Assembly: GCA_963748815.1 (NCBI GenBank)
Contig: CAVVKJ010000009.1
Location: 64,001 to 128,000 of the forward strand
Direction of reading: 5' to 3'
Source of the DNA: an uncultured Gemmatimonadales bacterium
Lineage (GTDB): Bacteria; Gemmatimonadota; Gemmatimonadetes; Gemmatimonadales; GWC2-71-9
Length of the DNA: 64,000 nucleotides
Positions 1 to 64,000 of this stretch are shown here, one piece after another; position 1 is the first letter of the stretch, and every line of letters starts with the position of its first letter. The position numbers and the translations under genes were made by a program. The notes beneath the pieces were generated by a model. The model made no database searches and was not told where the DNA came from. It saw only the letters and a list, made by a program, of their open reading frames with translations.

Positions 1-79
1 GTATTATATGCCCGCCAGAGCGAATCACAACCCTGTGCGATACAATTATATCCGAGATAATCGTTCGGGATTTATCTGC

Positions 80-565
80 CTACCCTGCCGCGCGCCGGAG
101 CGAGCCCGGAGGCGCCTCGGCGCGCATCCATTCCGCCTTCTTCCTGGCGAAGCCGAGGAACGCCGCGGCCAGTCGCTGATCCGAGAAGGCCAGCCAGCAC
201 CAGCGCACCGGCCCGGTACGCTGCGCCTCGGTAATGGCGTGGACCACCGAGGCCGGCAGGCGCGCGTCGTCGACCTTGCGCTCCTCGACGTCCGAAATGG
301 TCCAGGTGGCGCTGACGCCGTCGGTCATCACGTGCAACCAGCAGAGCTTCCGGTTGCCGAGGGTGTACTCCCACGCCCAGCGCCACTGCGGGCCGAGGAA
401 CTTGACGTGCTCGATGACGCCGGGGATGGAGCGGAGCCCGTCGCGCACCAGCTTGAAGCGGGCGGCCGCGGTCGACGGCAGATCCTTGAGCGGCGCCCTC
501 GGTTCCGGCTCGACTGAGGACTCCGGATACCGATTGCCCTTCCAGTACGACGTCGATCGGCTCAA
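80..565 (-). CDS. hypothetical protein, DUF3788-like
   Basis: 161-aa ORF with natural composition (KFLGPQWRWAWEYTLGNRKLCWL); family resemblance is from memory only. Confidence 0.55.
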   Translation of the reverse strand: MSRSTSYWKGNRYPESSVEPEPRAPLKDLPSTAAARFKLVRDGLRSIPGVIEHVKFLGPQWRWAWEYTLGNRKLCWLHVMTDGVSATWTISDVEERKVDDARLPASVVHAITEAQRTGPVRWCWLAFSDQRLAAAFLGFARKKAEWMRAEAPPGSLRRAAG

Positions 566-765
566 GGATGGCTCCGCGCCAAAGAGAAACGTGAATCCGG
601 AAATCTACGGGGGAGCCAGTGGCAGAGGGAAGCGGCGACGTGTGCGGATCGCCTCGGCGGCCGTCGTCTCCATTCCCAACTCGCCCCGGCGCGTCCGCGA
701 GCATTGCGACTGTGGACGGCCGTGCCCGGTTCAGCGAGCCAGAACCGTGGTACGGCGGCCCCGTA

Positions 766-1566
766 TCACGGTTCGCCGGCGTGAGCCTCGGGCGGCTCGC
801 CGGCGGGCGCCACGCCCGCACGTTCCAGATAGCGGCGCACTTCGATCCCCATCGCCCGCAGCAGCGACGCCTCCCGACCGTCGAGTCCCGCCCGAAAGAC
901 GATTTCCCGGAACGAACGCATGACGTGGTCGTGCTGCCGGGTCTTGAAGAAATCGATGGCCCACAGCGCGCGGGTCCAGTCGGTAAAGAGCCACTCGATC
1001 TGGTCGGCCGCCGCGGGGGCGGCGCGCCGCCGGGGGGGCTTGGTCGTGATGTCGGCGCCGATCCGGACCCGCCAGGTCTCGTAGCTCATCACGCCGATGG
1101 CCTGCGCCAGGTTCATCGACGTGTATTCCGCGCTGGTGGGGATCGACACCAGGGCGCGACAAAAATCGAGTTCGTCGTTGGCGAGTCCCTTGTCCTCCCG
1201 CCCGAACACCATCGCCACCGGCCCCGTCTCCGCGCTCGCCACCAGCTCGGTGGCCGCCTCGCGCGGCTCCAGCACCGTCCGCTTGGCGGCGCGGCCCCGC
1301 GCGGTGAGCGCCACGCTGTAGACCGTGTCCGCCAGCGCGTCCGACAGCGAGGTGAAGGTCTCGATCCGGGCGACGAGATCGGCGGTGTTGTGCGCGATCC
1401 CCTCGATCCGCCAGGGATCGAACACTTCCGGATTCACCAGCCGGATGCCGGTGATCCCGAAGTTCTTGGCCAGCCGGACGGCGCTCGCGATGTTGACGAT
1501 GTCCTGCGGCGCCACGAGGACCAGGATCGGCGCGCCGCCCGGATTCGGTCGGATGGGGTCGGTCAC
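766..1566 (-). CDS. trmJ: TrmJ/TrmH-family SPOUT RNA methyltransferase
   Basis: Motifs PQDIVNIASAVR, VFGREDKGL and SMNLAQA; GTG start overlaps the upstream stop (GTGA). Confidence 0.85.
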   Translation of the reverse strand: MTDPIRPNPGGAPILVLVAPQDIVNIASAVRLAKNFGITGIRLVNPEVFDPWRIEGIAHNTADLVARIETFTSLSDALADTVYSVALTARGRAAKRTVLEPREAATELVASAETGPVAMVFGREDKGLANDELDFCRALVSIPTSAEYTSMNLAQAIGVMSYETWRVRIGADITTKPPRRRAAPAAADQIEWLFTDWTRALWAIDFFKTRQHDHVMRSFREIVFRAGLDGREASLLRAMGIEVRRYLERAGVAPAGEPPEAHAGEP

Positions 1567-2450
1567 CCGCGCAACTCCACCCCGGCCTCGCGCTCGATCA
1601 GCTGGATCGGCGCGAGGTAGTCGGCCTCTTCGCCCAGGGCGGCGCGCGCCCGGCCGAGCAACTCGGAGGTGAGGTGGAGGACCGGGCCGGCGACGCCCTG
1701 CCCCTCGAGGAACTCCGCGCCGATGCGGGTGTCCTTGTCGAGCAGTGCCAGGCGGAAGGTCACCGGAAAGAGCCGGGTCAGGACCCGCTCCGGCACCAGG
1801 TACTCGCTCACGAAGCTCCGCCCGCTCGAGGCGTTGAGGACCTCCACCGCCTTCTGGGCGGAGATGCCGCTCTTCACCAGGGCCGACAGCCCCTCGCCGA
1901 CGGCAAGCAGATTCACGGCCAGCAGCGCGTTGTTGACCGCCTTCATCGCGTGGCCCGCCCCGAGGGGCCCCATGTGCTCCACCCGGCGGCCGAAACACTC
2001 CAGCACCGGCCGCGCGCGCGCGAAGACCTCGCCGGTCCCCCCCACCATGACGGTGAGCGTGCCCGCCTCGGCGCCGTTGGTGCCGCCGCTCACCGGTGCG
2101 TCGGCGAACTGGATGCCGAGCGACGCCAGCCGCGCCCCGATCTTCCGGGTGGTGTCGGGATCGCCGGAGGTGCAGTCGAGGAAGAGCGTGCCCTTCCCCA
2201 ATCCCGCGAGCAGGCCGTCGGGACCGTCGAGCAGTGCGTCGACGTCGGCGGAGGTGGGGAGGCAGGTGATGACCACCTCCGACCCGGCCACCGCCTCGCG
2301 CGGGGTCGCGGCCGCCGTGCAGGGGTGCGCCGCGGCGAACGCCGCGGCCTTCGCGCCGGTGCGATTCCAGACCGTGAGCTGGTGGGCCTTGGCGAGATGG
2401 ACGGCCATGGGCGTGCCGATGGCGCCGAGGCCGAGGAAGGCGACGCGCAT
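1563..2450 (-). CDS. NAD(P)-dependent oxidoreductase, 3-hydroxyisobutyrate dehydrogenase family
   Basis: MRVAFLGLGAIG Rossmann motif, DAPVSGG and KAVNN; TGATG coupling with ferritin. Confidence 0.9.
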   Translation of the reverse strand: MRVAFLGLGAIGTPMAVHLAKAHQLTVWNRTGAKAAAFAAAHPCTAAATPREAVAGSEVVITCLPTSADVDALLDGPDGLLAGLGKGTLFLDCTSGDPDTTRKIGARLASLGIQFADAPVSGGTNGAEAGTLTVMVGGTGEVFARARPVLECFGRRVEHMGPLGAGHAMKAVNNALLAVNLLAVGEGLSALVKSGISAQKAVEVLNASSGRSFVSEYLVPERVLTRLFPVTFRLALLDKDTRIGAEFLEGQGVAGPVLHLTSELLGRARAALGEEADYLAPIQLIEREAGVELRG

Positions 2451-2950
2451 CAGCCGGCCTGTCCGCGGCGGCCGAGTTCCCGGTCGAACATGTAGAGCCC
2501 GGAGGTGTTGGTGCCGATGAGTCGCAGGGTGTCCACGATGCCGCGGCTCGTCTTTTCCTCCTCCACCTGCTCCGTGATGAACCACTGCAGCAACGCCTGC
2601 GAGGCGTAGTCCTTCTCCTTCGCCGCCAGTTCGAAGAGCGCGTTGATGCTGGCGGAGACCATGGCTTCCTGCTGGACGGCGGCCTCGAAGGCGGCGAGCG
2701 GCGATGCGAAGGTCGTCGGGGGCGCCGCCAGCTCGCGCAGGACGATCGTCCCGCCGCGATCCTCGACGAAGTCGGTGAACTTCATCGCGTGGCCGAGCTC
2801 CTCCCGCGCCTGGATCCGCATCCAGGACGCGGAGCCGGGCTGGTTGATGCCGCTGAAGTACGCCGACATCGCCAGGTACTGGTACGCCGACTCGAGTTCC
2901 TTGTGAATCTGGTCGTTCATGGCGGCCTGGACCGCCTTGCCGATCTGCAT
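2450..2950 (-). CDS. ftnA: non-heme ferritin
   Basis: NDQIHKELESAYQYLAMS, EELGHAMKF and LQWFITEQVEEE ferroxidase motifs. Confidence 0.92.
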   Translation of the reverse strand: MQIGKAVQAAMNDQIHKELESAYQYLAMSAYFSGINQPGSASWMRIQAREELGHAMKFTDFVEDRGGTIVLRELAAPPTTFASPLAAFEAAVQQEAMVSASINALFELAAKEKDYASQALLQWFITEQVEEEKTSRGIVDTLRLIGTNTSGLYMFDRELGRRGQAG

Positions 2951-3028
2951 GGGGTGCCTCCGGGATGAGAAGGAACGCCGGCCCGCCGTTGACGCCAGCC
3001 CCGGGGGGGCGTACGCTACGCGCGAGCC

Positions 3029-3853
3029 ATGACCCCCAAAGATAGCCTGCCCTCCGGGGCCCCGTCATCGATCCGGCGACCCGTTTCCTGGAGCCGGGTG
3101 GCGCTCGCCACCCTCGGCGCCGTGCTCGTCGTCTTCATCATCGGGCCCCTGCTCCGGCTGCTCGTCCTGGCCACCCCCGCCAGCCTCGGCGAGGCGCTCC
3201 ACGACCAGGAATTGCTCGCGTCGATCGGGCTCACACTCGCCACCGCCACCGCCGCCACCCTGATCGGCGCCGTGCTCGGCGTCCCCCTCGCCTACCTGCT
3301 GGCCCGTCGCTCCTTCCGCGGCCGCCGGTTCATCGAGGCGGTCGTCGAACTGCCGGTCGTGATCCCCCATCCCGTCGCCGGCATCGCGCTGCTCCTCTTC
3401 CTCGGCCGGCATTCCACGGTCGGTGGCGCGTTCGCCAGGATCGGCATCGAGTTCGTCAGCCACGTCCCCGGCATCGTGGCCGGCATGCTCTTCGTCTCGG
3501 TCCCCATCCTGGTGAGCGGTGCCCGGGAGGCGTTTCGCGCCGTGGACCCCCGGCTCGAACGGGTGGCCCGGACCCTCGGCGATCCCCCGGCGGTGGTGTT
3601 CCGGCGGGTGACGCTGCCCCTCGCGGCGCGCGGCATCCTCGCCGCCGCGGTCCTCTCCTGGGCGCGCAGCGTGAGCGAGTTCGGCGCCATCGTCATCCTC
3701 ACCTACAACCCCCAGGTGGCGAGCGTCCTGATCTACGACCGCTTCACCACCATCGGGCTCCCCGCCGCCGTCCCCGCCGCGCTCCTCCTCCTGGGCGTGG
3801 CGCTCGGCGTCTTTGCGCTGGTGCGGATGCTCCAGCCGGCGGAGCGCCGATGA
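3029..3853 (+). CDS. modB: molybdate/tungstate ABC transporter permease
   Basis: LPVVIPHPVAG, an EAA-like loop, WARSVSEFGA and multiple TM helices. Confidence 0.85.
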   Translation: MTPKDSLPSGAPSSIRRPVSWSRVALATLGAVLVVFIIGPLLRLLVLATPASLGEALHDQELLASIGLTLATATAATLIGAVLGVPLAYLLARRSFRGRRFIEAVVELPVVIPHPVAGIALLLFLGRHSTVGGAFARIGIEFVSHVPGIVAGMLFVSVPILVSGAREAFRAVDPRLERVARTLGDPPAVVFRRVTLPLAARGILAAAVLSWARSVSEFGAIVILTYNPQVASVLIYDRFTTIGLPAAVPAALLLLGVALGVFALVRMLQPAERR

Positions 3854-4915
3854 TCCGGCTCGAGCACCTCTCGGTGCGGGTGGGGGACTTCCTCCTGCAG
3901 GACATCTCGTTCGAGGTGCCGAGCGGGGGATATGGCCTGCTCATCGGCCCCTCCGGCTCCGGCAAGACGACGCTGCTGGAGACGGTGGCGGGGCACGTCC
4001 CGGCCCTCGGCGGCCGGGTGCACCTCCACGGTGAGGACGTCTCCCACGTGGCGCCCGAGCGGCGGGGCGTCGGGTTCGTCTACCAGAACTACCATCTCTT
4101 TCCCCATCTCGACGTCCGCGACAACATTCGCTACGGCCTGGTGCGGGGCTCCCTCCCGGCCGCCGAGCAGCGCGATCGGGTGCGGGAGCTGGCCGCCCTG
4201 CTCGGAATTGAGCCCCTCCTCGACCGCACGATTCACGGCCTGAGCGGCGGCGAAACCCAGCGGGTGGCGCTGGCCCGCGCCCTCGCCCCGCGGCCGAGCA
4301 TCCTCCTGCTCGACGAACCGTTCGCCGCCGTCGATCCCGCCACCCGCCACATGCTGCGCCGGGAACTCCGCGCCATCCACACGCACGAGCGGGTCACGAC
4401 GCTGCAGGTGACGCACGACTTCGACGAGGCGCTCCGCCTCGGCGACGTGGTCGCAGTGCTGGCCGAGGGCCGCATCGCCCAGCTCGGCCGTCCCGACGAA
4501 GTGTTCCGCTTCCCCAATTCGGCCTTCGTGGCGAGGTTCATCGGGACCGGCACCGTCCTGCGCGGGGAGGTCACGCGCCAGCCCGGCGAAACGGGCGACG
4601 GCCCCTTCGCCGCCTGGTTCGACAGCGCTCCCCTGAAGTTCGAGGTCGTCGCCGAGCGGGAGGGGCCGGCCCACGCCGTGCTCAGGCCGGAGGATCTCAT
4701 GCTCAGCCGCGAGGCGATCAGCGGCTCCGCCCGGAATCGGTTTCGCCGCGGTCGTGAGCCGGGTGGAGCGGGTCGGGCCGGTCAGCTATGTCCATCTCGA
4801 CGCCGGCCGGCCCCTGACCGCCGCCGTCACCAGCGCCTCCGCCGACGAACTGGCCCTCGGCGCGGGCGTCGAAGTCGTCGTCACCGTGAAGGCCACCGCC
4901 ATCCATCTCGTGTAG
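3850..4915 (+). CDS. modC: molybdate/tungstate ABC ATP-binding subunit with TOBE domain (one extra T near 4742)
   Basis: Walker A GPSGSGKT, LSGGE and LLLDEP. Removing one T restores the TOBE end ...VVTVKATAIHLV* at 4915. Confidence 0.85.
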
Positions 4916-4929
4916 TGAGGACTCGCTCG

Positions 4930-5946
4930 ATGCGCACTGCCGCCACTTCCCTGCTCCTGCTCGCCTCGCTTGCCTGTGCCGATCCCAAGCCGGTCGTTCC
5001 GCCGATTCAACACTCGATCCTCGCCACGATCGGGGACAGCGCCTCCACCATCGAGGGGATCGCCGAGTTCGCCGGCCTGTTGTACGTCTGCGACTGGAAG
5101 GACGGGACGATCTACCGGATCGACCCGCGAGACCCGATCCCGCGCGCGGTCGGTGCCCTGCCGATCGCCCCCGGCACCGCGGTGCTCGGGATGCGGACGG
5201 ACGCCCAGGGCAACCTCTACCTGGCGGTGCCGGAGTCGGGCACCGTGTACCGGGTGGCGGCGGAACGGCTCGGGGCAAAGGATTTCGACCCGCGGAAGGA
5301 CGCGATGGTCTTTGCCAGCGGCGCCGACGGCGCCAACGCGATCACCTTCGATTTCCCCGGGGGGCATCTCTGGATCTCGGGCGGGCCGACCGGCAACCTC
5401 TATCACGTGGGTCCGGAAGGCGGACGGGTCGCCATTGCCGCGGTCGGATATGCCGCGATGGGGACCGACACGACCCTGCCGGTGCGGGTGTACACCGTCA
5501 ACGGCGTGGCCGTCAACAGCCGGGGCGTGATCTTCACCGCCAACACCGGCACCGGTGAAATCACGAGCCTGGTCATCGGGGCCGGCTACCTGCCCCGATC
5601 GGTCGCCACCTTTGTCCAGGACGACCGCCTGATCGGCGCCGACGGGCTCTACTTCGACGCGCAGGACAACCTCTGGGTCACCGCCAACTTCCGGAACACG
5701 CTGGCCCGCATCGGGCCGGACGGCACGGTCACCATCGTGGCGTCGAGCACGCCCACCGGCACGTTCACGGATTCCACGATGATCCCGGCCTATCCGCAGG
5801 TGGGGGTGGGCAACGCCCTTCGCTTTCCCGCGGAGCTCACGAGGCTGGGCAACACGATGTATCTCGCGAACCTCAACTTCCCCATCGGCGCCAACACCGG
5901 GCAGCCCGTCAAGGGGGCCAGCGTGGCGGCGGTGACGCTCCCTTGA
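4930..5946 (+). CDS. SMP-30/gluconolactonase-family beta-propeller lipoprotein
   Basis: Lipoprotein signal MRTAATSLLLLASLAC; EGI, NAI, NGV and ADGL propeller motifs. Confidence 0.75.
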   Translation: MRTAATSLLLLASLACADPKPVVPPIQHSILATIGDSASTIEGIAEFAGLLYVCDWKDGTIYRIDPRDPIPRAVGALPIAPGTAVLGMRTDAQGNLYLAVPESGTVYRVAAERLGAKDFDPRKDAMVFASGADGANAITFDFPGGHLWISGGPTGNLYHVGPEGGRVAIAAVGYAAMGTDTTLPVRVYTVNGVAVNSRGVIFTANTGTGEITSLVIGAGYLPRSVATFVQDDRLIGADGLYFDAQDNLWVTANFRNTLARIGPDGTVTIVASSTPTGTFTDSTMIPAYPQVGVGNALRFPAELTRLGNTMYLANLNFPIGANTGQPVKGASVAAVTLP

Positions 5947-5950
5947 CCCG

Positions 5951-7195
5951 GTGACGATCCGCTTCCTGCACGTCGACCTCGACGCCTTCTTCGTGGAGGT
6001 CTGCCGCCAGCTCACGCCCGAGCTGCGCGCGGTGGACCTCCTGGTCGTTGGGGGACAGCCGAAGGGGCGCGGCGTGGTGCAGTCGGCCTCGTATGGCGCC
6101 CGGGCGTTCGGGGTGCGGGCGGGCATGGCGTCGAGTGAAGCGGCGCGGCGCTGCCCCGGCGCCACCTTCGTGCAGACGTCGTTCGACGACTACCGCCGCG
6201 CCTCGCGCACCGTCCGCCGGGTCCTCGAGGAATTTTCCCCGCTGGTCGTGATGGCCTCGCTCGATGAGGGCTATCTCGACTTCTCCGGCACCGATCGCCT
6301 CTACCCGGTCTCGCTCCTCCCGGTGGCGGAGCGACTCCGTGCGCGGGTGCGCGCCGAGGCGGGTCTCGACTGCAGCATCGGCATCGGGCCGAACCGGATG
6401 GTGGCCAAGCTCGCCTCCGATGCCGCCAAACCGCGCGGGTTCATGGAGGTGCGGGAAGGGTGGGAAGAGGGGTTCGTGGCGGGCCTGCCCCTCAAGGCGC
6501 TGCCGGGGGTGGGCCCGAGGACCGCGGACCGGCTCGCCTCGCTCGGCCTGACGGAGGCGTGGCAGGTGCAGCAGCGGTCGGTGACGGAGCTGGAAAAATT
6601 GATCGGGGCCGAGGCAAAGCTGCTGAAGCGCCGGGCCCATGGGCACGGGGGGCGGGTCCTCCGTGCCCGGCAGGAGACCAAATCGATCAGCCGGGAAACG
6701 ACGCTCGACCGCGACACCGCCGACCTCCCGCAGCTCGAGCGGATTCTTCTCCGACTCTCGGCCCACGTGGCGAGCCAGCTGCGACGAGAGCAGATGGCCG
6801 GCCGCACCGTGACCCTCAAGCTCCGACACGGCGACTTCGTGACGATCACCAGGAGCCAGACCCTCCCCGCCGCGACCGACCTCGACGCCGACATCGTGGG
6901 AGCGGCGCGCGCACTGCTGGGGACGGCGTTCGAGGAGGTCCGCAGGCGCGGACGAGGGGTGCGGCTCATCGGCGTGGCGGCGACCAACCTGACGGAGGCG
7001 CCGATGCCCGACCTCTTCGAGGCGCCGGAACGGACGAAGCTCCGGCACCTCACCGCGGCGGTGGACCAGGTGCGGGAGCGGTTCGGGTTCGACGCGGCGA
7101 AATCGGGGAGCTTGGTGAGGAAGGCTGGCAAGCGGGGACCCGAGAAGGCGGGGAAGCGGGGAAGCGGGGACGCGGGGAAGGGAGAACTGCCTTGA
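5951..7195 (+). CDS. dinB: DNA polymerase IV
   Basis: HVDLDAFF, SYGARAFGV, SLDEGYLD, KLASDAAKP and VRLIGV. Confidence 0.93.
   Translation: MTIRFLHVDLDAFFVEVCRQLTPELRAVDLLVVGGQPKGRGVVQSASYGARAFGVRAGMASSEAARRCPGATFVQTSFDDYRRASRTVRRVLEEFSPLVVMASLDEGYLDFSGTDRLYPVSLLPVAERLRARVRAEAGLDCSIGIGPNRMVAKLASDAAKPRGFMEVREGWEEGFVAGLPLKALPGVGPRTADRLASLGLTEAWQVQQRSVTELEKLIGAEAKLLKRRAHGHGGRVLRARQETKSISRETTLDRDTADLPQLERILLRLSAHVASQLRREQMAGRTVTLKLRHGDFVTITRSQTLPAATDLDADIVGAARALLGTAFEEVRRRGRGVRLIGVAATNLTEAPMPDLFEAPERTKLRHLTAAVDQVRERFGFDAAKSGSLVRKAGKRGPEKAGKRGSGDAGKGELP
7150..7177 (+). repeat. GGGGAAGC tandem octamer repeat with four G4 tracts
   Basis: ggggaagcggggaagcggggacgcgggg at the dinB 3' end; the same unit occurs at 57120 and 58522. 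Confidence 0.75.
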
Positions 7196-7377
7196 CGCGA
7201 AGACGCGAAGAGGCGCGAAGCCCCCCCACCTCATATCAGGATAGTAGCCAGCACCGCGGCCGGAACCAGCACGTCTGGTAGATTTAAACGGTTGTAAAAC
7301 AATAACTTACGGAACTTCACTACGATCAGAAGTGGCTGCCTCACCGGGAGCTCTTCGCGCCTCTTCGCGTCTTCGCG
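7196..7377. mobile_element. MITE-like element: perfect 25-bp inverted repeats around a 132-bp, more AT-rich core
   Basis: cgcgaagacgcgaagaggcgcgaag (7196-7220) and its exact reverse complement (7353-7377). Mobility is not shown. Confidence 0.45.
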
Positions 7378-7426
7378 CTGAAAAGCTGTTACCGCAAGAG
7401 CTTGAATTCTGAGTCCCATTTCGCCA

Positions 7427-7448
7427 ACTTGCTATACGTCAAGCAAGT
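7427..7448. promoter_or_regulatory. candidate TetR operator
   Basis: ACTTGCT-N8-AGCAAGT inverted repeat 17 nt upstream of the TetR start. Confidence 0.4.
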
Positions 7449-7465
7449 GCCACTCTGGAGGCACC

Positions 7466-8122
7466 ATGGCTTCTGTTGCCCCTCAACTGCTCGAGTCCGA
7501 GAAGCCCGGTTCCCGCGCGACGCGGGAGGCGGTGCTCGACGCCGCCGAACGGCTTTTCGCCGAGCGGGGGTTCGAGGCCACGAGTCTCAACGATGTGGGC
7601 ACGGCGGCCGGCGTCTCCCGCGGCACTCCTGGTTATTGCTTCGGCTCCAAGGCCGACCTCTATCGTGCGGTGCTGGAGCGTTGTTTTTCCGAGGTGCGGA
7701 GCGCCGTGCGGAGCGGGCGGGCCCGGGCCATGGCCAGCGGCGAGTCGGCTGACAAGGTGCTGGCCGGCATCGTCTCGGAGTACTTCGACTTCATCACCGC
7801 CAACCCCTACTTCGTGCGCCTCATCGAATGGGAAGCGCTGACCGGCGGCCGGACCCTCGAGGAGGTGCCGCCGCACGTCGAAGCCGCGCAGGAAGCCCTG
7901 GCCGCGCTCAGCGATGAGCTGGCCCTCGACCCCGCCAATCCGGGCGAGGCGGCGCAGCTCCTGCTCAGCGTGATCGGCCTCTGCTGGTTTCCGCTGGTGC
8001 ACTCGAAGACGATGCTCCGCGCGCTGGGCATCAACGCCACGACTCCCGAATTTCTCCAGGCGCGGAAGCGCCACGTGATCGACCTCGTGCTCTCGGGCAC
8101 GCTGGGTCGGTCCCCGTCCTGA
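7466..8122 (+). CDS. TetR/AcrR-family regulator
   Basis: TREAVLDAAERLFAERGFEATSL...FGSKADLY helix-turn-helix. Confidence 0.9.
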   Translation: MASVAPQLLESEKPGSRATREAVLDAAERLFAERGFEATSLNDVGTAAGVSRGTPGYCFGSKADLYRAVLERCFSEVRSAVRSGRARAMASGESADKVLAGIVSEYFDFITANPYFVRLIEWEALTGGRTLEEVPPHVEAAQEALAALSDELALDPANPGEAAQLLLSVIGLCWFPLVHSKTMLRALGINATTPEFLQARKRHVIDLVLSGTLGRSPS

Positions 8123-8147
8123 CTCCCTAGCTGAGCGTGAGACGCAT

Positions 8148-10004
8148 ATGACAACCGCCATCAAGCAACCGACCCACCGCGACCTCGCGCCGAAGACGAC
8201 CGAGCAGGAAGCCCGCGACGTCGCCGAGGCCGCACGCGAGCAGGAATGGTCGTCGCGGAGCTTTGTCCGTGAGCTCTTCGAGGGGGACTACGACCTCGAC
8301 CTGATCCACCCCTTCCCCGAGCCGGACCCCGCCGACCTGGCCAGGGCCAAGCCGCTCATGGAGCGGCTCGAGAAGTTCATGCGCGAAAAGGTCGACAGCG
8401 ACAAGATCGACCGCGAAGGGAAGATCCCCCCGGAGATCATCGAGGAGCTCCGCCAGATGGGCGCGTTCGGGCTCAAGATCGGCGAGGAGTACGGCGGGAT
8501 GGGGCTGAGCCAGTACAGCTACACCAAGGCCATCAGCCTGGTGACCAGCAACGACGGCAGCATGACCGCGCTCCTTTCCGCCGCGCAGTCGATCGGCGTG
8601 CCGGTGCCGCTCAAGCTTTTCGGCACCGACGCGCAGAAGAAGAAGTACCTCCCCCGGCTCGCCAAGGGCGCCATCTCCGCGTTCGCGCTCACCGAGACCG
8701 GGGTCGGATCCGACCCCGCCGGCGTCGCCACGACGGCGGTCCTCTCCGACGATGGCAGCCACTACATCCTGAACGGCGAGAAGCTCTGGTGCACCAACGG
8801 CACCATCGCCGAGTTGATGGTGGTCATGGCGCGGACCGGCAAGAAGATCAGCGCCTTCATCGTCGAGGCCGACTGGCCCGGCGTCGAGGTGGTCGAGCGC
8901 CTGCACTTCATGGGGCTCAAGGCCATCGAGAACGGGCTGATCCGCTTCACGAATGTGAAGGTGCCGGCCGAGAACATCATCTGGGGCGAGGGCAAGGGTC
9001 TCAAGCTGGCGCTGGTCACGCTCAACACCGGCCGACTGACCCTGCCGGCCTCCTGCGCCGCGGGCGCCAAGCGCTCGCTGGAGATTGCCCGCACCTGGGC
9101 GGCGGAGCGCCAGCAGTGGGGCGCGCCGATCGGCAAGCACGACGCCGTGGCCCAGAAGCTGGGCCGGATGGCGGCCGACACCTTCGCGATGGACTCGGTC
9201 AGCGACCTGGCTTCGCTGATGGCCGACAAGGGCACCGTCGACATCCGCCTCGAGGCGGCCATCGCGAAGATGTGGAACTCCGAGGTCGGGTGGCGGATCG
9301 TGGACGACCTGCTGCAGATCAAGGGCGGGCGCGGCTATGAAACCGCCGACAGCCTGCGGAGCCGGGGCGAGCGCCCCGACCCCGTCGAGCGGATGATGCG
9401 CGACTACCGCATCAACCTGATCTTCGAGGGCTCCAGCGAAATCATGCGGCTCTTCATCGCGCGCGAGGCGGTGGACACCCACCTCAAGGTGGCGGGCGCG
9501 CTCATCGACCCGAAGTCCTCGACCGGCACCAAGGTGAAGGCGCTCTTCGGCGCCGGCGCCTTCTACGCCCTCTGGTACCCGAAGCTCTGGATCGGCCTGA
9601 AGGGCCGGTTCGGCTACGGCGCCTTCGGGCCGCTGGCCACCCACCTCCGCTTCGCCGAGCGGCGCTCGCGGAAGCTGGCGCGCTCGCTCTTCCACGCCAT
9701 GATCCGGTTCGGCCCGAAGCTCGAGAAGCGGCAGGCGGTGCTCGGCCGGCTGGTCGAGATCGGCGCGGAGCTCTTCGCCATCTCGGCCACCGTCAGCCGG
9801 GCCCAGGCGATGGTCACCAAGAATCCCGCCGACCGATCCCCGGTCGAACTGGCCGACGCCTTCGCGCGGAACGCGCGCCGCCGCGTCGACGACCGGTTCG
9901 CGGCCCTCTTCGACAACGAGGACGTGATCAACTACGCCGTCGCGCAACAGACGACGGCCGGCAAGTATGCCTGGGTGGAGTCCGGCATGGTGCGGGAGAA
10001 GTAG
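8148..10004 (+). CDS. acyl-CoA dehydrogenase (long, VLCAD/ACAD9-like)
   Basis: AFALTETGVGSD, LNGEKLWCTNG, RINLIFEGSSEI and a C-terminal extension. Confidence 0.92.
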   Translation: MTTAIKQPTHRDLAPKTTEQEARDVAEAAREQEWSSRSFVRELFEGDYDLDLIHPFPEPDPADLARAKPLMERLEKFMREKVDSDKIDREGKIPPEIIEELRQMGAFGLKIGEEYGGMGLSQYSYTKAISLVTSNDGSMTALLSAAQSIGVPVPLKLFGTDAQKKKYLPRLAKGAISAFALTETGVGSDPAGVATTAVLSDDGSHYILNGEKLWCTNGTIAELMVVMARTGKKISAFIVEADWPGVEVVERLHFMGLKAIENGLIRFTNVKVPAENIIWGEGKGLKLALVTLNTGRLTLPASCAAGAKRSLEIARTWAAERQQWGAPIGKHDAVAQKLGRMAADTFAMDSVSDLASLMADKGTVDIRLEAAIAKMWNSEVGWRIVDDLLQIKGGRGYETADSLRSRGERPDPVERMMRDYRINLIFEGSSEIMRLFIAREAVDTHLKVAGALIDPKSSTGTKVKALFGAGAFYALWYPKLWIGLKGRFGYGAFGPLATHLRFAERRSRKLARSLFHAMIRFGPKLEKRQAVLGRLVEIGAELFAISATVSRAQAMVTKNPADRSPVELADAFARNARRRVDDRFAALFDNEDVINYAVAQQTTAGKYAWVESGMVREK

Positions 10005-10047
10005 TCAACCGCGGCCGCGACCTGCGGCCGGCGGGGGCGGGAGCAAC

Positions 10048-10075
10048 GAAGGGCGCGGAGAGTTCCGCGCCCTTC
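10048..10075. terminator. hairpin between convergent genes
   Basis: gaagggcgcgga-gagt-tccgcgcccttc, 12-bp stem, no clear U tract. Confidence 0.55.
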
Positions 10076-10100
10076 ATCGCATGGGTGGCCGTCAGGCCCG

Positions 10101-12614
10101 TCAGAAGAAGCAGCAGACGTAGACCACCTGGATCGAGGCGTCCACGGTTGTGACCCCATCCGAGACCCGCACCTGGAGTACCGCCGATCCGCCATCCGTC
10201 ACATTGCCGCTGATGACGCCATCCGGTGACATCGTCGACCCCACGGGCAGGACCCCCGAGAGCAGGGTCCAGACATAGGGGGGCCCTCTCCCTCCCGACG
10301 CCTGGAGCGCGGCGGTCATCGGGATGAACGGAGTGAATCGTTTGTCCGGCAGGCTCACGGTGATGGACGTCGTGACGACCCGCAGGGTGTCCCCGAGAAT
10401 CCGCAGCTCGAGCGTCGTGGCGTCGGTGAGGGCGCCGTCCGTGACACTGATGTTGAGCGAGACCGTGTCCGTGCCAATGGGCGTCCCGGAGATCAGGCCC
10501 GACGGGGTGACCTGCAGACCGTTCGGCAGTCCTCCGCTCACGGTCCACGTCAGAGTCTCGGGTGCAAGCGTCGCCATGAGTTGCACGCCGTACGGGACGC
10601 CCACGCGACCGTCGGGGAGCACCGTGGTGAGGATTTCCAGGGATTGTCCATTCGGGAGCACCTGAACCGAGAGCACCTGCTGCGCTGAATCCGTCCCGCT
10701 CCTGACCTGGACCGTGAAGGTCGAAGGACCGGCGAACGAAGGAGTCCCCGAAATCACTCCCGTCGTGGCCGCCAGCGACAGGCCTGACGGCAACGCTCCC
10801 GAAACGACGCTCCAGTTGTATGAACCGGTGGAGCCTTCTGCCGTCAACGCCTGGGAGTACGGTTCGCCGACCATCCCATCGGGAAGCGTGGTGGTGGTGA
10901 TCCTGACGGTCTCGGCGAGGCGAACCTCGAACCGCAAGGGCTCGGAATGCCCAGTCAAATTGAATTCGCTGCCACAGAAATCACCTGTCCGCTGCAACTC
11001 GACGATGACGTACACGATTTCCCCCGGGGAGACCTCAGCAATGCTCCGCAGCTCCGCCCCCTGGATCAGGATCGGTTGGGGCAGGTACGTCCCGGGGCCG
11101 GCAGGCCTGGTGGCAACGGTTGCCGGCGCGTGCCCACCACTCAAGACCCGAACCTGCAGGTCGCCACCGTCACCGCCATCGGCGCTACACGCGAGCGCGC
11201 GCGCCGGCCCGGTCAGTTCGAGAACCTGTTGCGCGCCGAGCGTGAGCGTGTCCAGCACCCGGGGGCCGGGCAGCGTGCCCCCGCCGAGCGAATCGGCGCG
11301 GCGCGCCGTCCCCCCGGCATCCAGGAGACGCCACCTCACGCCGAGGCCACAGAGTTGCGCATCACTCTGGATGTCCGCCAACGAGTACGGGCTCGCGGCC
11401 TCGGCATCGATGTAGGCGATCTCGGTGGCCACCAGCAGCCGGTGCATCTGCTGCGCGCCCGTCGCCGAGCAGGTGGCGTAGGCGATGTTCCGGAGCCGAA
11501 CGAACTGGCCCGAGACGAAGGTGGTCACGGTCACATCGAAGGGTTCGAGCTGCTGATTGAACCGGAAATTGGCCGTCAGTTTGAGGAGCTGAAGGAGCCG
11601 GTCCCGGATTATGCCCCGGAACCCCGCACTGTCGGCCACATTGAAGAGACTGATCTCCTCCTCGATCAACGGCAGGAAGGCGGTCAGCTTGTCCCCGATG
11701 GCCTGCGCCGGGTCGGTCAGTGGCTCGGGACAGCCTGCTTGCTGCAGCTCGTGGGCGGCCGTGGTGAAGCCGATCGCCGTCTCCCCCCAGCGAAGCACCT
11801 GGCGGATGCGCTCCGAGAGCCCCGGTACGCCGCCGGCGTCCGCATACGTCTCGAGGTCGCTCAACGCGAAGGAATACTGACCGCAGACCACGCGTCGCAT
11901 TTCCGACATGGCCGGCGGGATGTTCGCGTCGGCGGTGGCGACGGATCCGTAGGCGACGACCAGGCTCTGCAGCACCGAGAGAAACGCCTCGGCATTCTGG
12001 AAGCTGCCGGTGGTCTTCAGTGAGTCCGCGATGACCAGGAGCGCCGCCAGAAGATCGAGGTAGTCCTGCGAGACCACCGCGCCAGACCCCCCACCGGCAA
12101 ACGAGGACGAGGGCGAGGGGCCCCGTGCCGAAACCGGGCCGGCCCCGGATGCCCACCCCAGGTGCCGGAGGATGGTCGTGACCCTCCGACCTGAGATATC
12201 CACGAGGCTGGGCGACGGCACCGCGACGGGGCCGAGGTCGAACGTCAATGTTGCCCTCCCGTCGATCGTGACATCGGAGCCAAGCGTCGCGGAAAAGGTC
12301 ACCGGCCCGAAGAACTCGAGGCCCGCGGGGGAAAAGGTGAAGGCGGCGTACTCCCCCGCCACCGGCTCCACCGGCGAGATGGTGATGGCCACCGAGTCGG
12401 AGAGCGCACCCGCAGGGATCGAGAGCACCAGCGTCCCCCCACCCGCCAGCGCGGCCGTGACCTCGCCGCCAGCCGCGCCCACCACGGCCGTGCCGGGCGT
12501 CCCCGGCGATCCCGGGACGCCCGGCCCATCGGGTCCGGCGGAATCCGAACAGGCGCCAGCCCACACCATCGTCAGTAGCACGAGTGCGGCGCGTGCCCAT
12601 GGATGCCTCGTCAT
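10101..12614 (-). CDS. lipoprotein with ZU5-like N-terminal region and three C-terminal putative Ig (He_PIG-like) repeats
   Basis: Lipobox WAGAC; LSIPAGAL...ITI; repeats of type TTTLPDGxVGxPY...W...GxLPxGL....GxISGTP. Confidence 0.75.
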   Translation of the reverse strand: MTRHPWARAALVLLTMVWAGACSDSAGPDGPGVPGSPGTPGTAVVGAAGGEVTAALAGGGTLVLSIPAGALSDSVAITISPVEPVAGEYAAFTFSPAGLEFFGPVTFSATLGSDVTIDGRATLTFDLGPVAVPSPSLVDISGRRVTTILRHLGWASGAGPVSARGPSPSSSFAGGGSGAVVSQDYLDLLAALLVIADSLKTTGSFQNAEAFLSVLQSLVVAYGSVATADANIPPAMSEMRRVVCGQYSFALSDLETYADAGGVPGLSERIRQVLRWGETAIGFTTAAHELQQAGCPEPLTDPAQAIGDKLTAFLPLIEEEISLFNVADSAGFRGIIRDRLLQLLKLTANFRFNQQLEPFDVTVTTFVSGQFVRLRNIAYATCSATGAQQMHRLLVATEIAYIDAEAASPYSLADIQSDAQLCGLGVRWRLLDAGGTARRADSLGGGTLPGPRVLDTLTLGAQQVLELTGPARALACSADGGDGGDLQVRVLSGGHAPATVATRPAGPGTYLPQPILIQGAELRSIAEVSPGEIVYVIVELQRTGDFCGSEFNLTGHSEPLRFEVRLAETVRITTTTLPDGMVGEPYSQALTAEGSTGSYNWSVVSGALPSGLSLAATTGVISGTPSFAGPSTFTVQVRSGTDSAQQVLSVQVLPNGQSLEILTTVLPDGRVGVPYGVQLMATLAPETLTWTVSGGLPNGLQVTPSGLISGTPIGTDTVSLNISVTDGALTDATTLELRILGDTLRVVTTSITVSLPDKRFTPFIPMTAALQASGGRGPPYVWTLLSGVLPVGSTMSPDGVISGNVTDGGSAVLQVRVSDGVTTVDASIQVVYVCCFF

Positions 12615-12808
12615 TCGGTCCCCCCGGGGATTCGATCGGGTGATTGACAGATGTAGCGCGCCAACTCGAGCGCGCTGTCGAACTCCAGTTTCTCACCGCT
12701 CCCAAGCCGCTCCACGACGCCTGCCAGTCCTAGGCTCGAGCCCCGCCCCGACCAGTGCACCCGGACGACGAAATAGCCGAAGCGACCTGGGAGAAGAGGA
12801 GTTGCCAT
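12611..12808 (-). CDS. small hypothetical protein (65 aa)
   Basis: GGAGG RBS and ATG at 12808; FVVRV...GVVERLGSGEKLEF; stop overlaps the lipoprotein start (ATGA). Confidence 0.6.
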   Translation of the reverse strand: MATPLLPGRFGYFVVRVHWSGRGSSLGLAGVVERLGSGEKLEFDSALELARYICQSPDRIPGGTE

Positions 12809-12934
12809 CTCGCGGCCTCCAGCACGAATGAGGACACCTGGGAGGGCTAGCCGAACCGGCCGATGGCGCACATTATAAAGATGGATCGTCAACGGGCCGT
12901 GAGGCCGCGTCAAATGGCGCAAGGATATGGGCTT

Positions 12935-15900
12935 ATGGACGACGCACCTCGCCTCCTCACCCTCGGCCCAGTCCGGCTCGAGGGCCCCGGGGGGCCTCTC
13001 CTGGCGCGCCGGCGGAAGGAGCTCACACTCCTCACCTATCTCGCTCGGCGCCCCAACCAGACCTCCGATCGGATCACGCTGGCCACCTTGTTCTGGGGTG
13101 AGCGTGACGAGCGCCGTGCGCGCCAATCCCTCCGGCAGGCGCTCCTCGTCCTTCGTCAGGGACTCGGCGACGCGGTCGAAGTGAACGGAGAGCTGGTTCG
13201 GCTCCGTCCGGGTGCCCTCGAGGTTGACGCCTCCGCATTCGAGGCCGACGTCGCCGCTGGTCGGCTGGAGGATGCGCTCCGTCGGTGGGGCGGGGAATTT
13301 CTTCTCGGGCAGGAGGACGCCGGCACCGAGGTGTTCCGGGAGTGGGTGGAGGCGGAGCGAAGTGGCTTGCACCATGTATTCGCCGCGGCGAGTGCACGGT
13401 CGATCCAGCTGTGGCAGGAGCGGGGCGACGCGGCTGGGGCCCTCGAGGCCGCCGAGCGGTGGTGCCGCCTGAGTCCCGGCAGCGAGGACGCAGTGCGCAC
13501 ACACATGGAACTGGTCCGGGCACGTGGCAGGAATCAGGGCGAGCGAGATCTCCCCTCGGTCGGCGCGGCCGGGCTGCTGACGCCGGACCTGGTCGGACGC
13601 ACCGAGACGTTCGCGAGCCTCACGGCCGCCTGGACGCTCGCACGGGAGGGCACTGGAGTCGTGGTGCTCGTGGAGGGCGCCTCCGGATCCGGGAAGAGCC
13701 GCCTGCTCTCCGAACTCCGGCGGTTGGTGTCCGGTCGGGCTCCCCGGGCCGTCGTCGCCATGGCGCGGGGCTACGAATCCGAGCGCGAGCGCCCCTACAG
13801 CACCGCCCGATCACTCCTCGCGGCGCTGGCGAACGCCCCCGGTATCCTGGCGGTTCCACCAGATTCCCTGGGCGCCCTGTCATCCGTCTCCCCGGAGCTC
13901 AGGGAACGCATCACCGGATCCCCCGCCGCTTCGCCCCTTCCGCCGTTCGCTGACGCCTTCCACCGAGCCGTGCAGGAAGTTGCTGCCGAAGCCCCCTGCA
14001 TTCTCCTGTGCGACGATGCCGGGCTGGCGGACCCGCAATCGCAGGACGCGTTGGCTGGCCTGGTCAGACGGCCTCCGCCAGGGGTCATGCTGGTCCTGGC
14101 CGCCCGGGGAGAATCGCTCGAAGGAACGGCGCTCGCCCGAGATTTTCGTCAGGGTACCGAGGCGCTTCACCTGCGACTCGGACCGCTCGGCCTCGCGGAC
14201 GTCGAACGACTGATCACCTCGATGGTCCCCGTGTCACCCGACCTCCTCAGGCCACTTGCGAGCCAACTGCAGGCCGCCGCCGGCGGCAACCCCGGGCTGA
14301 TCGTCAGCCTGGTGGGGCTCCTCGCCGACGAAGGCACCCTGCGTCCGGACGCCCGGGGGGTATGGGAACTCACGGCCTCCGTCACCGCCGAGACGCTCCC
14401 GCTCCCGATGGACCTGCGGTCCGCGGTGGAAGTCCGCCGGACCCGGCTTCCCGATGGGGCGCGTCGACTTCTAGACGCAGCCGCCGTTTTGGGCTCCCCA
14501 TTTCGCGCCGAAGATGCGGAGGCCATCGGCGGCCTGGCACCGAGCGGCCTGGCATCGGGACTCGGCGCTCTGCTGTCACGGGGCTGGGTGCGCGAGGCGG
14601 GCGCGGGGACGCTTGAGTTCACCGGCGAGGGGAGTCGCCGAGTGGTGTACGACCTGATCTCACCTGCTGACCGCCGACGGATGCATCGTGCGGCCCATCG
14701 GAGGCTGCGCGAGGTCCCCCCACTCAGAGGCAGTGATGCCGCCCGGCTGGCGTTGCACCGGTCGCGGAGCCGCAGTCGCCTGACAGCGCCCGGGCCCCTC
14801 AGAATCGGCGCCGCCGCGCTGCTGGTGCTGGCGGCGCTCCTTGGCTGGTGGCGACGTCCCGAAGTGACACCGCAGCCGCACTCGGGCCTCATCGACCTAG
14901 CGGTAGAGCCGTTCACCGCTCCCTCCTCGGAGGCGGAAGCAGGGCTGGCGCAAGGCGTGGCCGAGCTGGTGACCCAGGCACTCAACGGCGCCGGGATAAT
15001 CCAACTCGCCGGCGGAGAGCGCAGTACCGCAACCGCGATCGTGCGAGGGCAGGTCTACGTGAACGGCGCCAGGTCGTGCTCACGGCAAGCCTGAGCAGCG
15101 CAGCAAATGGCGCCGTCGTCGGTCGCGTCCGAGCCGTGGGACCACGCACGCGCATCGATTCACTCTCGGAACTCCTGGCGGCGAGACTCCTCGCGACAGC
15201 CGCTCAGCTTGACGGCGACCGCCCGGGTGGCAAACGCGAGCCCGGCTCGGAATCGCTGGTTGCGCTGAAGGCCTACCTCAGAGGGGAGCGGCTCTACCGT
15301 GCAGGGATGCTAGCTCCGGCGCTGGACCAGATGACCGACGCGGTCCGTGCGGACAGCCAATTCGCCCGCGCCTGGTTCCGGCGGGCCCAGCTCGCCGATT
15401 GGATGCAGCTTCCGGACTCCGCGCTGCTCTCCATCCGGCGGGCGCGATCGCTCAGCGAGCGCGTCAGCGCACTCGAGCGCCGGCTGTACCCGGGGATCGA
15501 AGCGTACCTCCTCGGCGAGTTCGAGGAGAGCGAAGCGCTCTTGCGCCAAGCACTCGGTATCATGTCGGCTGACCCTGATGCGCGCGTGGCGCTCGGCGAA
15601 ACTCTTCTGCACGGCAATTGGACCCGCGGGCGGTCCATGATCAGAGCGGATGCCGAATTTCGGGAGGCACTCCGCCTCAGGCCAACCGAACCGACCGCGC
15701 GCCGTCACGCGGGGGACCTCGCCTATCGACAGGGCGACACCGTCCGCGGCGACTCGATTTTCGGGGTGGTGTTCTCCCAGATGCGACAATGGCCGCCACG
15801 GAGCATGACCCACCTCTCGGCCCTCCAAGCGTTCTCCACGAGGGACACGGCCAGACAGTCGCGCGTCCTCGACACCCTGCGCACGAGTGGGGAGCGGCTC

Positions 15901-16677
15901 GTGGTCATGGCCGTCTGGGTAGTCTCCCTCTACAATCCCGTGCCCGCCGATATCCGCCCACTCGCCGCCCTGTTGACGGCCCCCGATCGCCCCGTGTCCT
16001 CCAGCGCGCTTGGACACCGCACGCTGGCATACCTTGCCCTCGCCGAGGATGACTTCGCAAGCGCGGACCGCCACCTGAAATTGGCCGACAGCCTGGACCC
16101 CGAGGAAGCCCTGGTTCTCGAGGGATACCTCCGACTCACTGGCCGCCTCGGGACTGGCTCGGATGCCTCGCGCACAATCCTTGAACGGCTCCAAATCTGG
16201 TCGCCGGAAGGCGCAGCGCCGTCGGAACGCGTCGTTCCCGAAACGGTGCACCCGATCATCGCCCCGTCCGCCCGGAGCTACCTGCTGGCGCTCGCCGCCC
16301 TGGAGCAAGGCGACATGGCGGCAGTCGAGGCAGCGGCCCGACGACTGGAACTGGCTCGGCCCCTACTCCGCGGGCTTGAGCCCAGCCTGGCCGCCAGCCT
16401 GCGGGCCCGCGCGGCGCTCGCTCGCGGCGACACGGCACGCGCCCTCGCCTTGCTTGAGCCTTCGTGGCTCGGCATCCAATTCGAGCCGGGCCGCGCATCG
16501 CCGATTGTGTCGCGTCCCGCTGATCGCATCCTGATGGGCAACCTCCTTGCGCGGACCGGAAATCCGGAAGGGGCCCGGGGCTGGTATGCCACAATCTCCG
16601 AGCTTAGCCCGTGGGACCTGGCTTGGCTTCCGGAGGCCCAGCGGGGTCTCGCGGCGCTTGAGGACTCCGCACGTTAG
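12935..16677 (+). CDS. SARP/BTAD transcriptional regulator with AAA/STAND ATPase, TM helix, TolB-N-like and TPR domains (frameshift near 15067)
   Basis: LLTLGPVRL...LATLFWGERDERRARQSLRQAL, BTAD (FREWVEAER), Walker A GASGSGKS and TM IGAAALLVLAALLGWW; the TPR region continues in ORF 14848..16677. Confidence 0.8.
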
Positions 16678-16708
16678 ATTTCTACTTCACTCATCGCTCA
16701 GGTGCTCG

Positions 16709-17101
16709 ATGCCCAACCCCGAAGGCCGCTCCCTCCCGTTCACCGGCCCCGAGCACGTCGACGTCGCCGTGCTCGAGACCTTCCCGTACGAGGGACCCGA
16801 GCAGGAAATCGTCACCACCACCGACGAGTTCAGCGCCGTCTGCCCCTACAGCGGGCTCCCCGACTTCGCGACGCTGACCATCCGGTACGTGCCGAACGGC
16901 TCCTGCATCGAGCTCAAGAGTCTCAAGTACTACGTCACGAGCTATCGCAGCGTGGGCATCTACCAGGAGCACGCCACGGCGAAGATCGCCGAGGACCTCT
17001 ACACGGTGCTCACGCCCGAGACGCTCACGGTCGAGACGATCTACAACGTCCGGGGCGGGTTCCTCACCACCTGCAGCGTGACCCTCCCGACGCACGACTG
17101 A
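16709..17101 (+). CDS. queF: preQ0 (7-cyano-7-deazaguanine) reductase, type I
   Basis: EFSAVCPYSGLPDFA, IELKSLKYY, YQE and NVRGG. Confidence 0.93.
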   Translation: MPNPEGRSLPFTGPEHVDVAVLETFPYEGPEQEIVTTTDEFSAVCPYSGLPDFATLTIRYVPNGSCIELKSLKYYVTSYRSVGIYQEHATAKIAEDLYTVLTPETLTVETIYNVRGGFLTTCSVTLPTHD

Positions 17102-17122
17102 CGGCGGAATGGCCGGAATGCG

Positions 17123-17161
17123 GAAGAGCGGGGCGGGGAGAAATTCCCCGCCCCGCTCTTC
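17123..17161. terminator. probable bidirectional terminator
   Basis: 17-bp perfect stem gaagagcggggcgggga/tccccgccccgctcttc between convergent genes. Confidence 0.7.
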
Positions 17162-17182
17162 GTCTTTCGACCTGCTGGACCG

Positions 17183-18703
17183 CTACTTCTTGGCCAACCC
17201 CGGGCTCGGCGGCAGCACCGTGCGCGGCGTCACCTCGCGGACCGGCCCGCGCGGCAGCAAGACCGGCAGGTTGGCCAGTTCGAACGCCGTCACCGCCATC
17301 ACCGCCGAGGCCTGGCGCAGGTCGCTCGGCACCGCGTGGTCGTAGGTGTCGATCTGTGAGTGGTGGGTGTGGTTATACCCGCGGGATTCCTGGTCGAAGT
17401 TCCAGCCGGGCACGCCGTAGGGAATGAACGAGAGGTGGTCGGTCCCCCCCTTGTTCCCCTCGCGCACCTTCCCCGCACCGAGCGCGGCGACGGGCGCCAG
17501 CAGGTCGGTCCAGAGTTGTGCATCCTGGTTGCGACCCTGCAGCGCCATGCCGGTGATCATGCCGGTCCCGTTGTCGAGCACCAGCACCGCCTGGATCTTG
17601 TCCATCTCCCCCGCGTGCTGCGCGGCGTACGCCGCCGACCCGAGCAGTCCTTCCTCCTCACCGCTGAAGAGGATGAACCGGATGGTCCGCTTCGGCTTGA
17701 GCCCGCTCGCCTTGATGACCCGGGCCGCCTCCATCACGACCATCGAACCGGTGGCGTTGTCGGTGGTCCCGGTGCCGAGATCCCAGCTGTCGAGGTGGGC
17801 GCCGAGGATGACGACTTCGTCCGGCCATTCCGTCCCCTTGATCTCGCCGATGGTGTTCCACTGGGTGACCGGCTTGGTGCCGAGCGTGTTGTCGACCCGT
17901 CCGGAAACCCTCGGCGTGACCCCGTGCTCCAGCAGCCGGGAGAACTGGGCGTAGTCCTCGTGCGCGATGACCACGTTGGGCAGCGGCGACACGCTGTAGG
18001 GCGAGCCCGACATGTTCATCAGGCCGAATTCCTTCCCCGCGTCGGTCAGGACGCCGAGGGCGCCGGCGTTCTTGAGCAGGTAGTTGCGGTCCACCGCGAA
18101 CTGGCGCCGGGCCTGGCGCGCCGCCGCGGAGGTATCAGCCGGTGCGGCCCGGAAGGCGGCCATGCGCGCCTCCCGTTCCGCCTGCGCGGCGGCCGAGTCG
18201 GCGGCGGTCATCGGCGGGCCGTCCGGATTCCAGATGTCGGCGGCGGGCCGGAGCATGAGCCAGGCGCCCTTGATCCTGTCCTGGTAGACCGCCAGGCTCT
18301 CGGCCGTCGACACGTCGACCAGCACGACCGGCCCGGTGAGCGTCTTGCCGCCGGTGCCCGCGGTCCACGCCCAGCTGTGCGCCGTCAGGTTGCGGGGAAA
18401 GGGCGCCTCGATGCGGAACGCGATCGGCCCCCGCTCCCAGGTGACGCCGTACTCCCACGCCTCCTGCGTGGCCGTGAGGCCGTAGAGCTTGAACTGGGCC
18501 TCGGTCCAGTCGTTGGCCTGCTTCATCGCCGGCGAGCCGGTCAACCGGGGGCCGATGACGTCGGTCAGGAACTGCAGGGTGGTCATCACCTGGGACTTGT
18601 TCATCGCCTCGCCGATCAGGACGCCGGTGCCGGCGGTGTCCACCGTCTGCGCGGCGAGAGGCGTGCTGACGAGGGCGAGCAGGAGGAGCATCCGTCGTGT
18701 CAT
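17183..18703 (-). CDS. secreted M28-family peptidase (carboxypeptidase Q-like)
   Basis: Signal peptide; GPRLTGS, GAHLDSWD, DNATG, GEEEGLLGS, TDH and HHSQID. Confidence 0.9.
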   Translation of the reverse strand: MTRRMLLLLALVSTPLAAQTVDTAGTGVLIGEAMNKSQVMTTLQFLTDVIGPRLTGSPAMKQANDWTEAQFKLYGLTATQEAWEYGVTWERGPIAFRIEAPFPRNLTAHSWAWTAGTGGKTLTGPVVLVDVSTAESLAVYQDRIKGAWLMLRPAADIWNPDGPPMTAADSAAAQAEREARMAAFRAAPADTSAAARQARRQFAVDRNYLLKNAGALGVLTDAGKEFGLMNMSGSPYSVSPLPNVVIAHEDYAQFSRLLEHGVTPRVSGRVDNTLGTKPVTQWNTIGEIKGTEWPDEVVILGAHLDSWDLGTGTTDNATGSMVVMEAARVIKASGLKPKRTIRFILFSGEEEGLLGSAAYAAQHAGEMDKIQAVLVLDNGTGMITGMALQGRNQDAQLWTDLLAPVAALGAGKVREGNKGGTDHLSFIPYGVPGWNFDQESRGYNHTHHSQIDTYDHAVPSDLRQASAVMAVTAFELANLPVLLPRGPVREVTPRTVLPPSPGLAKK

Positions 18704-18785
18704 CGGTCGAAACCTTCCGTTGGGAGACAGAGGTCAGGGGAAGCGTGAGATATATCGCGTGGGGGCCCGGAACGCGAGGGGACGG

Positions 18786-19691
18786 TCAGCCTTCCCCGAC
18801 CAGGCTGGTCGCGATGGCCCGGAGCCGGTCCACCTCGGGGAGGGCCGCAATCCACCGTTCGGGAATCGCCGCCTCGCCGTCCCGGGCGCCCAGGAGGCCG
18901 CCGGCCACGGCGGCGTTGGTGTCGGTATCGCCCCCGGCGTTGGCCAGCCAGATGAGGGCCGATTCGAGCTTCGGCTCGTGCCACGCCGCCCAGAGCGCGA
19001 TCTCCACGCAGCTGACGGCATCCCCGGCCCGGTCGCCGAGAATCGGCAGCTCCTCCCGCCGCTCGAGCGGCACGCGCCGGACGGCGGCCAGCAATTCGGG
19101 CGGTGCCTCGTTGACGCGCAGCACCTCGATCACGTCGGCGAGGAAGTCCCGCCGACCCGCCAGCAGCTCCGCGGCCGCGACGTTCACCGCCACCGCGCCC
19201 CAGGTGCAGCGGTCGTCGGGATGGGTGAGCGCCGCGGTGTGCCAGGTCCCGGCCACCAGATTGCGCGGGGAACCCCGCGTGGCGAGGGCGACGGGGAGGG
19301 CGCGCATCACCGCCCCGTTGGGCGCGCGCCCCCCGGTACCCGATGGGGGGGAGCCGTGGGTCCGGATGTGGTTGAGCGCGGTCCGGGTCCAGGTTCCGGC
19401 CCCCCGGCCATCGGCGTCGAGCCAGCCGATCCAGCGGTGGGCCAGGCGCTCGAGGTCGACCTCGCCGGCCAGGAGCTCCTCGGCGAGGAGGAGCGCCATG
19501 GCGACGTCATCGTCGAAGGGGCTGGCCGGCGTGTCCCGGCGCAGGATGTCGCGCACACCGCCGGGGAACTCCAGCAGGATTGCCTCGGGCCGCCCGAGCA
19601 ACTCGGTAGGCACACCAAGGGCGTTCCCCGCGGCGTGCCCGAGAAGGGCGCCCCGGGCGCGCTCGGCGATGGTGAGGGAGGCGGAAGGCAT
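18786..19691 (-). CDS. ADP-ribosylglycohydrolase family protein
   Basis: GALLGHAAGNALG, FDDD, NGAVMR, ALTH and GGDTDTNAA. Confidence 0.88.
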   Translation of the reverse strand: MPSASLTIAERARGALLGHAAGNALGVPTELLGRPEAILLEFPGGVRDILRRDTPASPFDDDVAMALLLAEELLAGEVDLERLAHRWIGWLDADGRGAGTWTRTALNHIRTHGSPPSGTGGRAPNGAVMRALPVALATRGSPRNLVAGTWHTAALTHPDDRCTWGAVAVNVAAAELLAGRRDFLADVIEVLRVNEAPPELLAAVRRVPLERREELPILGDRAGDAVSCVEIALWAAWHEPKLESALIWLANAGGDTDTNAAVAGGLLGARDGEAAIPERWIAALPEVDRLRAIATSLVGEG

Positions 19692-19783
19692 CGGCGCACA
19701 AACGTAACCGGCTTTGCCCCGGCCTGCCTCCCGGCTATTTTTCCCCCGTCACCGCAATGCCTTCTCACCATAAGGACCGCTCT

Positions 19784-21070
<1,287 letters not shown>

Positions 21071-21073
21071 GCG

Positions 21074-23005
21074 CTACTCGCGCCGCGCGTCGCCTTCGAG
21101 GTAGGTGTACCCCTCGAGCCCCGCCACGTAGTCCGCAATGAACGAATTCGCCTCGGCCCGGGAGAGATCCCGGGCCGCGGTCACTTTCCGGCGCCACGTC
21201 GCGAGCAGGTCGGAGGCGTGGAACTGGACGTAGTTGAGGACCTCGGTGACGGTGTCCCCGTGCACGAGGTCGGTCACCTGGTACCCCTGGGGCGTCAGGC
21301 GGACGTGCACCGCGTTGGTGTCGCCGAAGAGGTTGTGGAGGTCGCCCAGGATCTCCTGGTAGGCCCCGGTCAGGAAGAACCCGAGCACATAGGCGTCGCC
21401 GTCGGCGCAGGCGTGGAGCTCGAGCGACGGCTTCCCCTTGCGGCCCCCGGCGAACCGGTCGATCACCCCGTCGGAGTCGCAGGTGATGTCCTGCACCGTG
21501 CCCCGGCGCGTCGGGCGCTCGTTGAGCCGGTGGATCGGCATGATGGGGAAGAGCTGGTCGATGGCCCAGTTGTCCGGCAGCGACTGGAACACCGAGAAGT
21601 TGGAGAAGTACCGGTCCACGAGCGTCGCGTCGATGTGGGCCGTGATTTCGGGATGGGACGTCCGGTCGTCGCCCAGCAGCTGCTGCATGGCCGTGAGCGT
21701 GCAGAGGTACAGCTGCTCGGCGTCGGCCTTGTCACGGAGCGTGAAGACCCCGCTGGCGAAGTACTCGTTGGTCCGTTCCTTGGCAAAAATGACGTCGTGG
21801 AACGCCTCGTCGAGGCGCTCCATGCTCAGGCCCTCGAGATTCTCCGACATTTCCCGGAGCAGAGCGTGGGGCTCCTCGCCGAGCACCGGCGCCACCGGCT
21901 CCACCTGGCTCTCAACGTCGATCACGTTCACCAGCAGCAGCGAATGGTGCGCGGTGAGCGCCCGTCCCGACTCCGAAATCAGGTGGGGCATCGGCAGCTC
22001 CCGCTCGCGGCAGGCGGTGCCGATGGTGTACACGACGTCGCTTGCGTACTCCCGCATGGTGTAGTTGACGCTGGCGGGCCGGGTCGAACGCGACCCGTCG
22101 TAGTCCACGCCGAGGCCGCCGCCGACGTCCACGTGCGTGAGCTGGAAGCCCATCGCGTGGATTTCGCCGTAGTACCGGGTGATCTCCTCCAGCCCGGCCT
22201 TCACGTGCCGGATGTCGGTGATCTGGCTGCCGAGATGGAAGTGCACCAGCCGGAGGAGATCCTTCCGCCCGAGCCGGTCCAGCTTGGTCAGCAGCCGCAT
22301 GAGCTCCACGGCGCTCAGCCCGAACTTGGACTTCTCCCCGCCGCTCTTGGCCCAGCGCCCCGACCCCTCGGTGGCGAGCTTGATCCGGACGCCGAGCGTC
22401 GGCACGATCCCCATCTCGTCGGCCACCGACAGCAGCAGGTCCAGCTCGTGGAGCTGCTCTACCACGATGAACACCTGGTGGCCCAGGCGCTGGCCCATGA
22501 GAGCCAGCCGGATGAACTCCTCGTCCTTGTAGCCGTTGCAGACGATCACGTGCTGCGTGCTCTCGTGCAGGCCGAGGACGGCCTGCAGCTCCGGCTTGCT
22601 GCCGCACTCGAGGCCGACGCCGTGCGCGGCGCCGAACTCCACGATTTCCTGCACCACGTGGCGCTGCTGGTTGACCTTGATCGGATAGACGGTGGTGTAG
22701 GAGCCCTCGTACCCGAACTCGCTGATGGCCTTGCTGAACACCTCGGCCAGCTGGGAGATGCGCGCCCGGAGGATGTCCGAGAAGCGGAGGAGGAGCGGAA
22801 GCCCGACACCCTGCGCCTGCAGGTCCATGGCCAGCTGGTACAGGTCAAGGCCGCGCGCCGGGTCGCCATCGGCGTGCACCGTGACGTGGCCCTCGTCGTT
22901 CGTGCGGAAGAAGCCCAGGCCCCAGCCCGGCATGTTGTAGAGCTTCTCGGCGTCCCGGGACGTCCAGGCGGCCGGCGGCGCGCTCGGCGGCGTGACGGTC
23001 GTGAT
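21074..23005 (-). CDS. speA: biosynthetic arginine decarboxylase (probable non-canonical ATC start)
   Basis: YPIKVNQ, CNGYKD, HFHLGSQI, DVGGGLGVDYDG, TCDSDG and GAYQEILG. The N-terminal WTSRDAEKLY lies upstream of the first ATG (22933). Confidence 0.93.
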   Translation of the reverse strand: MTTVTPPSAPPAAWTSRDAEKLYNMPGWGLGFFRTNDEGHVTVHADGDPARGLDLYQLAMDLQAQGVGLPLLLRFSDILRARISQLAEVFSKAISEFGYEGSYTTVYPIKVNQQRHVVQEIVEFGAAHGVGLECGSKPELQAVLGLHESTQHVIVCNGYKDEEFIRLALMGQRLGHQVFIVVEQLHELDLLLSVADEMGIVPTLGVRIKLATEGSGRWAKSGGEKSKFGLSAVELMRLLTKLDRLGRKDLLRLVHFHLGSQITDIRHVKAGLEEITRYYGEIHAMGFQLTHVDVGGGLGVDYDGSRSTRPASVNYTMREYASDVVYTIGTACRERELPMPHLISESGRALTAHHSLLLVNVIDVESQVEPVAPVLGEEPHALLREMSENLEGLSMERLDEAFHDVIFAKERTNEYFASGVFTLRDKADAEQLYLCTLTAMQQLLGDDRTSHPEITAHIDATLVDRYFSNFSVFQSLPDNWAIDQLFPIMPIHRLNERPTRRGTVQDITCDSDGVIDRFAGGRKGKPSLELHACADGDAYVLGFFLTGAYQEILGDLHNLFGDTNAVHVRLTPQGYQVTDLVHGDTVTEVLNYVQFHASDLLATWRRKVTAARDLSRAEANSFIADYVAGLEGYTYLEGDARRE

Positions 23006-23153
23006 CGCGGTGCTCCTGCTGAGGAATCGGCCTCAATGTTAACGCCCACGGCCTCCCCCCGAAAGAACCGCCCCCCGGCGAGTTTCCGGACGCCTCGCGC
23101 CGAGGGGCCGACCGGGCGAGATTTCAGCGTCACGTCACATTCGGGGAGCAGGC

Positions 23154-24294
23154 ATGCAGTGGTCGTTCCGTATCGGACGGGTCGGCGGCACCGACATCAA
23201 GGTCCACATCACCTTCCTCGCGCTGGTCGCGTGGTGGGGATACTCGGCCTACGCCGACGGTGGGCGGACGGCCGCGGTCCAGGCGGTCGTCTTTCTCCTC
23301 GCGCCTCTTCGCCTGCGTGCTGCTCCACGAATTCGGCCACATCCTGATGGCGCGCCACTACGGCGTCCGGACCCCCGACGTCATCCTCCTCCCCATCGGC
23401 GGCCTGGCACGCCTCGAGCGGATGCCGGAGGAGCCGCGACAGGAGCTGCTGATCGCCGCGGCGGGCCCCGCCGTGACACTCGTCATCGCGCTGACGCTCT
23501 TCGGTGCGCTGCAACTGACCGGGGCGCCCCTCGATTCCGAGCAGCTCGACCCGACGCGTTCCGGCCTCCTGCAGCAGATCATGTGGATCAACGTGGCCCT
23601 CCTCCTCTTCAACCTCCTCCCGATCTTCCCGATGGACGGCGGCCGGATGCTCCGTGCGCTCCTCGCCATGCGCATGGGCCTGCAGCGGGCCACGCGTCTG
23701 GCCGCCCGCGTGGGGCAGCTCGGCGCCATTGGGCTGGGGCTCTGGGGGCTGGGGTTCTTCTCGCGCTGGGGGTACGGCCCGAACATCGTGCTCGTGCTGA
23801 TCGCGGTGTTCATCTATCTCGCCGCCGGGGCCGAGGGGGCCGCGGTGGAGACCAGGACGGCGGGACGTGGCCTGACGGTGCGGGAACTGATGATCACGCA
23901 GTTCGTCGCCCTGCCGATCTACGCCACCCTGCAGCAGGCGGTGGACGCCCTTCTCGCCGGGGAACAGAGCGAATTCCCGATCATGGACAACTGGGGAAAG
24001 GTGGAGGGAATCCTGACCCGCGACGGACTCATCCGGGGACTCTCCCAACTGGGCGTCGGCGCCACCGTCGAACGGGCCATGAGCACCGGCTTCGCGTCGG
24101 TCCCCGTCGAGCTCCCCTTCGAGGCGGCGATCGAACGGCTGGTCCAGAGCGGGCTGCCGGCGCTCCCCGTCGTCGACGACCGCGGGGCGCTGGTGGGTCT
24201 CCTGACGGGGGACAACGTGAAGGACGTGCTGCTGGTGCGGCAGGCGGGGGTGCAGTTTCCGGCCCGTGCGCATCATCCGCCCCGTCTCGAATGA
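23154..24294 (+). CDS. site-2 (M50) protease with CBS pair (one extra base near 23304)
   Basis: HEFGH, LLPIGG, AAAGP and NLLPIFPMDGGR, then two CBS domains; the N-terminus is in another frame. Confidence 0.88.
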
Positions 24295-24763
24295 GCACCG
24301 GTGCGGCGATGCCTTCCAAACCGCCTGCTGGGCTGCCGTCGTCCTCCGGGTGGCCTTCGAGCGGCTGACCCAGAACGGCGCCATCATCACCGCGCTCCGG
24401 CCCGTGCTGGTGGCCGAGCAGCTCGGGCCGGTCCCGACCACGACTCCCGTCGCCAGCCGGGAGTCAAACGAGTTGGCGGAGGCTGTCGTCCAGACGCTTC
24501 GGCGCGACTAGCTCGATGGGGCCGATCTGACCGCGCCGGCCGTCCTCCAGGCCTCGCGGACTATCATACCGAGGAGGCCCCGCACTCGGGCCTTCAGATA
24601 CTCAGCCCCGTCGCCTGTCGGCAGGCCCAGGTGGTAGCCAGGCAAGAGGCATCCTAGGCCGGCGGCTGTCTCGCCAACCGGGGGTCAGATCACATCTGGG
24701 GACTCGGGCGTGAGGGTTACGACCAGTGCCCGGCGTGCGCTGTCACTGTTGGGAGGACTTCTC

Positions 24764-25468
24764 CTAATACCCAGCCCGATCGGCATCACGGAGAAGTGGG
24801 CCAATAATTGTGTCAAATGCCCGCCGCTGGTCTCCCTTGAGAAGCCGCTGCATGAGGCGCAGTTCGGCGATCCCTGCCTGGTACCAGAGCGGCGCGTCCA
24901 CCTGAGCACCGAGGCGCCTCCAGGTCGTGAGTTGCCCTCCGACTGCTTCGAGGGTCGCACCCGTGAGGCACGCTTGGCGCAGGAGGGATTCTTGTTGATC
25001 CGAGGTAAGCTCGGCGCTCAGGGCTGCCAAGATCTCGGTCCGGCGCTCGTCCTGCGTCGGGTAGTCGAAGGCCCATAGAATCAAGTCTGCCGGCCCGCCA
25101 AGCCTCCGATATATCTCAGCTGCGGACATCGCGACCCACGCACCGAACTCCAGGGGATCGGTAATCATTGCCGCGAGAGTATTCGCCAAGGCCAGGGAAT
25201 CTGCCTGCCACACGCTATCAAGCTGCTGCCACGACGGTCCGCGGGCCGGATCCTCCCTGAGTATCAACGGCTCGAACATCTTCACGATCGTCGAATCGGC
25301 CTCCAGACGGACTCCCGGAGCGATGTCCTCCCTTGTGCGCGCCGGTAGCACCGCGACACATTGGCTGACGACGGACTGGGCTGCGGCCGCGCCGGGCAGA
25401 CCAGACCACAGCAACAGGAGGAAACGCAGGCGGAAGTGGCGTCGTGGCAAGAGGGTCTCTCCGGTCAT
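24764..25468 (-). CDS. putative immunity protein 2 (signal peptide), partner of the orphan Rhs toxin
   Basis: TGATG overlap with the orphan toxin stop; signal ending AAAA-Q; clearly homologous to 26415..27167. Confidence 0.7.
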   Translation of the reverse strand: MTGETLLPRRHFRLRFLLLLWSGLPGAAAAQSVVSQCVAVLPARTREDIAPGVRLEADSTIVKMFEPLILREDPARGPSWQQLDSVWQADSLALANTLAAMITDPLEFGAWVAMSAAEIYRRLGGPADLILWAFDYPTQDERRTEILAALSAELTSDQQESLLRQACLTGATLEAVGGQLTTWRRLGAQVDAPLWYQAGIAELRLMQRLLKGDQRRAFDTIIGPLLRDADRAGY

Positions 25469-26359
25469 CAACAATGGAGCGACGGCCCGCGGACCAGTTG
25501 ATTCGCGGCTTGGTAAGTCGCGCAGTGATAGGTAGAAGTGCCATCATATGCCGAAAGGCTATGCAGTTGTTCATGGATGGCGTAGTTGGCCAAGTATCGC
25601 CCCAACCGGGGCGCGAAGAACCGGCCGGCGTGGATCGCGGTCGGAGCACCGAAGTTGTCGCTGTCATACGGCGTGGCGGCAACTGGAAATTCGCCTGGTT
25701 TGGTCATGGTCGAGTTCACATACTTGCTGTTCTCAAACACGAGGCCACCCAGTAGACGCTTAAGAAAGCCTCCCATCGCTTGCCCCGGCGACACATGGAG
25801 TCCATTGGGAAGGGTCACCGATGGGCTCGCCCAGTTCATGCCGGTAAGGACTGCCTCGAACAGCCCCCCAGACTGGCCGAATTTCAGCGGAGACGCCCCG
25901 CCACACACCACGCCGAATACCCCGCCCCCGGCCAAAACGCCCCCCCCCCCGACAGAACCCCGCGACACGCCCCACCCACAGGTCGCACACTGCGCCCGAG
26001 GCACGCGCCCATTCCATCGGCGCCGCCGCCCCCCGCTGCCCATAGCTCGCCCCGCCGGTGAGTGGACGGAGCTCCCCGCCCCCACCGAAGCAGATATCCA
26101 CGCCCAGGCACAAGTCGTCCCAGCTGAGATATGCCCAGGTCGCATCCTTGACCAGCCCATCCGGATCCCGGGCCTGGAGCACGTCGCCGTTGATATAGGC
26201 ATAGACGTTTCCGCCCCCCGCATAGCCGATGCGGTCCTCCTGCACAAACCGCCCCACCGTGGGGTCAAAGTACCGGCTCCGGTGGAAGTAGAAGCCGGTC
26301 TCGGCGTCCCATTCCCGCCCGGTCCAGCGATACCGGGGCGGGGGCTGGGGACCGGCGCT
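25468..26359 (-). pseudogene. orphan Rhs core plus C-terminal HExxH toxin cassette (no start at the core's 5' edge, frameshift at or near the C11 run 25940-25950)
   Basis: SAGPQPPPRYRWTGREWDAETGFYFHRSRYFDP...DPDGL is preceded by an in-frame TGA; the tip ends ...IHEQLH...HCATYQAANQL. Confidence 0.8.
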
Positions 26360-26360
26360 G
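26034..26360. repeat. 327-bp direct repeat, copy 2 (Rhs core end plus post-cleavage segment)
   Basis: Colinear with 27702-28028 with no indels; the differences I checked are largely synonymous. Confidence 0.9.
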
Positions 26361-26414
26361 CGTCAGCATCGACCGGACCGGTCGGTGCCGTCCGTCGTTG
26401 GAGGCCCCAGAACC

Positions 26415-27167
26415 TCACCGGCTTGGGGGTGCTAGCCATTTCACAAGTGCTTCTTCGGCCCGGCCCAGAGTTGGTCCGAGAATGCGATCGAACTGCACGA
26501 GCAACTCCCCCGAGAGGAGGCCCCTCATCAACTCCAACTCCTGAATCCCACTATCATACCAGCTTGGCAACCCAGCTCGACCGTCAAGTGATTTGAGCGA
26601 ACCGAGGTGGGGAGTCAAGGCGTCCACACCTATCGCCGTCCGACAGGCTACCCGGAACACCAGAACCTGTTCGAAACTCGACAGTGAATCTGGAAGCGCG
26701 ATGAGGATGTTGTAGTTGCGTGTCTCCGACTGGGGCACATCGAGGCTTGCAAGAAGCCACGTCGATGGGCCTCCGCGCCAATGGTATTCCGTCGCAGCGC
26801 CAAGGGCAGCATCGTGCGAATACTCAGATGGAGTCACAACGATCGCAGCAAGAGTGCGGACAAAGCCCTCGGGATCTGCCTTCCATGCGCTGTCGAGAAC
26901 AAGTCTCCGGCTTCTGGCGGTGGCGCTGATTGGCTCGTCGATGACTGTTGACGAAAAGATTGGCAGCACTAGGGGAAGTAACTGACGATCCGGCCATGGA
27001 TAGCGCGATGACGCGCTGTCGGATGTGCCCGCCTTGGCTATCACCTTTTTGCAATCGCATGCCATCGACTGAGCGAACGCCGCCTGTGGCCCGATGAATA
27101 TGGCGAACGTCACTGCCAAGGCCCGCGCCTCGCGCGCCCAGCCAATTCGGGCGCGTCCGACGATCAC
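26415..27167 (-). CDS. putative immunity protein 1 (signal peptide), cognate to the full-length Rhs
   Basis: GTGA overlap with the Rhs stop; hydrophobic signal ending AFA-Q; lower GC than the flanks. Confidence 0.72.
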   Translation of the reverse strand: MIVGRARIGWAREARALAVTFAIFIGPQAAFAQSMACDCKKVIAKAGTSDSASSRYPWPDRQLLPLVLPIFSSTVIDEPISATARSRRLVLDSAWKADPEGFVRTLAAIVVTPSEYSHDAALGAATEYHWRGGPSTWLLASLDVPQSETRNYNILIALPDSLSSFEQVLVFRVACRTAIGVDALTPHLGSLKSLDGRAGLPSWYDSGIQELELMRGLLSGELLVQFDRILGPTLGRAEEALVKWLAPPSR

Positions 27168-30100
27168 GGTATGCATGGGAGATAGTGGTCGGTTAGGTAA
27201 TTGGCGGTTGCGTAAACAGCGCAATGCCCAGCTTCGGTCGCAGAAGCGCCCGGGAAGAGGAAATGCAATTCTTCATGTACGAATGTGTTCGCCAGATCGT
27301 CCCGGTTTGTCCGCGCGAACACGAGGCGCTCATCCACTATCGTAACACCGAACACGGTCACCGCTCTCGTATCTGGTGAGCGGCCGCCTCCGTGGACATA
27401 CCGCGCGTTCTGGAAGATGCTGCCGCCGACCAGGCGCGCAATGAATGAGCCGACTACCGTTGACCCGAACAGGTCGCCGAATAGCAAGCTGGAGCGAGTG
27501 TTACGAGTTACCGCGTCGAGGGCTCGGTAGAAGTTCCCTCGCCCCAATGCACTCGCGCCCTCAAACATCGCTGACACTTCGGGTAGAGTCCCAGGACCGC
27601 CTATAGATTGGGCCAGCGCGGCGTAGTTTTGCTTGTACTGTTCATACATGTCGAACTTGAAACTCGACTGGGCCCCCCACTCGATGAGCGCATTGGCCAT
27701 GCGCTGCCCATAGCTGGCCCCGCCGGTCAGGGGACGGAGCTCCCCGCCCCCACCGAAGCAAATATCCACGCCCATGCACAAGTCATCCCAGCTGAGGTAC
27801 GCCCAGGTCGCGTCCTTCGTCAGCCCATCCGGATCCCGGGCCTGGAGCACATCGCCGTCGATATAGGCATAGACGTTTCCGCCCCCCGCATAGCCGATGC
27901 GGTCCTCCTGCACGAACCGCCCCACCCCCGGATCATAGTACCGGCTTCGGTGGAAGTAGAACCCCGTCTCGGCGTCCCACTCCCGCCCGGTCCAGCGGTA
28001 GCGGAGCGGGGGCTGCGGGCCGGCGCTGTCGATCAGGTTGCCGTAGGGGTCGTAGCGCAGGCTCCCGACCCACGCCCCGTCGCCTCGCCGCACCAGGGCC
28101 CGCACACTCCCCAGCGGGTCCAGCACCACCCGGTAGGTGGTGTCGCGCACCGTCACGCCCAGCAGGTTGTCCACGCCGGGACCCCAGGTGTAGATCGTCG
28201 TGAGGCCGGTATTCGCCGAGTCGGTCTCGAAGGCTACTTGGCCCCCGGCATAGACCATCCGGAGGTACCCCACCGTGCCGCCAGTGGCGCCGCTGTACAC
28301 CCGCTTGACGATCCGGCGGCCGGTCACGTCATACCCGTAGCGGGCGATCAGCACCCCGTTCTGCCGCACCCAGATGAGGCGCTCCAGCGCATCATACCCG
28401 TAGGTCCACCCCGGCACCACCTTCTGGAGGAGGTTGCCGGCATGGTCATAGTTGAGGAAGCCTCCGGACTTCCGCAGCTGGTTGGTCGTGGCGTTGAAGA
28501 GCTCGCCGCCCTGCACAAACAGGTTGTCCATCCGGTCAAAACTGTAGCTCCGGCTCACCAGGGAGTCGGGACTCCCCGCCGCCCGCGCGGCCGAGGAGCG
28601 CTGCCACCACCCGATCACCCGCTGCCAGCCGTCGTAGACCACCGAGTCCCGCAGGCTGTCGGGCGTGGCCACGGCACCCGCCTGCCGGCTCCAGAAGGGC
28701 TTGAGCATTGGGCCCAGGGAGTCCACCGCGTCCTCCCGGTCGAGCGCGAGGGCCGCCCACGTCGGGCTGCTGAACACATTCACCTGGTAGCTGGCCGCCG
28801 TGAGCGCCCCGCTCAGGTTCCAGCCCCGGCTCTCCAGGTGAATCGGCGTGCCCGCCGGCCCCCGGGTCGTGAGGCTCTGGCTCCGGCCCAGCTCGTCCAG
28901 CACCAGCGCCAGCGAGTCGCCCAGCGGCGTGAGCAGGGTGTCGGGGATGCCGCGGGCCGTCTCGTAGCGGGTCTGCCAGGTGCCGACCGCGTCGGTCCGG
29001 GTGGTCGGACGCTCCCAGGGATCATAGGTGTAAGTCTGGATGCGGGGTACCGTGCCGCTCCAGGCGGTGTCGGCCACCAGGCGCCCCCGCTGGTCGTAGC
29101 CCCAGCGGAGTTCGCCATTGATCCCGCCGATCGAGTCCACCGGATTCTCCAGCCACTGCCGCGTGCGCTGGTCCGCCGGGCCCTGGTAGGCCTTCCGCAT
29201 CGTGCCCACCGTGGGAATCACCGCCAGGGTGTCCCGGTTTCGGCTGTCATAGTGGGTCGTGATGACGTACCCCCGCCGGGTGATGGTCTTGACGACGTTG
29301 CCAGCTAGATCGTAAACGAGCGAGTCCTTCACGGTCGCACTGTCGGCCCACGGCCGCCGACTCACCACCCGGCCCAGCCGGTCCAGCCGGTAGGTGGTGG
29401 CCTTGCCCCGGGGGTCCACCCGGGCCGTGTCCCGCCCCGCGCGGTCCCGCCGGTACCCCACCGCCTGCCGGTGCAGGGAGTCGAAGCTCGCCGGCCACGA
29501 ATAACAGGGCGCCGTGCAGTTGTCGCCCCGGAACAGCACCGTCGAGTCCACCTCGTTCGCCACCGTGTACCAGGTGCGGACCTTCCGCCACTGGATCCGG
29601 GTGGCCCCGAGGCTGTCGGCGACCCGGAGCGAGCTCTCGGTCGTCGTGTCCCGCCCCTGGGCATCGTACTTCGTCCGCGACCGGAGCTGGTTGTAGGGGC
29701 CCGTCACCTCGCTTGGGTTCTGCCAGGTGCCATCATACGCGTACCGCACCGCCCCCGCTCCCGAGCGCCGGGTCGAGTCCACCCGCCCGTCGGCCCGATA
29801 CCACACGAAGCTGGAGTCGTCGGCGGGCCCCACCGTACGGATCGGGTTGCCCACCGCATCATAGGTGATCGCGGTGCTATTGTCCCGAGGATCCACCTGC
29901 CGGATGACCCGGAAGTTGGCGTTGTAGACCAGGCTGTCGAGCCGCAGCGTGTCGCTCGCCGCGCGGACCCAGAAGGTCTTCACCACCTGGCGGAGGCTGT
30001 CATACTGGGTCCAGACCCGGCTCGAGTCGGCCACCTTCCCTTCCGTCCAGACCACCCGCCCGTCCATGTGGAAGCTGGCCTGTGCGAGGAGCCCGAGCGC

Positions 30101-32144
30101 ATCCCAGGTCCGGGTCGCCTGCCCCCAGCGATTGACCAGCGAGCGGGTCCAGAAGCCGCGCGGGTCGGTCATCTGGACGTAGGCGCTGTCCAGCGCCCGG
30201 AGCGCCCCGAGGCCCTGGTACTCCCGCGCCGTGTACCCGATGGTGGGCGTCTGCCAGCTGCCGCTCGAGTCCTGCACGCTGGGAAGCTGCACCTGCACGG
30301 GGCGGAAGCCGAAGGCCGGGTCATACGCCACCACGGTCGTGTCCGCGAGCACGCCGATGCGGCGCTGGAGCACCAGGGTCTTGCTTAGCGCCCCGTAGAC
30401 CGCATAGACATAGCTCGTCGTGTAGGGCGCTCCCGTTGGCGAAGGGATCGAGTCCCGGGTGAGTTGGTTGGTGGGGCCGTCAATCGTCACCTTGGTCTGT
30501 CGGAGCGAGCCGCCCGTCAAGCTGGCCAGATGCGTGAGCGTCCCACCGGCGGTGTAACCGAAGCTGATCTCCTTCCCGACCGGATCCTTCACCTTGAGAA
30601 TCTTGTCGCTCGACCCCTCCCACAGCACCGAGTCGCGCTGGCCATTGACGTCCTGGGTGTACAGCAGGCGCCCCGTCGTCGCCTCGTATACGCTGCGGGC
30701 GAGACTGCCCCGAGGGGAAAGCTCGAGCTGGGCGCCGACCTTCTGCAGCACCACCTCGCTCCCCGGCGGCGCCAGGAAAAGGCTGTCCCCATTCCCCCGG
30801 AACACGCTCACCGCGCCGGTGGCCGAGACCAGCAGCCGGTCGTTCCCCGCCGGCACCAGCAGCACCCCCGCCGTCGGCCACCACCCCGATCCGTACCGCG
30901 TGGCCCGCCGGTCCACCAGCACCACCTCCACCGAATCGCTCGAGCTCCGGGTCGTGCCCCCGGACGTGACCCGGCCCTCCACCCGGAGCCACTTCCGGGT
31001 CGGGGTCGGAAACGTGCTCCCCATGAAGTCACCTTGCAGCACCGCCCGGCACCGCCGCACCGAGCCGGTGAGGCAGGTCGGGCTCGCGAACCGCACCGAG
31101 TCGAGCACCGTGGTCCCGTCCTGCAGCACAAAGGTGAGGTCGTCCGGCGTCCCGGCCGGCCAGGTGAGCTCCAGGTCCACCGGCACCAGCACCCGGGGAT
31201 ACGACTGCCGCGTCGAATAGACCAGCCCCGTGCTCCGCGGCACGCCGCGCGACACGTACGGTACCGTGCTCACCCCCGCCTCGATTTCTCCGGCGGTGAC
31301 CGCGAGCCCGGGGCCGAAGGGCGAGCTGAAGGCCCGCCCCAGCGCTTCGGACGGCACGCCGCTGAAACCCAGGATCGGCTGCTCATCGCTCGGGAGCACG
31401 ACCCACGGGGTCACGGTGGTGCAGCCCCCGTTGAGTGCGCAGACCCGGAGGCTCAACGCCGCCGAATCCGCCGCGCCCGAGCCCACCGTCCCCAGCCCCT
31501 GGCTCGAATCCGGTTCCCACTCCAGGAGCCCCCGATTCACCCGGGCCTGCCGCGTCACGTCCACCCCCCGCCAGGTGAGTCGCACCGTCGTCGAGTCGAT
31601 CGCCTGCCCGGGGTCCAGTCCGCCGCGCACCCACTGCGCCGACACCCGGGGCTGCCGCGTGCGCACCACCGCCCGGTTCGGCCCCGTGGCAATCGGTGCC
31701 ACCAGCGTGATCACCGGGTTCGCGAGCAAGGTCACCGCCAGCGTATCCGCCGCCGGGCCACCCGTCTTCCCCGTGGCGGTCAGGATCACCTCACCCGCAC
31801 CACTGGTGCCGGTCGCGTAGGTCACATCCACTTCCCGGCTCTGCCCCGGGGTCAGGCTGCTCTGAAAGCTGGGTGTCACGCTCACGCAGGCCACCGCCCC
31901 CGTCGCTGAGCACGCCATGCCGATGTTGATGATGGTGGTGGTGCCGGTGTTCCGCACCAGGAAGGTCCCGACCACCGCACCCTGCCCCGCCGGCTCGGTG
32001 ACGGCGTCAGGGTCGGCGGTGACGGTGAGCTCGGCGATCAGGCCGCGGGCGACAATTTCCGGGGGGGGGGGGGGGGGTATCAGGCGCACCGATCCCCACG
32101 ACGAGGGACACACCGACGACGGGGAGCCAGACGAGACGGGGCAT
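27164..32144 (-). CDS. RHS/YD-repeat polymorphic toxin with N-terminal signal peptide and Ig-like region and C-terminal HExxH domain (start out of frame by +1 at the G17 tract)
   Basis: YD repeats, core YDPYG...YRWTGREWDAETGFY...RYYDP..GRF and DPDGL cleavage motif, then HEELH; GGAGG-ATG at 32144 encodes MPRLVWLPVVGVSLVVGIGA. Confidence 0.9.
27702..28028. repeat. 327-bp direct repeat, copy 1
   Basis: Matches 26034-26360. Confidence 0.9.
32061..32077. repeat. G17 homopolymer inside the Rhs 5' coding region
   Basis: 17 consecutive G; G16 would join the ATG at 32144 to the Rhs body. Confidence 0.85.
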
Positions 32145-32278
32145 GCGGCCTCCGAGGGAAGAGGCTGACGGCGCGAGCGGCGGGGGACGAGGGAGGAACG
32201 CCGCGGCTCGCGCGCCATGTGCCAGTATGGGGAGTGGGATGGAGCCCGTCAAGCAGGTGCGGGCGAAGCTGGCGTCAG

Positions 32279-32689
32279 CTACGCCACCGGAAACTCCGCC
32301 AGGAACGCGGGCGCCCCATCCCGCGGCCTGATGTAGTACCACCAGTTGTCCTCGGGGCTCCACCCCTCCTCGTCCGCCACGATGTTCCCCCAGAGACAGC
32401 GCGCCACCGGCAGGGTGGCCTCGCGGACCCGCTGGTCGAGCTCGGCCAGACGGGCGGCACACGCCGCCGCCTGCTCGCGGGTCACCCGTTCAAGCGCCTG
32501 GGCGAGCAACTGGCGCCCATCGAGGTCGCCGAGAAAATCCTCGTAGTCACCGCTGTACCCCGCCTCGATGGACCCGACCGTCCGCTCCCACCCGGTCAGC
32601 AGCACCTCGAGCCCTCCGTGTACCACCGCGTCCGGCGCCCCCTCCTCGCGAAGGAACTGTTCGAGATTGCCGCCGTCCCGGCCCGTCAC
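32279..32689 (-). CDS. hypothetical acidic protein (136 aa)
   Basis: GTGA overlap with the M1 peptidase stop; GYSGDYEDFLGDLDGR...NWWYYIRP. Confidence 0.7.
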   Translation of the reverse strand: MTGRDGGNLEQFLREEGAPDAVVHGGLEVLLTGWERTVGSIEAGYSGDYEDFLGDLDGRQLLAQALERVTREQAAACAARLAELDQRVREATLPVARCLWGNIVADEEGWSPEDNWWYYIRPRDGAPAFLAEFPVA

Positions 32690-34583
32690 CGCGGGTACCG
32701 GTTGTTGGCGCGGTCCACGTCGGGGAGCGCGCGCCGGGGGTCGAGCTCCGCGCGCTGGATGGCCGGCTTGCCCCGCACGCGATAGGTGAACCGCGGCCCG
32801 AGATTCCACATCTCGATCGGCAGCGTGACGACGTCGGTCGTGCCGTCCACGAAGGTGAGCCGCAGCTCCGCCGGCATGATCATCGTACCGAGGCTGGCGA
32901 GCCGGACCTCGGTGACGCCGGCGCTGTCCACGGCGATTCCTTCCACCGCCTGGTCGAGCCGGGTGGTGGTCAGGACCCACTCCCGCCAGAACCAGTCGAG
33001 GTCCATGCCCGAGGCGTCGCGCATCAGGCGGAAGAAGTCGGCGGGCGACGGGTGCCGGAACGTCCAGGCCGCCAGGTACTGGCGGAAGGCGGCGTCGAAG
33101 CGCGCCGGCCCCAGCACCTCGTAGCGCAGCAGCTGCAGCATCAGCGCCGGCTTCTGGTACCCCGCCCAGAAGAGATCGTGGACCTCCACCGGCCGGAGGC
33201 CGAGCGGCTGTTCGTTGACCCCGGCGTGATCGGGGTAGAGATGGAGCGGGTGCACCTCGATCGAATCGCCGTAGGCGGTGCCCTTGAAGTACCGCGCCGC
33301 GTTGGCCAGGTCGATGAAGGTGTTGAAGCCCTCGTCCATCCAGGGATAGAGCCGTTCGTTGGAGCCGACGACCATCGGCACCCACTGGTGGCCGAGTTCG
33401 TGGGCCAGCACCCAGTGCACGTCCTCGCGGGTCGGGCCGGTCGGGTCGAAGGTGATCATCGGGTATTCCATCCCCTCGATCGGCCCTTCGATGCTGGTGA
33501 ACTGCGGGTAGGGGTAGCGGAGCCACTGCCGGCTGAAGTAGGCCAGCGCCTCGTTCGTGATCTTGTTCGCCTCGGCCCAGAGCGTGGCCGAGGGGCGATA
33601 GAGGGTGTGGATCATCACGCCCTCCCACGCGCTCGCATCCCACTGGAAATCGGGGCTCGCGGCAAAGGCGAAGTCGCGCACGCTGTCGGCGCTGAACCGC
33701 CAGGTCACGGTGCCGGTGCTCGTCGGGCGGGTCCGGCTCGGGGTGCCGGCTTCGCTCTTCGTGATGACGGCCACGGGATCGGTCGAGGTCGCCGCCTTCG
33801 CCAGGCGGGTGCGCTGGGGGCCGGTCAGCACCTCCTGCGCGTTCTGGAGCGTGCCGGTCGCGGCCACGATGTAGTCGGCGGGCACGGTCAGCGCGACGTC
33901 GAACCGGCCGTACTCGAGGTAGAACTCGCCGGCGCCGATGTAGGGATCGTGGTTCCAGCCGCGGAGGTCGTCGTACACCGCCAGGCGCGGGTACCACTGC
34001 GCCACCTCGTAGAGGGTGCCGTCGTGGCCCATCCGGCCGCCGCCGAAGGCGGGCACCTTGAACCGCCAGCGGATGACGATCTCCAGGCTGGTGCCGGCGG
34101 CCAGCGGCGTCGGCAGGTCGAGCCGCATCGTGGTGCCGTACACCACCGGGGTGACCGGCCGGCCCGCCACCAGCACCGTGTCGAGGACGAACCCGCCCGC
34201 GAAAGCCCTGGCAGGAGAAGTCGAAGGTCGAACCGAGGAAGACGAGCGGCGGCTGGTCGAGCTGGGAGGTCACGCTCCCCTCGGCGCACATGTTCTGCTC
34301 GAGGTGCATCCAGAGGTAGGGAAGCGCGTCGGGGGAGCGGTTGTGGTAGGTGATGACTTCGCGGCCGCGGAGCTCATTCGCCGCCGGGTCGAGAGTGGCC
34401 TCGATCCGGTAGTCCACGCCCTGCTGCCAGTAGGCATGCCCCGGCCGGCCGCTTGCGGCCCGGTATTCGTTCGGGACCCGGCAGGTCGAGGGGGCGGAAG
34501 GGGGAGAGTTGCCACCCCTGCGCCGCGAGGCCGGAGGCGGTCAGGAGAGAAAGCAGCAGGGCTCTGGCGAGATGGCGCGTCAC
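32686..34583 (-). CDS. secreted M1-family aminopeptidase (two +1 indels near 34474 and 34203)
   Basis: Signal peptide, GRPGHAYWQQ-VDYRI, GMEYP and HELGH...WMDEGFNTF. Confidence 0.9.
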
Positions 34584-34691
34584 GTGGTATCTCCCAGCGT
34601 GGGTTTCGACGTAACATACGGTGCCGCGGCCCCGTGAGAAAGCGCCATGCCCTCGTGGGCACTCCCATCCTAGTCAAGGAGATCTCCGTTC

Positions 34692-35519
34692 ATGCGCCAT
34701 GCCCCCCTTCTGCTGCTCGGCCTCCTCGCCGCTGCCTGCGCCAAGGATGCTCCACCCGTCGACACTTCGGCCGCACCGCAGCAGGTGACCATCACGGCCA
34801 CGGACTTCGCCTACAGCCTGCCACCGACGACAATCCACGCCGGGCTGACGACCGTCACCCTCGTCAACCAGGGCGCTGAGATCCACCACGTCACCCTCGT
34901 GCGGCTGACCGACGGGAAGACAGTGGAGGACCTCATGACCGCACTGCAGTCCGAGGGTCCCCCGCCTGCTTGGAGTATCGCCATGGGTGGGCCCAACGCC
35001 GCGCCCCCCGGCGGGGAGGCCAACGCGACACTCGTCCTCGATCCGGGGACCTATGCCCTCGTCTGCTTCATCCCGTCGCCCGACGGGGTGCCGCACATGG
35101 CCAAGGGGATGGTCATGGGGCTCGAGGTGCAGCCCGGCACGGGGGAAGTCGCTGCCCTTCCCCCGGGCGATATCGAGATGGTCCTGGCGGAGTACAGCAT
35201 TGCCCTCTCCCAGACACCGACGGCCGGCACGCATACGGTACGGGTCGTCAACCGGGGCGCCGAGGCCCATGAGGTTGCCCTCGTGCGCCTCGCACCCGGT
35301 GCGACGATCGAACAGTTCCTCGGCTGGATGGCGGGCGGCGAGCAGGGGCCGCCCCCAGCGGAGGCGGTCGGAGGCCTGTCGGGCTTTGCCCCGGGGCAGA
35401 CACAAAACTTCACCGCCAATTTCTCCCCGGGCACCTACGGGCTGCTCTGTTTCATCCCCGCCCCGGACGGCGCGCCGCACTTCGTCCACGGGATGGTCGC
35501 CACCTTCACCGTCTCATAG
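34692..35519 (+). CDS. lipoprotein with two cupredoxin-like repeats
   Basis: Lipobox LAAAC; two copies of NxGxExH...YxLxCFIP..DGxPHxxxGM. Confidence 0.7.
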   Translation: MRHAPLLLLGLLAAACAKDAPPVDTSAAPQQVTITATDFAYSLPPTTIHAGLTTVTLVNQGAEIHHVTLVRLTDGKTVEDLMTALQSEGPPPAWSIAMGGPNAAPPGGEANATLVLDPGTYALVCFIPSPDGVPHMAKGMVMGLEVQPGTGEVAALPPGDIEMVLAEYSIALSQTPTAGTHTVRVVNRGAEAHEVALVRLAPGATIEQFLGWMAGGEQGPPPAEAVGGLSGFAPGQTQNFTANFSPGTYGLLCFIPAPDGAPHFVHGMVATFTVS

Positions 35520-35529
35520 CGGAGCCCCC

Positions 35530-36375
35530 TTGTCCATTCGAACCTGCGCCATGCTCCCGGCGGCCGTGCTCGCGCTCGCCTGCGCCAGGGAACCTGCCCC
35601 GGACAGTGACGTAGCCTCCACGGCCGCTCCGCAGGAGGTCACGATCATTGCCACGGAGTACGGCTATCAGTTGCCGGCCGCACCGGTCCACGCAGGACTC
35701 ACGACCATCACACTCGTGAACGACGGCCAGGAGCTGCACCACATGCAGCTGGTGCGGCTGACCGACGGCAAGACCGTGGCCGATCTCGCCGAGGCGCTGG
35801 GTGCCCACGCTGCGCTCCCAGCGTGGGTGGTCCTGGAAGGCGGCCCGAACGGCGCGCAGCCCGGAAGCTCCGTGAACGCCACCCTCGTGCTCGAGCCGGG
35901 GCAATACGCGATGTACTGTCGCATCCCCGCCCCCGATGGCGCCGCCCATTTGACCAAAGGGATGATCCTGGGGATGCGGGTCGAACCGGCGACGGGGGCG
36001 GTCGCCGCCATGCCCACGGGTGACATCCAGATCGGGCTCTTCAACTACGGATTTTCACTGTCGGCGGCACCGACAGCGGGAACGCATGCGTTCGCGGTGA
36101 CCAACAACGCCGACCAGCCGCATGAGATCGCGATCGTCCCGCTTGGGTCGGGCGAGACGATGCAACCGTGGATCGACTGGGTGTCGGGGGGCTACGCGGG
36201 ACCGCCCCCCGGCATGACCACCGGGGGACTCACCGACATCCGGCCGGGCCAGGTGCAGAATTTTTCCGCCACTCTCGCCCCGGGACGCTACGGCCTCATC
36301 TGCTTCGTCCGTGATGCGACCGACGGCAAGTCGCATGTGCTCCACGGGATGACCACCACCTTCACCGTGTCGTAG
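35530..36375 (+). CDS. tandem paralogous lipoprotein with two cupredoxin-like repeats
   Basis: GGAG then TTG start; lipobox LALAC; same His and Cys-His-Met pattern as the upstream paralog. Confidence 0.7.
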   Translation: MSIRTCAMLPAAVLALACAREPAPDSDVASTAAPQEVTIIATEYGYQLPAAPVHAGLTTITLVNDGQELHHMQLVRLTDGKTVADLAEALGAHAALPAWVVLEGGPNGAQPGSSVNATLVLEPGQYAMYCRIPAPDGAAHLTKGMILGMRVEPATGAVAAMPTGDIQIGLFNYGFSLSAAPTAGTHAFAVTNNADQPHEIAIVPLGSGETMQPWIDWVSGGYAGPPPGMTTGGLTDIRPGQVQNFSATLAPGRYGLICFVRDATDGKSHVLHGMTTTFTVS

Positions 36376-36419
36376 TCCCGGGGGGCCACATGTCCCCCGC
36401 CTGACGTATACTTGAGATG

Positions 36420-37319
36420 ATGAGTCCAACGGTCGTTGTCTCGGGTGCCTCCGGTCTGCTCGGTAGTGCGCTGCTCCCGGCGCTGGCCGCCGCAGGATGG
36501 GGGCACCGTTCGTTGGTGCGCCGAGCGGCCGGTGCCGGCGAGGTGCGATGGAGCCCGGCCGACGGCACCATCGACGCGAGCGCGCTCACGGGCGTTTCCG
36601 CGGCCGTCCACCTGGCCGGCGAACCGATTGCCGAAGGGCGCTGGACCGCCGCGAAGAAGGCGCGGATCCGCAGCAGCCGCGTGCTCGGCACCCGCCTCCT
36701 GGCCGAATCGCTGGCGCGGATGCCCGTCCGGCCCGCGGTGCTGGTCTCCGCCTCCGCCATGGGAATCTATGGCGACCGGGGCGACGAAATCCTCGACGAG
36801 GACAGTGCCCTCGGCACCGATTTCCTCTCGGAGGTCGGCAGGGAATGGGAGGCGGCGACCGCACCTGCCAGCGATGCCGGCATCCGGGTCGTGCATCTGC
36901 GGTTCGGGATCATCCTTGCCCCGGACGGCGGGGCGCTCCCGCGAATGGTCCGCCCCTTCCTCCTCGGGGCCGGCGGACCGATCGGGAACGGCCGCCAGTG
37001 GATGAGCTGGGTGGCCATCGAGGACGCGATCCGGATTGTCCTCGAAGCGATGCAGAACGGGGAGCTGACCGGGCCGATCAACGCCGTCTCACCCACTCCG
37101 GTTCGCAACGCTGATTTCGCCACGCAACTCGGCGCGGTGCTGCACCGCCCCGCCCTGGTTCCCGTCCCGGCCTTCGCGCTCCGGCTCCTCTTCGGCGAGA
37201 TGGCCGACGCCGCCCTCCTGGCCAGCCAGCGCGTCGTCCCTGCCCGACTGGGCGCCCACGGATTCGAGTTCCGCTACCCGACCCTCCCCGGGGCCCTGCG
37301 CGCAGTCCTCGACCGCTGA
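36420..37319 (+). CDS. TIGR01777/YfcH-family NAD-dependent epimerase
   Basis: VSGASGLLG, HLAGEPI, SASAMGIYG, GRQWMSWV and LLASQRVVP. Confidence 0.9.
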   Translation: MSPTVVVSGASGLLGSALLPALAAAGWGHRSLVRRAAGAGEVRWSPADGTIDASALTGVSAAVHLAGEPIAEGRWTAAKKARIRSSRVLGTRLLAESLARMPVRPAVLVSASAMGIYGDRGDEILDEDSALGTDFLSEVGREWEAATAPASDAGIRVVHLRFGIILAPDGGALPRMVRPFLLGAGGPIGNGRQWMSWVAIEDAIRIVLEAMQNGELTGPINAVSPTPVRNADFATQLGAVLHRPALVPVPAFALRLLFGEMADAALLASQRVVPARLGAHGFEFRYPTLPGALRAVLDR

Positions 37320-37340
37320 TTCTCGTGGTATCTTTGCAGG

Positions 37341-38034
37341 ATGTCCCCTGCCCCCGCCGTCGTCCTCCTCAGCGGAGGCCTCGACTCCGCCACGACGCTG
37401 GCCATCGCCCGCGCGGAGGGGTTCGCCTGCCACGCGCTGAGCGTTCGCTACGGGCAGCGCCACGCGATTGAGCTCGCCAGCGCCACCGCCGTGGCCCACC
37501 ACCTCGGCGCCGCCTCCCATCGGGTCATCGAGATCGACCTCCGCGCATTCGGCGGCTCCGCCCTGACCGCCGACATCCCCGTCCCGAAAGACCGCGACGA
37601 CGGCGCCCGCGACGAGCGGCATCCCGATCACCTACGTCCCGGCCCGCAACACGATCTTTCTCTCCTACGCCCTCGGCTGCGCCGAGGTGCTGGGCGCCGC
37701 CGACATCTTCCTCGGCGTGAACGCGGTGGACTACAGCGGCTATCCCGATTGCCGGCCGGAGTTCGTGCAGGCGTTCGAGCAGCTGGCCAACCTCGCCACC
37801 CGGGCCGGCGTCGAGGGACGCCGGATGACGATCCACGCGCCGCTGCTCGCCATGCGCAAGAGCGAGATCATCGCGCGCGGCCTCGCCCTGGGCGTCGATT
37901 TCGGAATGACGCTGAGCTGCTACGATCCCGCGCCGGATGGCGCCGCCTGCGGCCGCTGCGACGCCTGTCACCTCCGGCTCGAAGGATTCCGCGGGCTCGG
38001 ACGCGCCGATCCCGCCCGGTACCAGTCGCCATGA
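37341..38034 (+). CDS. queC: 7-cyano-7-deazaguanine synthase (one extra C near 37607)
   Basis: [29 protein letters not shown] and SCY...CGRCDAC. Confidence 0.93.
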
Positions 38035-38669
38035 GCTACGCGGTCAAGGAAATCTTCTACACCCTGCAGGGCGAGGGCGCCCACGCGGGACGCCCGGCGG
38101 TCTTCTGCCGGTTCGCCGGCTGCAATCTCTGGAGCGGCCGCGAAGCCGATCGCGCCGACGCCACCTGCGATTTCTGCGACACGGATTTCGTGGGAATCGA
38201 CGGGCCGGGGGGCGGGCGTTTCGCGACCGCCGTCGAGCTGGCCGCGGCGGTGAAGGCGGCGTGGCCGGCGGCGGCCGGCGGCGGGGTGCCCTACGTGGTC
38301 TGCACCGGAGGAGAGCCCCTGCTGCAGCTCGACGCGGCCGCGGTGGACGCCCTGCACGCCGCGGGATTCGAAGTGGCGGTGGAAACCAACGGCACGCAAC
38401 CCGCGCCGCCGAACATCGACTGGATCTGCGTGAGCCCCAAGGCCCGGGCCGCGGTGCGCCTGCGGCGCGGCGACGAACTGAAGCTGGTGTACCCGCAGCG
38501 CACGGCACTCCCCGAGGACTTCGACGGCCTGGAGTTCACCCACCGGTTCCTGCAACCGATGGACGGCCCTATGCTCCGCGAGAATACGGCCGCGGCCGCC
38601 GCGTACTGCCTGGCGCATCCCCGCTGGCGGTTGAGCCTGCAGACGCACAAGCTCATCGGCCTTCCCTGA
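38031..38669 (+). CDS. queE: 7-carboxy-7-deazaguanine synthase, compact CX14CX2C radical-SAM type
   Basis: [19 protein letters not shown]...CDFCDT, TGGEP, ETNG and SLQTHK. Confidence 0.95.
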
Positions 38670-38688
38670 CCTCCACCCCCAGGGTCCC

Positions 38689-39297
38689 ATGCACGGATAC
38701 TCCGATCGCATCAATCACGCACTCGCCTTTGCGGCCAAGCACTACGGCACCGTCCAGGGACCGGAGCGGACGATGGCCTTCCTGGCCCATCCGGCCAACA
38801 TCGCGATCATCCTGGCTCGCTACGGTTGCGAGGACCTGACCGTGGTCGCGGGCATCCTGCACCGCGTGCTGGAGGAGGCCCCGCCCGGCGAGCGCGAGGA
38901 GCTGGAAGCCAAGGTGCTCGAGAAGTTCGGCCCGGTGGTGCTGGCCACCGCCTGCGAGGTGCTCGAACCGCGGCACGACGCACTGGGCCGGCTTCGCGCC
39001 TGGCGCACCTGCAAGCGGGAGTACCTGATCCAGATCGCCGACGCGGAGCCGCGCGGCCTGGACATCTGCGCCGCCGACGAACTGCACAACTGCGGCGCGG
39101 CCATTCGTGTCGTGCGCCGGCTCGGCGCCGAGTACCTGCACGCCGATCCCGACGCCTCGCCCGCCGACACGCTCTGGTGGTTCGGCGCCATCGCGGACCA
39201 TCTCAATGCCCGCCGGGAATGGCGCAACCGCGCCATGCTCGACGAGCTGACCGCCATGACGCGGGAGCTGGCCGTCCTGCTGCAAATCGGGAGCTGA
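38689..39297 (+). CDS. HD-fold protein resembling small alarmone hydrolases, degenerate active site
   Basis: ALAFAAKH...AHP...GILHRVLEE...FG..V...ADELHN. Confidence 0.65.
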   Translation: MHGYSDRINHALAFAAKHYGTVQGPERTMAFLAHPANIAIILARYGCEDLTVVAGILHRVLEEAPPGEREELEAKVLEKFGPVVLATACEVLEPRHDALGRLRAWRTCKREYLIQIADAEPRGLDICAADELHNCGAAIRVVRRLGAEYLHADPDASPADTLWWFGAIADHLNARREWRNRAMLDELTAMTRELAVLLQIGS

Positions 39298-39304
39298 TCC
39301 AGCG

Positions 39305-39320
39305 TGTGACCGCGGTCACA
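39305..39320. promoter_or_regulatory. CRP/FNR-family binding site
   Basis: TGTGA-CCGCGG-TCACA within an 18-bp perfect palindrome upstream of the GGDEF gene. Confidence 0.6.
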
Positions 39321-39360
39321 CATAATTGGCGGGCCGAGCGATGTCCCGGTATATTTAGGC

Positions 39361-40698
39361 ATGGATCAATCTGTCGCCGCATCCGCGCTCGGCACCCTCC
39401 CCAGCGCCTTTGCGGCAGCCTGCCGACTCTCCCGCAACGACGCGGAGTTATTCGAGCGCTGCCGCGACGCCTTGGTCGGTCGCTTCAACTCCACCGCCAT
39501 CTGGTTCGACATCGCGACGCCCCACGGGGCGGTGCCGCGCATCGGCCCAGCGGACGAGACCGGCACGGCGGTGGCCGTGGCAAAGATCCGGAGCGGCGAG
39601 ACTGAAGTCGTCATCAGCGCGGGGCCGGAGCTGGCGGAACGGCTTCGGGTGGTGGCCCTGCCGCTGGCGCACGGGCTCTCGGTGGTCGTCGAGCTGCGCA
39701 GCGTGCTCATGGAGCGTCAGGCCGCGCTCGACGATGCCACCTTCCAGCTTCGCGCCCTCCGGCAGGTCGCCCGCCTCCTCAGTTCCGTGCATTCCTCGGC
39801 CGAAACCGAGCAGTTGATCCTCGACTTCATGGCCGAAGTGTTCTTCACCTGGTGGGCCTGCCTCCTGCGGCCGACCGGCGACAACTACGAGCCCCGCATC
39901 TTCCGCTCGCTCGACGACCGGATCCGTCCGGGCCCGATCGCGCGCGCCCTGCTCGACACCGTCCTGCCGACCGGCGCCGGTGCCACCGGCGGGCAGGAGA
40001 TCGCGGTCGCCGCCCTGGCGCCGATGACGACCGAAGTCGTCATCCCGCTCGACGCCGGCGCCGAGCGCCTCGCCGTCCTCCTGCTCGGCCCCCGGCTCAA
40101 CGACCGGCAGTACGGCCCCGCCGAGCTCGACCTGGCCGGGACGCTGTCGTTCGCCGCGGCCATCGCGCTCAAGAACGCGCACCTCGTCGAGCAGCTGCAG
40201 ACCGCCGCCAACACCGACGAGCTCACGGCGCTGATGAACCGGCGCGCCCTCGAGGAACGCCTCGGCGCCGAGCTCGCCCGGTCCACCCGGCACGAGCTCG
40301 ACACCACGATCATCATGCTCGACATCGACAACTTCAAGCTGGTCAACGACAGCGGCGGCCACGCCGCGGGCGACGAGTTGCTCCGCGCCGTCGGCCTCCT
40401 GCTCAAGCATCAGTGCCGCCAACCCGACGTCGTCGGGCGGCTCGGTGGGGACGAGTTCCTCGTCATGCTGCCGATGACCTCGCCGCGGGAGGCCATGGTG
40501 CTCGTCGGCCGGGTGCAGGCGGGACTCTCGGCGCTCGCCCCCCTCGGGCTGGGACACCAGATTTCCGTGAGCCTGGGCGTCGCCGCGGCGCCCCGGCACG
40601 GCACCACCGTCAGCAGCCTGATGGCCGCCGCCGACGCCGCGATGTACAAGGCGAAGCGCGCGGGCGGCAATCGCGCCGAGGTCGCCGGCGACTTCTAG
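39361..40698 (+). CDS. diguanylate cyclase with GAF-like sensor
   Basis: DELTALMNRR, DIDNFKLVND..GH..GD, RQPD I-site and GGDEF. Confidence 0.92.
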   Translation: MDQSVAASALGTLPSAFAAACRLSRNDAELFERCRDALVGRFNSTAIWFDIATPHGAVPRIGPADETGTAVAVAKIRSGETEVVISAGPELAERLRVVALPLAHGLSVVVELRSVLMERQAALDDATFQLRALRQVARLLSSVHSSAETEQLILDFMAEVFFTWWACLLRPTGDNYEPRIFRSLDDRIRPGPIARALLDTVLPTGAGATGGQEIAVAALAPMTTEVVIPLDAGAERLAVLLLGPRLNDRQYGPAELDLAGTLSFAAAIALKNAHLVEQLQTAANTDELTALMNRRALEERLGAELARSTRHELDTTIIMLDIDNFKLVNDSGGHAAGDELLRAVGLLLKHQCRQPDVVGRLGGDEFLVMLPMTSPREAMVLVGRVQAGLSALAPLGLGHQISVSLGVAAAPRHGTTVSSLMAAADAAMYKAKRAGGNRAEVAGDF

Positions 40699-40713
40699 CC
40701 GCGAGAGGCGTGC

Positions 40714-41256
40714 ATGTCAGATCCCGAGTTCATCCTGCTGGGCGACGCGGTCTGGATCGATTTCATCAACACCGCGCGCGGCCGAGAGCTCGACTCCCCC
40801 GACCGCCTCGCCGATCCCTCCGCGTACCACCGCTGGATCAAGGCCGAGAAGCTCAGCCCCGACGGCGATGACCTCTCCTGGGACCAGGTGCTCGCCTTCC
40901 GCGCCCGCCTCCTGAGCGTGGCGGCCGCCCTGGCCGAGGATCGCGCGCCCTCGGCCTCCGCCATTCACGAGATCAATCATTTGCTCGCTCGCATGGCAGG
41001 TCACCACCAGTTGACCCGCGTGGGCGGCAGCTGGCACCTGGCCTTCGCCCCGGCCCGGACGGCGACGGCGCTGGAGGCGATCGCAGGGAGCGCGGCCCAG
41101 ACGCTCGCCGATTCCGCGGCCCGGGTCCGCCACTGCCGGGCGGAACCGTGCTCGCTCTTCTTCGTCGATCGCTCGCCCGGACAGGGCCGGACGTGGTGCA
41201 GCGCCGAGCCGGGCGCCCATGCCGTGCGCCCCGACCGCCGCCGGGCTGTGCACTGA
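40714..41256 (+). CDS. ABATE/CGNR zinc-finger family protein
   Basis: WIDFINT and RHCRAEPCSLFFVDRS...RTWCS; the terminal CGNR cysteine is missing. Confidence 0.75.
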   Translation: MSDPEFILLGDAVWIDFINTARGRELDSPDRLADPSAYHRWIKAEKLSPDGDDLSWDQVLAFRARLLSVAAALAEDRAPSASAIHEINHLLARMAGHHQLTRVGGSWHLAFAPARTATALEAIAGSAAQTLADSAARVRHCRAEPCSLFFVDRSPGQGRTWCSAEPGAHAVRPDRRRAVH

Positions 41257-41268
41257 CGCCACGATGCC

Positions 41269-43032
41269 ATGTCACTGACTGACCCCGGCCTGTACGCCGA
41301 ACGCACCCAGGCCGCGCTGGGGCACCGCTACCGGCTCGATCAGTTGGTGGCGGCCTCGCGCGAGCGGGTGCTCTTCCACGCGTACGACCTGACCCTGAAG
41401 CGGCGCGTGAGCCTTCGGGTCAACATGTACCCGGACAGCATCCTGCGCGGCTGGTTCCTGCGGGAGGCCGAGGCGCTGGCCCAGCTCGACCACCCGGCGA
41501 TCCGGCACGTGTACGACGCCGGCATCATCGGCGACCTCGCCTTCCGGGCCGGGAGCTGGATCGAGGGGGAGAGCGCCTATGACGCGGTCCAGCGCGGGCC
41601 GCGGCCCATCCCGACGGTACACGCGTTGGCGCGGGACATCCTGGCGGCGCTGGATCACGCGCACAGCCGCGGGATGATCGTCCGACGTATCGTCCCGGCC
41701 TCGCTCCTGCTCGGACCCACCGGGCGCGGCACCGTCACCGACCTGCGCTTCTGCAGCTACACCCTCTCGACCATTCCTCCGGGCCACGAACCGACCGGTC
41801 TCGAGTTCATGGCCCCGGAGGTCCGCGACGGCTCGCGTGGCGACCCCGCCAGCGACGTCTTCACCGCGGGCGCGATTCTCTACTACGCCATCACCGGCCG
41901 GGAGCCGCCGCTGGACGCGCGACACGTCGAGCGCCCTTCCCTGGTCCGCCCGACCTGCCCGAAGGCCTTCGACCGCATCCTGCTCCGCGCCCTCCGCGAG
42001 GCGCCCGACGACCGCTACCTCACCCCTGCGGAAATGCTGGAGGATTTCGCCTCCGACGCAGGGACCTACGAGAGCCCCGCGGTCTCGCCCGGCGACTTCG
42101 CGCCGCCGCAGGACACCGAGCACTGGGAGAAGCGGCTGCGCCGCGCCCTCGGCGACGACTACGAGCTCTTCGAAGCCCTCGGCGCCGGCGGGTTCGGCCG
42201 GGTCTACCGCGTCCGCGACCTGCACCTCGAGCGCGAAGTGGCGCTGAAGGTCCTGCATCCCTTCCTGACCGCCGAACCGCCCGTCGTGGAACGATTCCGC
42301 CGGGAAGCCCAGCTCGCCGCCCGGCTGCACCACCCCAACATCGTGGACATCTACGACATCGCCGGCCGGGCCGGCCTGCTCTGGTACACCATGGAATACG
42401 TCAAGGGGCCGAACCTCGCCCAGCTGGTGGAGCGCGAAGGCCCCTTCCCCCTGGACCTCGTCCTCCAGATGCTGCACCAGGCGCTGCTCGCCCTGGCCCA
42501 CGCCCACGGCGCCGGACTGGTCCACCGCGACATCAAGCCGGAGAACCTCCTCCTCGCCCCGGACGGAACGCTCCGCATCACCGATTTCGGCCTGGCCCTC
42601 GCCCTGCGCGGGGAAGGCCGGTTTGGCGGCGCCACCAGCCAGAGCGGCACGCCGCAGTTCGCCAGCCCCGAGCAGCTCCTCGGCGAACGGGTGGACCAGC
42701 GGAGCGACTTCTACAGCCTGGCGGCGGTCGCGTATTTCGTCCTGATGGGGGAAACCCCCTTCCCGGGCGGGACACCGGAGCAGATACTCGCGCGCCAGAC
42801 CGCCGATCGGTTTCCCGACCTGCGCGCCAAGCGACCGGATGTGCCCGAGGCGCTCGAAATGGTCCTCCAGCGCGCGCTCCGGAACGAAGTCGAGGCGCGC
42901 TACCCCTCGGCGGCGGAGTTCCTGCAGGCGCTCCAGCGGGCCATGGGCCGCAAGGTCCGCGAGCGCAGCGGCGAGTGGGCCCGCGCGGCCGCCCGCTGGT
43001 GGCGCGGCGGGGGCTCGACCGGTTCCTCTTGA
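41269..43032 (+). CDS. tandem pseudokinase plus Ser/Thr protein kinase
   Basis: The C-terminal domain has [18 protein letters not shown] and DFG; the N-terminal domain has VSLR, VRR and DLR at those positions. Confidence 0.9.
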
Positions 43033-43132
43033 CTTGACCGCGAATTATCGGGAAATTGTCCGGGCCACACCGGCAAGCCGCCCGGGGCATCCTGTCCGGG
43101 CGTATGGACACACCACACTGGAGTTTGGACTC

Positions 43133-43342
43133 ATGGCACGCACAACCGGCACCGTGAAGTGGTTCAACGACGCGAAGGGCTTCGGCTTCATCACCCCCGA
43201 GAGCGGCGAGAAGGACTGCTTCGTCCACCACACGGCCATCTCGGCCGAGGGCTTCCGCAGCCTCGCCGAAGGCGACAAGGTCGAGTTCGACATTGTTCAG
43301 GGCGCCAAGGGCCCAGCGGCCGAGAACGTCACCAAGGTCTAG
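43133..43342 (+). CDS. cspA: cold-shock protein
   Basis: [18 protein letters not shown]...FVHHTAI. Confidence 0.96.
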
Positions 43343-43369
43343 CTCCAGAGAGCAGGGACCGAAACGTCA

Positions 43370-43404
43370 GCGGGCCGCTCCAAGGGAGCGGCCCGCGTCG
43401 TTTT
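43370..43404. terminator. intrinsic terminator between csp and infA
   Basis: gcgggccgctcc-aag-ggagcggcccgc followed by gtcgtttt. Confidence 0.7.
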
Positions 43405-43423
43405 CAGGAGTTGCAGTGGCCAA

Positions 43424-43642
43424 CTACTTGTGTCGGTAGGTCACGCGTCCGCGGGTCAGGTCGTACGGCGAGAGCACCACGCTGACTCGGTCGCCCTCGA
43501 GGACCCGGATCTTGAACTTGCTCATCTTGCCGGCGGCGTACGCCAGGATCGAATGGCCGTTCTCCAGCAGCACCCGGTAATTGCGATCGGGGAGGACTTC
43601 CGTCACGACCCCTTCCATCTCGATGCCTTCTTCTTTCGCCAT
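43424..43642 (-). CDS. infA: translation initiation factor IF-1
   Basis: [11 protein letters not shown]...[21 protein letters not shown]. Confidence 0.97.
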
Positions 43643-43740
43643 CCAAGCCACTCCACTGTTGGGACACTGGCGGCCAGCGATCCAGGCCGCTCCGGGAACG
43701 CGGGGAATCTTGCCCCGCGGACGCCATTAAGCAACAGCCG

Positions 43741-45456
43741 TTACGCCCCCCCGAGGACCCGCAGTTCGTCCTCCACCAGGACGACCAGCTCCCGGATCAG
43801 CTCCCGGTCGGCCCCGAATCGGGCCCCGGCGCGGGCGTACATCGCCGGCAGGCCGACGGTGCAGCCCAGCGCCAGCGCCTCACGGTAGTCCCGGACGGCG
43901 CCCGCCTGGTCGGCCCGGCTGCGGCGCCAGATCTGCAGCGCGCCGAGCTGCGCCAGGCCGTACTCGATGTAGTAGAACGGATAGAGGAAGATGTGGAGCT
44001 GGCGATACCAGCGCGCCAGGCGCTCGTCCTCCAGCCCGGACCAGTCGACCCCGGCCTGGAAACGCTCCCGCAGGCGATGCCAGGCCTCGTCCCGGGCCGA
44101 CGCGTCGTCGCCGTGGCCGCTGGTGTAGATCCAGCGCTGGAAGGCGTCGACCGCCGCGACGTGCGCGAGCGTCATGAGGACCTCCTCGAGGTGCTCAATC
44201 CGCGCGAGCCGCAGCTCCTCGGCCGAGGCCATCCCGCCCGGTTCCGCCAGGTAGGGCGCCGCGAGCAGCTCCATCGACATCGAGGCGAGTTCTGCCGACT
44301 CCGAACCGACATAGCGCTGCCAGAGCAACGGCTGACGGTGCGAGGCGAAGGCGTGAAACGAATGCCCGGCCTCGTGGAGCAACGTGTTGACGTCGTCGAG
44401 CAGGCCGACCGCATTCATGTGAATGAAGGGACGCCCGCGGAAATGCAGCGTTTCGCAGTAGCCGCCGGGCGCCTTGCCGGCGCGGCTCTCGAGATCGAGC
44501 AGCCGCTCGCCCCGCATCAGGTCGAATTCGGCTCCCAGCTCCGGAGCCACCGCATGGAACACCCGCGACGCCTTTTCCACGAGGTCGGCCGAGTCCCGGA
44601 ACGGGCGCAGCGGCGGCCGGCCCGACGGATCGACATCCAGGTCCCAGGGCCGGAGCACGTCCAGCCCGAGCGCCGCCCGTCGGCGCTCGAGGATCCGCGC
44701 CACCGCGGGCACCACCTCCGCCTCCACCGCGTCGTGAAACCGGGTCACGTCCTCGGGAGTGTAGTCGAAGCGGCACTTGGCGGCGTAGCTGTAGGCCTCG
44801 AAGTCCGCGAAGCCGGAGTTTCGTGCCACCCGCTGACGGCGCTCGTACATCTCCGTGAAGAGGTCGGAGAGTTCCGCACGCAGCGCAATGTAGGGCGCGC
44901 CCATGGTCCGGAAGGCGCGCTCCCGGATGGCCCGGTCGGGGCTCTTGAGGAACGGCCCGATCTGCGGCAGCGTCCGGGTCTCGCCCTCCCACTCGACGGT
45001 GATGCCACCGGTCAGCCGCTGGTACTTGGCGGACAGCTCCTCCAGCTCGCTGAAGAGCGGGAGGTTTTCCTCGCGGAAGATCTCGATCTGGGAGCGGAAT
45101 CGCTTCAGGACCACGTCGAGGTCGGGGCGGCTGAAACCCGTCTCGAGGAGCCGCCGCGCCAAACGCACACCCTGCTCTTCCAATTGCGGGAAGATTTCCG
45201 CCGAGAAGCGGAGATGTGCCGCTTCTTTGGCGGAATCGCGGGTGTCGCCGGTGTAGGCGATCATCGCCTCGGCCGCCGCCTCGGTGACCAGTTCCTCGAG
45301 GCGCGACCAGGCCGCCAGCCAGGGTCCGACCGAGTCGGTGTCGAGCGGGACCGTGGCCAGCGCCTCGTACCAGGGGAGGATGGCGCCCCAGCTGGCGTCG
45401 GCGAAGGCGGCCGGCGACTCGGGAAGGACGGGAAGCGTCACGGAAATTTCTGACAT
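43741..45456 (-). CDS. M3-family oligoendopeptidase
   Basis: GKAPGGYC, LLHEAGHSFH, AELASMSME and HIFLYPFYYIEY. Confidence 0.92.
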   Translation of the reverse strand: MSEISVTLPVLPESPAAFADASWGAILPWYEALATVPLDTDSVGPWLAAWSRLEELVTEAAAEAMIAYTGDTRDSAKEAAHLRFSAEIFPQLEEQGVRLARRLLETGFSRPDLDVVLKRFRSQIEIFREENLPLFSELEELSAKYQRLTGGITVEWEGETRTLPQIGPFLKSPDRAIRERAFRTMGAPYIALRAELSDLFTEMYERRQRVARNSGFADFEAYSYAAKCRFDYTPEDVTRFHDAVEAEVVPAVARILERRRAALGLDVLRPWDLDVDPSGRPPLRPFRDSADLVEKASRVFHAVAPELGAEFDLMRGERLLDLESRAGKAPGGYCETLHFRGRPFIHMNAVGLLDDVNTLLHEAGHSFHAFASHRQPLLWQRYVGSESAELASMSMELLAAPYLAEPGGMASAEELRLARIEHLEEVLMTLAHVAAVDAFQRWIYTSGHGDDASARDEAWHRLRERFQAGVDWSGLEDERLARWYRQLHIFLYPFYYIEYGLAQLGALQIWRRSRADQAGAVRDYREALALGCTVGLPAMYARAGARFGADRELIRELVVLVEDELRVLGGA

Positions 45457-46670
45457 CAGGCGCCTGCCGGTGTGGGCTCGGCCACCGGACCGAGCCGGAA
45501 AGCCAGGATGCTGACGAGGGCCACCGTGGCCGCCGCCATGTAGAAGGGCCAGTCGTGGCCGTAGTCCTGAAAGGCCCGCGTCGCGAGGATGGGGGCGATG
45601 ACCCGGGCGATGCCCGCAAAGGTCTGCGCCGAGCCCATCACCGTGCCAAGCTCCGATTTATCGGCGGCGCGCGACATCAGCGCCGTCGTGGATGGGAACA
45701 ATAACGCGGTCCCGATGGGCACAAAGGGGATAATCAACGCCAAACCCCAGAGCGTGGAGACCGCTGGATACAGCAGGAGACCGATGATCAGGCAGCCCCC
45801 ACCGATGCGCATCGCCCACGCCTCCCCGACCCGATCGACGATCGGGCCGAGAAAGATCGAGCGCATGATCAGCGACAGGGCCCCCACGTACAGGAAGAAA
45901 TATCCGATCGTCTTTTCGGTGACGCCGTATTCGGCGCCGAGGAAGAGCGGCAGCACCGACGTGAGGCAGGTGAACGCCAGCATCCCGACTGCGTAGATCC
46001 AGACCAGCCGGGCCACCGTCGTGCCCGGGCGGCGGAAGACCTGCCACGCCGCGTGCCAGACCGGTTTCCTGGTGGGGGCGTGGCTTCCGGGCCGGCGGCT
46101 CTCCGGCAGGAATTTCCAGGCGAAGATGACATTCGCGACGCAGAGTCCCGCAGCCACGAAGCCGGGGGCTGCTCGCCCCCAATGCGCGGCGAGCGAGCCG
46201 ACCACCGGCCCGATCATCACGCCGAGCGACGTGGCTGCGGAGAGCCAGCCGAGCGCGCGGGCGCGCCCCGCGGCCGGGATCGAATCGGCGACGTACGCCT
46301 GCGCCACGCCCGTCGTGCCCCCGCCCGCGCCCTGGATGATCCGGGAGAGGAAGAGCCAGGCCACGGTGTTCGCCAGTCCGAAGGCCACGTAGGCCACCGC
46401 CGACGCGGAAAGGCCGATCAGCAGCGCCGGGCGGCGTCCGTAGCGGTCCGAGACCCTGCCCCAGAGCGGCGCGGAGATCAGCTGCGCGATCGAGAACGAG
46501 GCGATGATCCACCCGATCGTCGCATAGCTGGCGTTGAGGTTCTCGGCGTAGAACGGCAGCAGCGGGAGGACGATGGCGAAGCCGATCATGTCCACGGCGC
46601 TCGCCGCAATCAGCACCAGCAGCTTGCGGAGGTCAGACCCGTCGAGGGGTGGTGCGGCGACCTTGCTCAT
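45456..46670 (-). CDS. MFS transporter (TetA/DHA1-like)
   Basis: Motif A GRVSDRYGRRP and multiple TM helices. Confidence 0.9.
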   Translation of the reverse strand: MSKVAAPPLDGSDLRKLLVLIAASAVDMIGFAIVLPLLPFYAENLNASYATIGWIIASFSIAQLISAPLWGRVSDRYGRRPALLIGLSASAVAYVAFGLANTVAWLFLSRIIQGAGGGTTGVAQAYVADSIPAAGRARALGWLSAATSLGVMIGPVVGSLAAHWGRAAPGFVAAGLCVANVIFAWKFLPESRRPGSHAPTRKPVWHAAWQVFRRPGTTVARLVWIYAVGMLAFTCLTSVLPLFLGAEYGVTEKTIGYFFLYVGALSLIMRSIFLGPIVDRVGEAWAMRIGGGCLIIGLLLYPAVSTLWGLALIIPFVPIGTALLFPSTTALMSRAADKSELGTVMGSAQTFAGIARVIAPILATRAFQDYGHDWPFYMAAATVALVSILAFRLGPVAEPTPAGA

Positions 46671-48325
46671 CCCCGAGCCTCCCCGCGCGCGCCCAGGGCG
46701 AAGACCGCCGCGCTCGCGATCATCAGCAGCACGCCGTACGCGGCGGCGACCCCCATGTCACCCTGCCGGAGGCTGCCGAGGATCTCGAGGGAAATGGGCC
46801 GGGTGTCGTACGTGTAGAGCATGATGGAGGTCACGAAGTCGCCGAGAGAAGTGACGAAGGCCAGGGTGGCGCCGGCGGCGAGCGCCGGCGCGAGTCCCGG
46901 AAGGATGACGCGACGGAGGGTGCGCAGCCGCCCGGCCCCGAGCGAGGCGGACGCCTCCTCCAGCGACGCGTCGAGCTGCCGGAAGCCCGCCAGCACCGCG
47001 CGCCCGGCGATCGGCAGGTTCCGCACCAGGTAGGCCAGCGGGAGGATCCACGCCGTGCCGACGAGCACAGTTCGCAGGGTGAGCGGGGAGTGCACGCTGA
47101 AGAGTGCGGCGAGCGCGATGGCGAAGACCGTCCCTGGCACCGCCCACGGAAGCCCGAGCAAGCCCTCGATCAGCCGGCCGGCCCGGACACGCCGGCGGAC
47201 CACGAGCGACCCGGCCGTCAGCGCCACGGCGACAGCCGCCAGCGTGGCGGCGGTGGCCATCCAGAGGCTGTTGAAGAGCGGCCGGAACCGCTCCGGCTCC
47301 GAGAACAGGGCCGCGTAGTTGCCGGGAGAGAACTCGGGCGGCCATGGCTCGGTGGTCCAGGTGCCCACGGGGACGAACGAGACCAGCAGCAGCGTCAGGT
47401 GCGGGAGCAGGAGCAGGGCGGCAAGCACCCAGGCCGCCACCGCAATCCCGGCGCGGGCCCGCGCGCTGCCGGCCCGGGCCAGCGAGGGAGCGGTCCCCTT
47501 CCCCACGCCCGCGAGGGAGCCGCCGGGGTCGGCGCGCCGAAAGAGCGCCATCGCGCCGAGCGCCAGGAGCATCAGCGCCGCGGTTTCGACCATGGCGAGT
47601 CGGTCGTCGCCGTTGAGACGGGTGAAGACGATCTGCGTCGTCATGACCCGGTAGCCCCCGCCGAAGATGTACGGCGCGCTGAACGAGGCGAGCGAGGTCA
47701 TGAAGGTCAGGAGCGCCGCGCCGGCGATGGCGGGGCGGAGGTGCGGGAGGATGACCTGGACCAGCGTCCGCCAGCGGCCCGCGCCGAGCGCCGAGGCGGC
47801 CTCCAGCATGGCCCCGTCGAGCCGCGAGAGAGCCGCGCGGCAGAAGAGGTAGAAGTAGACGTACATCGAGTAGGCGTGCACCAGCAGGATCGCGCCAGGG
47901 CCGGACAGCCGCCACGGCGGGTTCTCGAGTCCAAGCACGTACTGGACGAAGCGCCCGATGAACCCCGTTTCTCCGTAGAGAAAGAGGAATGCGACCACGC
48001 CGACCAGCGGCGGGAGCACGGCGGGGAGCGCGACGAGCATGCCCAGCAGCTTGCGGCCGGGAAAATCCACCCGCTCGAAGAGGAAGGCCAGCGGCACGCC
48101 GACGGCGCCGGCCAGCACCACGCTGGCCAGGGAGAGCCAGAGGCTCGCCCACAGCGCCTGCCACTCGGTGGATCGCCCGGCAAACCGGCGGATCTCGTCG
48201 AGCGTCCAGCCGGTGGAATTGCGCACACCCTCGATGAGCACCAGCGCCAGCGGGTACGCCACCAGCCAGACCAGCGCGGCCACCAGGAGCCAGCCCAGCC
48301 ACGTCGCGCGGCGCGAGGAAGTCAT
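46667..48325 (-). CDS. Fe3+/thiamine-type ABC permease (duplicated domain)
   Basis: Two EAA loops (LEAASALGA and EEASASLGA). Confidence 0.88.
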   Translation of the reverse strand: MTSSRRATWLGWLLVAALVWLVAYPLALVLIEGVRNSTGWTLDEIRRFAGRSTEWQALWASLWLSLASVVLAGAVGVPLAFLFERVDFPGRKLLGMLVALPAVLPPLVGVVAFLFLYGETGFIGRFVQYVLGLENPPWRLSGPGAILLVHAYSMYVYFYLFCRAALSRLDGAMLEAASALGAGRWRTLVQVILPHLRPAIAGAALLTFMTSLASFSAPYIFGGGYRVMTTQIVFTRLNGDDRLAMVETAALMLLALGAMALFRRADPGGSLAGVGKGTAPSLARAGSARARAGIAVAAWVLAALLLLPHLTLLLVSFVPVGTWTTEPWPPEFSPGNYAALFSEPERFRPLFNSLWMATAATLAAVAVALTAGSLVVRRRVRAGRLIEGLLGLPWAVPGTVFAIALAALFSVHSPLTLRTVLVGTAWILPLAYLVRNLPIAGRAVLAGFRQLDASLEEASASLGAGRLRTLRRVILPGLAPALAAGATLAFVTSLGDFVTSIMLYTYDTRPISLEILGSLRQGDMGVAAAYGVLLMIASAAVFALGARGEARG

Positions 48326-49371
48326 GGCGCCACCGGATAGAGGTGCATGCCGGTCCCCGTCGGCTCGACGCCGACGGCATCCCCTTCCCGGGCCGCGGCG
48401 GGCAGCCCCGCGACCTCCAGCACCAGCCCGCCGGGCGTCTCGACGGCGAAATACGCGACGGCGCCGGTGAAGCGCCGGTTGATGACCGTGCCCGTCACCC
48501 GGCCCGGTGCCGCCGTGGTGATCCGCAGGCCCTCCGGGCGCGCGAGGAGCCTGGCCGCGGCGCCGGGCGTCGCGACGCCCGGCCCGCCCCAGCGGGTCGG
48601 CCAGATGCAGTCCTGTACCCTCGCCTCCCGGTCGGAAATCACCGTCGCGGGGACCTCGCTGGCGCGGCCGATGAACGCGGCGACGAAGGACGACGCCGGC
48701 AGGGCGTACAGGTCATCCGCGGTGCCCAGTTGTTCGAGGTGCCCGTTGCGGAGGAGCGCGATCCGGTCGCCAAGATCGAATGCATCTTCCTGCTCGTGCG
48801 TTACCACCACCGCGGTGATGCCGAGGCGATGCACCAGCATGCGAAGCTCGCGGCGGGTGCGCTCGCGGAGTGCCGGGTCGAGATTCGAGAGGGGCTCGTC
48901 GAGGAGCAGCACGCTCGGCTCCGGGGCGAGCGCGCGCGCCAGGGCCACGCGCTGCTGCTGCCCGCCCGAAAGATTGGCCACCGGCCGCCGCTCGAAGCCC
49001 GTCATGTCGACCAGCGCGAGCGCCTCGGCGACCCGCCGGGAGAGTTCGGTGCCGCGCACCCCGCGACTCTCCAGCCCGAAGGCGACGTTCGCGCCGACGT
49101 CGAGGTGCGGGAAGAGCGCGTAGTGCTGGAACACCATGCCGAACCGCCGCGCCACCGGCGAAAGCCCCGTGACATCGCGCCCCTCCAGCACGACCCGGCC
49201 GGCGTCGGGCGACTCGAACCCGGCGAGCAGTCGCAGCGTCGTCGTCTTCCCGCTCCCGCTCGGCCCCAGCAGCGCCAGCACCTCCCCGCGCTCCAGCGTG
49301 AGCGAGAGCCCGTCGACGGCACGCTGCCCCTGGAATTGCTTGGTGAGCCCATCCAGTTCCAGAAACCCCAC
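48322..49371 (-). CDS. ABC ATP-binding subunit (FbpC/PotA-like)
   Basis: GPSGSGKT, LSGGQQQR and LLDEP; AAGGAG before GTG. Confidence 0.9.
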   Translation of the reverse strand: MGFLELDGLTKQFQGQRAVDGLSLTLERGEVLALLGPSGSGKTTTLRLLAGFESPDAGRVVLEGRDVTGLSPVARRFGMVFQHYALFPHLDVGANVAFGLESRGVRGTELSRRVAEALALVDMTGFERRPVANLSGGQQQRVALARALAPEPSVLLLDEPLSNLDPALRERTRRELRMLVHRLGITAVVVTHEQEDAFDLGDRIALLRNGHLEQLGTADDLYALPASSFVAAFIGRASEVPATVISDREARVQDCIWPTRWGGPGVATPGAAARLLARPEGLRITTAAPGRVTGTVINRRFTGAVAYFAVETPGGLVLEVAGLPAAAREGDAVGVEPTGTGMHLYPVAP

Positions 49372-49401
49372 GCACACTCCTTTGCCCTCAGTCCCCAGTC
49401 C

Positions 49402-50463
49402 TCAGTCCCGTAGGTCCTTCCCCGTTCCCCGCACATGCTGGTCCCAGTAGCTCATCCACCCCGCCCCCTCCTGCGCCAGGAGCGGCCAGTCCATCGGCAC
49501 CACCTTCATGGTGCGTTCCACCTCGGCCACCCAGGCGGGCAGCGAATCGAGCGGAAGGTCCTGTCGGGCGGGGAGCCGGTACACCTGGCGCGCCGCCAGC
49601 AACAGCGCCTCGGCCTCGCCGACGTAGTCGATGAACGCCTGCGCCGCCTCGGGGTGCTGCGACCCCGCCACGAGGCCGATCGCATCGTCGATCACGACGG
49701 TGCCACTCCGCGGGAAGAGGTACCCGAACGGCATCCCCTTCCCCTGGCTGATCAGGATGTCCGGGAGGTCCCAGAGGGTGACGACCCCCTCTTCACGCGC
49801 GAGCTTCTGGTCCAGGATGGCCGGATTGAGGGCGTAGGTCTTCGTGTTGCGATCGAGGGCGCGCAACCAGGCCATCCCCGCGGTCGTGTCGCCCGTTTCC
49901 CGGAGGCTGCGCTCGATGATGTATCCCCAGATGGCGCGCATGGTCCCGCTCGCCATCGGGTCGCGGATCAGCACCAGGTCGCGCCACCGCGGCTGGAGGA
50001 TGTCGTCCCAGTCCTGCGGCGCCTCGGGAGCGCTCACCGCCTTGTTGTTGAAGGCGATGATGACCGGCGTCCGGTACACTGGCCAATACAGCGAGCCGGG
50101 ACCGACCCCCTCCGGGCCGACCGCATCGGCCCACACCGGCCGATACGGCGCAAGCAGCGAGTCGGCAACCCCGCGATCAAAAATCGTCGTCGGGCCACCG
50201 AACCAGACGTCGGCCTGCGGATTGACCTTCTCGAACCGCAGCCGGTCCAGGATTTCCTGGCTGCCCATGTCGAGCCACTTGATGTCGATGTCGGGTCGCC
50301 ACTGCTCGAACGCCGTCTCGAGCAACTTGAGCTGGTCCCGTCCATGCGGGGAATACACCACGACCGGCGTCCGGGCATCCCGCCCGCAGGCGAGCATCCC
50401 GACCAACACCAGCATCCACAGGGGCGAGGCACCGCCTCGCCCGCTCCCCCATCGCCGCGGCAT
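49402..50463 (-). CDS. ABC solute-binding lipoprotein (Fe3+/AfuA-like family)
   Basis: Lipobox MLAC; VVVYSPH, NPQADVWFGG and RDPMASGT. Confidence 0.85.
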   Translation of the reverse strand: MPRRWGSGRGGASPLWMLVLVGMLACGRDARTPVVVYSPHGRDQLKLLETAFEQWRPDIDIKWLDMGSQEILDRLRFEKVNPQADVWFGGPTTIFDRGVADSLLAPYRPVWADAVGPEGVGPGSLYWPVYRTPVIIAFNNKAVSAPEAPQDWDDILQPRWRDLVLIRDPMASGTMRAIWGYIIERSLRETGDTTAGMAWLRALDRNTKTYALNPAILDQKLAREEGVVTLWDLPDILISQGKGMPFGYLFPRSGTVVIDDAIGLVAGSQHPEAAQAFIDYVGEAEALLLAARQVYRLPARQDLPLDSLPAWVAEVERTMKVVPMDWPLLAQEGAGWMSYWDQHVRGTGKDLRD

Positions 50464-52919
50464 CACGGCATCGCCCCCGTTGATTGCAGCGCCAGCAGAT
50501 TCATGAAGAGGCGATAGGCGCCGGGGACCCCGGCGGGCAGCTCCCGGAAGAACGCGAGGCCGGTGTAGACATACGTACCGCTTCCCACCGGCGCCACGAG
50601 CAGCCCTCCCTCGAGCGGCGGATCGCCCGGATCGTGCATTTCCAGCACCGCCCGGTATTCGGGCGCCCACGACCGCGCGAAATACAACCCGCGCTCCTGG
50701 ACCCAGCCGTCCCAGTCGGAACCCGCGATCGCGTTCGGCGTGCGCACCACCGGGCTGGCCGGGTCGAGAATCCGAACCGGCGCGAACTCATTCGTGACGC
50801 GATCGTGCGAATCCGGGCGATCGCCCGGCTTCCGCTCCGGCGCCGTGCCCGCCAGCATCGAGGCAAGCGACGCACCGCCGACCGTCAAGGGGAACGGGGC
50901 AAAGGCGCCGCGAAAAAACTCGTATTGCTGGTACTGGACCAGCAGCAGCCCCCCGGCACGCGCATACGCGAGCAGGCGCGCGTTGAACTCCCTGACGGCC
51001 GGCACCGTCTCGTACGCCCGGCTGCCGATCACCACCGCATCGAACTTGGAGAGGTCTCCCCGGGCCAGCGAATCCGGCGTCAACTCCACCACCGGCACCC
51101 CGAGCCCCGCCAGCGCCTCGGGAACCCCGTCCGCGGCACCGCGAACGTAGCCGACCGCGCGCAGCGGCGGCACCGCGATGTCCATCACCTGGATCGTCCC
51201 GACCGCGGGGCGGCTCATCCCCCGCCGTGCGATGTGCGGGTAGTCGATGATGTCGCTCGACTCGGCAAAGCGCTCGTCCGCGGATGTCACGGCGATGGCG
51301 CGGACCTCGAACGCCCCCGCTGCCGGCGACGGCGGCGGTACCAGGGAAAAACTGAACGAGGCCTCCTCCCCCTTTCGCGTCAGGCGGAAGAGCTGCGGAG
51401 GCGGGGCCACCCACCCCACCGGTACTTCGAGCTTCACTTCGCCGGAGGTGGTGTCGGAGGTGGCGTGGTTGAGCGTCACGTTGATTGTCCGGGGCTCGCG
51501 CGAGGCGAGCGGCCACACCACGACGGCGCGGTCCAGCCGGACCCCTACGCGCGGCACCACGAGCAGCCGTTGCCGCCGCTCGCCGAACGCCGGGTCGGCC
51601 CAGCGGTACGTGACCTCCCGCGTGATCGAGAGCCCGCCGTCGAGCACGGCATTGACAGTCAGCAGGGGTGGAGACGCAGGCTGAGCCGCCACCGGCGACC
51701 GTCCCCATCGATACATCGCGCCATCGCGTGGCAGTCGCAGGAAGTAGGGTTCGGTGCTCGCCGAGGTCGGGAGGGTCACGGTATCCGTCACGGTGGCCAT
51801 GGCACCGGGCGAGACGACGAGTTCGTGGCGGGGGGCATTCACCGTCGCCCCGGACACGCCGAGCGTCGCGCGCAGCGGCTGGCTGCCCGCGTTCCAGAGG
51901 TAGAGGGTGACCTCGACCTGCTGGCCCGGTACGAAGTCGGCGGCATTGGCCACGGCGTCGAGGACGATGCCCCGCTCGTTGGCTTGCGAAATGGCGCTGA
52001 ACCGCGCCTGGTCCTCCCACGCCGCGGACCATGTCGGGAGAGCGGTCGTCGCGAGGGAGGTATCGATCCCGGCCCAGAAGGCGCTCCCCCGGCCGGTCCG
52101 ATCGGAGACCAGCGACACTCGCGTCGAGGCAGGCCCCGGACGCTGCAGGGTCCCCATATCCTGGGAGCGGTGCCGGCTGCGGCTGGCCATCGCGATCTGG
52201 TGGTACGACTGGCCGACCGCCTGGTCGAGTTCGCCCGTCTGGATCGTGTCCATGACCGGCGCCGGTGTAAATCGTGTCGCCCGGTAGAGCTTCTCCACCC
52301 GCCAGGGCTGGAGTCGCTCCTCGGTGGCCAGTTCCGGAAAGCGCGATGGGTCGGCGGCTGCCTCAAAGGCCGTGTGCGCCGCCCATCCCGCCGCCTGGTG
52401 CTGCCCGTGACCGTCTTCCTCGGTCCCACTGAATACGGAGACGATGATCTGGGGCTGGAATTCGCGGATCACCCGCACCACGTCCTTCAGGATCGAGTCC
52501 CGGGGCCAGTGCGCCCAGGTATCGTCGAGATTCTTGGAATACCCGAAGTCGTAGGCCCGCGTGAAGTACTGGCGGCCGCCGTCGAGGACGCGGGCGCTGA
52601 GGAGTTCCTCGGTCCGCAGCAGGCCCAGCGCCTCGCCGAGCTCGGGGCCGATGAGGTTTTGGCCCCCCTCCCCGCGGTTGAGCGACAGGTAGGCCGTCAC
52701 GGCGCCTTCGCCCCGCACCAGGACCGTGATGAGATCGGTGTCCTCGTCGTCGGGATGGGCGCCGATGACCAGGACCCGCTTGTTGTGTCCCAGCATTCGG
52801 CGGGCGTGCTCCGCCGTGACGGCTCCGCCCGTGGAGGCAGGACCGAGTTGAGCCTGAGCTGGGATAACGCCGACCACGAGGGCGGCCAGGAGCGCCGTCA
52901 CACCGAAGCGAACTCGCAT
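50463..52919 (-). CDS. secreted PIG-L-family deacetylase with Ig-like and GATase-like C-terminal domains
   Basis: Signal peptide; AHPDDED, RGEGGQN, GHGQH and WVQERGLYF. Confidence 0.85.
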   Translation of the reverse strand: MRVRFGVTALLAALVVGVIPAQAQLGPASTGGAVTAEHARRMLGHNKRVLVIGAHPDDEDTDLITVLVRGEGAVTAYLSLNRGEGGQNLIGPELGEALGLLRTEELLSARVLDGGRQYFTRAYDFGYSKNLDDTWAHWPRDSILKDVVRVIREFQPQIIVSVFSGTEEDGHGQHQAAGWAAHTAFEAAADPSRFPELATEERLQPWRVEKLYRATRFTPAPVMDTIQTGELDQAVGQSYHQIAMASRSRHRSQDMGTLQRPGPASTRVSLVSDRTGRGSAFWAGIDTSLATTALPTWSAAWEDQARFSAISQANERGIVLDAVANAADFVPGQQVEVTLYLWNAGSQPLRATLGVSGATVNAPRHELVVSPGAMATVTDTVTLPTSASTEPYFLRLPRDGAMYRWGRSPVAAQPASPPLLTVNAVLDGGLSITREVTYRWADPAFGERRQRLLVVPRVGVRLDRAVVVWPLASREPRTINVTLNHATSDTTSGEVKLEVPVGWVAPPPQLFRLTRKGEEASFSFSLVPPPSPAAGAFEVRAIAVTSADERFAESSDIIDYPHIARRGMSRPAVGTIQVMDIAVPPLRAVGYVRGAADGVPEALAGLGVPVVELTPDSLARGDLSKFDAVVIGSRAYETVPAVREFNARLLAYARAGGLLLVQYQQYEFFRGAFAPFPLTVGGASLASMLAGTAPERKPGDRPDSHDRVTNEFAPVRILDPASPVVRTPNAIAGSDWDGWVQERGLYFARSWAPEYRAVLEMHDPGDPPLEGGLLVAPVGSGTYVYTGLAFFRELPAGVPGAYRLFMNLLALQSTGAMP

Positions 52920-52978
52920 GGATTCCCGGGGGAAGTGACCAAAAAGAATAACCCCGGCAGGGCCGGGGCGTGAGGTGC

Positions 52979-53290
52979 TTAGAAGCCGCGGGGATGCCCC
53001 GGACCGGGAGGCCGCCGCCGCCCGGGCGACCGACCCGCCCAGAAGGCGGCGAAGAAGAGCGCCACCGCCACACCAAGGAGGATCTTGCCGGCGAGCATGG
53101 CCACGCCGTAGAGCAGCAGGAGCATCCCGAGCGAGATGAGGATCGTCGCGACGGAACGGAGAATCTCGTCCAGGTTGCGGCCGGGATGCCGCCGCCCCCA
53201 GTACGCCGAGGCGACCGCCCCGGCCACTCCGATGAGGAGAAACCCGTACCAGATCAGGATCCAATAGCGGCGACCTGCGATCATGCACAC
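52979..53290 (-). CDS. small membrane protein
   Basis: Three hydrophobic segments. Confidence 0.55.
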   Translation of the reverse strand: MCMIAGRRYWILIWYGFLLIGVAGAVASAYWGRRHPGRNLDEILRSVATILISLGMLLLLYGVAMLAGKILLGVAVALFFAAFWAGRSPGRRRPPGPGHPRGF

Positions 53291-53387
53291 CTGCCCGGTG
53301 GCGAGGTCTCCTGGGGGCGGAGCCGCTCACGACAATACCACGCGCTGGTGGCGCCCGCCATCCCGCGACCGACAGCTGTCAGCACCC

Positions 53388-53894
53388 TCACTCGGCCGAG
53401 CGGAAGCCCAGCGGGTCGCGACGCACCGCGCGGCGCAGCGCCGGATGGTGCCGCCAGAGATAGGTGACCATCACGACCGCGGCCACGAGGTTCGCGAAGA
53501 GCACCAGGCCGAGAGGGAACAGCCCCTGCGTCGCCTCGTGGAACATGTAGGCAAGTCCTGCGAAGAAGAACTCGAAGAAGATGAGGATCATCACGAACGC
53601 GAACCGCAGCGACGGCTGCGTCGTGGCCAGGCGGGCGGCCCAGGCCATGAGCACGCCAAAGAGGAGGAAGACCGCCAGGTGCAGCCCGGTGTAGGCCAGC
53701 ACCGACCCGGAGAGGGCCTGCCCGGTGACCGGGGTGCCGCTCCCCTGCAGCAAGACCTGGCCGAGCACGCTCGGCGTGAGCAGCGGCACGCCGAGGATCA
53801 GGTCGCGCACGAGAAAGACGGCGGCGACAGCGGCGGCGCCGAGGAGGCCGGCGACGACCCCCTCCTTCGGCGTCGAATGATGGTGATGCGTCAT
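53388..53894 (-). CDS. membrane protein (about four TM helices)
   Basis: GVVAGLLG...TPSVLG...YTGLH pattern; RBS present. Confidence 0.7.
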   Translation of the reverse strand: MTHHHHSTPKEGVVAGLLGAAAVAAVFLVRDLILGVPLLTPSVLGQVLLQGSGTPVTGQALSGSVLAYTGLHLAVFLLFGVLMAWAARLATTQPSLRFAFVMILIFFEFFFAGLAYMFHEATQGLFPLGLVLFANLVAAVVMVTYLWRHHPALRRAVRRDPLGFRSAE

Positions 53895-53974
53895 GGGGTC
53901 CCTCCCGATAGGGGCAAGTCCTCCGGCGACGTTACATCCTCAGACCGCACTCCGCCATCCCTGACGCCGCCGGT

Positions 53975-54298
53975 TCATTCGGAAAGCGCGCGCAGCCGCG
54001 CCCACGGGAAAATGCCGGTCGAGTGCCCGTCGCTCCAGGTGACCCGCAGCCCGTAGGCCCCGACGAGGTGGATGGCGGTCGGTCGGACGTCCTCAGGCAC
54101 GGTGACGGGATCGAGCAACGGTCGCCCCGACATCTCTTCGACGCACATCGCGCAGGGGCAGGCGAGGCGGAGCGCCCGCGCCGGGACCCGGCGTTCGCCG
54201 TCACCGGACACCCACTCGAACCAGAGCCCGTCGTCCCGCCGCGTGATCGCGTGCGGGGCGCGTTTCGTCTCCGGCCCGGACGGGGTGATATTATTCAT
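53975..54298 (-). CDS. DUF971 / gamma-butyrobetaine hydroxylase N-terminal-like protein
   Basis: LRLACPCAMC...VGAYG...WSDGHSTGIF. Confidence 0.85.
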   Translation of the reverse strand: MNNITPSGPETKRAPHAITRRDDGLWFEWVSGDGERRVPARALRLACPCAMCVEEMSGRPLLDPVTVPEDVRPTAIHLVGAYGLRVTWSDGHSTGIFPWARLRALSE

Positions 54299-54342
54299 GG
54301 TCACTTCGCTCGCTCGATGAACTGCAACGTCCGGACACTCCC

Positions 54343-57117
54343 ATGACCGCCCCCAAGACCAATCCCTTCGGCGCCCGCGGCACCCTGCCGCACGGATCCC
54401 AGCCGATCACGATCTATCGCCTCCCGGAGCTCGCTCGGCAAGGGGTGGGCGACCTCGACCGCCTGCCCTTCTCGGTGCGCGTCCTCCTCGAGAACGCCCT
54501 CCGCTGGTGCGGTCAGGGCGTGGTCACCGAGGACCACGTGCGGACCCTCGCCGGCTGGAAGGCCACGCAAGCCGACCGCCCGGAATTCCCCTTCATGCCG
54601 GCCCGGGTGGTGCTCCAGGACTTCACCGGCGTGCCCTGCGTGGTGGACCTGGCCGCCATGCGCGACGCCATGGCCGAGATGGGCGGCGACCCCGACCGGA
54701 TCAACCCGGTCGTCCCCTGCGACCTGGTCATCGACCACTCGGTGCAGGTGGACCACTATGGCACCCCCGACGCCTTCCGGCTCAACGTCGCCCTCGAATT
54801 CGACCGCAACGCCGAGCGCTACCAGCTGCTGAAGTTCGCCCAGCGTGCGTTCCACAACTTCCGGGTGGTGCCGCCCGGAATGGGGATCGTCCATCAGGTC
54901 AACCTGGAACATCTCTCCCCCGCCATCCAGCTCCGCGAGCAGCACGGCCTGCTGACGGCCTATCCCGACACCCTCGTGGGGACCGACTCCCACACCACGA
55001 TGATCAACGGGCTCGGCGTGGTCGGCTGGGGCGTCGGTGGCATCGAGGCGGAGGCGGTCATGCTTGGCCAGCCGTACTTCATGCTGGTGCCGGACGTGAT
55101 CGGGATGAAGCTCACCGGCGCGCTCCCCGCGGGAACCACCGCCACCGACCTCGTCCTCCGTGTCACCCAGATGCTCCGGGCCAAGGGGGTCGTGGACAAG
55201 TTCGTCGAGTACTACGGACCCGGCCTCTCCGGGCTCGGACTCGCCGACCGCGCCACGATCGCCAACATGTCGCCCGAATACGGCGCCACCGTCGGGTTCT
55301 TCCCGATCGATGCCGAGACGCTGCGGTATCTCCAGCGCACCGGCCGCAGCAAGGAGACGGTCGACCTGGTGGAGCGGTACACCAAGGAGCAGGGGCTCTT
55401 CCGCACCGACGCGACCCCCGATCCGGACTTCACCAGCACCATCGAGCTCGACCTCTCCACGATCGAGCCGAGCCTGGCCGGGCCGAAGCGCCCGCAGGAC
55501 ATGGTGCCGCTGCGCACCATGCGGAAGAGCTTCGCCGTCAGCCTCCCGACGCTGATGCAGCCGAGCGTGCCCGCCGCGCGGCGGGACTTCGCCTCGACGG
55601 AGGCGGGCCGCTGGGCAGCGGAGGGCGGGGACCAGCCCCAGGCGGTCGTCGCGCCGAGCGTCCGGTGCAGCATCAACGGGGAGGACCACGAGCTGAGTGA
55701 CGGCGCGGTGGTGATCGCCGCCATCACTTCCTGCACCAACACCTCGAACCCGTCGGTCATGATCGGCGCAGGCTTGCTGGCGAAGAAGGCCATCGCCAAG
55801 GGGCTGCGAAGCCGGCCCTGGGTCAAGACCAGCCTTGCCCCCGGCTCGCGCGTCGTCACCGACTACCTGCGCGACGCCGGCCTGACGCCGTTCCTCGACC
55901 AGCTCGGCTTCCAGACCGTCGGCTACGGCTGCACCACCTGCATCGGGAACAGCGGCCCGCTGCAGGCGCCGATCGCCCGCGCCATCGAAGAGCACTCCCT
56001 GGTGGTGGCGGCCGTGCTCTCGGGCAACCGGAACTTCGAGGCCCGCGTCCACCCCCTGGTGCGCGCCAACTACCTCGCCTCGCCGATGCTGGTGGTGGCC
56101 TTCGCGCTCCTCGGGCGGGTCGACGCCGACCTCACCACCGAGCCGCTCGGCATTTCCGACGCCGGCGAGCCGGTGTTCCTGCGGGACATCTGGCCCTCCT
56201 CGACCGAGATCGCGGCGGCGATGTCCACCGCGCTCACCCCGGAACTCTTCACGCACGAGTACGCCAAGGTGTTCGAGGGCGACCAGGAGTGGAAGGACCT
56301 GGAGGTGCCGACCGGCAGCCGCTACGCCTGGGACGCCGACAGTACGTATGTGCAGCTGCCCCCCTTCTTCCGGCAGCTCTCGGCGGAGCCGGACGAGATG
56401 GCCGACGTCGTGAACGCGCGGGTGCTCGCGGTCCTCGGCGATTCCGTCACCACCGACCACATCTCCCCTGCCGGCGCCATCCCGAAAAACGGCCCCGCCG
56501 CGCAATACCTCCGGGACCACGGGGTCGAGCAGCCCGACTGGAACACCTTCGGCGCCCGCCGCGGCAATCACGAGGTGATGATGCGCGGCACCTTCGGCAA
56601 TGTCCGGATCAAGAACGCCCTGGTGCCGGACAAGGAAGGGAACTGGACGGTGCACTTCCCGAGCGGCGAGGTCACCTCGATCTACGACGCGGCCATGCGG
56701 TACATCGCCGATGCCACGCCGCTCGTCGTGCTGAGCGGCAAGGAATACGGGACCGGCTCCAGCCGCGACTGGGCGGCCAAGGGCACGCTCCTCCTCGGCG
56801 TGAAGGCGGTCATCGCCGAAAGCTACGAGCGGATCCACCGGAGCAACCTCGTGGGCATGGGGGTGCTGCCACTGAGCTACCAGCCGGGGGAAACCCGCGA
56901 CACCCACAAGCTGACTGGCCGCGAGAGCTTCACCATCACCGGCATCGCGAAGGGGCTGACCCCTGGCGGGACGGTGGATGTGGTGGCGAAGCGGGAAGAC
57001 GGCTCCACGGTGAAGTTCAAGGCGGTGGTCCGGCTCAACAGCGAGGTGGAGGTCGACTACTACCGCCACGGCGGGATCCTGCAGCGGGTGCTGCGGAAAT
57101 TCGCGGCGGAGAGCTAG
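54343..57117 (+). CDS. acnA: aconitate hydratase A
   Basis: QDFTGVP, DHSVQVD, GTDSHT, SCTNTSNP, GCTTCIGNSG and GSSRDWAAKG. Confidence 0.97.
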   Translation: MTAPKTNPFGARGTLPHGSQPITIYRLPELARQGVGDLDRLPFSVRVLLENALRWCGQGVVTEDHVRTLAGWKATQADRPEFPFMPARVVLQDFTGVPCVVDLAAMRDAMAEMGGDPDRINPVVPCDLVIDHSVQVDHYGTPDAFRLNVALEFDRNAERYQLLKFAQRAFHNFRVVPPGMGIVHQVNLEHLSPAIQLREQHGLLTAYPDTLVGTDSHTTMINGLGVVGWGVGGIEAEAVMLGQPYFMLVPDVIGMKLTGALPAGTTATDLVLRVTQMLRAKGVVDKFVEYYGPGLSGLGLADRATIANMSPEYGATVGFFPIDAETLRYLQRTGRSKETVDLVERYTKEQGLFRTDATPDPDFTSTIELDLSTIEPSLAGPKRPQDMVPLRTMRKSFAVSLPTLMQPSVPAARRDFASTEAGRWAAEGGDQPQAVVAPSVRCSINGEDHELSDGAVVIAAITSCTNTSNPSVMIGAGLLAKKAIAKGLRSRPWVKTSLAPGSRVVTDYLRDAGLTPFLDQLGFQTVGYGCTTCIGNSGPLQAPIARAIEEHSLVVAAVLSGNRNFEARVHPLVRANYLASPMLVVAFALLGRVDADLTTEPLGISDAGEPVFLRDIWPSSTEIAAAMSTALTPELFTHEYAKVFEGDQEWKDLEVPTGSRYAWDADSTYVQLPPFFRQLSAEPDEMADVVNARVLAVLGDSVTTDHISPAGAIPKNGPAAQYLRDHGVEQPDWNTFGARRGNHEVMMRGTFGNVRIKNALVPDKEGNWTVHFPSGEVTSIYDAAMRYIADATPLVVLSGKEYGTGSSRDWAAKGTLLLGVKAVIAESYERIHRSNLVGMGVLPLSYQPGETRDTHKLTGRESFTITGIAKGLTPGGTVDVVAKREDGSTVKFKAVVRLNSEVEVDYYRHGGILQRVLRKFAAES

Positions 57118-57147
57118 GCGGGGAAGCGGGGAAGCGGGGAAGCGGGG
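57114..57147 (+). repeat. CTAGGC-(GGGGAAGC)n repeat
   Basis: Four G4 tracts; the first 27 bp are an exact inverted copy of 58522-58548. Confidence 0.8.
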
Positions 57148-57161
57148 CCGAAGCTCGCCGC

Positions 57162-57227
57162 CGTCATTCCCGCGCAAGCGGGAATCCAGCGGCCAGGACA
57201 CTGGACCCCGGCTTTCGCCGGGGTGAC
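57162..57227. repeat. inverted doublet of CGTC-type REP-like palindromes
   Basis: GTCA-ttcccgc-GCAA-gcgggaa-TCCAG on plus and GTCA-ccccggc-GAAA-gccgggg-TCCAG on minus. Confidence 0.7.
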
Positions 57228-57239
57228 TGAATAAAGCGA

Positions 57240-57277
57240 ATCGACCCCCCGGAATCTCCGAGGGGTCGATCTGTTTT
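57240..57277. terminator. terminator hairpin between acnA and the sigma gene
   Basis: atcgacccc...ggggtcgat followed by ctgtttt. Confidence 0.65.
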
Positions 57278-57303
57278 CGGTTCGTCGTGGTGGGCTACAG
57301 GGC

Positions 57304-58197
57304 TTAGGCCACCAGATCCCGCAACCGCTCGCCGGTCTCGCCTTCGCGCAGCTTGAGCAGCGCGCGATCGCGCAGCTGGCGGATCCGCTCGCGGGTGACG
57401 CCCATCATCCGGCCGATTTCTTCCAGTGTCCGGCTGTTGCCGTCGTCCAGGCCGAAATAGAGGCGGAGGACCTTGGCGTCGCGGGGTGGCAGCACGGCCA
57501 GCGCCGACTCGATGTCGCTGGTCTGGCTGTTGGTCATCGTGGCGGAATCGGTGCCTTCCTGCTCCGCCATGGCGAAGCGCTCCATCCGCTCGTTGCCGTC
57601 GCCATCCCGCGTCGGGTGGTCGAGCCGCACCGCCTCCGTGTTGAGGGCGCTGAGGCTGCGGACCGCCTCCGGGGTCAGGCCGGTGGCGCGGGCCAGCTCC
57701 TCGGTGGTCGGCATCCGGCCGAGGCGCTCCTTGAGGAGCGTCGTGGTGCGTCCGAGGCGGCTGAGGTCGGCGGTACGATTGAGCGGCACCCGAACCGGCC
57801 GGCCGTGGCGGGCGATGGCCGCCTGCACGGCCTGACGGATCCACCACACCGCGTACGAAATAAACTTGACGCCGCGATCCGGATCGAACTTGCGGGCGGC
57901 CGTCATGAGCCCGAGGTTGCCCTCGCCGATCAGGTCGACCAGCGGCACGCCGCGATTCTGGAACTTCTTGGCCACGGACACGACGAACCGGACGTTGTGC
58001 CGCGCCAGCTTTTCCTGGGCGGCCACGTTGCCCCGAAAGGCCTTGCGGGCAAGCTCCATTTCCTGCTCACGGGTCAGCAGCGGGACCCGGCTGATTTCAT
58101 CAAGGTACAGGTCGAGCGACTCACGTCCCTCGTCTACGGCCTTGGCAATCTGAGCCGGCCGAACAGCACGACGCTTGGCGCGTGGCTTGACAGTCAC
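57304..58197 (-). CDS. sigma-70 factor, RpoD/RpoS-like, lacking region 1.1
   Basis: YLDEISRVPLL, DLIGEGNLGL, KFISYAVWWIRQ and TLEEIG...VTRERIRQL; GGAGGAGG RBS. Confidence 0.93.
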   Translation of the reverse strand: MTVKPRAKRRAVRPAQIAKAVDEGRESLDLYLDEISRVPLLTREQEMELARKAFRGNVAAQEKLARHNVRFVVSVAKKFQNRGVPLVDLIGEGNLGLMTAARKFDPDRGVKFISYAVWWIRQAVQAAIARHGRPVRVPLNRTADLSRLGRTTTLLKERLGRMPTTEELARATGLTPEAVRSLSALNTEAVRLDHPTRDGDGNERMERFAMAEQEGTDSATMTNSQTSDIESALAVLPPRDAKVLRLYFGLDDGNSRTLEEIGRMMGVTRERIRQLRDRALLKLREGETGERLRDLVA

Positions 58198-58295
58198 CGA
58201 ACCTCCTCCGGAGGAAAACCCAGCACTCTATGGGCAGCAACGGCCTGAGTGGCCGTCCAAATACAGTCGCGAAAACTAACAGCTAAGGCGCGAAA

Positions 58296-58308
58296 AATCA
58301 ACAGCTTA
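58296..58308. promoter_or_regulatory. IHF-consensus site upstream of the sigma gene
   Basis: AATCAACAGCTTA matches WATCAANNNNTTR in an AT-rich intergenic region. Confidence 0.45.
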
Positions 58309-58521
58309 CGTAAGCATATCACCCTGAACAGCTTGCGGAATCGTGCCAGAAAATCGGTCGAAATCCGCACCGGAACCGTGATCTCTGCAACTCCGAGATG
58401 CCTGCCACATTGGCAACGTCGCACCCTGCAAGGACTTGGCTGGGCTGCTCTGGCGCAATGGAGCACGCATCCTATAGACCACGTGACGCGCCAAAGAGTT
58501 CCCCGCGCACAGCGCCCCTCC

Positions 58522-58548
58522 TCCCCGCTTCCCCGCTTCCCCGCCTAG
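58522..58548 (-). repeat. inverted copy of CTAGGC-(GGGGAAGC)n
   Basis: Exact reverse complement of 57114-57140. Confidence 0.8.
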
Positions 58549-58557
58549 ATTGCCTGA

Positions 58558-59148
58558 ATGCTCACCAACGACTCCTATGAACTGCTCCGCCGGCTGGCCT
58601 CCCCCCTCGTAGCGGTCACCTCCGCCCACGGAGGCCGGACCAACGGCATGATCCTCGACAGCGCCATCCGGGCGAGCATCTCCCCCGAACACCCCCGCCT
58701 GTCGGTCTACATCCACAAATGGCACCTGAGCCACGACCTGGTCTGGGCCAGCGGCCGCTTCGGCGCCCACCTGCTCACCCAGGACCAGCTCGAGCTGGTC
58801 CACCATCTGGGCTTCAGGAGCGGTCGGCAGGACGCGGACAAGCTCGCCTCGGTGCCCCATCACATCGGCGAGAGCGGCGTCCCCGTGCTCGAGGAGTGCC
58901 ACGCCGCCTTCGAATGCCGGGTCATCAACACGATGGACGCCGGTCCCTCGACGCTCTTCCTCGGCGAGGTCGTGGCCACCCACGGCGGCGCCACGGGGCC
59001 CCTGCTGACGGCGGACTATTTCCGGGCGAACCTGCCGGCGAAGTGGCGGGAGGAGTTCCTCAAAAACTACCGCGAGGCCCAGGAACGAATCCGGGACCTC
59101 GCGGCGGTGCAGGACGTGCGGCGGTGGGGCGGGCCTACAGCGCCTTGA
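58558..59148 (+). CDS. flavin reductase-like FMN-binding protein
   Basis: LVAVTS...NGM, LGFRSGR..DK, GVPVL...FECRV and TLFLGEV. Confidence 0.85.
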   Translation: MLTNDSYELLRRLASPLVAVTSAHGGRTNGMILDSAIRASISPEHPRLSVYIHKWHLSHDLVWASGRFGAHLLTQDQLELVHHLGFRSGRQDADKLASVPHHIGESGVPVLEECHAAFECRVINTMDAGPSTLFLGEVVATHGGATGPLLTADYFRANLPAKWREEFLKNYREAQERIRDLAAVQDVRRWGGPTAP

Positions 59149-60523
59149 TCTCCGTGATCAGGCTGGTCAGCGACTTCTTGGCGTCGCCGAAGAGCATGGC
59201 GTTCTTCGGGTTGTAGAACAGTTCGTTCTCGATACCGGCAAATCCGGCGCTCATCCCCCGCTTCATGACGATGATGCTCTTCGCGTGGTCGGCGTTGAGG
59301 ATCGGCATCCCGTAGATGGGGCTCGACGGGTCGGACCGCGCCGCCGGGTTGACGACGTCGTTGGCGCCGATGACCAGCGCCACGTCGGCCCGCTGGAAGT
59401 CGTCGTTGATCTGGTCCATTTCGCAGAGCTTCTCGTAGGGCACGTTCGCCTCCGCCAGGAGGACGTTCATGTGCCCCGGCATCCGCCCCGCCACGGGGTG
59501 GATCGCGTACTTGACCTCCCCGCCCCGCCGCTCGATCAGGTCGGCCAGCTCGCGCACCGCGTGCTGCGCCTGCGCCACCGCGAGCCCGTACCCCGGCACC
59601 ACGATCACGAACTGTGCGTAGCCGAGTTGCACCGCGGCATCCTCGACCGTCACCTGGCGGACCGTGAGCCCTGCGGAGCTCTTGCCGCCGCCGGATGCCT
59701 CGCCGCCGAAGGCGCCGAAGAGCACGTTGGTGAGCGAGCGGTTCATCGCCTTGCACATGATCTGGCTCAGGATGATCCCCGACGACCCGACCAGCGCGCC
59801 CGCGATGATGAGCAGGTTGTTGTGGATGACGAAGCCGGTCATCGCCGCGGCGATGCCGGAGTAGGAGTTCAGCAGGGAAATGACCACCGGCATGTCGGCG
59901 CCGCCGATGGGAATCACCAGGAGCACGCCGAGGATGAGCGCCAGCGCGATGACCGCGTAGAAGGGCCAGAGCACCTGTTCCGGCACGATCAGCTGGTAGG
60001 CCGCGAGCCCGACGATGGCGGCGAAGAGCGTCCCGTTGACCACCTTCTGCAGCGGAAAGGTGATCGGCTTGCCGGTCATGACCTCCTGGAGCTTGGCCCA
60101 GGCGATCAGGCTGCCCGACAGCGTCACCGACCCGATCAGGAGGCTGAGCTGGGTCGTGATGCCGATGTCGATCGTCGGGGTGACGCCGGCCAGCTCCGCC
60201 TTCAGGAACTCCGCGCCGCCCACGAGGAGCGAGGCGCCGCCGCCAAAGCCGTTGAGGAGCGCGACCATCTGCGGCATCGACGTCATCTTCACCGCGCGCG
60301 CCATCCAGAGCCCGGCCGCGGAGCCGATGAACATGCCGACCAGGATTTCCTGGTAGGTCAGGATGCCGTGGTCGAAGAGCGTCACCGCGATGGCGATCAG
60401 CATGCCGACGCCCGACATCCGGTTGCCCTGCCGGGCCGTGAGCGGGCTGCCCAGGCGCTTCAGGCCCAGGACGAAGAGGACGGCGGCCACCAGGTAGAGG
60501 AGTTGTTCGAGCGCGACGGGCAT
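59135..60523 (-). CDS. pntB: NAD(P) transhydrogenase subunit beta
   Basis: IGGADMPVVISLLNSYSG, IHPVAGRMPGHMNVLLAEA and GANDVVNP. Confidence 0.96.
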   Translation of the reverse strand: MPVALEQLLYLVAAVLFVLGLKRLGSPLTARQGNRMSGVGMLIAIAVTLFDHGILTYQEILVGMFIGSAAGLWMARAVKMTSMPQMVALLNGFGGGASLLVGGAEFLKAELAGVTPTIDIGITTQLSLLIGSVTLSGSLIAWAKLQEVMTGKPITFPLQKVVNGTLFAAIVGLAAYQLIVPEQVLWPFYAVIALALILGVLLVIPIGGADMPVVISLLNSYSGIAAAMTGFVIHNNLLIIAGALVGSSGIILSQIMCKAMNRSLTNVLFGAFGGEASGGGKSSAGLTVRQVTVEDAAVQLGYAQFVIVVPGYGLAVAQAQHAVRELADLIERRGGEVKYAIHPVAGRMPGHMNVLLAEANVPYEKLCEMDQINDDFQRADVALVIGANDVVNPAARSDPSSPIYGMPILNADHAKSIIVMKRGMSAGFAGIENELFYNPKNAMLFGDAKKSLTSLITEIKAL

Positions 60524-60813
60524 TACTTGGCCTCCGGCTTCTTCGTGAACATCTCCAGCATCCGGTCGGTCACCGCGTAGCCGCCCACCACGTTCATCAT
60601 GGCGAAGACCACGGCGCTGACCCCGAAGACCCACGAGATCCACCCGTAGCCGCCGCCGGCCACCACCAGCGCGCCGACGATGGTGATGCCGCTGATCGCG
60701 TTGGCGCCGGACATCAGCGGGGTGTGGAGCGTCGTGGGGACGCGATTGATCAGCTCGACGCCGAGAAAGGTGGCGAGCACGAAGAGCGTGATGCTCAGGA
60801 CGAGGGCTTCCAT
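60523..60813 (-). CDS. pntA2: NAD(P) transhydrogenase subunit alpha part 2
   Basis: LHTPLMSGANAISG and NVVGGYAVTDRML. Confidence 0.95.
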   Translation of the reverse strand: MEALVLSITLFVLATFLGVELINRVPTTLHTPLMSGANAISGITIVGALVVAGGGYGWISWVFGVSAVVFAMMNVVGGYAVTDRMLEMFTKKPEAK

Positions 60814-60815
60814 GA

Positions 60816-61925
60816 TCAGGCCGCCTTGCCGGTGCGGAGTTCGCCCGCGTGCGTGACGCACATCGGGCCGGTGATCGGGTCGGAGAGGTCCACCTGCAGG
60901 GCCCCGTCCTTGAGGAGGTGGGTCACGAAGGTGAGCACGTTGCGACCGTACATCTGGCTGGCGTGGAGCGGTACGCCGGCGGGGAGGTTGACCGGGGACA
61001 GAATGGTCACCCCGTTCACCGTCACCGTCTCGCCGAACTTTGTCAGCTCGCAGTTGCCGCCGGACTCCCCCGCCAGGTCCACGATGACCGAGCCGGGCTT
61101 CATGGCGCGCACCGCCTCCGCCGTGATGAGCCGCGGCGCGGGCCGGCCCGGAATCTGTGCCGTGGTCACGATCAGGTCCTGGCTCTTGGCGTGCTCGCCG
61201 ATGCCCGCGACCACCCGGGCCTGCTGCTCCTCGGCCAGTTCCTTGGCATAGCCGCCCTGCCCCTCGCCCTCGACGGCGGCCACTTCCACGAAGGCGGCGC
61301 CCAGGCTCTGGACCTGCTCGCGCACCACCGAGCGCACGTCGAACGCGGAGACGATGCCGCCAAGGCGCCGCGCCGTGGCGATCGCCTGGAGGCCGGCGAC
61401 GCCGGCGCCGACCACGAACACCTTGGCCGGGGCGAGCGTTCCGGCGGCGGTGGTCAGCATCGGCAGAATGCGGCCCATGGCGTCGGCGCCGATCAGCACT
61501 GCCTTGTACCCGGCGATCGTCGCCTGCGAGGAGAGCGCGTCCATCGACTGCGCCTTGGTGGTGCGGGGCACCAGTTCCATGGCGAAGGCGGTCACCTTCC
61601 GGCCTGCCAGCGCCGCGAGGAGATCGCCCGAGGCCGAGGGCGCGAGGAAGCTGACCAGCGCCGCCCCCTCGCGGAGCTGGCCGGCTTCTTCGGCGGTCGG
61701 GCGCTGCACCTTGAGCACGAGGTCGGCGCCCAGCGCGTCGGCCGCGGTCCCGACCAGGGTGGCGCCGGCCGCCTCGTACTCGGCGTCGGGCACGTAGGCG
61801 GCGGCGCCGGCGCCGCGCTGCACCAGGACCTCGCAGCCGGCCTTCTTCAGCTTGGCCACGCCGTCGGGCACCAGCGCCACGCGCCGTTCGTCGGGGCGAG
61901 TTTCCGCAGGGACTCCAATGCGCAT
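60816..61925 (-). CDS. pntA1: NAD(P) transhydrogenase subunit alpha part 1
   Basis: ERRVAL, AQSMDALSSQ, GAGVAGLQA and GGYAKE. Confidence 0.95.
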   Translation of the reverse strand: MRIGVPAETRPDERRVALVPDGVAKLKKAGCEVLVQRGAGAAAYVPDAEYEAAGATLVGTAADALGADLVLKVQRPTAEEAGQLREGAALVSFLAPSASGDLLAALAGRKVTAFAMELVPRTTKAQSMDALSSQATIAGYKAVLIGADAMGRILPMLTTAAGTLAPAKVFVVGAGVAGLQAIATARRLGGIVSAFDVRSVVREQVQSLGAAFVEVAAVEGEGQGGYAKELAEEQQARVVAGIGEHAKSQDLIVTTAQIPGRPAPRLITAEAVRAMKPGSVIVDLAGESGGNCELTKFGETVTVNGVTILSPVNLPAGVPLHASQMYGRNVLTFVTHLLKDGALQVDLSDPITGPMCVTHAGELRTGKAA

Positions 61926-61966
61926 GTCGTGTCTTCCAGGGTGGATGGTGGCGGGGAATCTAATCG

Positions 61967-62524
61967 TCAGTGGGCCGCGGTGAGCGAATCGACCGCGGCG
62001 CCGAGGGCGGTGTAGGCGGTGGGGTCCACTTCCCGAAAGGGGATCGCCCGGTATCCGATGGTGCCGTCCGGCGCCACGACGAAGAGGTTCCGGTTGTTGA
62101 GCCCGGTCACGCTGTGCGCCCCGTACGCTTTGCCGACCGCGCCGTCGGGGTCGCTGAGGAAGACGAACGGATAGTCCGCCTCCTTCGCCCAGGCCGCCAG
62201 CGTCTCGGGGGGATCGGTACTGATGGCCAGCAGGACCACGTCCTTGCCGCCGTTGAACACCGTCGCGTACTGATCACGGTACGCGTTCATCTGGATGGTT
62301 CAGCCCTTGGTCTTCGCCTTGTAGAAGAAGGCGATGACCACCGTCTTGTCGCGCAAGTCGGCCAGCTGGACCTTGGCGGGAAGGATGCCGTCCCGCGTGG
62401 CGCCGGTGAGCGCGAACGGCGGGGCGACGGCGCCGACGGCCAGCGGTTCCTGGGACGCGCCGGTGCAGGCGATCCCGACGACGAGCGCGGCGCCGACCGC
62501 GATCCCACGGGGAGAATGCATCAC
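61967..62524 (-). CDS. AhpC/TSA (BCP-like) redoxin with in-frame UGA at the active site, probable selenoprotein
   Basis: ORFs 62300..62524 and 61967..62290 are in one frame: VIAFFYKAKTKG-U-TIQM...AISTD...FLSDPDG. Confidence 0.85.
62264..62285 (-). promoter_or_regulatory. candidate bacterial SECIS hairpin
   Basis: CGCGUAC-CGUGAUCA-GUACGCG begins 14 nt after the UGA; G is the second loop base and is followed by U. Confidence 0.65.
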
Positions 62525-62641
62525 GCCAACCTCGAGGAGAGAGTCACTGGAATGTACATCGGCCTGCGCGATCCGGGCCCCCCGGCGGTCGGTCCGCGTC
62601 CGCCCCGACCGGTTTCTCGAGGGAAAACCCGCCGATTCCTA

Positions 62642-62670
62642 TTGTTGACAGAGGGAAAACTTGCTACATT
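62642..62670 (+). promoter_or_regulatory. candidate sigma-70 promoter of the SWIB gene
   Basis: TTGTTG or TTGACA followed by extended -10 TGcTACATT. Confidence 0.45.
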
Positions 62671-62737
62671 GGAATCGCAGTCCTACGGTGTCCCCTGCGG
62701 CACACGTGGAGTTTACCCTCGTAAATGGAGACTCGCG

Positions 62738-63131
62738 ATGGCAACCAAGAAGAAGAAGGCAGCGAAGAAGCCGGCGAAGAAGGCCGCCAAGAAGGCGGTC
62801 AAGAAGTCCGCCAAGAAGAAGACCGTCAAGAAGGCCGCCAAGAAGAAGGCCCCGAAGAAGAAAAAGACGGCCTCCAAGCGTAAGCCGTCGGCGGCGTTCA
62901 TGAAGCCGATGAAGATTTCCCCCGCGCTCGCGGCGGTCATCGGCGCCGGTCCGTATCCGCGCACCGAAGTCACCAAGCGGCTCTGGGCGTACATCAAGAA
63001 GAACAAGCTCCAGGACAGCCAAGAACAAGCGCGACATCAACGCCGATGCCAACCTCAAGGCGGTCTTCGGTGGACGCGGCAAGGTCAACATGTTCGAGAT
63101 GACCAAGCTCGTCAGCAAGCACCTTTCGTAG
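62738..63131 (+). CDS. SWIB/MDM2-domain protein with Lys/Ala-rich H1-like N-terminus (one extra C near 63020)
   Basis: MATKKKKAAKKPAKK... then AFMKPM..SPALAAVIG..RTEVTKRLWAYIKKNKLQD...MFEMTKLVSKHL; absent from the ORF track. Confidence 0.88.
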
Positions 63132-63160
63132 TTCCCGATATCCCCCGCAGGGACCGGACG

Positions 63161-63194
63161 AAGGGCACGCCCGCTGGCGTGCCCTTTCGGTTTC
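63161..63194 (+). terminator. intrinsic terminator
   Basis: aagggcacgcc-cgct-ggcgtgccctt followed by tcggtttc. Confidence 0.7.
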
Positions 63195-63239
63195 CTCCCC
63201 CTTCCAGCACCCGCGGGCGCCCGCTATACTCCCGCCCCT

Positions 63240-64000
63240 ATGGCAAATCCACAGTACATCTACACGATGGTCAACCTCGGCAAGGTCGTCCCCCCCAAGC
63301 GGGAAGTCCTGAAGGGGATCTACCTCTCGTTCTTCCCCGGCGCCAAGATCGGCGTCCTCGGCTCCAACGGCGCGGGCAAGAGTTCATTGCTGCGGATCAT
63401 GGCGGGGGTGGACCAGGATTTCATCGGCGAGGCGCGCGCCGCCGAAGGCACCCGCATCGGGTTCCTGCCGCAGGAGCCGGTGCTCGATCCCGACAAGGAC
63501 GTCCGGGGCAACGTGGAGGAGGCGGTGCGCGCGCAGCGCGCCCTCCTCACGGAGTTCGAGGCGGTCTCCGCCCGCTTCGCGGAACCGATGACCGACGACG
63601 AGATGACGAAGCTCCTCGAACACCAGGGCAACCTGCAGGAGCGGATCGAGGCCCAGAACCTCTGGGATCTCGACCGCACCATCGACATCGCGATGGACGC
63701 GTTGCGGCTGCCCCCCGGCGACGCATCGGTGGCGACGCTCTCCGGCGGCGAGAAGCGCCGGGTCGCCCTCTGCCGCGTCCTCCTCGAGCAGCCCGACATG
63801 CTCCTGCTCGACGAGCCGACCAACCACCTCGACGCCGAGTCGGTCGCGTGGCTCGAGCGGCACCTCGCGGAGTTCCCCGGCACCGTGGTGGCGGTCACCC
63901 ACGACCGGTACTTCCTCGACAACGTCGCGGGCTGGATCCTCGAGCTGGACCGGGGCCAGGGCATCCCGTGGAAGGGCAACTACTCCTCCTGGCTCGAGCA
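63240..64000 (+). CDS. ettA: ABC-F energy-dependent translational throttle protein (partial, runs off the window)
   Basis: QYIYTM...[47 protein letters not shown] and [11 protein letters not shown]. Confidence 0.95.

Follow-up and report, generated by a model that had tools for sequence, protein, structure and literature searches.

The window, by which the whole analysed stretch of 64,000 nucleotides is meant, harbors a locus that probably encodes a polymorphic Rhs toxin, exported via Sec and armed with a zinc peptidase that acts on the envelope, together with a periplasmic immunity protein (Table 1); toxicity, site of action and binding between tip and partner are what we infer. Judged from its leader, a protein of approximately 1660 aa would pass through Sec. 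Rhs proteins cleave themselves after DPxG(L/W) and thereby release the tip; following this general behavior, the Rhs shell would enclose the tip and the core would cut it free after DPDGL. The freed zincin may then cut a substrate in the periplasm or on the surface of a neighboring cell, activity, target and site being presumed, and the exported helical partner, whose genetic coupling to the tip was observed, would bind and block it. The downstream core-repeat cassette would keep a second, silent tip in reserve together with an antidote of its own, exchangeable by recombination: The repeat was observed in the present locus, and tip switching was observed among relatives.

Table 1. Features of the Rhs locus (positions of the window).
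Feature	Position	Strand	Remark
Sigma-70-like promoter candidate, TTGACG-17-CATACT	32224..32252	-	Motif scan
Likely true Rhs start: ATG, GGAGG, hydrophobic Sec-type leader	32078..32144	-	Stop in its own frame at 32009
G17 run (C17 on the coding strand)	32061..32077		Leader vs Rhs body frame break
Rhs trunk with Ig-like region at the N-terminus, YD/RHS repeats and a core that ends in DPDGL	27821..32062	-	
Tip 1 (predicted small zincin of 218 aa)	27164..27820	-	Model pLDDT 81; top structural matches zincins
Partner 1, 250 aa from GTG, signal peptide, predicted immunity protein	26415..27167	-	Alternative ATG 27176
Orphan cassette: 327-bp repeat, Rhs core and first ~40 tip codons	26034..26360	-	Without start codon
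A-poor, G-rich tip 2 stretch	25860..26034	-	Holds frameshift at 11-base run 25940-25950
HExxH half of tip 2 (HEQLH)	25468..25941	-	Frame differs from own core repeat
Partner 2, 234 aa, signal peptide, partner 1 paralog	24764..25468	-	

With its YD/RHS repeats, a core ending in DPxGL, variable tips and a downstream tip-specific gene, the locus appears by sequence to belong to the Rhs/YD polymorphic toxins. It would not fall into the T6SS-delivered class, which is marked by a PAAR/VgrG N-terminus and a genomic T6SS: PAAR was not found in Pfam and NCBIfam scans, and the sheath component VipB was found neither in this genome (0/1; 86% complete) nor in the genomes of relatives (0/5). The trunk matched the profiles PF05593 (E 1.8e-10) and TIGR03696 (E 6.3e-19) and, weakly, DUF7507, and is 69-71% identical to the trunks of the relatives G006 and G009. 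According to PMC13018210, bacterial teneurin-like proteins, marked by a superfold of TIP, FN-plug and NHL modules, resemble the present locus in the Sec-targeted RHS/YD shell, the polymorphic tip, the downstream (here predicted) immunity gene and the lack of an obvious delivery machine; the difference is that the trunk's matches in PDB, compared by sequence alone, were exclusively Rhs/Tc cores, none of them named teneurin. The scan for sigma-70-like promoters yielded three sites versus a mean of 0.5 in shuffles, and a TTGAC hexamer upstream of the leader, read by eye, recurs in G006, G009 (two loci) and G013. The same three relatives possess an in-frame hydrophobic leader at the equivalent position, and the relative protein P0018 is an intact Rhs protein of 1661 aa with an in-frame leader. 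Assembled contigs of X10, an RNA library, lie over 26996-27303 and 27396-27902, as a contig overlap only.

The sequence-only reading had described a single gene of ~1660 codons and a complete system; the assembled copy bears out neither, its leader at 32144 being out of frame, its second cassette an orphan and, owing to two frame breaks, neither toxin frame being intact. The signal-peptide-like leader, preceded by GGAGG, runs into its stop after 45 codons, and the span from the ATG to the Rhs stop is not divisible by three, with the frame shift located at the G17 run. In relatives, the reading frame runs without interruption from the export signal into the tip; here it is broken at 32061-32077. 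We consider it fairly likely that both breaks are assembly errors and not biology, because neighboring housekeeping genes are also frameshifted and relatives are intact: Compared with G009, the flanking M50 and M1 peptidase genes contain one and two frame changes, respectively, which were counted toward an artefact together with the G-biased error spectrum and the intact relatives. The tip 2 stretch is likely a low-quality consensus; relative to P0007, changes to G only explain 19 of its 30 differing codons versus 5 of 41 downstream. A diversity-generating retroelement as source of the A-poor stretch was rejected, since a protein-level search revealed no third copy in the genome and A, C and T alike are changed to G. 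In a contig of run X4 (~90% identical), indels at the G17 site keep the leader in frame; the assembled contigs of X1 and X2 include fragments identical to tip 1 and partner 1, none of which spans the run.

That the breaks are real, as a property of this copy and not of the family, is possible though doubtful: The locus would then be a Rhs pseudogene retaining only its immunity genes, or would be switched by strand slippage at G17. The G17 run is the sole run of at least 12 bases in the 3.16-Mb genome and forms, together with the 11-base run 25940-25950, the pair of longest homopolymers therein, both situated at frame breaks of one locus; moreover, both Rhs genes of G009 contain in-frame TAG stops, and genuine Rhs decay therefore occurs in the genus. 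On the other hand, the frame changes of the flanking peptidase genes, the position of the orphan-cassette break within the G-biased stretch and the absence of a long C run from the leader of all relatives examined argue against real breaks and for the assembly errors favored here.

The predicted zincin nature of the tip is based on motif and model. As the sequence-only reading had it, the Rhs body on the minus strand ends in DPDGL (27821) and continues into a 218-aa tip with LANTFVHEELH (27277) and HCAVYATAN. The HEELH motif comprises residues 182-186, located on helix 173-188 of the tip model; H199 is the candidate third ligand, and C200 and C216 are the cysteines. HExxH is present in all 16 tip relatives, H199 in 11 and C216 in 15 of them. 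The model is most similar to BlaR1 (Z 6.9), AsaP1 (6.7), deuterolysin (6.5) and Wss1 (5.6); zincin matches range from Z 5 to 6.9 and all fold matches stay below Z 8. The zincin-like character claimed earlier was upheld as a prediction; "peptidase" is unproven because YbeY endoribonucleases score Z 5.1-5.5. These chains lie within about 1.5 of the top match and the third zinc ligand is variable, as would be expected if the tip were a toxin that employs the zincin fold to hydrolyze a non-peptide substrate, be it as a nuclease akin to YbeY or as a hydrolase of lipid or peptidoglycan; such a toxin might act in the cytoplasm, and the partner would then prevent its uptake. This is decidedly unlikely, as the best four structural matches are all peptidases and the exported, Cys-containing partner together with the conserved tip cysteines argues against the cytoplasm.

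A catalogue of 2012 (Zhang et al., PMC3482391) already contains small zincin tips of Rhs proteins with HExxH, under the names Tox-MPTase1-5, and the tip described here resembles them as a predicted Wss1-like zincin that terminates a Rhs protein, for which signal-peptide export is listed there; Tox-MPTase5 has HEELH, as does tip 1. The differences consist in the missing match to the MPTase2-5 Pfam models and in the dedicated exported partner family. That the tip is simply a diverged member of Tox-MPTase1 or Tox-MPTase5 is very unlikely. The defining mark of Tox-MPTase5 is HEELH on a Rhs protein exported by a signal peptide, and the Tox-MPTases are Wss1-like (PMC3482391), which agrees with HEELH in tip 1 and Wss1 among the structural matches; yet HEELH occurs in only 5 of 16 rows (tip 2: HEQLH), PF15641 (Tox-MPTase5) is absent at the tips of G000 and five relatives even at E<=10, and none of 16 tips matched any Tox-MPTase model at E<=0.5. 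The profiles PF15638-PF15640 (Tox-MPTase2, 3, 4) and PF14891 (Peptidase M91/Tox-HopH1) likewise gave no match, nor did the tips match anything in Pfam, NCBIfam or PDB; Foldseek (E<=0.001) returned no match in PDB or BFVD, PHROGs nothing for tip 1, a scan of genome contigs with the tip 0 of 127 candidates, and the tip profile one match among longer proteins. In the ESM Atlas, the tip scored 0.94 to unnamed clusters, with M35, M85 and M26 as nearest named entries, to be taken as leads only.

The second tip of the sequence-only reading carries the expected motifs LANYAIHEQLH (25575) and HCATYQAAN, but does not constitute a gene: It belongs to an orphan cassette that lacks a start codon, whose repeat (26360-26034) is identical to 28028-27702 at 298 of 327 positions (91%) and whose HExxH half is in another frame past the 11-base run. 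Tips 1 and 2 are homologous (35% over 95 aa, E 3e-11), as are partners 1 and 2 (33% over 214 aa, E 9e-31), in agreement with the proposed two diverged alleles of one toxin/immunity family. The coupling of each tip to a signal-peptide gene was also confirmed; the start of partner 1 overlaps the stop of tip 1 (GTGA, 27167), and that of partner 2 the stop of tip 2 (TGATG, 25468).

The partner is likely the exported antidote of the tip, as judged from its sequence and position. An N-terminal hydrophobic stretch (peak 1.7-2.7) was found in 19 of 19 partners, two Cys are invariant, and the partner 1 model is all-helical (pLDDT 88.5). No partner (0/19) matched an Imm model of Pfam/NCBIfam at E<=0.5, the best PDB sequence match had E 1.2, and Foldseek in PDB (E<=0.001) returned none; the checks for a named family that had been suggested hence gave no match for tip or partner in Pfam, NCBIfam and PDB. 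The single-sequence search of partner 1 against 5.8 billion proteins yielded no match among 6137 candidates, where the A4 profile search yielded four; weak matches in G372, G285 and G330 proved spurious on inspection. The best VIA matches of the partner were HEAT/importin solenoids (Z up to 10.1), which remain below the bar for helical folds, and no fold was therefore assigned. The best ESM Atlas score of the partner was 0.86, to an unnamed entry. For tip 1 (37-218) and partner 1 (31-250), modelled as a complex that included zinc, the prediction returned no answer (score 0.00), which speaks neither for nor against binding.

Among 30 Rhs cores of relatives, the partner family was located downstream of 9/9 tips of this family and 0/21 other tips (five of the latter with other in-frame HExxH motifs), in a table biased by the many loci fetched via the partner, by two near-duplicate G163 arrays and by six of the nine positive tips being inside or near-identical to the training set of the profile. 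In the one metagenome locus that was found by the tip alone (L061), the partner was present as well (E 5e-39). Tip and partner identities co-varied among nine pairs (Spearman 0.45; 478/20000 permutations), which reflects co-inheritance and not binding because kin share cassettes. The pairs diverge fast (partner identity 14-42%), and at the same position of the trunk relatives carry many tips that are unrelated to one another and are each followed by a gene of their own; X4 contigs depart from the present sequence at 27830 and 27715, the two swap points (one contig each). Stand-alone partners exist in G001 and G008, both without Rhs core match, and partner clusters in G090 (five, with tip remnants only) and G417 (three), as expected for acquired immunity. 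Three species have a stand-alone partner at a syntenic site, with 74-82% conservation, and it could have a role without toxin.

These distributions bear on an unlikely reading, according to which the tip would be a peptidase without toxicity, secreted or placed on the surface for feeding, adhesion or kin signaling, and the partner would serve as its chaperone for folding in the periplasm or as its inhibitor during transit. The export of both proteins, the conserved stand-alone partner in genomes without Rhs core match and the social roles of RHS/YD proteins mentioned in PMC13018210 would be in accordance with it; the many unrelated tips with their own downstream genes at one trunk position, the G090 clusters and the rapid pair divergence are not, and favor the toxin. 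Very improbable is a combination in which G17 would be a real ON/OFF slippage switch for T6SS-independent Rhs export and the partner an all-helical, broad-range inhibitor of small zincins, serving non-producers as stand-alone armor within an anti-envelope arsenal of the Gemmatimonadales.

For an envelope-acting toxin, precedents are given by Rhs-M91 (PMC13556075) and VgrG2b/PA0261 (PMC6899460), and they speak for this reading. According to the experiments of PMC13556075, Salmonella Dublin SED_RS06335 (PAAR-Rhs-M91) is toxic only in the periplasm and rescued by SED_RS06340: An HExxH tip on a Rhs protein is common to both systems, the envelope-located immunity of Salmonella corresponding to the exported partner, whereas delivery by PAAR-T6SS, the M91 domain and the membrane anchor of the immunity protein contrast with the Sec-type leader and the missing M91 and VipB matches of the present locus. 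The C-terminal metallopeptidase of Pseudomonas VgrG2b is, according to PMC6899460, toxic only in the periplasm and has a disulfide-dependent antidote, PA0261; a periplasmic zinc peptidase toxin with exported, Cys-containing immunity has its predicted counterparts here, but VgrG2b is a VgrG and not a Rhs fusion, does not exceed Z 4.0 in the structural comparison with the tip model and gave no sequence match.

The class is known (Tox-MPTases, Salmonella Rhs-M91, VgrG2b/PA0261), and the tip and partner families are unnamed in the libraries searched; the sequence-only reading was right in the latter and implied too high a novelty, given the Tox-MPTases of 2012 (PMC3482391) and Rhs-M91 (PMC13556075). 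A literature search, with most subscription journals outside its coverage, retrieved no description of the tip-partner pair and no study of Sec-exported, T6SS-independent Rhs arrays as a Gemmatimonadales competition system. How polymorphic toxin systems are understood to work is unchanged; what is added is one predicted toxin family without a name and, for small zincin tips of the Wss1-like kind, a defined family of exported, likely immunity proteins. The immunity family is the more useful part: The 2012 catalogue listed none for the Tox-MPTases, nor were Gemmatimonadetes in their range (PMC3482391). The tip-partner pair is small and directly testable, and the partner would be a new protease-inhibitor scaffold if it is true that several diverged zincins are inhibited. 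The locus itself points to Sec-exported Rhs arrays, independent of a T6SS, as a competition system of the Gemmatimonadales.

On the minus strand of the window, the Rhs body was found to end with DPDGL as the sequence-only reading had claimed, followed by a toxin tip of 218 amino acids with HEELH (tip 1) and by the gene of its predicted immunity protein (partner 1), the start codon of which lies inside a GTGA overlap, in agreement with the translational coupling proposed. The second pair was likewise recovered (tip 2 with HEQLH; partner 2 starting inside a TGATG overlap) and is homologous to the first (partners 33% identical, E 9e-31; tips 35% over 95 amino acids, E 3e-11). Two points had to be corrected: The Rhs gene, assumed to be complete, meets a stop after 45 codons, its frame changing at a run of 17 G, and tip 2 forms part of an orphan cassette, which opens with a repeat of core and tip start (327 bp, 91% identical), lacks a start codon and is frameshifted. 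A ribosome-binding site precedes the ATG and a hydrophobic leader follows it. Beyond the locus, two tandem paralogous genes of lipoprotein-like type, high in His, Met and Cys, presumably resemble copper-binding cupredoxins; further on, a gene that we take to be queC is seemingly split over frames and continues into a frame presumed to be queE (by eye).

Coordinates of the Rhs locus, its surroundings and related features (window positions unless prefixed by contig or locus)
Feature	Position	Remark
Rhs locus		minus strand, between M50/CBS peptidase and M1 aminopeptidase genes
Probable Rhs start codon (ATG)	32144	
G17 run	32061-32077	frame change
DPDGL	27821	end of Rhs body
Shared tip start	27702-27820	first ~40 residues after DPDGL
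X4 contig departures	27830; 27715	just after DPDGL; shared-repeat end; one contig each
G-biased stretch	26034-25860	
11-base run	25940-25950	in tip 2; orphan-cassette frameshift
3' part of locus	25001-28000	GC 62-63% (surroundings ~69%)
M50/CBS gene	23154-24294	1 frame change versus G009 ortholog
M1 gene	32686-34604	2 frame changes versus G009 ortholog
Lipoprotein-like genes	34692-36375	
queC/queE-like frames	37341-38669	
Stand-alone partner (L059)	G000:C5:457215-457883	
SprA_N match	G000:C5:347949-348743	25.4 bits, E 5.4e-6
Partner cluster, G090	L069:8600-13850	5 genes
Partner cluster, G417	L070:6650-10550	3 genes
HExxH tip, G013	L032:6304-6924	unrelated tip

Both frame breaks are probably artefacts of the assembly: The frame changes in the two flanking genes are a sign of indel errors in G000, the source assembly, of which the window represents C9:64001-128000. 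The two runs are the longest homopolymers of this genome, which would fit phase variation by slippage; such a switch is nevertheless quite unlikely, as it is opposed by the same flanking frameshifts, by the G-biased differences from the intact relative P0007 (to-G changes in 19 of 30 differing codons of the stretch versus 5 of 41 downstream; 0 of 105,164 sampled 120-nt windows were as A-poor and G-rich), by the leader, in frame in the relatives G006, G009 and G013 and in one contig of the sequencing run X4, and by the intact homolog P0018 (1661 aa, body 63% identical, tip of the same family). Fixed decay, unlikely to a lesser degree, does occur in the genus, since both long Rhs genes of G009 (L008 on G009:C46, L029 on G009:C4) contain one in-frame TAG; the G011 copy has Gln at the position of the G009:C46 TAG.

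The trunk consists of RHS/YD repeats, an Rhs core and a weak Ig-like match at the N-terminus, and was matched in 16/61 genomes, G000 counted (69-71% identity in G006 and G009). Many unrelated tips are carried on the trunks of relatives, and X4 contigs part from the window at two positions. The shared tip start occurs in tip 1, tip 2 and P0007 and also in an unrelated HExxH tip of G013, which yields an additional swap point within the tip itself. The carrier lacks a PAAR domain, and the T6SS sheath marker VipB was matched neither in G000 (3.16 Mb, completeness 86%) nor in five relatives. At the level of the whole genome, G000 contains one secretin and, separately, a region that weakly matches SprA_N, a family of the type IX translocon.

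The tip family is small, with 11 matches (E<=0.001) among 1.84 billion representatives and matches of a 5-row profile in 3/401 genomes of the order; the sources of tip and partner homologs are named 'Gemmatimonadales' or 'Gemmatimonadota bacterium'. HExxH and G133 are invariant in 16 aligned tips, C216 is present in 15/16, C200 in 14/16 (read from the alignment) and H199 in 11/16. The tip 1 model (pLDDT 81) is disordered at residues 1-35 and then forms a compact domain, the best structural matches of which are zincins; matches comprised BlaR1 (Z 6.9, rmsd 3.9, 111 aligned), AsaP1 (6.7, 3.6, 120), deuterolysin (6.5, 3.7, 118), Wss1 (5.6, 3.9, 101) and YbeY (5.5, 4.1, 108). As all lie below Z 8, the model supports a zincin-like arrangement but no family; a hydrolase other than a peptidase appears improbable. 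The tips had been called unfamiliar, and indeed none of the 16 matches Tox-MPTase, M91 or other toxin models, nor did direct searches with PF15638-PF15641 (Tox-MPTase2-5) and PF14891 (peptidase M91) match the tips. Tox-MPTase5 is defined by HEELH in PMC3482391; a diverged Tox-MPTase1 or 5 is considered highly improbable. The locus probably falls in the Rhs-zincin class outlined there by Zhang et al. and is assigned to no named tip or immunity family; the literature listings searched contained no description of the tip/partner pair.

The partners, also considered unfamiliar beforehand, found no family in Pfam, NCBIfam or PDB. All 19 aligned partners share a hydrophobic N-terminal stretch, in most cases with an AxA-Q-like site at its end (by eye), and two invariant cysteines; the partner 1 model is all-helical (pLDDT 88.5) with only generic HEAT-like structural matches. 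Partners were matched in 14/401 genomes of the order (3 judged spurious) and in 10/401 of the phylum, all within the window's family (9/166 versus 0/234). A stand-alone gene, the third member in G000, is 74-82% identical to same-site copies in G001 and G008, two genomes in which no Rhs core was matched; G009 holds a further stand-alone copy (loci of these relatives: L075, L076, L078). Partner clusters on both strands of G090 and G417, the former with two trunk-less HExxH tip remnants, resemble the polyimmunity loci described in PMC3482391.

Among 30 Rhs cores of fetched relatives, a table biased by the choice of loci and by profile training, the partner follows 9/9 tips of the tip 1 family and 0/21 others, five of which are other HExxH types with different partners; least affected by the bias are L061, which was retrieved by its tip only, and the 'CALHE[YF]AH' subtype of G163 and G378, outside the training. 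Identities of tips and partners co-vary (Spearman 0.45, 478/20000 permutations), which shows co-inheritance only. That the tip is a secreted peptidase devoid of toxicity, with the partner as its chaperone, is given little probability.

We rather consider it likely that the locus encodes a Sec-exported Rhs toxin, acting as an envelope zinc peptidase, with a periplasmic partner as antidote, a model built on observed anatomy, conservation, polymorphism and coupling and on predicted folds and export. The Rhs protein would leave through Sec with the tip enclosed in the shell; the tip would be freed by cleavage after DPDGL, an established behaviour of Rhs proteins, and might cut an envelope substrate of a neighbouring cell in a zinc-dependent manner. 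The partner, presumably disulfide-bonded, would neutralise it, putatively by binding, and the orphan cassette may provide a spare tip plus its antidote. By analogy, the pair may work like the Salmonella Rhs-M91 pair, for which toxicity in the periplasm only, with rescue, is reported in PMC13556075, and like VgrG2b/PA0261 (as outlined in PMC6899460); its predicted Sec export would be shared with the teneurin-like proteins portrayed in PMC13018210.

For eleven further Rhs tips of relatives (L029, L030, L032, L034, L073, L077), Pfam gave nothing at E<=0.05. Different HExxH or HExxE types account for several of them, and others we take from their motifs to be JAB-like or lysozyme-like. Genes with signal-peptide-like starts come after many of these tips, which suggests that the arsenals of the relatives are directed at the envelope.
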